Below, piece after piece: positions 1-32,000 of a stretch of DNA of 32,000 nucleotides. The translations under genes and the position numbers were made by a program. The DNA lies in contig ACYB01000010.1 of assembly GCA_000175855.1 (NCBI GenBank), positions 1-32,000 of the forward strand. Direction: 5' to 3'. The stretch is from Raphidiopsis brookii D9 (GTDB lineage Bacteria > Cyanobacteriota > Cyanobacteriia > Cyanobacteriales > Nostocaceae). Position 1 is the first letter of the stretch; every line of letters starts with the position of its first letter. The notes below the pieces were generated by a model, which worked only from the letters and a program-made list of their open reading frames with translations, was not told where the DNA came from and ran no database searches.

Positions 1-165
1 ATCCCATTTACGATTTTGCTCATCCCATTTATGAGCTTGCTCAGCTTGGAAAGCATCGAATTTACGATTTTGCTCATCCCATTTACGATTTTGCTCATTC
101 CACTTACGAGCTTGCTCAGCTTGGAAAGCATCGAATTTACGATTTTGCTCATCCCATTTGCGAGC
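1..165 (-). repeat. In-frame intragenic tandem repeats (21-nt and 54-nt sub-units forming a 75-nt unit) encoding EQxRKW / EQNRKFDAFQA
   Basis: Repeated strings ccatttacgattttgctcat and agcttgctcagcttggaaagcatcgaatttacg are visible directly. At least two full 75-nt units lie before the window edge. Confidence 0.85.
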
Positions 166-345
166 CTGCTCTTCCCTGTCTCGCTGTAACTCATTCAAAA
201 CTCGGTCAAATTTTTCGTCAAACTCAGTCCGGGGAGTGTAATATTCTGACACCGTCCGCAGGACAAAATCCCGCACACCTGGTTCCTCCGCGATCGCCCG
301 GGGCAATTCTTTTTGAATTAATGCCTTAATTTCAGCCTCTATCAT
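1..345 (-). CDS. N-terminal part of a third paralog of the tandem coiled-coil / PD-(D/E)XK-like gene family; continues past the left edge
   Basis: Reverse-strand ATG at 343-345 with 115 in-frame codons down to position 1. The first 64 aa are identical to the ORFs at 380-1051 and 1089-1835 (MIEAEIKALIQKELPRAIAEEPGVRDFVLRTVSEYYTPRTEFDEKFDRVLNELQRDREEQARKW). They are followed by DEQNRKFDAFQAEQARKW NEQNRKW DEQNRKFDAFQAEQAHKW DEQNRKW D... Confidence 0.8.
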   Translation of the reverse strand, partial: MIEAEIKALIQKELPRAIAEEPGVRDFVLRTVSEYYTPRTEFDEKFDRVLNELQRDREEQARKWDEQNRKFDAFQAEQARKWNEQNRKWDEQNRKFDAFQAEQAHKWDEQNRKWD

Positions 346-379
346 AGGTTTTTGGTATAGATGTTGAAATGCTTCCCTT

Positions 380-1051
380 TTATGGTACCACTACATCTGC
401 ATAACTATATATCTCAATGCCTAGGGATTTAGCTACCGGTACAGCTCGCTCATCCACCATGGGCGAAATCACAATTTTACGGTTAACCACTCTATTTTGA
501 TTTTTAGCGTAGAAGTCTGCCTTACGACCAAAGATGTACATACCAGCTTTGTCAATAGAAGACTTAAGTTCACAGACAATAGTTAGCCCATTTTTGATGA
601 TTATATCCAATTCCACCTGTTCTGGTCGACCAAATACTTCTCCCTCCTGGTCGTAAAGGGTGAGATTGAGCACCTCCACCCCAAAGGACTGGCCTAGAAT
701 GGCTTGGAGTCCATTACGGAAACTAGCTTCAGAATAGAGACCCCAGCGGGAACCAATAGCACCAATGGCACTTTCGTAACGACGGTTAGCTTTCTGGATT
801 TCCTCCAGGGTAGCACTGTTCTGGGCTTCGATTCTGTCCAGACGTTGATTATTTTCCTCCCATTTGCGAGCCTGCTCTTCCCTGTCTCGCTGTAACTCAT
901 TCAAAACTCGGTCAAATTTTTCATCAAACTCAGTCCGGGGAGTGTAATATTCTGACACCGTGCGCAGGACAAAATCCCGCACACCTGGTTCCTCCGCGAT
1001 CGCCCGGGGCAATTCTTTTTGAATTAATGCCTTAATTTCAGCCTCTATCAT
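380..1051 (-). CDS. Uncharacterised protein: conserved N-terminal region, short coiled coil and C-terminal PD-(D/E)XK nuclease-like domain. From memory it resembles the DUF3782-type cyanobacterial/archaeal family. This is the short form with no extra repeat unit.
   Basis: 223-aa ORF from the track. It has a heptad-rich segment (REEQARKWEENNQRLDRIEAQ) and the motif ELD(149)-x11-E(161)LK(163). It is near-identical to the neighbouring copy. Confidence 0.8.
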   Translation of the reverse strand: MIEAEIKALIQKELPRAIAEEPGVRDFVLRTVSEYYTPRTEFDEKFDRVLNELQRDREEQARKWEENNQRLDRIEAQNSATLEEIQKANRRYESAIGAIGSRWGLYSEASFRNGLQAILGQSFGVEVLNLTLYDQEGEVFGRPEQVELDIIIKNGLTIVCELKSSIDKAGMYIFGRKADFYAKNQNRVVNRKIVISPMVDERAVPVAKSLGIEIYSYADVVVP

Positions 1052-1088
1052 AGGTTTTTGGTTTTATAGGTGTTGAAATGCTTCCCTT

Positions 1089-1835
1089 TTATGGTACCAC
1101 TACATCTGCATAACTATATATCTCAATGCCTAGGGATTTAGCTACCGGTACAGCTCGCTCATCCACCATGGGCGAAATCACAATTTTACGGTTAACCACT
1201 CTATTTTGATTTTTAGCGTAGAAGTCTGCCTTACGACCAAAGATGTACATACCAGCTTTGTCAATAGAAGACTTAAGTTCACAGACAATAGTTAGCCCAT
1301 TTTTGATGATTATATCCAATTCCACCTGTTCTGGTCGACCAAATACTTCTCCCTCCTGGTCGTAAAGGGTAAGATTGAGCACCTCCACCCCAAAGGACTG
1401 GCCTAGAATGGCTTGGAGTCCATTACGGAAACTAGCTTCAGAATAGAGACCCCAGCGGGAACCAATAGCACCAATGGCACTTTCGTAACGACGGTTAGCT
1501 TTCTGGATTTCCTCCAGGGTAGCACTGTTCTGGGCTTCGATTCTGTCCAGACGTTGATTATTTTCCTCCCATTTGCGATTTTGCTCAGCTTGGAAAGCAT
1601 CGAATTTGCGATTTTGCTCATCCCACTTACGAGCTTGCTCATCCCATTTGCGAGCCTGCTCTTCCCTGTCTCGCTGTAACTCATTCAAAACTCGGTCAAA
1701 TTTTTCGTCAAACTCAGTCCGGGGAGTGTAATATTCTGACACCGTGCGCAGGACAAAATCCCGCACACCTGGTTCCTCCGCGATCGCCCGGGGCAATTCT
1801 TTTTGGATTAATGCTTTAATTTCAGCCTCTATCAT
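1089..1835 (-). CDS. Paralog of 380-1051 with one extra 25-aa coiled-coil unit (uncharacterised coiled-coil / PD-(D/E)XK-like protein)
   Basis: 248-aa ORF. It is identical in protein sequence to the 223-aa copy except for the insertion DEQARKWDEQNRKFDAFQAEQNRKW after REEQARKW. Only 4 nucleotide differences occur in the alignable 650 nt, all synonymous. Confidence 0.85.
   Translation of the reverse strand: MIEAEIKALIQKELPRAIAEEPGVRDFVLRTVSEYYTPRTEFDEKFDRVLNELQRDREEQARKWDEQARKWDEQNRKFDAFQAEQNRKWEENNQRLDRIEAQNSATLEEIQKANRRYESAIGAIGSRWGLYSEASFRNGLQAILGQSFGVEVLNLTLYDQEGEVFGRPEQVELDIIIKNGLTIVCELKSSIDKAGMYIFGRKADFYAKNQNRVVNRKIVISPMVDERAVPVAKSLGIEIYSYADVVVP
1569..1646 (-). repeat. Single 75-nt in-frame repeat unit, present in copy 1089-1835 and absent from copy 380-1051
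   Basis: The Trp codons (cca) at 1569-1571 and 1644-1646 are 75 nt apart. In the short copy the flanks are directly joined (tcctcccatttgcgagcctgctc, about 846-868). Confidence 0.85.
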
Positions 1836-2203
1836 AGGTTTTTGGTTTTATAGGTGTTGAAATGCTTCCCTTTTATGGTACCACTACATCTGCATAACTA
1901 TATATCTCAATTGAGGTGATGAGTATATTGGTAAAGCAGATAGTGATTAAATAAGGGGAGGGGAGTAGGAGAAATGAGAACCTCAACACAAAAAACTTCA
2001 CAAAAATTGATAAAGCGAAACAAAACTAAATCTAAAGAAATAATTAAGGAATTTTAGATCAGGAAAAAAATCGGGGAAAATAATTATTAATAATATGGAG
2101 CAAAAAAATAAAGCTCTAAATAATCATAAGTAAATATAAAACCGTGCAACGTCTGCCTTCACCATAGAGGGAAAGACGTTGTGCAACTTTTCAGTGATCA
2201 CAG

Positions 2204-3313
2204 ATGACGGAGACAATAGTAGTTAAAATAGGCACTTCTAGCCTCACTCAAGCGGAAACTGGCAAATTAGCCCTTTCCACCATTGCTACCCTCACAGAAA
2301 CCCTCTGTCGTTTAAGACAGCAAGGACACAGAATGATTTTAGTTTCTTCGGGTGCTGTGGGTGTAGGTTGTGCCCGACTCGGACTAACAGAAAGACCTAA
2401 AGCCATGGCCCTAAAACAAGCTGTAGCTGCGGTAGGGCAGGGTCGTCTTATGGGTATTTATGATGACTTATTTACCACTCTAGAACAACCTATAGCCCAA
2501 GTATTATTAACCAGAGCGGATTTAGTAGAGCGTAGCCGATATTTAAATGCCTATAATACATTTCAAGAGTTATTAGGACTAGGAGTAATTCCCATAGTCA
2601 ATGAAAATGATACAGTAGCAATAGAGGAATTAAAATTTGGCGATAACGACACTCTTTCAGCTTTAGTTGCCAGTTTGGTAGAAGCAAATTGGTTATTTTT
2701 GCTGACAGATGTTGACCGGTTATATTCAGCTGATCCAAGGAAGGTACGCAATGCTCAACCGATTAGCCTAATTAGTAACATCAGAGAACTGGAGGATCTG
2801 AAGATTCAAGCAGGGGGACAGGGTTCACCATGGGGCACAGGGGGGATGATGACAAAAATATCTGCTGCTCGGATTGCTATGGTGGGGGGGGTGCGCACAG
2901 TAATTACCCAAGGACGTTTTCCCCATGACATAGAAAAAATCATTGCGGGAGAGCAAATAGGAACTCACTTTGCACCCCAACCAGAACCAACTTCCGCTAG
3001 AAAAAGGTGGATAGCTTATGGTTTAGTTCCAGTGGGAAGGTTATACTTGGATGAGGGAGCAGTTATAGCTATTTCTCGCGGTGGAAAATCCTTATTACCA
3101 GCAGGAATTAAAATGGTAGAGGGAGAATTTGACAGTCAAGACGCGGTGCAATTATGTGATCTTCAAGGTAATGAGATTGCCAGGGGATTGGTTAACTATA
3201 ACAGTCAAGAGTTGGCAAAAATTCGCGGTTGTCATTCCCGGGATATTGAAGATATTTTAGGTTATGGAGGTATAGAAACTGTTGTTCATAGGGATAACCT
3301 GGTTTTGATTTGA
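2204..3313 (+). CDS. proB: Glutamate 5-kinase (with C-terminal PUA domain)
   Basis: 369-aa ORF with [24 protein letters not shown] and FGDNDTLSA motifs, plus a C-terminal PUA-like LPAGI...GDxV...ARGLVNY. Confidence 0.9.
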
Positions 3314-3319
3314 CAAGAG

Positions 3320-4165
3320 TCACCTTGGTCGAATTAGGTGTGGTGCGGCAAATATGGAATAAGGAGTAAGTTGTATATTGAGGTTATATGCACCTGACCA
3401 CAATTTCACCAGGTTGTCTGTGAGTTCTTCTATTTGAGAAAGATTGCTTGTTTCCGGTTTTAGTGATAATAAAATTTTCCAGTTGAGTGGAATTCCGTGT
3501 ACGCTGTTATATGCTCCCGACATTACCCCTGTGAGCACACTACAATAGCAGTTGGAAATTTGAGCTTGTTTATTACTCCGCAAAAGGCTTAATTTAAAAT
3601 CTTCCACACTACTCAAAAAGCAATAAAGGGAAAGAGCCATATTATGGCTGATATTTTCCTGTAAATTGAACTCCGCGCCTATTCGTACCATTCCTGCTTG
3701 TCGCTTTAACAAGTTATTTAATTTTAACAAGCTTTCCGGAAGAGGGGAGGTTGTCTTTCCTAAAAAATCAATTGTTTCGGGAATCAGGGTCACAGTGTTT
3801 AATGTTTCTGTTAGACATTTAATTAGGACATATCCCCAAGCTAAAGCGTTATCTCTTTCTTCCGGGTCTGCATTGCCAAATTTGAGGAATTGCTGTAAAT
3901 TCTCTTTGAATCTGTCTAGATCTTCATGGTAAAAAATGGCTAGCGGTAGTGCAGCTATGACAATCATTACTGCTGTGCTTGTGAACCTGTTGTTTTGGTA
4001 GTTATTTGACCATTCCTCTACATCTAATCTACCCCGGTTAATCAAGCTCTGACTACTCATAATCCCTATTTCCCCCAAACCAACCGACTCCTGAGTAGTT
4101 AAAGTTTCACCTAGCAGCATCCCCAAAAAAATACCCCTAACTCGATCCCTTAGAGAATAACGCAT
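3320..4165 (-). CDS. ADP-ribosylglycohydrolase-like protein; divergent, with catalytic acidic motifs apparently degenerate
   Basis: 281-aa ORF. The N-terminal DRVRGIFLGMLLGETL resembles the ARH DRxxGxxxGxAxGDALG motif. The C-terminal TGVMSGAYNSVHGIPLNW resembles GxxxGAxxGxxxIPxxW. The expected D-x-D-T metal-ligand stretch reads ISNCYCS. Confidence 0.45.
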   Translation of the reverse strand: MRYSLRDRVRGIFLGMLLGETLTTQESVGLGEIGIMSSQSLINRGRLDVEEWSNNYQNNRFTSTAVMIVIAALPLAIFYHEDLDRFKENLQQFLKFGNADPEERDNALAWGYVLIKCLTETLNTVTLIPETIDFLGKTTSPLPESLLKLNNLLKRQAGMVRIGAEFNLQENISHNMALSLYCFLSSVEDFKLSLLRSNKQAQISNCYCSVLTGVMSGAYNSVHGIPLNWKILLSLKPETSNLSQIEELTDNLVKLWSGAYNLNIQLTPYSIFAAPHLIRPR

Positions 4166-4174
4166 GATATGATA

Positions 4175-4648
4175 TTAAATCTCATTCTTCCTCAGATAAT
4201 GCACCAGTGCTTGTAGACCTAGTACATAACTGTGAACCCCAAATCCGCTAATTTGCCCAATTACCACTGGAGCTATGTAGGAATGATGACGAAAATCCTC
4301 TCGACGATAAATATTACTTAAATGAACCTCCACCGCAGGTAAATTAACACCGGCCATCGCATCTCTAATAGCTACACTAGTATGGGTGTAGGCACCCGCA
4401 TTGATTACTATACCTTGGTGCTGTTTTGTGGCAGCATGGATATTATCTATTAGCACCCCTTCGTGATTAGACTGAAAGGTAGTAACTTTCACACCTAATC
4501 TTACAGCTTCTGCTACTAAGAGGGAGTTTATTTCTTCTAGGCTCTGAGAACCGTAAACACCCGGTTCTCGCTGTCCTAGGAGATTAAGATTGGGTCCATG
4601 CAGCACTAAAACACTGGCATAAAAGTTAGAGCCATGTATTCCGGTCAT
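4175..4648 (-). CDS. aroQ: Type II 3-dehydroquinate dehydratase
   Basis: 157-aa ORF with LVLHGPNLNLLGQREPGVYG, INAGAYTHTS and EVHLSNI motifs. Confidence 0.9.
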   Translation of the reverse strand: MTGIHGSNFYASVLVLHGPNLNLLGQREPGVYGSQSLEEINSLLVAEAVRLGVKVTTFQSNHEGVLIDNIHAATKQHQGIVINAGAYTHTSVAIRDAMAGVNLPAVEVHLSNIYRREDFRHHSYIAPVVIGQISGFGVHSYVLGLQALVHYLRKNEI

Positions 4649-4785
4649 TAACGACCTCGTGGGCGTTCGTGCACTGGAATAGGGATGAGTTCCGCCTCGG
4701 GTTCCACTTCCGGACCTAGTAGTGCTTCTACTAACTTCCGGGCTAATTCTCTAAGCTTTTCCAGTACCTTTTCTATATAGTCCAT
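4648..4785 (-). CDS. Candidate 45-aa small protein translationally coupled to aroQ (below the ORF-track cut-off)
   Basis: Reverse-strand ATG at 4783-4785, preceded by AGGAG 11 nt upstream. Translation is MDYIEKVLEKLRELARKLVEALLGPEVEPEAELIPIPVHERPRGR. Its TAA overlaps the aroQ ATG as TAATG (4646-4650). Confidence 0.5.
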   Translation of the reverse strand: MDYIEKVLEKLRELARKLVEALLGPEVEPEAELIPIPVHERPRGR

Positions 4786-4905
4786 TTAACTGAACACTCC
4801 TGAGATACTTCTCAATCCACGTTTGTGATTTATGACAACAATTGGGGAATGGAAACCTCCCTTAACATACTATGTTTTTACCTTAGTTGTCAAGATCTCA
4901 CCTAT

Positions 4906-7533
4906 CTAACCCCTCTTTTGGCTTTTACTGGTGGATTTTGTGGTGGTTGACTTGGTTTTGGCAGTAGTTTTACTCTTAGACTTACTAGAGGTTTTGACTT
5001 TTAACAATTCTAGAGCTTGGTTGAGAGTAATACTTTCTACTGTTTGACCTTCCGGTAGACCGACGTTTATCTTACCATGATTAATATAATAACCATATTC
5101 ACCGTTATAAATATTTACAGGTGCGTCATCTTCTGGATGTAAACCTAATTCTCGTAGAGCAGTCTTGGATTTACTATTTCTGGAACTCCTGGCTTTTTTG
5201 GGTTCTGCTAATAATTCCAATGCGCGTTCTAAAGAAATTGTCAACACATCATCACCCACTTTTAGTGAGCGGTAATCTTTACCCTCTTTCCCCTGATCAT
5301 GAACTATATAAGGTCCAAACTTGCCTAAACTGGCTTGAATTTTTGCTCCCGTTTCTGGATGCTCTCCTAAGTGTCGAGGCAATGACAATAAACCTACAGC
5401 CATATCCAAAGTGAGATTTTCTTGGGTAACACCTTTAGGAAGGGAAACTTGTTTTGGTTTGGGGGTGTCGTCGGTTTTATCTCCTAATTGGATATAAGGT
5501 CCATAGGCACCAATTTTCAGATAAATGGGTTCACCCGTATCTGGGTGGGTTCCCAACTGGTCTGGTCCCACGGTTTTTTGTCGCAGTAGCATATCCACCT
5601 GCTCAGGGTCTAAATCTGCTGGTGTAATGTCTTTAGGAATAGAAGCTGTTACTATCCCTCCTTCATTTTCTACTTCAATAAATGGACCAAACTTACCAAT
5701 GCGAACCTTGGCGTTAAGATTTTCTAACTCTACGGTTTTGGCTTTGCTAGGGTCAATTTGATCTTCTTGTTCTTGCACTAGGGCCTGTAAACCTTTCTCC
5801 CCTAAATAGAATTTCTGCAGATAGGGTAGCCATTCAGCCTCACCAGTGGCAATTTCATCCAGAGTTTGCTCCATTTTCGAGGTAAAACTGGGATCTACAA
5901 TCTCTGGGAAATGTTGTTCTAATAAACTGGTAACAGCAAAGGCAGTAAAAGTAGGAATTAGCGCATTACTTACCAGTTGAGCATAACCTTTATCAACAAT
6001 AGTGCCAATAATACTGGCGTAGGTGCTGGGACGACCAATACCTTCACTTTCTAGAGTTTTGACTAAAGTTGCTTCTGTATATCTAGCTGGAGGTTGGGTT
6101 TCATGTCCCACTGCTTCTAATTCTATACATTGGGGATGATCACCTACTTTTAAGGGAGGTAATATCACTTCTTGATCTTCCAGTGCAGCTTCCGGGTCAT
6201 CAGATCCTTCTACATAAGCACGAAGATAGCCAGGAAAGTCTATACGCTTACCAGAAGAGCGAAATCCGGCTTCTTCTACTCTTAAGTGAACGGCAATCTG
6301 GGTTTGGCGAGAGTCAGCCATCTGGGAAGCAATAGTACGCTTCCAAATTAAATCGTAAACCGCAAATTCCCGCCCACTTAAACCGGTTTCTTGGGGAGTG
6401 CGAAATGTGCTACCAGCAGGGCGAATTGCTTCATGAGCTTCTTGAGCGCCTTTAGACTTGGTAGTGTATTGTCTAGGCTGAGGACTGAGATATTCCTGGC
6501 CATACTTTTGGGTTACACAATCTCGAGCTGCGGCGATCGCCTGTTCTGAGAGGTGTACAGAATCGGTTCGCATGTAGGTAATATATCCTTGCTCATAGAG
6601 ATTTTGGGCGATCCGCATTGTATCCCTAGCAGATAAACGTAGTTTTCGGTTAGACTCCTGCTGCAGAGTGGAGGTAGTAAATGGGGGAGCGGGTTTTCGG
6701 ATCACGGGACGTTCTTCTATATCCGTCACGGTCCAAGTTTTACCTTCCAAACGTTCCTGGAGTGCTAAAGCCTGGTTCTCATTTAATAGGACCACATTAC
6801 GTCCTACAGCGATTTGTCCTGTAGCAGGATCAAAATCACTGCCCGTGGCTACTTTTGTTCCTTCCAAGGTGATTAACAGCGAGGTGAAAGGACTTTTTGC
6901 CTGTAACAGAGTAGCTTTTAAATCCCAATAGGTACCTTCACGAAAAGCTCGGCGCTGACGTTCCTTATTTACTAGTAGGCGTACTGCTACGGATTGAACT
7001 CTACCCGCAGAAAGTCCCCAGGAAATTTTCTTCCACAGGAGAGGAGAGAGAGTATATCCCACCAGACGGTCTAAGATACGTCTAGTTTCCTGAGCGCGGA
7101 CTAATTGATCATCAATAGTTCTGCAGTTAGCCAAAGCCTTTTTGATTGCTTCCTGAGTAATTTCATGGAACACCATGCGCTTGGTAGGCACTTTAGGTTT
7201 AAGTAACTGATATAAATGCCAGCTTATACTTTCACCTTCGCGGTCTTCGTCAGTTGCTAAAATCAACTCATTTGCAGTTTTTAAAGCTTCTTTTAGTTGA
7301 CTGACAACTTTCTTTTTATCTTTAAGAACAACATATACTGGTTCAAAATCTGCTTCTATATTTACCCCAAACCGAGCCCATTTTTCCCCCTTAACATTAG
7401 GAGGGATTTCACTAGCAGACTGGGGTAAGTCACGGACGTGACCCATAGAAGCTTCTACCTGGTAGTCTTTTGGCAGGTAGTTGCGAATGGTACGGGCTTT
7501 GGTTGGAGATTCAACAATAACAAGGGTTGACAT
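4906..7533 (-). CDS. topA: DNA topoisomerase I (type IA)
   Basis: 875-aa ORF with an N-terminal Toprim domain ([19 protein letters not shown]) and the active-site region YITYMRTDS. Four C-terminal G(K/A/E)(F/Y)G(P/Y)(F/Y)I repeats and a Lys/Ser/Thr-rich tail. Confidence 0.95.
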
Positions 7534-7946
7534 GGAAATTTACAAAAAAAAGAATAGCTTTGAAGCTAAACAGTCAAGTTGAGATAATTTTGGCAGAATC
7601 TCAAGGTTAAATATCACGTTTGGGCAGTGATTTTATTTTGCCACAAACTATAGGAAACGGGTAAAGATCCCATAAATTCCATAAATATGAGTATAAACGG
7701 CAAGGCCAATCTGGAATGCCATCTAAATCCATATTCATCTTTAACTTATGTTTAACTTATGGAGGTTGTGCTTGGCGAATAAAGTTGGGAAATTCCGACT
7801 CCAGTTTGATTTTGCCTTTTACCTGGGTTCATGACCTTGTCCATAATTCTATAATTTCTAGTTACCGGAGTTAAAAACATAGAGATTAATTATATAGAAT
7901 TAGAGTAGTTGTCCTTAATCTCTAATCACCAAAACCTATACATATC

Positions 7947-9509
7947 ATGGATTTTGCCAATATTGCATCCCAGTTAAACGCGGGAACGATTTTACCAGAG
8001 GGGATTGTGATCATCACCCTCTTGGGGGTTTTGATCGTGGATTTGATTTTGGGACGTGCTTCCTATCAATGGATTGCATACCTAGCTGTTGCTGGGTTAC
8101 TGGGAGCTATTCTTTCCCTGTGGTTACAATGGGACTCCCCCCATCCTATGGGTTTTACCGGTGGGTTTAATGCTGATGACCTCAGTATTATCTTTCGCGG
8201 AATCATTGCCCTGTCTGCTGCTGTCACCATCCTCATGTCAATTAGCTATGTGGAGCAAAGTGGTACGGCTTTGTCAGAATTCATCGCTATCCTACTCACC
8301 GCTACTACGGGAGGTATGTTCCTTTCTGGTGCTAGTGAATTAGTGATGATTTTCATCTCTTTGGAAACTTTGAGTATCTCTTCCTATTTGCTAACAGGTT
8401 ATACTAAGCGTGACCCACGCTCTAATGAAGCTGCTCTCAAATATCTGCTTATTGGTGCTTCTACCACAGCTGTATTTTTGTATGGCATGTCCCTTCTATA
8501 TGGATTATCAGGAGGCGAAACTGAATTAAATGCGATCGCCAGTGGTATTGCTACAGCTCATGGAGGTCAGTCTCTAGGTTTAGTAATTGCTCTAGTGTTC
8601 ATAATTGCTGGCATTGGGTTTAAAATATCTGCTGCACCCTTTCACCAATGGACACCTGATGTTTATGAGGGTGCCCCTACCCCAGTCATAGCTTTTTTAT
8701 CCGTTGGTTCCAAAGCAGCAGGTTTGGCTTTGTCCATCCGGTTATTAACAGTAGTGTTCCCCTTAGTAGACCAAGAGTGGAGATTTGTGTTTACTGCTTT
8801 GGCCGTACTGAGTATGATCTTGGGTAACGTTGTAGCCCTCGCTCAAACCAGCATGAAACGAATGTTGGCCTATTCCTCCATTGCTCAAGCTGGTTTTGTG
8901 ATGATTGGCTTAATTGCTGGTACGGATGCAGGTTACTCCAGTATGTTATTTTACTTACTAGTATATCTGTTCATGAATTTGTGCGGATTTACCTGTATTA
9001 TTCTTTTCTCTCTGAGAACAGGTACAGATCAGATTACGGAATACTCTGGTTTATATCAAAAAGACCCCCTACTGACCCTAGGTTTAAGTGTTTCCCTATT
9101 ATCCCTGGGTGGGATTCCACCCCTGGCTGGATTTTTCGGTAAGATTTACCTATTTTGGGCAGGTTGGCAAGCGGGTCTATATTGGTTAGTGTTGTTAGGA
9201 TTAGTCACGAGTGTAATTTCCATTTATTACTACATTCGGGTAGTGAAAATGATGGTGGTGAAAGAACCTCAAGAAATGTCTGATGTAGTTAAGAATTATC
9301 CGACCGTGCGGTGGGATCTACCAGGATTTAGACCTTTACAAGTGGGATTGATAGTCACCCTCATTGCTACAACTATCTCTGGTATTTTGTCTAATCCTTT
9401 ATTTACCTTGGTCAACACTTCTGTTGCTCACACACCGATTTTACAAGCTGGAAAATTGACTAGTAGTCAAACCAGTTTAGTTGTGGATCAAAAGTCCCAA
9501 CAACTATAA
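7947..9509 (+). CDS. ndhB: NAD(P)H-quinone oxidoreductase (NDH-1) subunit 2
   Basis: 520-aa polytopic membrane ORF with the typical cyanobacterial/plastid NdhB sequence ([19 protein letters not shown]..., [22 protein letters not shown]). Confidence 0.95.
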
Positions 9510-9515
9510 ACTTTA

Positions 9516-9548
9516 TGGGTAATGGATAGTCCCATTACCCAGTTTTCC
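9516..9548 (+). terminator. Intrinsic-terminator-like hairpin downstream of ndhB, between convergent genes
   Basis: Perfect 10-bp stem tgggtaatgg (9516-9525) / ccattaccca (9532-9541) with the 6-nt loop atagtc, followed by gttttcc. Confidence 0.6.
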
Positions 9549-9590
9549 AATCCACCCTCTGATAGTTGTGTTTTTTTGAAAGGTTATATC

Positions 9591-10940
9591 TTATTTTTGG
9601 GCAGTCATTATATGTAGTAGAGAAATTATTTCTATAATTTGTTTTGTCATGAGAGTTATTGCTATGATGATCATCATAGCTAATGTAATTTTCCCACCAG
9701 GAATCAAGGACTGGTAAATCCCATTTGTTATTTTTTTCCGTTGTTGCCAACTAATAATTGCGGGAATAATAGCACCCAAAATTGAAACAGTGAGGATCCC
9801 ACTATATTCGATAGCTATAAAAAAGATGTAGGGGTTGATTGTACCCAAACTCAGAGGTGGAAGCAGCACCAGAGAGAAAATAGGTAACCGGGAAATTTTC
9901 ACCTGATTGAGACCATAAATATCCTGAAAGAAATCAATCAATCCATAGACAAAACCAATAAAAGATGTGACAATGGCAAATTCCGAGAACACAGTTAATA
10001 TGATCGCTAAAACTTCTCCTGCTCTCCCTGCTTGTAAAACTTGTAAGGGGTCAAAAATAGATCCGTTAGGTTGATTTATTTGCCAAGATTCAAAATTCAC
10101 ACTGCCCAAAATAACAGTATTCCAGCAAAGAAATAAAATTAGAGGAATACCAGAACCAATAATAATAGATTTTCTAATTTTGGAGATATCTCCCTCTAAT
10201 TGGGTCACTACCACAGGAACAACATTGTGATAAAAAAGAGTCACACAAATAACTGAAATTGCACCACCCACAGCAGGCCAATTTTGGGACAAGAATAGGG
10301 AACTTTTTACCTGACCAACTCCCAAAAATAATAGTCCCATAAAGGAAACAATCACAATTCCTACCAATAGATTATTTAATTTTTCCACAAATTTCTCTTT
10401 CCCCCAATACAACACCCCTCCAAATAATATGGTAAAAGTTGTTGTACCTAACCAATGGGGTAAACCATGATCTAAATTGCATATTTTGGCAAAAGTAGAT
10501 ATGAGGATATCTCCCCCTCGACTAATATATGCCACTAAAAGAGCATAGTGCTGAACTAAATAAGCAGTACCTGCTATTCTTGCTCCTAAACTACCCAATT
10601 TTTTCTCCACAATTGCCAAAAAACCAATGTGGGCAATTCCCTCCATACCCATCACATTTACAGTAATTTCTGCAATTAGTAACCCTGATAATAGGGTGTA
10701 GAGCCAAACCAGGCAAATGGCAACATTAGAAGGCAATACACCCGATGGTAGGGTAACTGCAGGTAGGGCAAGAATCCCAGCACCAACGGTAGTTCCAGTA
10801 ATTAAAGCTGTGCTACTTAGAAGGCTGCCCGGTTGATGATTCAACCGCTCTCCATCAAATTTGAGGTGAGAAAACAATCGGGTGCTTTGGTCTGGGAAAT
10901 TTTTTTCTGGCATATCACACGGTACTAACAAGTTTTCCAA
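9591..10940 (-). CDS. Amino acid permease of the aromatic amino acid (Trp/Tyr, HAAAP-type) transporter family
   Basis: 449-aa ORF with about 11 hydrophobic segments. The N-terminal motif TGTTVGAGILALP is typical of TyrP/Mtr-type permeases. The start codon is uncertain. Confidence 0.7.
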   Translation of the reverse strand: MENLLVPCDMPEKNFPDQSTRLFSHLKFDGERLNHQPGSLLSSTALITGTTVGAGILALPAVTLPSGVLPSNVAICLVWLYTLLSGLLIAEITVNVMGMEGIAHIGFLAIVEKKLGSLGARIAGTAYLVQHYALLVAYISRGGDILISTFAKICNLDHGLPHWLGTTTFTILFGGVLYWGKEKFVEKLNNLLVGIVIVSFMGLLFLGVGQVKSSLFLSQNWPAVGGAISVICVTLFYHNVVPVVVTQLEGDISKIRKSIIIGSGIPLILFLCWNTVILGSVNFESWQINQPNGSIFDPLQVLQAGRAGEVLAIILTVFSEFAIVTSFIGFVYGLIDFFQDIYGLNQVKISRLPIFSLVLLPPLSLGTINPYIFFIAIEYSGILTVSILGAIIPAIISWQQRKKITNGIYQSLIPGGKITLAMMIIIAITLMTKQIIEIISLLHIMTAQK

Positions 10941-10952
10941 GTTTTTAAAAAC

Positions 10953-12062
10953 TTATTTTACCATCATAGGTAGTGTGATCGTAAATGTACTACCTTTACC
11001 CAATTGTGAATATAATTCTATTTTGCCCCTATGTGCTTCAATAATGCGTTGCGACAGATGCAGTCCTAAACCACTGCCAGACCTTTTATTTTTACCTTGA
11101 CGGAATCTCTCAAAAATAGTAGTTTGATCTTCTGGTGCTATACCATATCCAGTGTCTGATATCTGAATAATAACCTGTCTTATATGTTTGTGGCGGGATT
11201 TTTCAAAAATGCTTACTTCCACAGTCCCGTGATCAGTAAATTTGATGGCATTGCCAATTAAATTGTTGAAAACCCGACGTAATTCTAGTCTATCCCCTAA
11301 GACCAGGTTTTGTTTTTCTAACCGGGTTCCTAATTTCACAGTTAGGTTTTTTTCCATAGCCAATGGAGTTAATTCATTAATTACTTCCTCGGCTATTTCT
11401 TGTAGATCACATTCTTGCACATTTAAGAACTTCTTATCAGCATCAAATCTATAAACCTCCAGCAGATTATTTACCATTTCTAGCAAGTTCTGGTTACTCC
11501 GAATCATCATGGCGATCGCTTGTTTCATTTCAGGGAGAATTTGACCAAAGGTCTCCTTTTGAAACAGGTCTAACATACGATCTGCTGCTAATAAAGGAGT
11601 GCGCAAATCGTGAGTTAGTCGGGAGACAAAATCTTCTCGTTGTCGGCTCATTTTTTGTTGTTCATCAATGCTGTGTTTCAGTCTCAGTAAGCAGCGGACC
11701 CTAGCCAATAACTCATTGGTATCAAATGGTTTACGAATAAAATCATCTGCACCCGCATCTAATCCTTCCACCACACTAGACTCATCAAACGCTGTAATCA
11801 GTAAAATAGGAACGTAGCCAATATTAGTGTAGCTACGAATTGTGCGGGTTACTTCATAGCCATCCATTTCTGGCATCATTACGTCCAAAAGAATTAAATC
11901 TGGAGGGGATTGGACAGTTTTTTGTAAAGCTGTTGCTCCATCGGAAACTGAATCAATTGCATACCCTTCACTCTCTAATAGGGTTCGGACTAAAATTAAA
12001 TTATCTCTTATATCATCAACCACAAGGATACGTGCAACTTGATCAATCTTGCTAACTGACAT
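10953..12062 (-). CDS. Hybrid response regulator / histidine kinase (REC + HisKA + HATPase_c, no sensor domain)
   Basis: 369-aa ORF. It has a canonical receiver (VVDD, DLILLDVMMPEMDG, LLITA, IRKPF), the H-box THDLRTPL, and ATPase N/G boxes (NLIGNAIKFT, DTGYGI, GSGLGL). Confidence 0.85.
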   Translation of the reverse strand: MSVSKIDQVARILVVDDIRDNLILVRTLLESEGYAIDSVSDGATALQKTVQSPPDLILLDVMMPEMDGYEVTRTIRSYTNIGYVPILLITAFDESSVVEGLDAGADDFIRKPFDTNELLARVRCLLRLKHSIDEQQKMSRQREDFVSRLTHDLRTPLLAADRMLDLFQKETFGQILPEMKQAIAMMIRSNQNLLEMVNNLLEVYRFDADKKFLNVQECDLQEIAEEVINELTPLAMEKNLTVKLGTRLEKQNLVLGDRLELRRVFNNLIGNAIKFTDHGTVEVSIFEKSRHKHIRQVIIQISDTGYGIAPEDQTTIFERFRQGKNKRSGSGLGLHLSQRIIEAHRGKIELYSQLGKGSTFTITLPMMVK

Positions 12063-12108
12063 ACCTTATACACCTTAGTAAATATAGGTTAATAAATTTA
12101 ATATCTGC

Positions 12109-13395
12109 TTAATATCTAGCGCTACTTTTTTCTGGAAATGACATGCTGAGACCTTTTTTATCATAATAGCTCAGTTTCTCTTCACTGGCGAAATTTACAC
12201 TAACTTGTCTTGGTAATTCAACTCCAAATAGTGAACCCACTGCTAATTGACTTTCTAATATTATTTTTCCTCCCATGATTTTCACTAATGAATCAATAAT
12301 TGCTAAACCCAGTCCCATCCCTGGATATTTACGACTAATACCTTGATCCACTTGTCTAAATGCTTCAAAAATATGTTCACAATCTTGACTGGAAATACCA
12401 ATTCCAGTATCCCTAATAGAAATAGCTATGCGATTTTTACTGGGTTCGGTAACCCTCACCCAAATACACCCGCGCTCTGTAAACTTAATAGCATTTGAAA
12501 GCAAGTTAATTAAAATCTGACTTACCCGCATAGGATCATTAAATACAAGGGTATTTTCTAATTCTATTTCTACAGATAAAGATAATTTCTTGGCTTCCAC
12601 TAAAGAGCGGATTTCACTCACAGCATGATTAACTACCTTAGATAGATCGAAAATTTCTGGTTTTAATGCTAATCTACCAGAATCAATCTTAGAAAAGTCT
12701 AAAACCTCATTCAATAACATTGACAGATTCTTGGCATTATTTAGGATACGTTTTAAAATATCCGTTTGTACACTACTTAGCTGACTAAATTTAGGACGCA
12801 GTAGAATTTGCGCAAACCCGATTATGGCATTCATCGGAGTTCGCAACTCATGAGATATGGTTGATAAAAATTGTGATTTCAGTCTTGATACTTCTAATAG
12901 TTTTAAATTCTGTAATTGAATTTGCTGTCGTTGTCTCTCTAATTCCTCATTATTACGAATCAACTTTTCATGGCTTTCTTTAAGTTGCTTATACGCTAAC
13001 TGGGTTTTAGTCTCAGACTGATGTAAACGAATTGCATTTCGCAGTGTTATAGATAAAACTTCTGGAGTTAGACTGAATCTATTTAAATAGTCCGTAGCAC
13101 CGTTATGTAATAAATTGAGAGCTGTTTTTTCTTCTCCTGGACTTGTGAGAATTACCAGGGGGACTTTAATCTGGGAGGAATATAGTTTATCAATTAGGGA
13201 CAAAGTCCGATCCACCAAAGGGGAACCAAGAAAAATACAGTCAAATTTAGCACTTTCTAGGACACAAAAAACATTCTTGCTGTCACTGACCTCCCATAAT
13301 TCCAAGGATAACTTAGTTTCGTTTACCACTAAACGAAATACCTTACGTGCTAAGTCATCCTCATCCACAACCAAAATTTTTAGCCTCTCTTCCAT
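12109..13395 (-). CDS. Histidine kinase with an N-terminal degenerate (pseudo-)receiver domain and a coiled-coil linker
   Basis: 428-aa ORF with the H-box SHELRTPMNAI and ATPase boxes NLLSNAIKFT, DTGIGI, GMGLGL. The N-terminal REC-like fold has G where the phospho-acceptor Asp is expected (FDCIFLGSPL) and N where the conserved Lys is expected (DYLNR). Confidence 0.8.
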   Translation of the reverse strand: MEERLKILVVDEDDLARKVFRLVVNETKLSLELWEVSDSKNVFCVLESAKFDCIFLGSPLVDRTLSLIDKLYSSQIKVPLVILTSPGEEKTALNLLHNGATDYLNRFSLTPEVLSITLRNAIRLHQSETKTQLAYKQLKESHEKLIRNNEELERQRQQIQLQNLKLLEVSRLKSQFLSTISHELRTPMNAIIGFAQILLRPKFSQLSSVQTDILKRILNNAKNLSMLLNEVLDFSKIDSGRLALKPEIFDLSKVVNHAVSEIRSLVEAKKLSLSVEIELENTLVFNDPMRVSQILINLLSNAIKFTERGCIWVRVTEPSKNRIAISIRDTGIGISSQDCEHIFEAFRQVDQGISRKYPGMGLGLAIIDSLVKIMGGKIILESQLAVGSLFGVELPRQVSVNFASEEKLSYYDKKGLSMSFPEKSSARY

Positions 13396-13744
13396 TAGTT
13401 TCCATTTCCCCTATCAAGAGGGGGAAAAAATAGAGTATTTGGTTGATATTCACTACCTCCAATTTTTTCTCCCTCGTTTACATATATTTGTCTAATTTTC
13501 AGACCAGTTTCCCAGACTTAAGTTATACCGAGATTATTTCGTATTCGCATCAGTATTTCATATCCCGGAAATTTTGGCATATATCCCTGGTTATATTTTT
13601 ACTCTTCCCTAAGATAGATGTAATTTGCAACATATATCATCTAAGATTCCCCTGGGGATATTAGACACACAAGGAGTTTAACCTAATGGGTAAATTTCCA
13701 AGACTATTGGATAATTATGATAATTCGGTTAATTTGGTACCACA

Positions 13745-14467
13745 ATGAGTGAAATTAGCATTATTTTAATAGAAGACCATGATTTAACTAGAATGGGTTT
13801 AAAGACCGTCATCCAGTCGCACCCAGGGTTGAAGGTAATCGGGGAAGCAGCAAATGCAACTCAAGGACTAAAACTTTTAGAAACTACTAAACCGGATGTG
13901 GCAGTTGTTGATATTGGGTTACCTGATATGGATGGTATAGAACTAACTCGTAGGTTTAAACGTCATCAGACTGAAAATGGACAGAACAATACCAAAATCC
14001 TGGTTTTAACCATGGATAGTACGGAAGAATCAGTTCTAGCTGCATTTGCAGCAGGAGCAGACTCCTATTACATGAAAGAGACCAGCATTAATAAATTAAC
14101 AGAAGCTATAAATGCTACTTATGCGGGAAATTCTTGGATAGATCCAGCGATCGCCAGTGTGGTTTTAAGGAGAATGCGTGTCCAAGCACCAGGGGAAGCA
14201 GGGAGTACTGATAGGCCAAAAATGGTAAAAATAGAGGGTTTAGCCATAGAGTACGAACAGGTGTTAGAAAGCTCTCCCCTGACCCAACGGGAGTTGGAAA
14301 TTTTGGAATTAATAGTGGATGGTTGTAGCAATGGACAAATAGCAGAAAAACTCTATATTACGGTGGGAACAGTAAAAACCCATGTTCGCAATATCTTGAA
14401 TAAGCTCTGTGCAGATGATAGAACCCAAGCTGCTGTGCGGGCTCTACGTTCGGGACTGGTTGGGTGA
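13745..14467 (+). CDS. NarL/LuxR-family response regulator (REC + long linker + LuxR-type HTH)
   Basis: 240-aa ORF with a receiver (IEDHDL, DVAVVDIGLPDMDG, VLTM) and a C-terminal LTQRELEILELIVDGCSNGQIAEKLYITVGTVKTHVRNILNKL. Confidence 0.85.
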   Translation: MSEISIILIEDHDLTRMGLKTVIQSHPGLKVIGEAANATQGLKLLETTKPDVAVVDIGLPDMDGIELTRRFKRHQTENGQNNTKILVLTMDSTEESVLAAFAAGADSYYMKETSINKLTEAINATYAGNSWIDPAIASVVLRRMRVQAPGEAGSTDRPKMVKIEGLAIEYEQVLESSPLTQRELEILELIVDGCSNGQIAEKLYITVGTVKTHVRNILNKLCADDRTQAAVRALRSGLVG

Positions 14468-15778
14468 TCCCAATCTCATTTTTAAACACTCGGCAATGCG
14501 TTTTGCTGCTCCTGGTTTCCCCATACGTTCCCATCCATTTGTGGCAATTTCTTGGAAAAAGTCGGGATTTTGTAATATATTTGCAACGGTTTCGGGAACT
14601 TGTCTGGGGTGATCTAATAATATTAAAGAAACTCCTAAAAGACGACTTTGAGCTTCAGCAAAATTGGGATTATATTGGGGACCTTTACCTGGAAAAGCAA
14701 TTACAGGTTTACCTAATCCTACAAATTGCTCTGTAGCGGTGCCCGCCATAGCAATAGCTAAGTGCGCCCAGTGTAAACATTCATTATAAGATGTTTGTGT
14801 TAATAGTAAGTAGGCATTTCTTTGTTTAAAAACTAAAAGCATGGGGATCCCTAATAACAATGGGGGGATGAGTGATGATTTTCCCAACCTTGATTTTTTA
14901 AAACTTTCAGATAAAATTGCCTGGTCTAAACCGGGTGCGATCGCACCGAGAAAAATAATTTTTCGCTGGGGCAAAATTTCCATTAAACCGGATATAGCGA
15001 CCATAATGATTTCCCAATTATTATATGCTTCACCAGTGCGGGAACCGGGGAGCAAAGTGATAATGAGGGGGTAATTGAGATTGGAATCTAGAAATTGGGG
15101 TGTATTAGAAGAAGGTTCCAAACCATCCATCATGGGATTTCCTGCATCAAAAGCTGGGATAGGCCACCTTCTTAAAATTTCAGTGGTTAGGGTATCTCGA
15201 GGAAATACTGCACGACAGCGACGACGACTCATCAACCATCTTTCCCAGGGGTGGTAAATGGAACCGGAGAAGTTTTCCCACCAAGATTTTTGGGAATTTC
15301 TCCTGAGTAAACCGGTTTTATCCCGCACATAATATTCTGATTTTGCAGTTCCCACAAAAGCATAATTAGGACCGCTGATGGCGGCAAATAGTAGAGGTAC
15401 GATATCACCCACCGCTAGGATACCTTGGTGATTGCCCAATTTTTTTTGACATTTTACCCAGGTACGAACTGCTCGAATTTGCTTGCATGTTAGTTGAATT
15501 AGACCACTTTGGATATCCTGCACCAGTTGACTTTTATCCATATAGATAAAACCACCTGAAGGCATGGTTTTTACATCACCAATACAGGGTATATTTAAAC
15601 TTTGATAGGTATGACCTTCTCCTACTATTGGTAAGGCAAAAATATCGGGAGCTGAGGGGAGCTTTCTTAGTTGCTCGATAATCCTTCCTGCAATTATATC
15701 TTCCCCGTGACCATTACTTAAAATAAGTAACTGCCAATGGGGGGTTTTTTCCAGCTTATGGTTTGAGGAATGTTTCAT
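14444..15778 (-). CDS. Lipid-A-disaccharide synthase (LpxB)-related glycosyltransferase-like protein (cyanobacterial family)
   Basis: 444-aa ORF. The N-terminal LLILSNGHGEDIIA and C-terminal MAGTATEQ..GLGKPVI recall the LpxB-related family. Assignment is from memory. Confidence 0.55.
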   Translation of the reverse strand: MKHSSNHKLEKTPHWQLLILSNGHGEDIIAGRIIEQLRKLPSAPDIFALPIVGEGHTYQSLNIPCIGDVKTMPSGGFIYMDKSQLVQDIQSGLIQLTCKQIRAVRTWVKCQKKLGNHQGILAVGDIVPLLFAAISGPNYAFVGTAKSEYYVRDKTGLLRRNSQKSWWENFSGSIYHPWERWLMSRRRCRAVFPRDTLTTEILRRWPIPAFDAGNPMMDGLEPSSNTPQFLDSNLNYPLIITLLPGSRTGEAYNNWEIIMVAISGLMEILPQRKIIFLGAIAPGLDQAILSESFKKSRLGKSSLIPPLLLGIPMLLVFKQRNAYLLLTQTSYNECLHWAHLAIAMAGTATEQFVGLGKPVIAFPGKGPQYNPNFAEAQSRLLGVSLILLDHPRQVPETVANILQNPDFFQEIATNGWERMGKPGAAKRIAECLKMRLGSPNQSRT

Positions 15779-15869
15779 ATTGAGAAAGGGAAATAATATA
15801 TATTTAGGCTATTAGTCCAGAAACCTGATAGCTAAAAACAAGTTCTGGATAGGCGTTATAGCTCAGCTT

Positions 15870-16265
15870 CTAGGGTATTTTTCCCTCAGATTGCAATCTT
15901 TCCAAACAGGATTTCAGGGTTCTGGGGTCAAATACAATTGGCAAAAAATGGATGCTTTTGATTTCTCTAAAATAAAACAAAATTGGCACACTATGCCAAA
16001 AAATTCGCCAACTTTGCCACTCCCTATAGGGAAAGCTCCTGATTAACTTCTCACCTCGGTAAATATCAAAGTCATTCCCAGTAAATAAAAACCGCAACGA
16101 CACAGCTTGAAACATCAGAAATAATCCAAACAAGGCGATCGCACCACCCAATAAAGGTTGAACCACCAATAGGGGAATGGAGCTAATTACTAATACCAGA
16201 GGAATATTGTAACTGGCTTTGAGTTCCGTAGTAGATAAACTACTAGATAAGGGATAATTTGTCAT
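15870..16265 (-). CDS. Small conserved membrane protein (two predicted TM helices; possibly the cyanobacterial/plant DUF3119 family)
   Basis: 131-aa ORF with two hydrophobic helices near the N-terminus. It sits 26 nt downstream of the MlaE-like gene on the same strand. Confidence 0.5.
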   Translation of the reverse strand: MTNYPLSSSLSTTELKASYNIPLVLVISSIPLLVVQPLLGGAIALFGLFLMFQAVSLRFLFTGNDFDIYRGEKLIRSFPYREWQSWRIFWHSVPILFYFREIKSIHFLPIVFDPRTLKSCLERLQSEGKIP

Positions 16266-16291
16266 AATTTTTAAGCGTTGTAAGTGAAAAA

Positions 16292-17008
16292 TTAAGGTCT
16301 GATAGATGGATTACCTGCTCCCTGAAACATCAACCATGATAAAAAGAAATTGCTAATGAAAATCACTAACAGAGCAGTAACCACTGCTGTGGTGGTTGAT
16401 TGTCCCACACCCTTAGCTCCCCCCGTAGTAGTCAAACCCCAGCTGCAACCAATTATGGCGATTAAAATCCCAAAACATGCTGCTTTAATCATGGCACTAA
16501 TTATATCTCGGAGATCTAAAAAGTTACGGGCTGAGTCTAAAAATACTGTATCTGAAAGATTGTAAAGATTAGTAGCAATTATCAATCTCCCCACATTCCA
16601 GTAACCAGGGATAGCAAGGTCAAAATTGGTAGCATTAATAAACAGGCCAAAAGACGAGGTATGACTAAAAAAATCAATCGGGTCAGTCTTTAACATTAAC
16701 AAAGCATCTATTTGTTCTGTAACCCGCATAGTACCAATTTCTGCCGCAAATGCAGAACCTACTCTACCCGCTAAAATAACTGCTGTGAGTACGGGTGATA
16801 ATTCTCGGGTTAAAGCTACTGCTAATACCCCCCCCACCAAATTCCCAGCACCAAAGTTAATAAACTCTCGCGCTACCTGAATTGTAAACACTGCACCCAC
16901 GAAAATCGCCGTTAGTAAGGCTATAAATAGGGAATCTGGTCCCACTACTGCTAGTTGCTCTACTGTGTTACGACGATGAATTTTTCCCCTGATCAAGTGC
17001 AGTGTCAC
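16292..17008 (-). CDS. mlaE: MlaE/TGD1-like ABC lipid-transport permease; reading frame appears disturbed (see findings)
   Basis: 238-aa ORF (GTG start in the track). It matches the family at IHRRNTVEQLAVVGPDSL, FTIQVAREF, MRVTEQIDAL and CSWGLTTTGGAKGVGQSTTTAVV. An internal 26-aa stretch is unlike the family in this frame but matches it in the adjacent frame. The coding signal continues upstream of 17008 to an out-of-frame ATG at 17050-17052. Confidence 0.75.
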   Translation of the reverse strand: MTLHLIRGKIHRRNTVEQLAVVGPDSLFIALLTAIFVGAVFTIQVAREFINFGAGNLVGGVLAVALTRELSPVLTAVILAGRVGSAFAAEIGTMRVTEQIDALLMLKTDPIDFFSHTSSFGLFINATNFDLAIPGYWNVGRLIIATNLYNLSDTVFLDSARNFLDLRDIISAMIKAACFGILIAIIGCSWGLTTTGGAKGVGQSTTTAVVTALLVIFISNFFLSWLMFQGAGNPSIRP

Positions 17009-17369
17009 TTGTCCCCCTAAAAAAAATTGCCTCCACCAGTCTTTGACCCCATAGTCCTAAACTGGATTTAGATATAGTCTGGCTCAATGTCTTCTATCTA
17101 ACTCAGTGACTCTTCTAAGAATAGCGAAACTTCTCGCTTTTTTCTCTTGACCATTTTGATAACTATATTAACTTTGTTTAAGGATTTTCTCACTAAATAT
17201 ATCTTAATTTTTCACCCACTACAACACATCTAAATGTAATTTACCAACAAAACCCATGTATATCAAGGGTTTTACCACTTGGGGTTACCTAAAACTGACC
17301 CTGCACCAGATGGTCTTTTTCACCCGCATTTTAATTAAGATTTAAGATTTTTGACAAACCCGTATTTTC

Positions 17370-17834
17370 TTGGCGATCGCCCCTATTGTAGAAATTGACG
17401 TGCAGGTTTTGGTCTGTCGTCGTCTTAGATCTTGGAGATGGCCTGAAATGATAGTTTTTACTAACTTTCTCCGCTCGGTTTTACTAGCCATAGTATTGAG
17501 TTTTATAGCTCCAATATTATTTGTTGGTTTTTTATTGTCCTGTCTATACTTGTTTGGATTCATCCCTATCTTGCATGGAGTGACTCAGGATATACCCAAT
17601 GACATACTGCATTTTTTAGCTACCTTTGGCACTGGTAGTCCCCTAAATGGATTGTTAATCATTAGTCTGACTTTTGGTTTTGTGGGTGGGTTGTTTGATA
17701 TTTATGCCTACTATCGTCATCAGGTTCTTAGTTTAAACAGTGAGGGATTAATTGAAAGCTCAACAATTACAGTGTTTTGTGAATCCTTAGAGAATGAGGA
17801 AGTATATTTAAAACCTTTAACCAGAAGACCATAA
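17370..17834 (+). CDS. Hypothetical membrane protein
   Basis: 154-aa ORF with 3-4 hydrophobic segments. The internal ATG at 17448 (MIVFTNFLRS..., GGAG 10 nt upstream) is a plausible alternative start. Confidence 0.5.
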   Translation: MAIAPIVEIDVQVLVCRRLRSWRWPEMIVFTNFLRSVLLAIVLSFIAPILFVGFLLSCLYLFGFIPILHGVTQDIPNDILHFLATFGTGSPLNGLLIISLTFGFVGGLFDIYAYYRHQVLSLNSEGLIESSTITVFCESLENEEVYLKPLTRRP

Positions 17835-17855
17835 CTGGGTGCTGGATGGGCCTAG

Positions 17856-18494
17856 CTATGTCTTGACAAACAAAGCGCGGTAAATGGGTTCACCCTTATT
17901 CCGGGTAGCTATTTCCCGTTCTGTGGGGACTAGGGGGTTTTCTGATAACCATTCACCCACACCATGAAATACCCTAGTAAATGCTGGGTGTTCTTGTAAG
18001 CGATCGCACATTTGAGTAGCTAGAAAATGTTGGTCAGATTGTATAAACACTTCTCCACCCAAAACCAAGTAATTGGCCAAATGTGACACCAATTGGGGTT
18101 GCACCACACGACGTTTAGCATGACGGGATTTAAACCAAGGATCGGGGAATTGGATAGTTACCCGTTGTAAAACTCCCGTTGGCAAACTGGACAAAATTGG
18201 CTGTAGGGAATTATTCACATTACAAAACAAATAATGTAAATTTTGCCAATCTAATTGACTAGCTAATCTGTTAGCTTCCGTCACCAGAGGTTCTCTAATT
18301 TCTAAACCCAAAAAATTCCATTTTAATTCTCTTTGAGCCATTTGTAATAAAAACCTGCCTCGTCCAGCTCCAATATCCAAGTGTAGAGATTGATTTGTTT
18401 TAGAAAAAACCCGTTCCCATATTGGTGGATCAATAGGAGTTTGGAACTTTCTAGCTAGAGGGTTAACGTGCTGACGCACCCGAATCAAAGGCAA
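17856..18494 (-). CDS. trmB: tRNA (guanine-N7)-methyltransferase
   Basis: 212-aa ORF with RVRQHVNPLA, LDIGAGRGRFLL, GLEIR and FPDPWFKSRHAKRR motifs. Confidence 0.9.
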   Translation of the reverse strand: MPLIRVRQHVNPLARKFQTPIDPPIWERVFSKTNQSLHLDIGAGRGRFLLQMAQRELKWNFLGLEIREPLVTEANRLASQLDWQNLHYLFCNVNNSLQPILSSLPTGVLQRVTIQFPDPWFKSRHAKRRVVQPQLVSHLANYLVLGGEVFIQSDQHFLATQMCDRLQEHPAFTRVFHGVGEWLSENPLVPTEREIATRNKGEPIYRALFVKT

Positions 18495-18573
18495 AATTTC
18501 TACCTCCCTAATTTAATGTACATTTTAGATTAAACAGATAAGTGGTTTTAACATTTTTTTTAAATCAACTGAT

Positions 18574-19677
18574 ATGAAATTTCGCTTTGCCATAGTTAGC
18601 GATTTGCACATTGCTCTACCCCACACAATATGGGATCATCCCGATCGGTTCCACCTAGTGGAAGTAAGTATCCCCGCTTTGGAAAGCGTCCTTGAACATC
18701 TCACCCAACTAGATTTGGATTTTCTTTTACTCCCAGGAGACCTCACCCAACACGGTGAACCAGAAAATCACGCTTGGTTGACCAACAGACTATCACAGCT
18801 ACCATTTCCTAGCTATGTTGTCCCCGGTAATCATGATGTGCCCGTATTGTTAACCAATCACCAGTCTATTGGTTTTATAGAGTTTCCCTATTATTACCAT
18901 AAGTTTGGCTATGATCACCCAGACCATTGCTATTATAACCGTCAAATATTGCCAGGTGTGAGACTAATTGGCTTAAACTCTAACACCTTTGACCACCATG
19001 GTAAACAGATAGGAGTTTTAGACCCGAAACAATTTCAATGGTTAGAGTCAGAATTGGCAAAGATAAAGGATGAATTAGTCTTGGTCATGATTCATCACAA
19101 TGTTGTTGAGCATTTACCAAATCAGGCAACCCATCCCATGGCTAATCGTTACATGTTAGAAAACGCTCGAGAGCTGGTAGACCTGTTGGGTAGACACGGG
19201 GTTAAACTAGTGTTTACAGGACACCTACATGTGCAGGATGTAGCCCAGTTCAATGGAGTTTATGATATTACTACCGGTTCCCTTGTTAGTTATCCCCATC
19301 CCTATAGGGTATTAGAATATGAACGGGACTATCTAGGGAGAGAATGGTTACAAATATTGTCCTATCGAGTCCAATCAGTACCCCAATTCCCCAATTTACA
19401 ACAATCATCCAGACAATGGATGGGCGATCGCTCCTTTCCCTTTGTGATCAAACTACTAACCCTACCTCCCTTGAATTTACCCTTAAATCAAGCCCAAAAG
19501 TTAGCTCCTGACCTACGAGAATTTTGGGCGACCATAGCGGACGGGGATGGAATCTTGGAGTATCCCACCTTTCCCCTAGAAGTTCGGTCTTACATTGCAA
19601 AATATGGAGCCATTAGTCACAATGGTGTTCCCACTTATATTGATAATAACACTCGTCTTTTGCTTAATGACCAATAA
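18574..19677 (+). CDS. Calcineurin-like metallophosphoesterase
   Basis: 367-aa ORF with SDLH, PGDLTQHGE, PGNHD, IHHN and TGHLH metal-binding motifs. Confidence 0.8.
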   Translation: MKFRFAIVSDLHIALPHTIWDHPDRFHLVEVSIPALESVLEHLTQLDLDFLLLPGDLTQHGEPENHAWLTNRLSQLPFPSYVVPGNHDVPVLLTNHQSIGFIEFPYYYHKFGYDHPDHCYYNRQILPGVRLIGLNSNTFDHHGKQIGVLDPKQFQWLESELAKIKDELVLVMIHHNVVEHLPNQATHPMANRYMLENARELVDLLGRHGVKLVFTGHLHVQDVAQFNGVYDITTGSLVSYPHPYRVLEYERDYLGREWLQILSYRVQSVPQFPNLQQSSRQWMGDRSFPFVIKLLTLPPLNLPLNQAQKLAPDLREFWATIADGDGILEYPTFPLEVRSYIAKYGAISHNGVPTYIDNNTRLLLNDQ

Positions 19678-19686
19678 CCCAAATTT

Positions 19687-21225
19687 TTACTCTGCTCCTT
19701 CTATGGGAGCAAAACCCTGACGTTGAATGTTCTCGGTTATGGTTCTTGGTTCTAAAAACTGTAATAAATAATCAGGACCACCTGCTTTGGAACCCACACC
19801 AGAAAGTTTAAACCCACCAAATGGTTGACGAGCTACAATCGCACCCGTAATATTCCTATTAATATACAAATTTCCCACTTCTAATTCCCTCTTTGCTTGT
19901 TCAATATGGGAAGGTGTGCGGGAATAAATACCCCCTGTTAAAGCATAGTTGGTTGAATTGGCAATTTCTACCGCTTGGTGAAAATCTGGCGCAGGAATTA
20001 CTGCTAAAACCGGACCAAATATCTCCTGCTGAGCGATCGCTCCCTGGGGAGGAACCTCAGCAAAAATTACGGGTCCAACAAAATACCCTTGAGATGGAGA
20101 TTCCAACTGCAAAACCAATTTGGCTTCTTTTTTGCCCATCTCTATATATTCTAAAATCCGGTTTTTAGCTTGACTATCAATCACTGGACCAACCTGGGTA
20201 CTAGGTAGCTCCGCTGCACCAATATTTAAGGACTTGGTTGCCTCAATTAATCTACTTAAAAACGTTTCATAGATAGGTTGCAATACAATTACCCTAGAAC
20301 AGGCGGAACACTTTTGACCACTATAACCAAAAGCGGAATGCACCACCCCTACCACCGCTTGGTCCAGATCCGCACTTTCATCTACAATGATGGCATTCTT
20401 ACCTCCCATTTCGGCAATTACCTTTTTAAGATGTTTTTGTCCTGGTTTAACAATGGCAGCTTCTGCATAAATTCTACATCCTACTTCCTGGGATCCCGTA
20501 AAAGCAATTACATGGGTTTGGGGATGATTAACCAGGTAGGCGCCCACTTGAGATCCCTTTCCGGGCACATATTGAAACACACCTTTGGGAATTCCCGCTT
20601 CTAGGAGGATTTGTGTAAACTTGGCGGTAATCACAGAAGAGGTTTCTGCTGGTTTGAGCAGAGTGCAATTTCCTGCAACCAGAGCAGCAACCGTCATACC
20701 ACAAGCGATCGCTAGGGGAAAGTTCCAGGGGGAGATGACCACAGCAATTCCCTTAGGTTGGTAAATATAACGGTTGGTTTCTCCAGCGACATCATACACC
20801 ACTCCCCCATCCAGACGTTCCATTTCCTGGGCGTAATAACGACAAAAATCTATAGCCTCGGAAACTTCTGCATCAGCTTCTTTAACAGGTTTGCCAACTT
20901 CTAATACAATCCATGCTGCCAATTCAGCTCGTCTGATTTCCATTAAGTTGGCTGCGCGACGCAAAATATCAGCTCGTTGTGGCACAGGTGTTTTTTGCCA
21001 ATGGGGAAAAGCAGCTCGAGCAGCTTGCATTGCTTCCTCAGCTTGTTCCACACTAATCAAGCCAATTTTGCCCACTACCTGACTAAAATCGGAAGGATTT
21101 AAGGAATCGATAATAGTTGGTGTATTAACATATTCTCCATTAATTAGGGTAAATAGGTTTCCCCAATTGTTGACGCACCTGCTCAAAAGCCAATCGGGAA
21201 TCTTCTCGTTTTTGCTCCTCAGCAT
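19687..21225 (-). CDS. putA: PutA C-terminal half: L-glutamate gamma-semialdehyde (P5C) dehydrogenase domain
   Basis: 512-aa ORF with aldehyde dehydrogenase motifs (FTGSQEVG, EMGGKNAIIV, GQKCSACSR). Only residues from about LINGEYVNT (near 21147) look genuine. The first 26 codons are the out-of-frame reading of the upstream ORF's 3' end. Confidence 0.8.
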   Translation of the reverse strand: MLRSKNEKIPDWLLSRCVNNWGNLFTLINGEYVNTPTIIDSLNPSDFSQVVGKIGLISVEQAEEAMQAARAAFPHWQKTPVPQRADILRRAANLMEIRRAELAAWIVLEVGKPVKEADAEVSEAIDFCRYYAQEMERLDGGVVYDVAGETNRYIYQPKGIAVVISPWNFPLAIACGMTVAALVAGNCTLLKPAETSSVITAKFTQILLEAGIPKGVFQYVPGKGSQVGAYLVNHPQTHVIAFTGSQEVGCRIYAEAAIVKPGQKHLKKVIAEMGGKNAIIVDESADLDQAVVGVVHSAFGYSGQKCSACSRVIVLQPIYETFLSRLIEATKSLNIGAAELPSTQVGPVIDSQAKNRILEYIEMGKKEAKLVLQLESPSQGYFVGPVIFAEVPPQGAIAQQEIFGPVLAVIPAPDFHQAVEIANSTNYALTGGIYSRTPSHIEQAKRELEVGNLYINRNITGAIVARQPFGGFKLSGVGSKAGGPDYLLQFLEPRTITENIQRQGFAPIEGAE

Positions 21226-22657
21226 AATCTATATCCGCAGCACCTCTAAAATCTTGTGTTGGGTTTTCTGGACTGGGGGTTTCTTCCACTATGGGAGGAG
21301 CTAACAATTCAGCAACCGGACGATTTTCCAAATTTTGCCTTAAAAAGGAACTATTAGCTGTATTCTCCAATAGTCTGCGAATTAGATAGGCCATCCCCGG
21401 TAATAAATCACCGTAGGGACAATAGACTCGCACTCTATACCCTTTATCTACTAATGCTTTAGCAATTTTGTCACCCATGCCATACAAAACTTGCATTTCA
21501 AAGCAGCGTCGTGGAACTTTGAGAGTTTCTGCAATGGCTATGGCACGAGCTTGGGATCTAACATTGTGACTACCTAGAGCGGAATAAACGTATTGATGAT
21601 TTTCTAAAAGAAGCTGAGTTATGGCTTCAAAGTTAGCATCCGTAGCTACTTTATCATTGTAAACTGGTTGGTGCCAATGTTTTTGGGCAGCCTTAATAGT
21701 TTCCTGATCCCAATAGGCGCCTTTTACCAATCTAATGGTTAAGGGATAACCTCGTTGTTTCAACCAGTCAATTACCCCTTGTACATCTTCCTTACTATCA
21801 CGTAAATAGGCTTGAATAGTTATGCCAATATCCGTACGTTGACGAAATTCCTCTTCTAATAATAGCTTTTTCAAAATTTTCAAAGTTATATCTTTATAGG
21901 CATACTGCTCCATATCAAAATGTACTGCTGCTCCCAATTCCCGGGATCGACGTAGCAAAATCCGAATCCGCTCGCTCACCTTTGCTTCACTCCCTTCAGC
22001 ATTTAAAGGATCAAACTGGGAATAGAAAGCAGTTAATTTCACTGAAACCTGTACTTTGGGAATTATTTCTCCATCAGCTTCGTCAATAATAGGTACGTGG
22101 TGCCATTTTTTTGATGCTTCCACTAACTGCTGCATCAATTCTAAATATTTTTCTAAATAAGACTGCGCCTCTACTTCTGTAATGACTGCTTCCCCAAGTA
22201 AATCAATAGTGAAAGCCATTTTTTCTTTTCTGAGTTTTTCCACGGTTTTAATTACCTGTTGGATATTCTCTCCAGAAATATATTTATGTGCCAGAGTTTG
22301 CACTGCTGTTTCCACAGTGGTAGCAGCTACCTGACCTGGCATGGAATCGGGGTAAGCAAAATTTAACAAACTTTTTAATGCTGGTGGTAATTCCACTGAA
22401 TCATCACCCAAATACTCCTGTAAATGGGAGGCAATTTCCACCTTACTATGGAGTGCAGGTAAAGTGTCTATAAAACGAAACAACTGCACCCGCAACCCAG
22501 GATTATCCATAGTCCACCCCAACAGCTTGTCATCCCATCGCATTTGATCCCGTAAAGCAGCAAAAAAGGAACGACCTTCCTGGGTGTGAGTGAGAATCTG
22601 CTGGGCAATTTCTTGGGTTTTAACTTCGTAATTACTGTTTTGTGTTTTTAATGCCAT
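21140..22657 (-). CDS. putA: PutA N-terminal half: proline dehydrogenase domain
   Basis: 505-aa ORF with PRODH (beta/alpha)8 motifs (VHFDMEQY, VKGAYWDQE, QVLYGMGD, YLIRRLLENTANSSF). It ends ...VRQQLGKPIYPN*, just where bifunctional PutA proteins continue into the ALDH domain. Confidence 0.8.
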   Translation of the reverse strand: MALKTQNSNYEVKTQEIAQQILTHTQEGRSFFAALRDQMRWDDKLLGWTMDNPGLRVQLFRFIDTLPALHSKVEIASHLQEYLGDDSVELPPALKSLLNFAYPDSMPGQVAATTVETAVQTLAHKYISGENIQQVIKTVEKLRKEKMAFTIDLLGEAVITEVEAQSYLEKYLELMQQLVEASKKWHHVPIIDEADGEIIPKVQVSVKLTAFYSQFDPLNAEGSEAKVSERIRILLRRSRELGAAVHFDMEQYAYKDITLKILKKLLLEEEFRQRTDIGITIQAYLRDSKEDVQGVIDWLKQRGYPLTIRLVKGAYWDQETIKAAQKHWHQPVYNDKVATDANFEAITQLLLENHQYVYSALGSHNVRSQARAIAIAETLKVPRRCFEMQVLYGMGDKIAKALVDKGYRVRVYCPYGDLLPGMAYLIRRLLENTANSSFLRQNLENRPVAELLAPPIVEETPSPENPTQDFRGAADIDYAEEQKREDSRLAFEQVRQQLGKPIYPN

Positions 22658-22753
22658 AAAATAAAATATTACTGAAATTACTACTTAATAATCTAAGAAA
22701 GGCGATCGCCAACCATCTTATACTGTAAAATACTGTAATCTAAAAATCCCCCA

Positions 22754-22960
22754 ATGAACAGTCAACAACTAGCTAGATATTTAGAACTAACAGATAGTAT
22801 TGCCAAACCGTGGTTATTAGTGCAACTCAGGTTAAAAAAACTACAGGAGCGTCGGCATGAGATATCTACGGAAGTTTATATAGAAGAACTGGCAGATATT
22901 CACCAGGATATGATGAATTTAGGAGAATGGTGGAAAGGAATAGAGGATGAGGTGTTCTAG
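22754..22960 (+). CDS. Hypothetical small protein (68 aa, predicted helical)
   Basis: The ORF is isolated between putA and purM. No recognisable motif and coding status not verified. Confidence 0.35.
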   Translation: MNSQQLARYLELTDSIAKPWLLVQLRLKKLQERRHEISTEVYIEELADIHQDMMNLGEWWKGIEDEVF

Positions 22961-23020
22961 GGATTTTAGTGATTTGATGGTAATGATGGATAGAAAAAAC
23001 AGAAGGTTAACATTACAGTC

Positions 23021-24052
23021 ATGGATTATCGGGATGCGGGTGTGGATGTGGAAGCGGGTAGAGCTTTTGTGGGACAAATTCGCAATTTAGTTCACAGTAC
23101 CTTTAGACCAGAAGTTTTGGGCGGTTTGGGCGGTTTTAGTGGATGTTTCCAACTACCCACAGGTTATCACGAACCTGTATTGGTGTCTGGTACGGATGGT
23201 GTGGGCACAAAGCTAAAAATTGCCCAAATTCTCAATTGTCACCACACTGTGGGTATTGATTTGGTGGCTATGTGTGTTAATGATGTACTTACCTCGGGAG
23301 CAGAACCACTATTTTTTCTAGATTATGTCGCTACTGGTAAACTAGAAGGAGAGCAGTTAACTCAGGTGGTGTCAGGAATAGCTCAAGGTTGTAAATTAGC
23401 TGGTGCTGCTCTATTGGGGGGAGAAACAGCTGAAATGCCAGGTTTCTACCAGGTAGGTGAATATGACCTAGCTGGTTTCTGTGTGGGAATTGTGGAAAAA
23501 AGCAAAATGTTAGATGGTTCCCAGGTGCAAATTGGCGATCTGGTCATGGGTCTAGCTAGTTCTGGTATTCATAGTAATGGTCTGAGTTTAGTCCGGAAGA
23601 TTATTAGTGATGGTGGTTTTGCTTGGGACCATACTCCAGAGTTGTTCCATGGCAAAACCCTAGGTTCTACTTTTCTCACCCCTACTCGCATTTATGTTAA
23701 GTCTGTTTTATCAGCTCTGCACCAGGGTCTGGAAATCCACGGTATGGCCCACATTACTGGTGGGGGTTTACCAGAAAATTTGCCCAGGTGCTTAGGATCT
23801 AATCAATCTGTGAAAGTTCATCCAGCTAGTTGGCCAATCCCCCCCGTATTTAAATGGTTGGCTGATTTTGGCTCTGTGGGTGCAGAAGCTATGTACAATA
23901 CTTTTAACATGGGTTTGGGTTTTGTGTTGATTTTACCTCCCACACAAGCACAACAAGCAATTACTCATTTCCAATCTCAGCATATTCCCGCTTTTACTAT
24001 TGGTGAGGTTGTGGGGGGATCGGGTGAATTAATTGCTCTTTTTGATTCTTAG
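23021..24052 (+). CDS. purM: Phosphoribosylformylglycinamidine cyclo-ligase (AIR synthetase)
   Basis: 343-aa ORF with [40 protein letters not shown] and HITGGG motifs. Confidence 0.95.
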
Positions 24053-24702
24053 CTATCTACAGGTTGTTGACCATAGTAGGGTAGGGAATCAGACCAGTGA
24101 CCATTCTTACCTTGTTGCCAATCTAAATAAGCTAGGTTTAATATACTGGTTACTGTTACTGCTAAATTTGATGTGGCTCTAATTAGTTTATATTCAACCG
24201 GATAATCATTGGGCAACCCATTTAGGGTTTCTTCCCATTCTTCTAAGGTGAACACCTGGTCTGCTAATAGAGCTTTTATCCCGGAGTTGTTAACATTAAT
24301 CTGATAAATCGCTCCAAATACTTTCCCCTGCTGTGCTGGCATTTCTACAGCAATAGTGGCTGGCAAATGAGTATCTTGGCTCTTTTCGTGCCATGCCACT
24401 GCTGCTAAGGTGGATATAGCTAAAACCGGAATGTTCAGTTGCTGACCTAGGGTCCGTGCTATAACCACACCAATGCGAGTACCGGTAAACCCTCCAGGTC
24501 CTTTAGCTACTGCAATTAACTGTAGATCTGGCCAGCTTTGGGGTAGGATAAAATCCACTAGACATTGGTGAATATGACTGGATACATCACGTCCCAAATT
24601 CCATACCTGGGAGCGTGTGTCATCCACAAAGTTACTCATTACCAAACCTAATTCCGGTGTAGTAGTGTGTATTCCTAAAGCGTATTTTTGCTGATTGTTC
24701 AA
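24049..24702 (-). CDS. tsaB: tRNA t6A37 biosynthesis protein TsaB (YeaZ family)
   Basis: 217-aa ORF with [14 protein letters not shown] and [29 protein letters not shown] motifs. Confidence 0.8.
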
Positions 24703-24752
24703 GATCTTCTATTCACAGTAAATTGGAAAATTTAGAATAATATGCACCAACC

Positions 24753-25001
24753 TTAGGTAGGTACTAACTCACCCGGACGTAATGATGCCCATTTACCCAT
24801 TTCTGGTTTAAAACTTAGACAACCCACCACATCCCATTCCATTTCAATAATTTCTCCTTTAGTACGAATATTAACATTTATGGTAGGTTCCTGGGCATTA
24901 AAATCGGGATTTTCGTTTAAGTGTGGTTGTTGGTGTTGAGTTTCTACCGCATTGTAGGTAACACAACGGTCTACGTAGTGACAGTTAACGCAAATACACA
25001 T
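24753..25001 (-). CDS. ycf34: Ycf34 (small Fe-S protein conserved in cyanobacteria and plastids)
   Basis: Starts MCICVNCHYVDRCVTYNAVE... The ORF track begins 2 codons earlier (25007), but MCICVNC is the conserved N-terminus as I recall it. Confidence 0.8.
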   Translation of the reverse strand: MCICVNCHYVDRCVTYNAVETQHQQPHLNENPDFNAQEPTINVNIRTKGEIIEMEWDVVGCLSFKPEMGKWASLRPGELVPT

Positions 25002-25113
25002 GACCAACTCCTACTCTCAGGATTAGATATATAGCTATATCAGCTATATCATATAGTTTTAGCAGATGGAATGGCAATATAGACTAATTTGCCGCTCATA
25101 CTTTTTTGGATAA

Positions 25114-26388
25114 ATGATGAATGATTCAATTGCTGCTCGCTTAGATCCCAAAAATTGGCCGTTTAGCTTGGGGATGCTACCTCAACCAGCTTATATGGTA
25201 GGTGGTGCAGTGCGGGATGGCATTTTGGGTAGAAGTCAAGACTATTTGGATTTAGACTTTATCATACCAGACAATGCGGTAAAAGTTGCTCGGGCGATCG
25301 CCCAACATTATGGAGCTGGGTTTGTGTTGTTAGATAGTAAGAGAAATATAGCCCGGGTGGTATTTCCCCAGGGGACAGTAGATTTTGCCCAACAGGATGG
25401 AGAGAGTTTACTGACTGATTTACACCGGAGAGACTTTACCATTAACGCGATCGCCTATAATCCCTATACTCAAGAACTGATGGATCCTCTGGGTGGTTGT
25501 AAAGACATAGAAAGTGGTCTATTGCGGATGATATCTCCTCAAAATCTCCAAGATGACCCTTTGCGTTTAATGCGTGCTTATCGTCAAGCTGCCCAATTAA
25601 ACTTTGTTATTGAACCTCATACCCAACTAACTATTCGTAGATTGGCTACAAATCTTTGTCAAGTCGCTTCCGAAAGAATTAGAACAGAAGTTGGTTATCT
25701 TTTGCAAAATGCTGTAGGTACATTTTGGCTAAAAACCGCTTGGGAGGATGGGTTATTAGGTCAGTTTTTTATTTATGCAACCAGAGAAAGTGTAGATAAA
25801 CTAATTGCAGTGGATCCAGCGATTCAAGCAATAGGGGAGAATTGGTCACAACTGGGGGAGAAGCTAGAAAAACCCATTCGGGATTCTATGAAAACCAGAT
25901 GGTTGGATATTGCTAAACTGGGGTGTTTAGTGAATCCTGCTCCTGAGATAGCAGAACGGGAGCTGGGGGAAATGACATACAGTCGAGTGGAGATTCGTAG
26001 TGTGATTACCGCCCTACGACTATTCCCGCAGATGAAACAAGCAAGTAGCATGTCCCTGCGAGAACAGTATTATTGGTTTAGGGAGGTAGGGGTTGTGTTT
26101 AGCTCTACAATCGTTCTAGCTTTAGTACAAGATATCTTCAACACCAAGTTCCAGAAGCACAGTTTAGAGTTGTATAGACCCCTGGTTCAACGTTATTTGA
26201 ACCCTGATGATTTGGTGGCCCACCCATCACCGTTGGTGACTGGTAAGGAAGTGATTGTAGCACTAAATATTCCACCTTCACCACTGGTGGGAGACATTTT
26301 GCAGGAAATTGCCATTGCTCAAGCTGAGGGTAAGGTAAATAATTCCCAGGGAGCACTAGCACTAGCTAGAAAACTAATAGAAAATTGA
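25114..26388 (+). CDS. CCA tRNA nucleotidyltransferase / poly(A) polymerase family protein
   Basis: 424-aa ORF with the nucleotidyltransferase head motif GGAVRDGILGR...DLDF, plus RRDFTINA and DPLRLMRAYR. Confidence 0.85.
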   Translation: MMNDSIAARLDPKNWPFSLGMLPQPAYMVGGAVRDGILGRSQDYLDLDFIIPDNAVKVARAIAQHYGAGFVLLDSKRNIARVVFPQGTVDFAQQDGESLLTDLHRRDFTINAIAYNPYTQELMDPLGGCKDIESGLLRMISPQNLQDDPLRLMRAYRQAAQLNFVIEPHTQLTIRRLATNLCQVASERIRTEVGYLLQNAVGTFWLKTAWEDGLLGQFFIYATRESVDKLIAVDPAIQAIGENWSQLGEKLEKPIRDSMKTRWLDIAKLGCLVNPAPEIAERELGEMTYSRVEIRSVITALRLFPQMKQASSMSLREQYYWFREVGVVFSSTIVLALVQDIFNTKFQKHSLELYRPLVQRYLNPDDLVAHPSPLVTGKEVIVALNIPPSPLVGDILQEIAIAQAEGKVNNSQGALALARKLIEN

Positions 26389-26394
26389 TAAGGA

Positions 26395-26856
26395 TTATAG
26401 AGCATATTTGGGAGACTTGGCTAATCCTTCGGCAACATTTTTAAACCGAACTAACTGGGACCGCATATCCGACTGGGTCCAGGATGCAGCAAAAGTGTTA
26501 AATCCCCAACTGATAATGGGATTGGGTATTTTAAATTCAAAGGAATTAATCAATAATGTACCTTGACTTAGAGGTTGGCATTCCCAGCGATCGCTCCCTT
26601 GGAAGAAACCCTTAAAACCCCAGACAATAAGTCCTGGTTGTCTTTCAATGACCACCACATTGAGAGTGGGTTTAATTCCTGGGATTTGAATCATAAAACG
26701 ACTGCGACTGCCAATTTCTGTAGTCCAAATCTCCAGTGGTTCACAGCGAAGCAGAGGATTTAACCATTGGTGCATTAAATTCAAATCGGTTAAACATTGT
26801 TCTACTAATGTAGCAGGAGCATTAATTTGAATTGATTGTTGTAAAAGTTGGGTCAT
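26395..26856 (-). CDS. SRPBCC (START/Bet v1-like) superfamily protein
   Basis: 153-aa ORF whose size and pattern (INAPATLVEQCLTDLNLMHQW...) fit the polyketide-cyclase/dehydrase-like fold. The assignment is weak. Confidence 0.45.
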   Translation of the reverse strand: MTQLLQQSIQINAPATLVEQCLTDLNLMHQWLNPLLRCEPLEIWTTEIGSRSRFMIQIPGIKPTLNVVVIERQPGLIVWGFKGFFQGSDRWECQPLSQGTLLINSFEFKIPNPIISWGFNTFAASWTQSDMRSQLVRFKNVAEGLAKSPKYAL

Positions 26857-26883
26857 TTTTAAAAATATAGCTTGTACCAGAAT

Positions 26884-28203
26884 TTAGGTTGGTGAGCTGT
26901 GTGATTCCTGGGGATGGTTCGCATACCAATGGTGTAAGGCCAAGCGTTGGATTTCACGCCAAGGGAGATGATGCTGTCTAGCTAGATCGGCACAGTCCTC
27001 ATATTCAGGTTGCACATTAGTAATAACCTTTTGTGAAGTTTTACCTTGCCAAGCTACCTTCACAGCAACTTGACCATAGGGAGTTTGCACCGTTTGCATA
27101 TCTCTTTGTAAAACATGGCGTTGTTGGGTAGTATAACGAATACCCAAAGTGGTAGTTTCCCTAAATATTACCTCCTGACAACCGGTCAAATTTTCCGGAT
27201 GACAAATTGCAGTTAATAAAATTCCTGGCCGTGATTTTTTCATACCTATAGATTGGGTAAACACGTCCACCGCACCAGCAGTAAACAAAGCTTCAAAAAC
27301 ATAACCTATAGCTTGGGGACTCAAATCATCTATTTGGGTCTCCAAAACACAAATTGTCTCTTCCCCTTCCCCGGGGTGAGGATGAGCATCATTCACTTGT
27401 AACTTATGAATATGTAAATGATCTGGGGAAGTTTCACCTAGCCAAATGCGTAGTATATTAGGAATGGGTAAATCCAAAGAACCAGCACCCAATCCCACCT
27501 GCTTGAGCACCATCGGTGGGGGTGAACCAAAACCCCTCCCCAAAGTAGTGGCGATCGCTGCTCCTGTCGGTGTAACTAGTTCTCGATCAATACCATTACT
27601 ATATACGGGACAATTGGTCATTTCCCATAACTTTAACACTGCGGGTACGGGGACTGGCATTCTACCATGAGCAGCTCTGACCGTTCCCCCCCCCGTAGGA
27701 AAGGCTGAACAATAGACTAAGGGTAGCCCAGTTTGATCACTGTCTATTCCTAGCCAATCTAAGCTCAAACAGGTTCCCACAATATCTACAATCGCATCAA
27801 CGGCACCAACTTCATGAAAGTGAACTTTTTCAGGTCCAATGCCATGTACTGCGCCTTCTGCTACTGCTAATTGGCGGAATACAGCTAAACTCCAGTCAGC
27901 TGCTCTTGTGGGTAGATTAGCTGCGAGGATCATCTTTTCTATTTCTGGTAGATGACGACCATGGTGATGATGGTAATTATGATCGTGATCAGGATGGTGA
28001 CTGGTTAGGTTAACATGGATTTTAGTAGCTTGTTGAGTTTGACGATGAACTAACTCGCTTTCCAATTCATATTCCTGGTCAATCCCCAAACCCCCAAGTT
28101 TTTCCAGTAAGTAGTTGACAGGAACACCCAAACTTACGAAAGCGCCCAAACACATATCACCAGATATTCCCGTAGGACATTGAAAATAGGCAATTTTACT
28201 CAT
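26884..28203 (-). CDS. larC: Nickel-pincer cofactor biosynthesis protein LarC (DUF111 nickel insertion protein)
   Basis: 439-aa ORF with the N-terminal AYFQCPTGISGDMCLGA, a His-rich stretch HHPDHDHNYHHHHGRH, and HFHEVGAVDAIVDIVG. Confidence 0.85.
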   Translation of the reverse strand: MSKIAYFQCPTGISGDMCLGAFVSLGVPVNYLLEKLGGLGIDQEYELESELVHRQTQQATKIHVNLTSHHPDHDHNYHHHHGRHLPEIEKMILAANLPTRAADWSLAVFRQLAVAEGAVHGIGPEKVHFHEVGAVDAIVDIVGTCLSLDWLGIDSDQTGLPLVYCSAFPTGGGTVRAAHGRMPVPVPAVLKLWEMTNCPVYSNGIDRELVTPTGAAIATTLGRGFGSPPPMVLKQVGLGAGSLDLPIPNILRIWLGETSPDHLHIHKLQVNDAHPHPGEGEETICVLETQIDDLSPQAIGYVFEALFTAGAVDVFTQSIGMKKSRPGILLTAICHPENLTGCQEVIFRETTTLGIRYTTQQRHVLQRDMQTVQTPYGQVAVKVAWQGKTSQKVITNVQPEYEDCADLARQHHLPWREIQRLALHHWYANHPQESHSSPT

Positions 28204-28338
28204 AAAATGGTAATAATGATTAATCGTTTTTTGTGTTTCTGTTTAAACTGTAAGTTAAATTCTGAGGAGTTATAGGTAGCAATGATGTTTAAGTTGGAAA
28301 TTAATCTTTCACCCATTTATTTAGCTTATGGTTAGCTT

Positions 28339-28998
28339 ATGGCTAGAATTTTGGAAATTCATCCTGATAACCCACAAAATCGTCGGATAGAGGATATAAG
28401 GTTGGCACTTTCTGGTGGTGCTGTTATGCTTTATCCTACCGATACGGTTTATGCCATCGGTTGCGATTTAAATGCCAAGTCAGCTGTAGAAAGAGTTAAG
28501 AAAATTAAACGGTTGGCCAATGATAAACCATTAACCTTCCTATGTCCTTCTCTTTCTCGCGTAGCCACTTATGCCTTTGTCAGTGATATGGCTTATCGGA
28601 TTATGAAATCCTTGATACCAGGCCCCTACACTTTTTTGTTGCCTGCTACCAAGTTAGTACCGCGTCTGGTACAAAATCCTAAGCGTAAAACCACGGGGAT
28701 TCGAGTACCAAATCACCACCTGTGTTTGGCTTTACTAGAATCTTTGGGGAATCCCATTATCTCTACTTCGGCACATTTACCTCGCCATGACATGGATGAC
28801 CTAAATGTAGATGTAGATACTGACATGCTCCCATCCAAGATGGACCTCTTTAACCGTTTAGGTAGCTTGGTAGATATTATTATAGACACGGGTGAAGAGC
28901 CTAAGAATCAGGTATCTACTATTTTAGACTTGACGGATAATCAACCTATCATAACAAGAAAGGGAATGGGTTGGGAAGCAGTAGCAGCTTGGATATAA
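28339..28998 (+). CDS. tsaC: L-threonylcarbamoyladenylate synthase (YrdC/TsaC/Sua5 family)
   Basis: 219-aa ORF with YPTDTVYAIGCD, KPLTFLC, PGPYTFLLP, GIRVP and ISTSA motifs. Confidence 0.75.
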   Translation: MARILEIHPDNPQNRRIEDIRLALSGGAVMLYPTDTVYAIGCDLNAKSAVERVKKIKRLANDKPLTFLCPSLSRVATYAFVSDMAYRIMKSLIPGPYTFLLPATKLVPRLVQNPKRKTTGIRVPNHHLCLALLESLGNPIISTSAHLPRHDMDDLNVDVDTDMLPSKMDLFNRLGSLVDIIIDTGEEPKNQVSTILDLTDNQPIITRKGMGWEAVAAWI

Positions 28999-29239
28999 TC
29001 ACCTTGCCAATTTCAAGAGATGATCCTCATTTTGACTCTAACTCTTAATTTGATACTATTGCACCAAAAAATGCTCAATTCAGAAAATACAGCTTTAATA
29101 CTTCACGGTAACATACACCAAGACTATCCGCAAAAAATCTTCAAGGGAAGTGCAGGTGGTTTCATACCGGATAATGCCATGGAAGGACATCAATCGGTTG
29201 CGTTTAATTGTAGTTAAGGTGCAATACTCAGGAAAGGTC

Positions 29240-30454
29240 ATGAAAGCTAACCCCGTTAATCTGCCAAATTTTAGACCCGCTGTTGATGGTGACCCTGAAG
29301 ACTCACCACTTGCTAGTTCCAAAACCTTAGTACAACTCCTATCTGAGGAAATCGAGTCTCAAGTTAAAGCTTCCTCCGGATGTATACAAGCTGTTGTAAA
29401 TCGCATAACTAAGGAAGTAGAAAGAATTTGTGATAAAAGTTCCCGTATTCAAACTTCTGGACAAGTTAAGTCTTGGCAGGCTACTTTAGCTAAACATCGC
29501 TTACAAAAATGCCTACGCTACTATCAATTAGGATCAGGACAAGGAAGAGTAGAATTACATAGCAGTTTGGGTGCAATTGTATATCGTCACGTCACTACAG
29601 CTGGATCTGAACTAGGTTTTGAAGCCCGTTACAATCTAATTGAAGATTTTTTACAAGCATTTTATATTGAGGCCATTAAAGCCTTTCGTCGGGAAAACGA
29701 ATTAGGAGAAGATTATACACCACGCACTCAACTGGAATTAGCTGAGTATATGGCATTTACAGAGCAGTATGCTAAACGTCGGATTAATTTGCCCGGTGGA
29801 GCTAATCAACAGTTAATTGTGCTGCGAGCCCAGGGTTTTGCTCGTCGTCAACCCCAGGAAACAACGGTTGATATTGAAATGGCCGTGGATTCAGCTAAAA
29901 CGGAAGAAGCAGAATCTTACCAGCGCAATTTGGCAGTTCAGCAAATTCGCTCCCAAATGGTTGCTAAGTCTACCTTTGACCCCTCGGAAGAGTCGGAACG
30001 AGACCGGGTAATTACTGAGTTGATGAAGTATCTTCAATCTCAGGGTCAAGCGGACTGTATGAATTATTTGTCTTTGAAACTTCAGGATCTATCCGCACCA
30101 GAAATCGATCAAATTCTGGGACTAACCAGTCGTCAGCGCGATTATTTACAACAAAGATTTAAATACCACGTTGAAAAATTCGCTAAACAACACCATTGGC
30201 AATTAGTACATCAATGGTTGGGAGCTGGACTAGAACATAAGCTCGGTTTGTCCTCTCAACAATGGGATCTTTTCTGGAATCAATTGACTGAACAACAACA
30301 AAAAATCTTTCAACTTAAAACCACTATGGAAAATGACCAGGCGATCGCCAAGGCTGTGCAATGTACTCCTAAGCAGTTACAAAAGCGATGGACTCAAATG
30401 TTGGAATTGGCCTGGGCTATACGCAATGGAAATGTAGAAGTTAAGACTTGTTGA
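29240..30454 (+). CDS. HetZ-related protein (HetZ family; two C-terminal HTH-like segments)
   Basis: The ORF is open from 29150, but the ATG at 29240 (MKANPVNLPNF..., GGAAAGG just upstream) gives 404 aa, close to the roughly 400 aa I recall for HetZ. The overall sequence recalls the HetZ / HetZ-related families. APEIDQILGLTSRQRDYLQQRF and DQAIAKAVQCTPKQLQKRW look like sigma-region-4/LuxR-type HTH segments. Confidence 0.6.
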   Translation: MKANPVNLPNFRPAVDGDPEDSPLASSKTLVQLLSEEIESQVKASSGCIQAVVNRITKEVERICDKSSRIQTSGQVKSWQATLAKHRLQKCLRYYQLGSGQGRVELHSSLGAIVYRHVTTAGSELGFEARYNLIEDFLQAFYIEAIKAFRRENELGEDYTPRTQLELAEYMAFTEQYAKRRINLPGGANQQLIVLRAQGFARRQPQETTVDIEMAVDSAKTEEAESYQRNLAVQQIRSQMVAKSTFDPSEESERDRVITELMKYLQSQGQADCMNYLSLKLQDLSAPEIDQILGLTSRQRDYLQQRFKYHVEKFAKQHHWQLVHQWLGAGLEHKLGLSSQQWDLFWNQLTEQQQKIFQLKTTMENDQAIAKAVQCTPKQLQKRWTQMLELAWAIRNGNVEVKTC

Positions 30455-30468
30455 ACCGTTTGTTGACC

Positions 30469-30515
30469 ATGGGCAAAAGTTGAAAGTCTATTAGTTTTCC
30501 TATTGCCCATTTTCT
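30469..30515 (+). terminator. Possible terminator hairpin after the HetZ-related gene (long loop)
   Basis: atgggcaa (30469-30476) pairs with ttgcccat (30503-30510) and is followed by tttct. The 26-nt loop makes it atypical. Confidence 0.3.
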
Positions 30516-30557
30516 GCTAAACTACTTAATAATAAAAAGTGTATATTCAAAAATCAA

Positions 30558-30764
30558 ATGTTTGACGGATTCTGGAATAACGTATTTCGCTACCCCCGGT
30601 ACCTGGTAACTATAGTATTAGGTCTACTAGTTAATACATTTGATCCTCTAATTCCACTTTTAAAACGTCCAGTTACACTACTGGCCATTATAGGTCTGTT
30701 TGTGGGAGGGTTCTTCTTCCTTACCCTAACTCTCCGAGCTATGTTGGGACTAAGTGCAATCTAA
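30558..30764 (+). CDS. Ycf33-like / DUF751 small membrane protein
   Basis: 68-aa ORF. The N-terminal FWNNVFRYPRYLV followed by two hydrophobic helices matches my recollection of Ycf33. Confidence 0.6.
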   Translation: MFDGFWNNVFRYPRYLVTIVLGLLVNTFDPLIPLLKRPVTLLAIIGLFVGGFFFLTLTLRAMLGLSAI

Positions 30765-30830
30765 AAGGATTATTCCTATAAGATTCAGCTATCTATTGTT
30801 AAATCTCTATCAAAGGGCGGAATTTATAAT

Positions 30831-31193
30831 ATGGCTACAAATCGCCGTGTTTCCCGTGTTGCGGAATTAATTAAACGGGAGGTCAGCCAAATGTTACTCC
30901 ATGGTATTAAGGATGATCGGGTGGGTGTGGGTATGGTCAGCGTCACTGATGTGGATGTTTCAGGAGATTTACAACACGCTAAAATATTTGTCAGCATTTA
31001 TGGAACAGAAGAAGCAAAAGCCCAAACTATGGCGGGGTTAAAATCCGCTACCGGTTATGTTCGTAGTGAATTGGGCGCTAGGGTTAGATTACGTCGCACT
31101 CCAGAAGTGATTTTTGTGGAAGACCGTTCCTTAGAAAGGGGAACTAAAGTGTTAAATTTATTAAACCAACTTCAACAACAACGCGAAGATTGA
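30831..31193 (+). CDS. rbfA: 30S ribosome-binding factor RbfA
   Basis: 120-aa ORF with [37 protein letters not shown] and [13 protein letters not shown]. Confidence 0.9.
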
Positions 31194-31348
31194 TATCCCG
31201 CCAAAATACTAGATCAGTTTGTAACTCTAGACATATTCACACTTCACTCAAATATGTTAATACTGTCTATATGGTACTTTCTATTATGTTTGTGCCTACT
31301 TTTTGGTTTGACTATTACTAGTACATTTAGTTTTGATGTTATATTTCC

Positions 31349-31377
31349 TTGACAAACTTCATATTTCTTTAGATAAT
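31349..31377 (+). promoter_or_regulatory. Near-consensus sigma70-type promoter upstream of the 31515 ORF
   Basis: TTGACA (31349-31354), a 17-nt spacer, then GATAAT (31372-31377). Confidence 0.4.
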
Positions 31378-31514
31378 TTATAGGTCTGTAGCGTCAAAAT
31401 AATAATAGTTCCGTATAGCAAACTACAAAACCTAGCCACAGGTCTAAATTATCACCATGTTTTCTCAATGAAAATTGGGAATAGTATCTAAACGTAAATT
31501 TGTGAGTAACAGCA

Positions 31515-31751
31515 ATGAGTGTAAATACGGTGCCTTCTATCAATTATTACTCTCTAGACGTAATCCAGTACGAAGCAAGCCAACTTGTGCGTAAGGGAAT
31601 AGTCAGTCGGCAACAGCCGATATACACACTCTGCCAGTACATCCCCGCTCGGGAATGGGTCTTTGTGGAATATGAGTTAGAAAAATGTGACTTTTTGTTG
31701 CGCGATCGCATTGGGGATTTGATTGGTCGAGAACAATGGGAAAATGACTAA
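31515..31751 (+). CDS. Small conserved cyanobacterial protein (possibly the DUF4327 family)
   Basis: 78-aa ORF. The segment VSRQQPIYTLCQYIPAREW...LLRDRIGDLIGREQWEND resembles a conserved cyanobacterial small-protein family as I recall it. Confidence 0.5.
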   Translation: MSVNTVPSINYYSLDVIQYEASQLVRKGIVSRQQPIYTLCQYIPAREWVFVEYELEKCDFLLRDRIGDLIGREQWEND

Positions 31752-31874
31752 TCAAGACTAGCCAGCAGTAATTAAGGAGGATCTCGAAGATCCCCAAGTT
31801 CCCTAAGTAGTAGTTAAGTAATTCATTTAATCTATGCTTGTCTAAAGTTACTGACTTTGGCAAGTATATTTTTC

Positions 31875-32000
31875 TCAGGAGGTGAGTTCCGTGTTTTGTA
31901 GGTACTGATTAATATCGTCGACCAAGCGGGTGAGATCTGCTTCTGTAGTTAAGCGAATGCCTAAATTGCGTACAGTGAGTAGAACTTTAGCTGCGAAGGG
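31875..32000 (-). CDS. 3' end (41 codons) of an unidentified gene entering from the right edge
   Basis: Reverse-strand frame open from position 32000 to the stop at 31875-31877. Translation is PFAAKVLLTVRNLGIRLTTEADLTRLVDDINQYLQNTELTS*. Confidence 0.45.
   Translation of the reverse strand, partial: PFAAKVLLTVRNLGIRLTTEADLTRLVDDINQYLQNTELTS

Follow-up and report, generated by a model that had tools for sequence, protein, structure and literature searches.

The proteins classified under DUF1626/COG5493, equivalent to the combination of the Pfam domains DUF3782 and PDDEXK_10, are stalked endonucleases in architecture, with an N-terminal coiled coil preceding a C-terminal restriction-endonuclease-like domain. 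They were predicted to be PD-(D/E)XK nucleases in 2007, when profile analysis placed them nearest to DUF91, the Mrr-type restriction endonucleases and Hjc/Hje, and when relatives once annotated as tropomyosin-like or coiled-coil proteins were noted (PMC1913061). Multiple horizontal transfers have been recorded for the family (PMC3424549), and archaeal DUF1626 genes have been reported together with HEPN-MNT modules (PMC3710099). The stalk of these proteins was discussed in 2016, along with the stalk repeats of trimeric autotransporter adhesins and with relatives that, in some bacteria, consist of the stalk only (PMC4786415). The trimeric α/β coiled coil described there is interrupted by a β-layer motif, [aliphatic]-A-T-K-[polar]-[D/E], while bacterial members of the family are without nonads (Hartmann et al. 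2016, PMC4786415). No tested activity or phenotype for any family member was found in the searchable literature.

Other systems share part of this plan. Shedu (SduA, DUF4263) is a single-gene anti-phage PD-(D/E)XK nuclease of the NucS-like branch, with variable N-terminal regions, that resides in defence islands. In the HsdS subunits of type I restriction enzymes (EcoR124I vs EcoR124/3), the TAEL repeats are in-frame units that alter the length of a coiled coil and thereby reset the spacing of DNA half-sites. The CoCoNuTs are McrBC-type coiled-coil nuclease tandems, in which 'tandem' refers to nuclease domains in McrC-like proteins partnering McrB GTPases (PMC11090510).

The window considered here, a stretch of 32,000 nucleotides from Raphidiopsis brookii D9, very likely carries at its left end a tandem amplification of DUF3782 + PDDEXK_10 genes, encoding a head, a variable stalk and a PD-(D/E)XK domain. 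At the protein level the products of this array do not differ from the DUF1626/COG5493 family, and so they are members of it. We found no earlier description of tandem arrays with as many as 12 copies in which stalk length is almost the sole difference and which change between near-clonal strains.

Layout of the array

The open reading frame listing and our own alignment confirm what the preliminary description had reported, namely three consecutive minus-strand copies separated by spacers of 34 and 37 nt. Copy 1 (<1-345) is represented by its 5' part only, 115 codons cut at the left edge of the window; it encodes a 57-residue head followed by a repeat-built stalk of 58 residues or more, with four heptad-type and two hendecad-type units visible, and its stalk-encoding tract of internal 21/33-nt repeats occupies positions 1..171 of the minus strand (families D3 and D4 of the repeat finder). 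Beyond the 34-nt spacer (346..379, minus strand) lies copy 2 (380..1051, minus strand), which is complete with 223 aa and has the shortest stalk, with one RKWE unit; this single 21-nt stalk unit (family D4) is located at 857..877 on the same strand. The nuclease domain of copy 2 spans 398..739 (minus strand, residues 105-218), with the conserved codons E108 at 728-730, D149 at 605-607, E161 at 569-571 and K163 at 563-565, and a conserved GxRWG motif lies at 740-754 of the minus strand. After a spacer of 37 nt (1052..1088, minus strand), copy 3 (1089..1835, minus strand) is also complete, with 248 aa and a stalk that is 25 residues (7+7+11) longer than that of copy 2. Its internal 21/33-nt repeat tract is found at 1566..1661 (minus strand, family D4) and its nuclease domain at 1107..1448 (minus strand, residues 130-243), with E133 encoded at 1437-1439, D174 at 1314-1316, E186 at 1278-1280 and K188 at 1272-1274.

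Upstream of copy 3 the 37-nt spacer recurs (1836..1872, minus strand), followed by the 3'-end remnant of a further copy (1873..1911, minus strand), which comprises the last 12 codons (IEIYSYADVVVP) plus the stop and forms the right-hand boundary of the array; the segment 1639-1911 is 99% identical to 855-1127 (family D1). Overall, the direct repeats of the array (families D1 and D2) extend for 273-300 nt with 99-100% identity, far beyond chance. A unique junction occupies 1912..1980 between the remnant and the proB-side sequence common to array-less strains, similarity to which picks up at about 1980, in the 3'-terminal part of the PGP-phosphatase gene that these strains have upstream of proB. 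The visible flank of the window is of housekeeping nature (proB, aroQ, topA). The locus had been considered accessory, and this holds: neither C. curvispora nor another strain has an array at the site upstream of proB.

As first described, the C-terminal parts of copies 2 and 3 are nearly identical, a single base differing in their last 474 nt (662 vs 1371). The first 64 and the last 157 residues are the same in the proteins and, consequently, none of the point differences in head and tail changes an amino acid, again in agreement with the initial reading. Copy length varies only with how many internal units of 21 nt (RKWDEQN) and 33 nt (RKFDAFQAEQ[A/N]) are present.

Could such an array arise from the mis-assembly of one gene, or fewer, into a false tandem? 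Short-read assemblies do break at the repeat: the independent assembly GCA_002114155.1 (L082) stops inside the first copy that it reaches, as expected of an unresolved repeat, and many relatives are located at contig ends, while one long-read assembly (L001) contains frameshifted copies. However, the same L082 contig aligns to window positions 5000-1448 at 99.3% identity, spanning proB and the junction and thus reproducing the array boundary and first copy independently. Moreover, the copies in the window possess copy-specific substitutions and differing repeat tracts, and four related-strain genomes, complete or nearly so, consistently resolve 4-12 copies. We therefore regard an assembly artefact as scarcely credible.

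Promoter-like sites number 4 vs 4.4 expected and terminator-like sites 5 vs 2.1 ± 1.4, neither clearly above chance; those promoter-like matches that fall in spacers coincide in part with the start codon. Searches of the array, and of the long spacers in the other array type found in related strains, against Rfam returned no RNA family, and the 265-nt spacer folds no better than shuffled sequences (z -1.35). A foreign origin deduced from composition was set aside, as the GC content of the array (44.5% vs 40.6 ± 2.0% elsewhere) deviates too mildly to argue for it.

Head, stalk and nuclease domain

The proteins had been presented as combining a coiled coil with a nuclease-like domain, and this is supported by Pfam matches far above the curated cut-offs. 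DUF3782 (PF12644) scores 90.9 bits for the 223-aa copy and 90.0 bits for the 248-aa copy against a gathering cut-off of 24.4, while PDDEXK_10 (PF07788), a PD-(D/E)XK fold, scores 71.8 and 71.4 bits, respectively, against 21.2 and is covered along all its profile (positions 1-74 of 74). In copy 2 the two matches span residues 65-143 and 144-213. Close relatives are named 'PD-(D/E)XK nuclease family protein / DUF3782 domain-containing protein' at NCBI. This affiliation changes the earlier proposal of a candidate new nuclease-based system, since the family is not new. The designation as an uncharacterised protein survives in part: The whole protein falls in a family that is already catalogued, yet one without known role, for we found no tested function of any member. 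Exact-sequence look-ups returned no record for either complete copy of the window or for proB; one for aroQ succeeded. The NCBIfam search produced only coiled-coil noise, for example MutS2 and V-ATPase E, as did PDB searches by sequence and by profile, except for a weak match to 6h9l. The family is large, with 2727 matches in a protein collection clustered at 90% (approximately 900 clusters at 50% identity) and 479 matches among species-representative genomes, concentrated in cyanobacteria.

In their general plan, deduced in part from an AlphaFold2 (AF2) model, the proteins begin with a conserved head, helical and about 57 residues long, continue with a variable helical stalk and end in the PD-(D/E)XK domain. 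The stalk is built of units of 7 residues (RKWDEQN) and 11 residues (RKFDAFQAEQ[A/N]), with a seam of Trp and Phe that repeats every 18 residues. The heptad RKWDEQN is conserved from cyanobacteria to Gammaproteobacteria, which indicates that the sequence of the stalk itself is constrained. In the head, residues 35-41 read YYTPRTE, the family consensus being YYxPKxE, and in the model the helix is broken at residues 37-38. The weak match to 6h9l came from the profile search (E 0.011); this structure has three chains with ATKEDIE repeats, and no mention of PDB 6H9L was found in the literature.

The C-terminal domain is predicted with confidence to adopt the PD-(D/E)XK fold. In the AF2 model it contains a helix (residues 108-123), three strands (126-134, 144-153 and 156-162), a second helix (168-184) and a further strand (191-195), with block-mean pLDDT of 72-96 over residues 131-220; values below 50 are found at residues 36-43 and 70-105, in the stalk and where it joins the head. 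The best matches among solved structures, all with weak E-values, are the nuclease domains of NucS/EndoMS, VC1899, Cdn1 and Can2, including Can2/Card1-type proteins. D149, E161 and K163 are invariant in 35 cyanobacterial relatives, in which E108 is conserved in at least 90%; in 53 distant relatives it is E108 and E161 that are invariant, with D149 and K163 conserved in at least 90%.

Such conservation bears on the idea that these are structural proteins, forming coiled coils or filaments and using a catalytically dead nuclease-like domain as a binding module only. The long helical stalk with its repeat units, the old annotations as tropomyosin-like or coiled-coil proteins (PMC1913061) and the stalk-only relatives (PMC4786415) would fit this idea, but the invariance or near invariance of the catalytic E, D and E-x-K across the 53 distant relatives is unexpected for a dead domain and renders it very improbable. 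The protein would rather function as a metal-dependent endonuclease whose catalytic domains are tethered by an oligomeric stalk, possibly a parallel trimer by analogy with the archaeal relatives. Mixed oligomers in register, formed by different copies of the array, appear less obvious than first suggested, because a parallel bundle of unequal stalks cannot align both heads and tails.

With regard to the other systems, NucS/EndoMS (DUF91) provides the best solved-structure match to the nuclease domain (2vld, 5gkj; weak Foldseek E of 1e-3), but its N-terminal DNA-binding β-barrel is absent from the array protein, of which the N-terminal 100 residues are predicted to be helical, and no DUF91 Pfam match was obtained at E up to 1. 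Shedu may be a working analogue, as a stand-alone nuclease with a variable N-terminal part; in the array protein, however, this part is a stalk built of repeats, and neither DUF4263 nor the PADLOC model for SduA gave a match at E up to 1. The stalks of HsdS, through the TAEL repeats, and of trimeric autotransporter adhesins resemble those of the array in that the length of the coiled coil is set by in-frame tandem units. In HsdS this length is tied to the spacing of half-sites, whereas the likeness to the array stalks lies in the change of length by repeat number alone. CoCoNuTs resemble the array only in name and theme, namely coiled coils combined with nuclease domains and a predicted role in defence; no genes or domains of McrB or McrC were found in the array protein, in the visible flank of the window or in the flanks of five related loci (L001-L004 and L086).

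Related arrays and their divergence

Complete genomes of related Cylindrospermopsis have 4-12 copies encoding proteins of 230-302 aa, from the 4 copies of C. curvispora to two genomes in which all 12 of 12 copies are intact; one array of 12 copies contains 11 distinct lengths. Strains that are 99.92-99.97% identical over a 7.3-kb upstream flank have 12, 12 and 11 copies, with stalk length altered in one to three of them. Hence copy number and stalk length change fast, while heads and tails remain alike. Tandem copies recur elsewhere: Prochloron has copies of 242 and 299 aa with tails identical at 126 of 130 positions, Chromatiaceae have copies of 219, 262 and 259 aa with tails identical at 129-130 of 130, and Symploca has one tandem pair.

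Two array types share a downstream helicase gene with 92% identity, so that the helicase side of the locus is orthologous, and yet their copies diverge by about 9.5% between types against about 1% within an array (in the tails, about 45 of 474 nt vs about 5 of 474 nt). Members of one array are thus much closer to each other than to those of the array at the same locus in other lineages, as in concerted evolution. Between types, the head shows dS of 0.53-0.59 and dN of 0, and the tail dS of 0.41-0.42 and dN of 0.025-0.029 (dN/dS about 0.06), which implies strong purifying selection. The initial view that the copies are kept alike while under purifying selection is thus borne out. As judged from the sequences, the copies would be either homogenised by gene conversion or recently and independently amplified, either process being expected to leave the same pattern of divergence.

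In mechanistic terms, unequal homologous exchange between copies would change their number, and exchange or slippage among in-frame units of 21, 33 and 54 nt would change the length of the stalk. Gene conversion or recent amplification would leave heads and tails about 99% alike, and purifying selection would remove amino-acid changes.

These dynamics create a question: Is the array of any benefit to its host? A gene rich in repeats may expand and contract by unequal crossing-over and exist in multiple copies without host benefit, the stalk differences being a mutational by-product and the gene perhaps a selfish or toxin-like nuclease, like the dispersed Uma2 genes. Consistent with this neutral or selfish reading, close relatives have between 1 and 12 copies, the number shifting between near-clonal strains, truncated remnants lie at array edges, the upstream flank of the array varies among strains and other high-copy nuclease genes (Uma2, DUF29) adjoin relatives. 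All length changes, moreover, are multiples of 21, 33 or 54 nt, so that the reading frame would be kept without any selection. However, the strong purifying selection on head and nuclease domain (dN/dS of about 0.06 or less), the 12 of 12 intact copies in two genomes and the constraint on stalk sequence seen in the conservation of RKWDEQN all argue against it. The same applies to the lack of relatives in collections of phages, plasmids and viral contigs and, as a rule, of any link with introns, inteins or transposases. We consider a neutral or selfish array unlikely. An origin from phages or plasmids was rejected separately, given that tblastn found no match in phage and plasmid collections or in 2.9 million viral contigs, with one marginal match to PHROG.

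Genomic neighbourhood and possible role

In Cylindrospermopsis the array adjoins a fragment of an AAA_15 ATPase, an SNF2 helicase whose N-terminal region is PbeA-like, and a Type IIG REase-MTase (PADLOC E of 1e-213); these restriction genes are convergent with the array and hence do not form one operon with it. Between species whose upstream flanks share 87-96% identity, the SNF2 helicase reaches 99.8%, and some array copies do not differ at all. Outside Cylindrospermopsis, we surveyed neighbours from the cyanobacterial alignment, in which 80 loci were kept, none of them from Cylindrospermopsis genomes. The 147 immediate neighbours are spread over 143 Pfam families, so there is no conserved partner gene, and 14 of the 147 are Uma2 nucleases; many of the cyanobacterial loci lie among genes for sugars and polysaccharides. 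Uma2/DUF820 (PF05685) proteins, which are putative restriction endonucleases, likewise belong to the PD-(D/E)XK group, are multi-copy in cyanobacteria and are often immediate neighbours of array-family genes on the same strand. Nevertheless, they constitute a separate family without sequence match, and their genes lie scattered instead of forming homogenised tandem arrays. The only strong PADLOC match of the array protein is to the full-length homologous model PDLC01085, 'C3a181' (E of 2e-17), which says little since its label, 'Diadenylate cyclase', does not fit the array protein; no explanation of the 'C3a' names was found in the literature.

This neighbourhood is also pertinent to the possibility of dosage amplification, by which copies of a housekeeping nuclease for repair or recombination, similar to NucS/EndoMS or Hjc, would raise the level of the protein. 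The nuclease domain is nearest in fold to NucS/EndoMS, the profiles of 2007 point to DUF91, Mrr-type and Hjc/Hje nucleases (PMC1913061), and near-identical copies would supply larger amounts of the same head and tail. Against this possibility, the differing stalks mean that the copies are not identical products, the predicted helical N-terminus implies the absence of the DNA-binding domain of NucS, and the neighbours are restriction and Uma2-type genes instead of repair genes. The distribution is also patchy, with presence and absence even within one genus at one site, and horizontal transfers have been multiple (PMC3424549). Dosage amplification is, on balance, improbable.

The best overall explanation, and one that we regard as probable, is that the array, itself hypervariable, encodes a stand-alone stalked endonuclease, probably one acting in genome conflict. 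Taken by itself, the assignment of the nuclease to genome conflict, be it defence or a toxin-like function, rather than to housekeeping is offered tentatively. It is supported by the neighbouring restriction and helicase genes, the high identity of that helicase and of some array copies between species, the Uma2 neighbours, the archaeal reports of HEPN-MNT modules and the presence or absence among strains, and it is weakened by the lack of a conserved partner gene, the sugar and polysaccharide settings, the housekeeping flank of the window and the convergent orientation of the restriction genes.

A more specific elaboration of this explanation, which we consider doubtful, is that the array encodes a 'length ladder', one nuclease with many stalk lengths regenerated by recombination among in-frame units. 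The ladder would extend from 223 to 302 aa, a unit of 7 residues adding about 1.0 nm and one of 11 about 1.6 nm if the stalk is helical. How far the catalytic domains reach, or how they are spaced, from whatever the head binds would depend on the length of the stalk, and the isoforms might cover a range of targets or geometries. Such diversification would be akin in spirit to the switching of repeat number in HsdS, but in the form of a multi-gene array. The 11 lengths among 12 copies and the recurrence, in Cylindrospermopsis, Prochloron and Chromatiaceae, of tandem copies whose tails are nearly the same but whose stalks differ are compatible with a ladder and equally expected from neutral slippage.

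For the biology of these cyanobacteria, the arrays have practical as well as evolutionary implications. They break short-read assemblies, they change between near-clonal bloom-forming strains and, because the upstream flank differs among strains, they may act as recombination breakpoints. They also draw attention to a large family of predicted nucleases, rich in cyanobacterial members and with intact catalytic residues. The arrays of Cylindrospermopsis constitute a natural experiment, in which near-identical genes differing only in stalk length lie beside a restriction and helicase island. If the nuclease is an effector of defence or a toxin, they would show a new way to vary an immune protein; if it is not, they are still a clean case of concerted evolution and repeat-driven hypervariability in length.

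Tandem nuclease-like genes with variable stalks

The three near-identical minus-strand genes reported in the preliminary description, 34-37 nt apart at the left end of the window, are confirmed by ORF listing, by inspection of the raw sequence and by the repeat finder: the 5' part of copy 1, which runs off the window edge (<1-345), copy 2 of 223 aa (380-1051) and copy 3 of 248 aa (1089-1835), co-oriented and with intergenic gaps of 34 and 37 nt. Beyond copy 3 the repeat finder identifies an extra copy of the spacer (1836-1872) and, on the minus strand, the last 12 codons and stop of another copy (1873-1911), which mark 1911 as the right boundary of the array; no further copies occur elsewhere in the 32-kb window. 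In the alignment, the proteins are identical over their first 64 and last 157 residues, the few nucleotide differences among the copies are all synonymous, and a single base separates copies 2 and 3 over their 474-nt tails, in agreement with the earlier claims of near-identical C-terminal halves and silent point differences. Between head and tail lies a stalk built of 21-nt units encoding RKWDEQN and 33-nt units encoding RKFDAFQAEQ[A/N], as seen with both the repeat finder and the alignment, and the numbers of these units are the sole cause of the different lengths of the window copies. Each copy head also carries one HIP1 octamer (GCGATCGC; window 290, 996 and 1780), a motif with 21 sites in the 32 kb.

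Copies 2 and 3 both match the Pfam families DUF3782 (E about 1e-25) and PDDEXK_10 (E about 5e-20), far over the curated cut-offs. Of the previous view of an unassigned, nuclease-like coiled-coil protein, the coiled coil and the nuclease domain stand, but the genes are members of a family already catalogued, though uncharacterised. The PDDEXK_10 domain (formerly DUF1626/COG5493) was predicted in 2007 to be restriction-endonuclease-like, usually with a coiled coil in front (PMC1913061), and Hartmann et al. (2016; PMC4786415) treated the coiled-coil stalk as belonging to 'a family of prokaryotic endonucleases'; our literature search found no functional test of any DUF3782/PDDEXK_10 member. AlphaFold2, given an alignment of 35 relatives, confidently models the C-terminal domain, with a PD-(D/E)XK fold, its best solved-structure matches being the nuclease domains of NucS/EndoMS, VC1899, Cdn1 and Can2, with E-values that are weak because the query was a floppy full-length model. 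Of the expected catalytic residues, in the numbering of copy 2, D149, E161 and K163 are invariant among cyanobacterial relatives, with E108 conserved to at least 90%. In a set of 53 relatives reaching down to about 31% identity, the invariant residues are E108 and E161, with D149 and K163 conserved to at least 90%. The proteins are not members of NucS/EndoMS, since they are without its N-terminal domain and have no DUF91 match, nor of Shedu, since they match neither DUF4263 nor SduA (E up to 1), nor of McrBC/CoCoNuT, since no McrB or McrC genes lie in the visible flanks of the window or in those of L001-L004 and L086. The PADLOC library contains a model homologous to the protein (PDLC01085 'C3a181', E 2e-17), the label of which, 'Diadenylate cyclase', misfits a protein that has no such domain; it is one of a series named 'C3a...', including PDLC01075 'C3a139'.

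Head and stalk are predicted to be helical, with residues 36-43 and 70-105 at pLDDT below 50, and the aromatic residues of the repeat tract are spaced 7-3-8, forming an 18-residue (five-turn) seam. A PDB profile search gave a lone suggestive match to the head and first stalk segment, the three-chain entry 6h9l with its ATKEDIE repeats (E 0.011), so weak that oligomer state and geometry stay matters of inference. The RKWDEQN heptad is kept from cyanobacteria to Gammaproteobacteria, and the stalk sequence is therefore constrained, more than helical filler.

Arrays in related genomes and their probable homogenisation

Comparison across related genomes uncovered tandem arrays of 4-12 copies with neighbourhoods differing upstream. 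The tandem array is real and the core reading of the preliminary description stands. The complete genomes of Cylindrospermopsis raciborskii (CP195152, CP073250, JBPFSD01) have 11-12 copies each, encoding proteins of 230-302 aa with spacers of about 264 nt, and in two of them 12 of 12 copies are intact. C. curvispora CP060822 has four copies and a remnant at the same locus, while GCA_002321935 has about nine copies, 95-98% identical in nucleotides to those of the window and with the same 34-37 nt spacers. Inside the latter array (L001, 4921-12991) lie a fused ORF of 652 aa and a number of short fragments, which look more like frameshifts introduced by a noisy long-read assembly than like real pseudogenes. 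The long spacers of the other arrays (263-270 nt in L002-L004 and L086; for example L002 8682-8946) resemble the short spacer of the window in the final 35 nt or so before the start codon and have about 230 extra nt after the stop codon, including a GGTTGGGTT...AACCCAAC hairpin; the long spacer has no Rfam match and an ordinary fold energy (z -1.35).

Nearly all copies within one array have distinct lengths, in L002 running in order 284, 262, 302, 248, 269, 248, 266, 280, 255, 244, 273 and 230 aa, and the differences are solely combinations of 7-residue and 18-residue (11+7) units. In three strains with a 7.3-kb upstream flank 99.92-99.97% identical, copy number is nevertheless 12, 12 and 11 and stalk length differs in one to three copies; hence, stalk length and copy number outpace point substitution by far.

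In evolutionary terms, two array types can be compared, one with 35-nt spacers (window and L001) and one with 264-nt spacers (L002, L004 and L086). Tail sequences show about 5 differences in 474 nt inside one array and about 45 in 474 between types. For the head, the comparison of the two types gives dS 0.53-0.59 and dN 0; for the tail it gives dS 0.41-0.42, dN 0.025-0.029 and thus a dN/dS of about 0.06, which bears out the purifying selection proposed before; among L002 copies, 17 of 22 polymorphic codons are synonymous. A helicase gene, 92% identical, lies downstream of both types, which places the arrays at an orthologous position on that side and implies that they have diverged about as far as their neighbour, while copies within each are about 99% alike. 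This combination bears the signature of concerted evolution, with purifying selection acting on the copies; a recent amplification that took place separately in each lineage would yield the same divergence pattern.

Genomic setting and distribution

In the window, the array is followed on its 5' side by housekeeping neighbours: proB, a gene for a 281-aa protein, aroQ, topA and ndhB. The 281-aa ORF (3320-4165, minus strand) and a 444-aa ORF (14444-15778, minus strand) have no Pfam match at E up to 1e-5, and precomputed annotations give orthologues of the former a weak ADP-ribosylglycohydrolase match; the latter is without any. C. curvispora CP060822 and a Logan assembly have the proB site without the array, the PGP-phosphatase gene leading directly into proB; similarity of the window to these strains ends about position 1980, in the 3' end of that phosphatase gene. 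The junction of the window is found again in GCA_002114155, whose contig ends inside the first copy. Two events would explain the site (window 1912-2010): insertion of the array or of a larger island, or a rearrangement with its breakpoint there.

The upstream neighbour differs among three strain groups, being proB in the window, DUF2555 in L001 and Methyltransf_11 in L002-L004 and L086, whereas the downstream set is constant in the complete genomes: an SNF2 helicase of 1419 aa, whose N-terminal region is PbeA-like, and a Type IIG REase-MTase of 1076 aa (PADLOC E 1e-213), located at L086 11481-19060, L004 19400-20909 and L001 13022-20534. C. curvispora additionally has an AAA_15 ATPase fragment there and, upstream of its array (L086 3788-5074), an inserted IS605 OrfB/TnpB (Cas12f-like) gene absent at the C. 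raciborskii loci. Its helicase is 99.8% identical to that of C. raciborskii and certain array copies are identical, while the upstream flank is just 87-96% identical; array and restriction/helicase genes therefore seem to travel as an island, and these identities suggest its recent exchange between the two species.

The nearest proteins are all from C. raciborskii, followed by those of Synechocystis, Snowella, Geminocystis, Pseudanabaena and other cyanobacteria; the expansion in C. raciborskii was already visible in 2012. The family comprises 907 clusters at 50% identity (E up to 1e-3), with 479 matches in 185,579 species-representative genomes, Chloroflexota, Desulfobacterota and Gammaproteobacteria among them; relatives are absent from phage and plasmid collections and 2.9 million viral contigs, and essentially absent from PHROGs. 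Other species usually have one gene per locus and no fixed partner, 147 immediate neighbours representing 143 Pfam families, most commonly Uma2 putative endonucleases (14), sugar epimerases/dehydratases (7) and DUF29 (4). At these loci (L005-L081), Uma2 (PF05685) genes often directly adjoin the family gene on the same strand, in raw neighbour counts, and one Uma2 subgroup has a C-terminal coiled-coil extension; DUF29 and DUF4351 also occur, and the loci often lie within sugar/polysaccharide biosynthesis clusters. Small tandem sets with near-identical tails and different stalks recur in unrelated lineages: Prochloron (242 and 299 aa; heads 45/45 and tails 126/130 identical), Chromatiaceae (219, 262 and 259 aa; tails 129-130/130) and Symploca (two copies). 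We found no published description of this hypervariable arrangement, with copies differing almost only in stalk length, nor of its recurrence in three lineages.

Possible mechanism and role

We are confident of this structural and evolutionary description of the array. Architecture, catalytic residues, purifying selection, fast turnover of copies and stalks and the restriction-type neighbours in sister genomes are observed. The product would be a metal-dependent endonuclease, its catalytic domains gathered by an oligomeric stalk. Variation may arise by unequal exchange between copies and among in-frame repeat units, with conversion keeping heads and tails homogeneous; Shedu and the HsdS repeat-number switch are of use as working analogies only. 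As for the mixed oligomers suggested in the preliminary description, chains of unequal length in a parallel bundle kept in register could not match up at both heads and tails, and length-matched homomers or staggered assemblies thus seem more likely. That stalk length is a functional variable, with the array as a generator of diversity, we consider improbable. More plausible, if still tentative, is that these genes may serve in genome conflict, be it defence or a toxin-like function, and not in housekeeping.

Follow-up and report, generated by a model that had tools for sequence, protein, structure and literature searches.

Two earlier papers, Knizewski et al. 2007 (PMC1913061) and Hartmann et al. 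2016 (PMC4786415), deal with proteins that join DUF1626/PDDEXK_10 to a DUF3782 coiled-coil stalk, and neither the family nor this kind of stalk is new. The 2007 paper identified DUF1626 as kin to DUF91/NucS and to Hjc/Hje (PMC1913061), and the fold search in this study agrees with that kinship. The genes analysed here encode the same domain pair, with an N-terminal coiled coil before a restriction-endonuclease-like domain. However, PMC1913061 and PMC4786415 treat single proteins and mention no tandem arrays, nor paralogs set apart by their number of stalk units. Tandem arrays of length-diverse stalk paralogs are apparently undescribed; we found no description in the literature searched, in line with the initial annotation of this DNA, which was aware of none.

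The stalk of Tcar0761 is built from 14 MATKDDIAN units and forms an alpha/beta coiled coil (PDB 5APZ; PMC4786415). Like Tcar0761 and the crenarchaeal DUF3782 stalks, the array stalks consist of consecutive near-perfect repeats. However, nonads that form beta-layers make up the Tcar0761 and crenarchaeal stalks, whereas the array stalks are built from a heptad unit and a heptad-plus-hendecad unit and show no periodicity of 9 residues. Furthermore, Tcar0761 lacks a nuclease domain, while the array proteins have a predicted one. Hartmann et al. 2016 (PMC4786415) state that nonads are missing from the bacterial endonuclease members.

In-frame gain and loss of repeats in the coiled-coil spacer of a DNA-acting enzyme is also found in the Type I restriction subunit HsdS, where it alters a physical distance: EcoR124I and EcoR124II carry 2 and 3 copies of the 12-bp TAEL repeat, and the recognition gap changes from N6 to N7 (PMC3874165). 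The array proteins have no sequence relationship to HsdS. In HsdS a single gene is affected, the 4-residue unit sits in an antiparallel coiled coil that links two DNA-reading domains, and the effect has been proven; in the array, as many as 12 genes share a genome, the units have 7 and 18 residues, and any effect would be hypothetical. Slippage or recombination in intragenic tandem repeats also changes the length of elongated helical proteins among the fibrous coiled-coil proteins, namely the streptococcal M proteins, the stalks of trimeric autotransporter adhesins, and the injectisome and flagellar rulers. All of these are secreted or exposed on the surface and differ from one allele or strain to another, whereas the variation described here affects a cytoplasmic-type nuclease without a signal peptide and occurs among co-resident tandem paralogs.

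Gene copies and repeat units at the array end

The window is a stretch of 32,000 nucleotides from Raphidiopsis brookii D9. On the minus strand, a tandem array of DUF3782 + PDDEXK_10 genes has its 5' end within positions 1-1911. Three copies (A, B and C) lie head-to-tail on this strand (Table 1), and homology with the array units of other strains stops at 1911. Outside the repeat block the copies are near-identical. Their N-terminal 192 nt show 2-3 differences, and copies B and C are separated by 4 synonymous and no non-synonymous changes when the repeat block is excluded. The visible part of copy A gave a 77% tblastn match and differs by 1 residue from P0002, an LSLSS-type protein. By exact look-up, no protein identical to copy B or C is on record.

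Table 1. Features of the array end, in window coordinates.
Feature	Position	Strand	Description
Edge copy A	1-345	minus	ATG at 345; 115 codons visible, gene cut by window edge
Copy A repeat block	1-153	minus	L 153-100, S 99-79, L 78-25, S 24-4
Copy A fifth unit, first codon	3-1	minus	From repeat parsing
Copy A anchor heptad EEQARKW	154-174	minus	S-like; site of unit gain/loss
B/A spacer	346-379	minus	34 nt
Copy B	380-1051	minus	223 aa; shortest form, 0 extra units
C/B spacer	1052-1088	minus	37 nt
Copy C	1089-1835	minus	248 aa; first complete gene of the array
Copy C insert	1569-1643	minus	75 nt; S 1643-1623 (DEQARKW) + L 1622-1569 (DEQNRKFDAFQAEQNRKW)
Copy C stalk helix, predicted, continuous	1494-1721	minus	Residues 39-114 (AlphaFold2)
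Copy C PD-(D/E)XK nuclease domain, predicted	1116-1442	minus	Residues 132-240
Copy C family-invariant residues	D174 1314-1316; E186 1278-1280; K188 1272-1274	minus	E133, D174, E186, K188
Array boundary	1836-1911	minus	37-nt spacer, then stop codon and end of a truncated further copy
Truncated copy remnant	1876-1911	minus	Last 12 codons, IEIYSYADVVVP

The copies differ in the number and order of two units, S and L, always inserted at the same site in the stalk. The S unit encodes a single heptad (21 nt, DEQNRKW), and L is a heptad plus a hendecad (54 nt, 18 aa). In copy B, REEQARKW runs directly into EENNQRLDRIEAQ; in copy C, DEQARKW and the L unit are inserted in-frame after REEQARKW; in copy A, REEQARKW is followed by L-S-L-S and the first codon of a fifth unit. 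Unit counts for these three copies are those given by the assembly. The repeat block is far beyond chance expectation: Tandem Repeats Finder reported a period of 75 at 1-163 (2.2 copies, 95% matches, score 298), and 12 copies of the 21-nt repeat family were counted.

The in-frame repeat differences claimed by the initial annotation hold, with 75 nt added in copy C, none in copy B and at least 153 nt in copy A. It was also right about the insert in copy C but placed it at 1569-1646, three nucleotides beyond the parsed limit; this limit is not fixed, since the anchor heptad resembles a repeat unit. Its proposed quantum of 75 bp, or 25 residues, has to be abandoned in favour of S and L, which vary independently of each other. 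Since copy A is already in a fifth unit, its insert is at least 57 aa and never 50, which breaks a 25-residue step rule. Across the arrays, inserts come in sizes of 0, 7, 14, 18, 21, 25, 32, 36, 39, 43, 46, 49, 50, 54, 57, 61, 68, 75 and 79 aa. A length-graded order was likewise not found, as the extra residues in the order C, B, A are 25, 0 and at least 51, and chromosome-scale arrays are unordered as well.

No tandem-repeat array was found in the window beyond 1900, a 33-mer spanning the junction had no match in metagenomes, and the returns of a genome scan included no Cylindrospermopsis locus. A search of metagenomes with a proB pattern found one relative, 95% identical, without an array upstream of proB, which shows that the adjacency of array and proB is lineage-specific. 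Promoter-like sites numbered 4, compared to 4.4 expected from shuffling, and the 5 terminator-like sites are close to the expectation of 2.1 ± 1.4. For the 265-nt spacers of the other array type, Rfam gave no match.

Predicted architecture of the encoded proteins

Both complete copies match Pfam DUF3782 (PF12644) and PDDEXK_10 (PF07788, formerly DUF1626). For DUF3782, copy C scores 90 bits against a gathering cut-off of 24.4 (E=1.1e-25) and copy B 90.9 bits (E=5.7e-26). For PDDEXK_10, copy C scores 71.4 bits against a cut-off of 21.2 (E=5.9e-20, covering profile positions 1-74 of 74), and copy B has E=4.6e-20. The head is a small two-helix module (residues 1-36), and a conserved glycine-rich linker, GAIGSRWG, separates stalk and nuclease. 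Read directly from the sequence, a single N-cap-like motif, YTPRTEF, lies ahead of the stalk.

AlphaFold2 predicts the stalk as one continuous helix, covering 76 residues in copy C (pLDDT 77-86) and residues 39-168 (130 residues, pLDDT 89-95) in the longest form, the 302-aa LLLLS relative. The inserts are therefore predicted to be helical and to lengthen a stalk between the N-terminal head and the nuclease domain, as the initial annotation had proposed; disorder in the repeat region, which it had named as the finding that would count against it, was not predicted. Its claim that the units keep heptad/hendecad phase also stands, as hydrophobic residues recur with a period of 3.5 in S, 3.62 in L and 3.58 over the whole helix, within the coiled-coil range of 3.5-3.67. 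The structure predictions cover the monomer, and an oligomeric coiled coil is a putative reading of the stalk. With a tryptophan as the only strongly hydrophobic residue of each heptad, and 14 i/i+4 charge pairs within 79 aa, the stalk could instead be a single stable helix. With units of 7 and 18 residues, it lacks the beta-layer nonads ([aliphatic]-A-T-K-x-[DE]) of an alpha/beta coiled coil.

For the C-terminal domain, the prediction is a NucS/EndoMS-like PD-(D/E)XK nuclease whose active site is intact. The AlphaFold2 model of the core (helices H, strands E: H132-148, E151-159, E169-178, E181-187, H193-209, E216-220; pLDDT about 90) has its best structural matches by Foldseek in EndoMS (5gkj, E=6.7e-4), NucS (2vld, E=1e-3) and AF1548 (1y88), all with a probability of 1.0. 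Residues E133, R137, N138, E172, D174, E186 and K188 are invariant in 65 homologs, and the catalytic set is complete (motif I E133, motif II D174, motif III E186-x-K188). Motif III carries a lysine here and a threonine in many DUF1626 members. The likeness to the mismatch endonuclease NucS/EndoMS (DUF91) is confined to the nuclease core, with 14-20% sequence identity; NucS has an N-terminal DNA-binding and dimerisation domain where the array proteins have a long helical stalk.

A PADLOC profile, PDLC01085 'C3a181', also matched (E=2.4e-17; residues 43-240 against profile positions 38-225 of 226). Searches of solved-structure sequences, with the single sequence and with a profile, returned coiled-coil noise only (Get1 and KMP-11, for example). 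NCBIfam gave nothing useful, PHROGs gave weak matches only, and a viral fold library gave generic nuclease-fold matches.

Array variation among strains and stalks across the family

Six chromosome-scale assemblies of related strains have 12, 12, 11, 7, 8 and 11 copies per array, with inserts of 7-79 aa, and nearly all copies in chromosome-scale assemblies are intact. The initial annotation had suggested a survey of unit counts in strains and metagenomes, and unit number does vary across strains and copies, with at least 21 unit patterns in the species Cylindrospermopsis (Raphidiopsis) raciborskii. Even at 99.92-99.97% flank identity, strains differ in copy number and in the units of 2-3 copies, which fits the suggested origin by slippage or unequal exchange. 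Judging from dN/dS (0.07 within arrays; 0.04 between the two array types, with dS 0.46), the non-repeat parts of every copy are under strong purifying selection.

The DUF3782 + PDDEXK_10 family comprises 907 clusters at 50% identity and ranges across cyanobacteria, purple sulfur bacteria, Competibacteraceae, methanotrophs and archaea. Repeat-built stalks were found in 32 of the 90 family representatives. Their dominant periods are only 7, 11, 14, 18, 21, 22, 25, 28 or 29 residues, and a dominant period of 9 residues was found in no representative stalk. Unit sequences differ between lineages; stalk units of 7, 11, 14, 18 or 25 residues have been amplified independently in different lineages. 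With its stalks confined to 7-, 11-, 18- and 25-type periods, the family cleanly exemplifies in nature how phase constrains a coiled coil.

In other strains the array is convergent to a split Type ISP/IIG-like restriction-modification pair. Among the nearest neighbours at 77 loci in other taxa there is no conserved partner gene, defence partners included, and we therefore rejected an operon-encoded multi-gene system. Antigenic variation of a surface protein was rejected because the protein has no signal peptide and an intracellular-type nuclease domain. CoCoNuT systems were also considered and set aside; PMC11090510 mentions neither DUF3782 nor a stalk-nuclease architecture.

Possible meanings of stalk length

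We think it probable that this upstream end of the array consists of functional, near-identical nuclease genes whose stalk is a predicted rigid spacer varied by slippage. Each gene would encode, in order, the head, an uninterrupted alpha-helical stalk, the glycine-rich linker and the C-terminal nuclease. Slipped-strand mispairing and unequal recombination would add and remove S and L units, inside one gene as well as between adjoining copies. If the stalk acts as a rigid spacer, most likely in the form of a parallel coiled coil, helix geometry suggests that each S would add ~1.05 nm and each L ~2.7 nm. With these increments, one genome would make nucleases with differing distances between head and catalytic domain, ~7.5 to 19.5 nm across its set.

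Neutral drift in length is a possible, if somewhat unlikely, alternative. The array would be kept for dosage or for reasons outside the stalk, while the 21- and 54-nt repeats slip and phase-preserving lengths are tolerated. As both unit sizes are multiples of 3, slippage stays in-frame whatever selection does. Lengths without order along the arrays also agree with drift, as does the occurrence of the same length twice in one array (25 aa in L001; 57, 50 and 25 aa in L088). Against a uniform null, the excess of distinct lengths per array lacks significance, and L087 and L088 show no significant excess either, again as drift would have it; since the outcome of this test depends on the null model, we do not use it as evidence. 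However, most array positions keep their unit pattern across strains even though SNPs have been reshuffled between copies, and part of this SNP mosaicism could be long-read polishing error. The strong purifying selection on every copy also speaks against drift, as does the repeated expansion of the same stalk position, with coiled-coil-compatible periods only, in unrelated lineages. None of these counterpoints proves that length is used. Stalks of differing length might instead block co-assembly, so that only homo-oligomers form and paralogs are separated without any distance being measured. Because head, linker and nuclease are near-identical between copies, nothing but the stalk could tell them apart, and related DUF3782-type stalks crystallise as parallel trimers (PMC4786415). 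Such insulation is nevertheless improbable, as it is wholly inferential, duplicate lengths occur within single arrays, and no specificity-determining differences between copies that would need insulating are known.

We consider it highly improbable that the unit differences are chimeras or collapses from mis-joined near-identical copies. Draft assemblies do break within arrays (L084, L085, L090), the array in L004, a chromosome-scale contig of 3.48 Mb, is full of frameshifts, and the window itself begins inside the array. However, several chromosome-scale assemblies give 7-12 intact copies with reproducible patterns. The independent assemblies L001-L003 share unit patterns, L089 ends in the same five copies as L088, and L086 and L087 have a common copy order save for one extra copy. 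Furthermore, metagenome-derived proteins from separate sources carry S and L in further combinations.

Beyond the probable reading of slippage-varied nuclease genes, the array may conceivably be a built-in length series, a doubtful proposal in which up to 12 otherwise identical nucleases hold the catalytic domain at fixed, differing distances from an anchoring head. If so, the set could cut at many offsets from a head-bound partner or reach targets of different size, and slippage and unequal exchange would keep regenerating it. The adjoining Type ISP-like restriction system suggests that such a series might be tied to defence. It would be a new form of prokaryotic effector diversification, in geometry and not in sequence specificity.

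Whichever reading holds, the array shows tandem gene duplication and intragenic repeat slippage jointly diversifying protein geometry. It is also a natural allelic series of proteins identical save for stalk length, all under purifying selection, so native variants allow a direct test of the stalk-length question. In practice, short-read assemblies of this important toxic, bloom-forming cyanobacterium are broken by such arrays.

The gene array and its repeat units

ORF listing and translation revealed one gene in three head-to-tail copies on the minus strand (window 1-1911), and both of its domains, DUF3782 and PDDEXK_10, score far above the Pfam cut-offs. All copies are almost identical outside the repeat block, where B and C are separated by four synonymous and no non-synonymous substitutions. 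Position 1911 is the exact point at which homology to other strains' array units ends, so the array border cuts through one copy. ORFs running through the repeats on the plus strand (window 16-189, 704-895 and 1413-1679; 57-88 aa; e.g. MLIPFMSLLSLESIEF...) mirror the genes of the minus strand and are not genes themselves. In 32 kb, 0.06 sites of the cyanobacterial palindrome HIP1 (GCGATCGC) would be expected but 21 are present, at window positions 290, 996, 1780 and 18 others; each array gene has one site in its head-coding part.

The copies have a common sequence as far as REEQARKW. Translation confirmed the initial annotation in that the short copy B continues without interruption, directly into EENNQRLDRIEAQ, that copy C carries 75 additional nt and that the edge copy carries at least two such units; only the sliding boundary of the copy C insert was off, by 3 nt. 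Tandem Repeats Finder reports a period of 75 (95% matches, score 298), and there is a 21-nt repeat family of 12 members. The 75-nt unit consists of S plus L and nothing more: S (21 nt) codes for DEQNRKW, and L (54 nt) codes for DEQNRKF-DAFQ-AEQxxKW, two S-like heptads and four additional residues, or a heptad plus a hendecad. The proposed 25-residue (75-bp) step is replaced by quanta of 7 and 18 residues. Because a fifth unit has already begun at the window edge, the insert of copy A is at least 57 aa, and the pattern LSLSS is present in a close relative (protein P0002) and in the array of L090. The 25-residue step is thus a coincidence of the window.

Coordinates of the array features in the window and of the gene pair beside the array in other strains
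Feature	Position	Strand	Length	Description
Edge copy A	ATG at 345; leaves window after 115 codons	-		ORF and translation
Copy A repeat block	1-153	-		L-S-L-S and first codon of fifth unit
Copy B	380-1051	-	223 aa	ORF and translation
Copy C	1089-1835	-	248 aa	ORF and translation
Copy C linker	1443-1496	-		Residues 114-131, ESAIGAIGSRWGLYS
Copy C insert	1569-1643	-	75 nt	DEQARKW, then DEQNRKFDAFQAEQNRKW
Array border, 5' of copy C	1836-1911	-		37-nt spacer, then stop codon and final 12 codons (IEIYSYADVVVP) of another copy, truncated
Convergent gene pair	L084 2439-9991; L088 14046-20843			3' neighbour of array
Pair gene 1			1413-1419 aa	SNF2/ResIII-type helicase, PbeA-like N-terminus
Pair gene 2			1073-1080 aa	N6-methyltransferase and Type ISP specificity domain (Type_ISP_C); PADLOC Type IIG model, E=8e-216

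Arrays in related strains

Every one of the closest homologs comes from Cylindrospermopsis (Raphidiopsis) raciborskii. Exact look-ups of the window's proteins gave no record, and the genome scan returned no locus of this species. Six chromosome-scale assemblies of related strains carry 12, 12, 11, 7, 8 and 11 copies per array. When metagenome-derived proteins are included, the species has at least 21 unit patterns and 19 insert lengths, spanning 0 to 79 aa. The window's own array type (spacers of 34-37 nt, tail ...VVVP) was found in L004, L084, L085 and L090, with patterns that include 0, SSS, LSS, LLSS, S, LLLSS, SLSS, LSLSS, LLLS and LLL. A second type (tail ...MVVS) has spacers of ~265 nt rather than 34-37 nt (e.g. 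L001 8682-8946), with ~228 additional nt between the stop codon and a shared 43-nt leader. These longer spacers fall into several sequence classes, and an Rfam search of them gave no match.

The suggestion of a length-graded series does not hold, as arrays of related strains are not ordered by length. In L001, for example, the unit order is LLLS LSSS LLLLS LS LSSSS LS LLS LLSSS LSS SSS LLSS S, with inserts of 61, 39, 79, 25, 46, 25, 43, 57, 32, 21, 50 and 7 aa. The number of distinct lengths per array exceeds a pooled null in L001-L003 (P = 0.002-0.014) but is not significant in L087 or L088, nor against a uniform null, and the outcome depends on the null model chosen.

Unit numbers vary among strains and metagenomes, even between strains with near-identical flanks. 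Three strains, separated by just 2-4 substitutions across 7.3 kb of left flank, nevertheless have 12 vs 11 copies, copy 6 is LS, LLS or LLLS, copy 10 is SSS or SS, and the SNP mosaics of the nuclease-coding part differ. Since near-identical flanks coexist with these differences, the array evolves faster than its surroundings, probably through unequal exchange and conversion, but hypervariability does not extend to every copy; slippage or unequal exchange, proposed at the outset, is supported as the origin of the units. Draft assemblies do break within arrays, a warning that differences in unit number could be assembly artefacts. However, L089 repeats the unit patterns of the last five copies of L088, most patterns are common to L001-L003, and L086 and L087 share one copy order, bar one additional copy. 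Taken generally, such recurrence is a strong argument against an artefact.

Outside the repeats, dN/dS is 0.07 within arrays and 0.04 between the window copies and those of L001, which represent the two array types (dS ~0.46, protein ~96% identical). Nearly all copies are intact in chromosome-scale assemblies. Given the low dN/dS and this intactness, each copy behaves like a functional gene. The synonymous divergence between the two array types is deep, although they belong to one named species.

Stalk, linker and nuclease domain

AlphaFold2, run on a 65-sequence alignment, models copy C as two short helices (3-20 and 22-35) followed by a single unbroken helix (39-114; pLDDT 77-86 over the repeats). 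In P0008, the longest relative (LLLLS, 302 aa), this helix spans residues 39-168 (pLDDT 89-95), so the repeat region is predicted to be helical in both proteins rather than disordered. Hydrophobic residues recur with a period of 3.52 in S repeats, 3.62 in L repeats and 3.58 over the whole helix, and the aromatic residues form one stripe. The unbroken helix and these values support the claim that units extend the stalk in phase, and the periodicity fits a coiled coil whose supercoil would relax in L units. A structural alternative is a single stable helix, as a heptad contains just one strongly hydrophobic residue and i/i+4 acid-base pairs are numerous. A related DUF3782-type stalk crystallised as a parallel trimer, and nonad beta-layers are absent from the bacterial endonuclease members (Hartmann et al., PMC4786415). 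Whether coiled coil or single helix, the stalk would be a rod, which each S would lengthen by ~1.05 nm and each L by ~2.7 nm. Among functional analogies, the TAEL repeat of HsdS in Type I enzymes comes closest: one more 12-bp repeat in its coiled-coil spacer changes the recognition gap from N6 to N7 (PMC3874165). The earlier interpretation is partly supported: phase-keeping extension of a helical stalk by slippage or unequal exchange agrees with the data, and stalk length may act as a ruler or spacer.

HMMER, run over the full set of 1.84 billion representatives, yielded 907 clusters (E ≤ 0.001). Complete proteins among the best matches listed range from ~210 to 407 aa with a conserved C-terminal ~170 residues, so stalk length varies family-wide. 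Of 90 representatives whose linker motif could be recognised, 32 have a stalk made of near-identical internal repeats. Dominant stalk periods are only 7, 11, 14, 18, 21, 22, 25, 28 or 29 residues, each a sum of 7 and 11, and the unit sequences are unrelated between lineages (e.g. ESNRKWEESNRKLDEHMR, 18 residues; LEEHSKR, 7; KFQEEQKAWER, 11; and one 25-residue unit). The family has thus recurrently expanded one stalk position, independently and with helical phase kept.

The linker (GAIGSRWG) is among the family's most conserved stretches. Its residues G122, G125, R127, W128 and G129 are invariant, yet it has the lowest AlphaFold confidence in both models (pLDDT 35-55); its folding may require an oligomer or a substrate. 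The best structural matches are EndoMS (5gkj), NucS (2vld) and AF1548 (1y88), which agrees with a 2007 paper that placed DUF1626 in the PD-(D/E)XK superfamily near DUF91 and Hjc/Hje (PMC1913061). As E133, D174, E186 and K188 are invariant in the alignment, the predicted active site looks intact.

The domain pair and its coiled-coil stalk have been published (PMC1913061, PMC4786415). As the initial annotation had supposed, tandem arrays of stalk-length variants were not found in the literature on DUF3782, PF07788, DUF1626 or raciborskii nucleases, in a search covering some but not all journals. The nuclease family is thus known, though uncharacterised; apparently undescribed before is its arrangement as an array of many copies whose products are isoforms of different stalk length.

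Genomic neighbourhood

The convergent pair beside the array in other strains looks like a Type ISP-like restriction system split into two genes; in L004 the pair is fragmented. The array protein matches PADLOC model PDLC01085 'C3a181' over its full length (E=2.4e-17). This model is labelled 'Diadenylate cyclase', apparently a mislabel in the library, as the name does not suit a protein with a coiled coil and a PD-(D/E)XK domain. The Type ISP-like neighbour and the PADLOC match only hint at a defence role and do not count as evidence for it.

On the 5' side, the neighbour in the window is a gene (2204-3313) that we take, from our reading of the sequence, to be proB, and an AT-rich gap lies between it and the array. 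In other C. raciborskii strains this position is occupied by a methyltransferase gene or DUF2555. A metagenome relative (L091 1-791) is 95% identical over window 1980-2770 and has a HAD-phosphatase-like gene there, and no array. Because the 5' flank differs between lineages, rearrangement at the array is suggested.

Beyond Cylindrospermopsis, most of the genes have no second copy within 20 kb, and no conserved partner gene was found among the neighbours examined, which include sugar-biosynthesis genes, mutS, Uma2, DUF4351, antitoxin and transposase genes. In other taxa (L083 4311-5784 and 10001-12171; L005-L082), single family genes lie beside other nuclease-like genes that are multi-copy (Uma2 six times, DUF4351 three times, DUF29), and family genes also occur inside polysaccharide-biosynthesis clusters. 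Such neighbourhoods are reminiscent of mobile or selfish genes.
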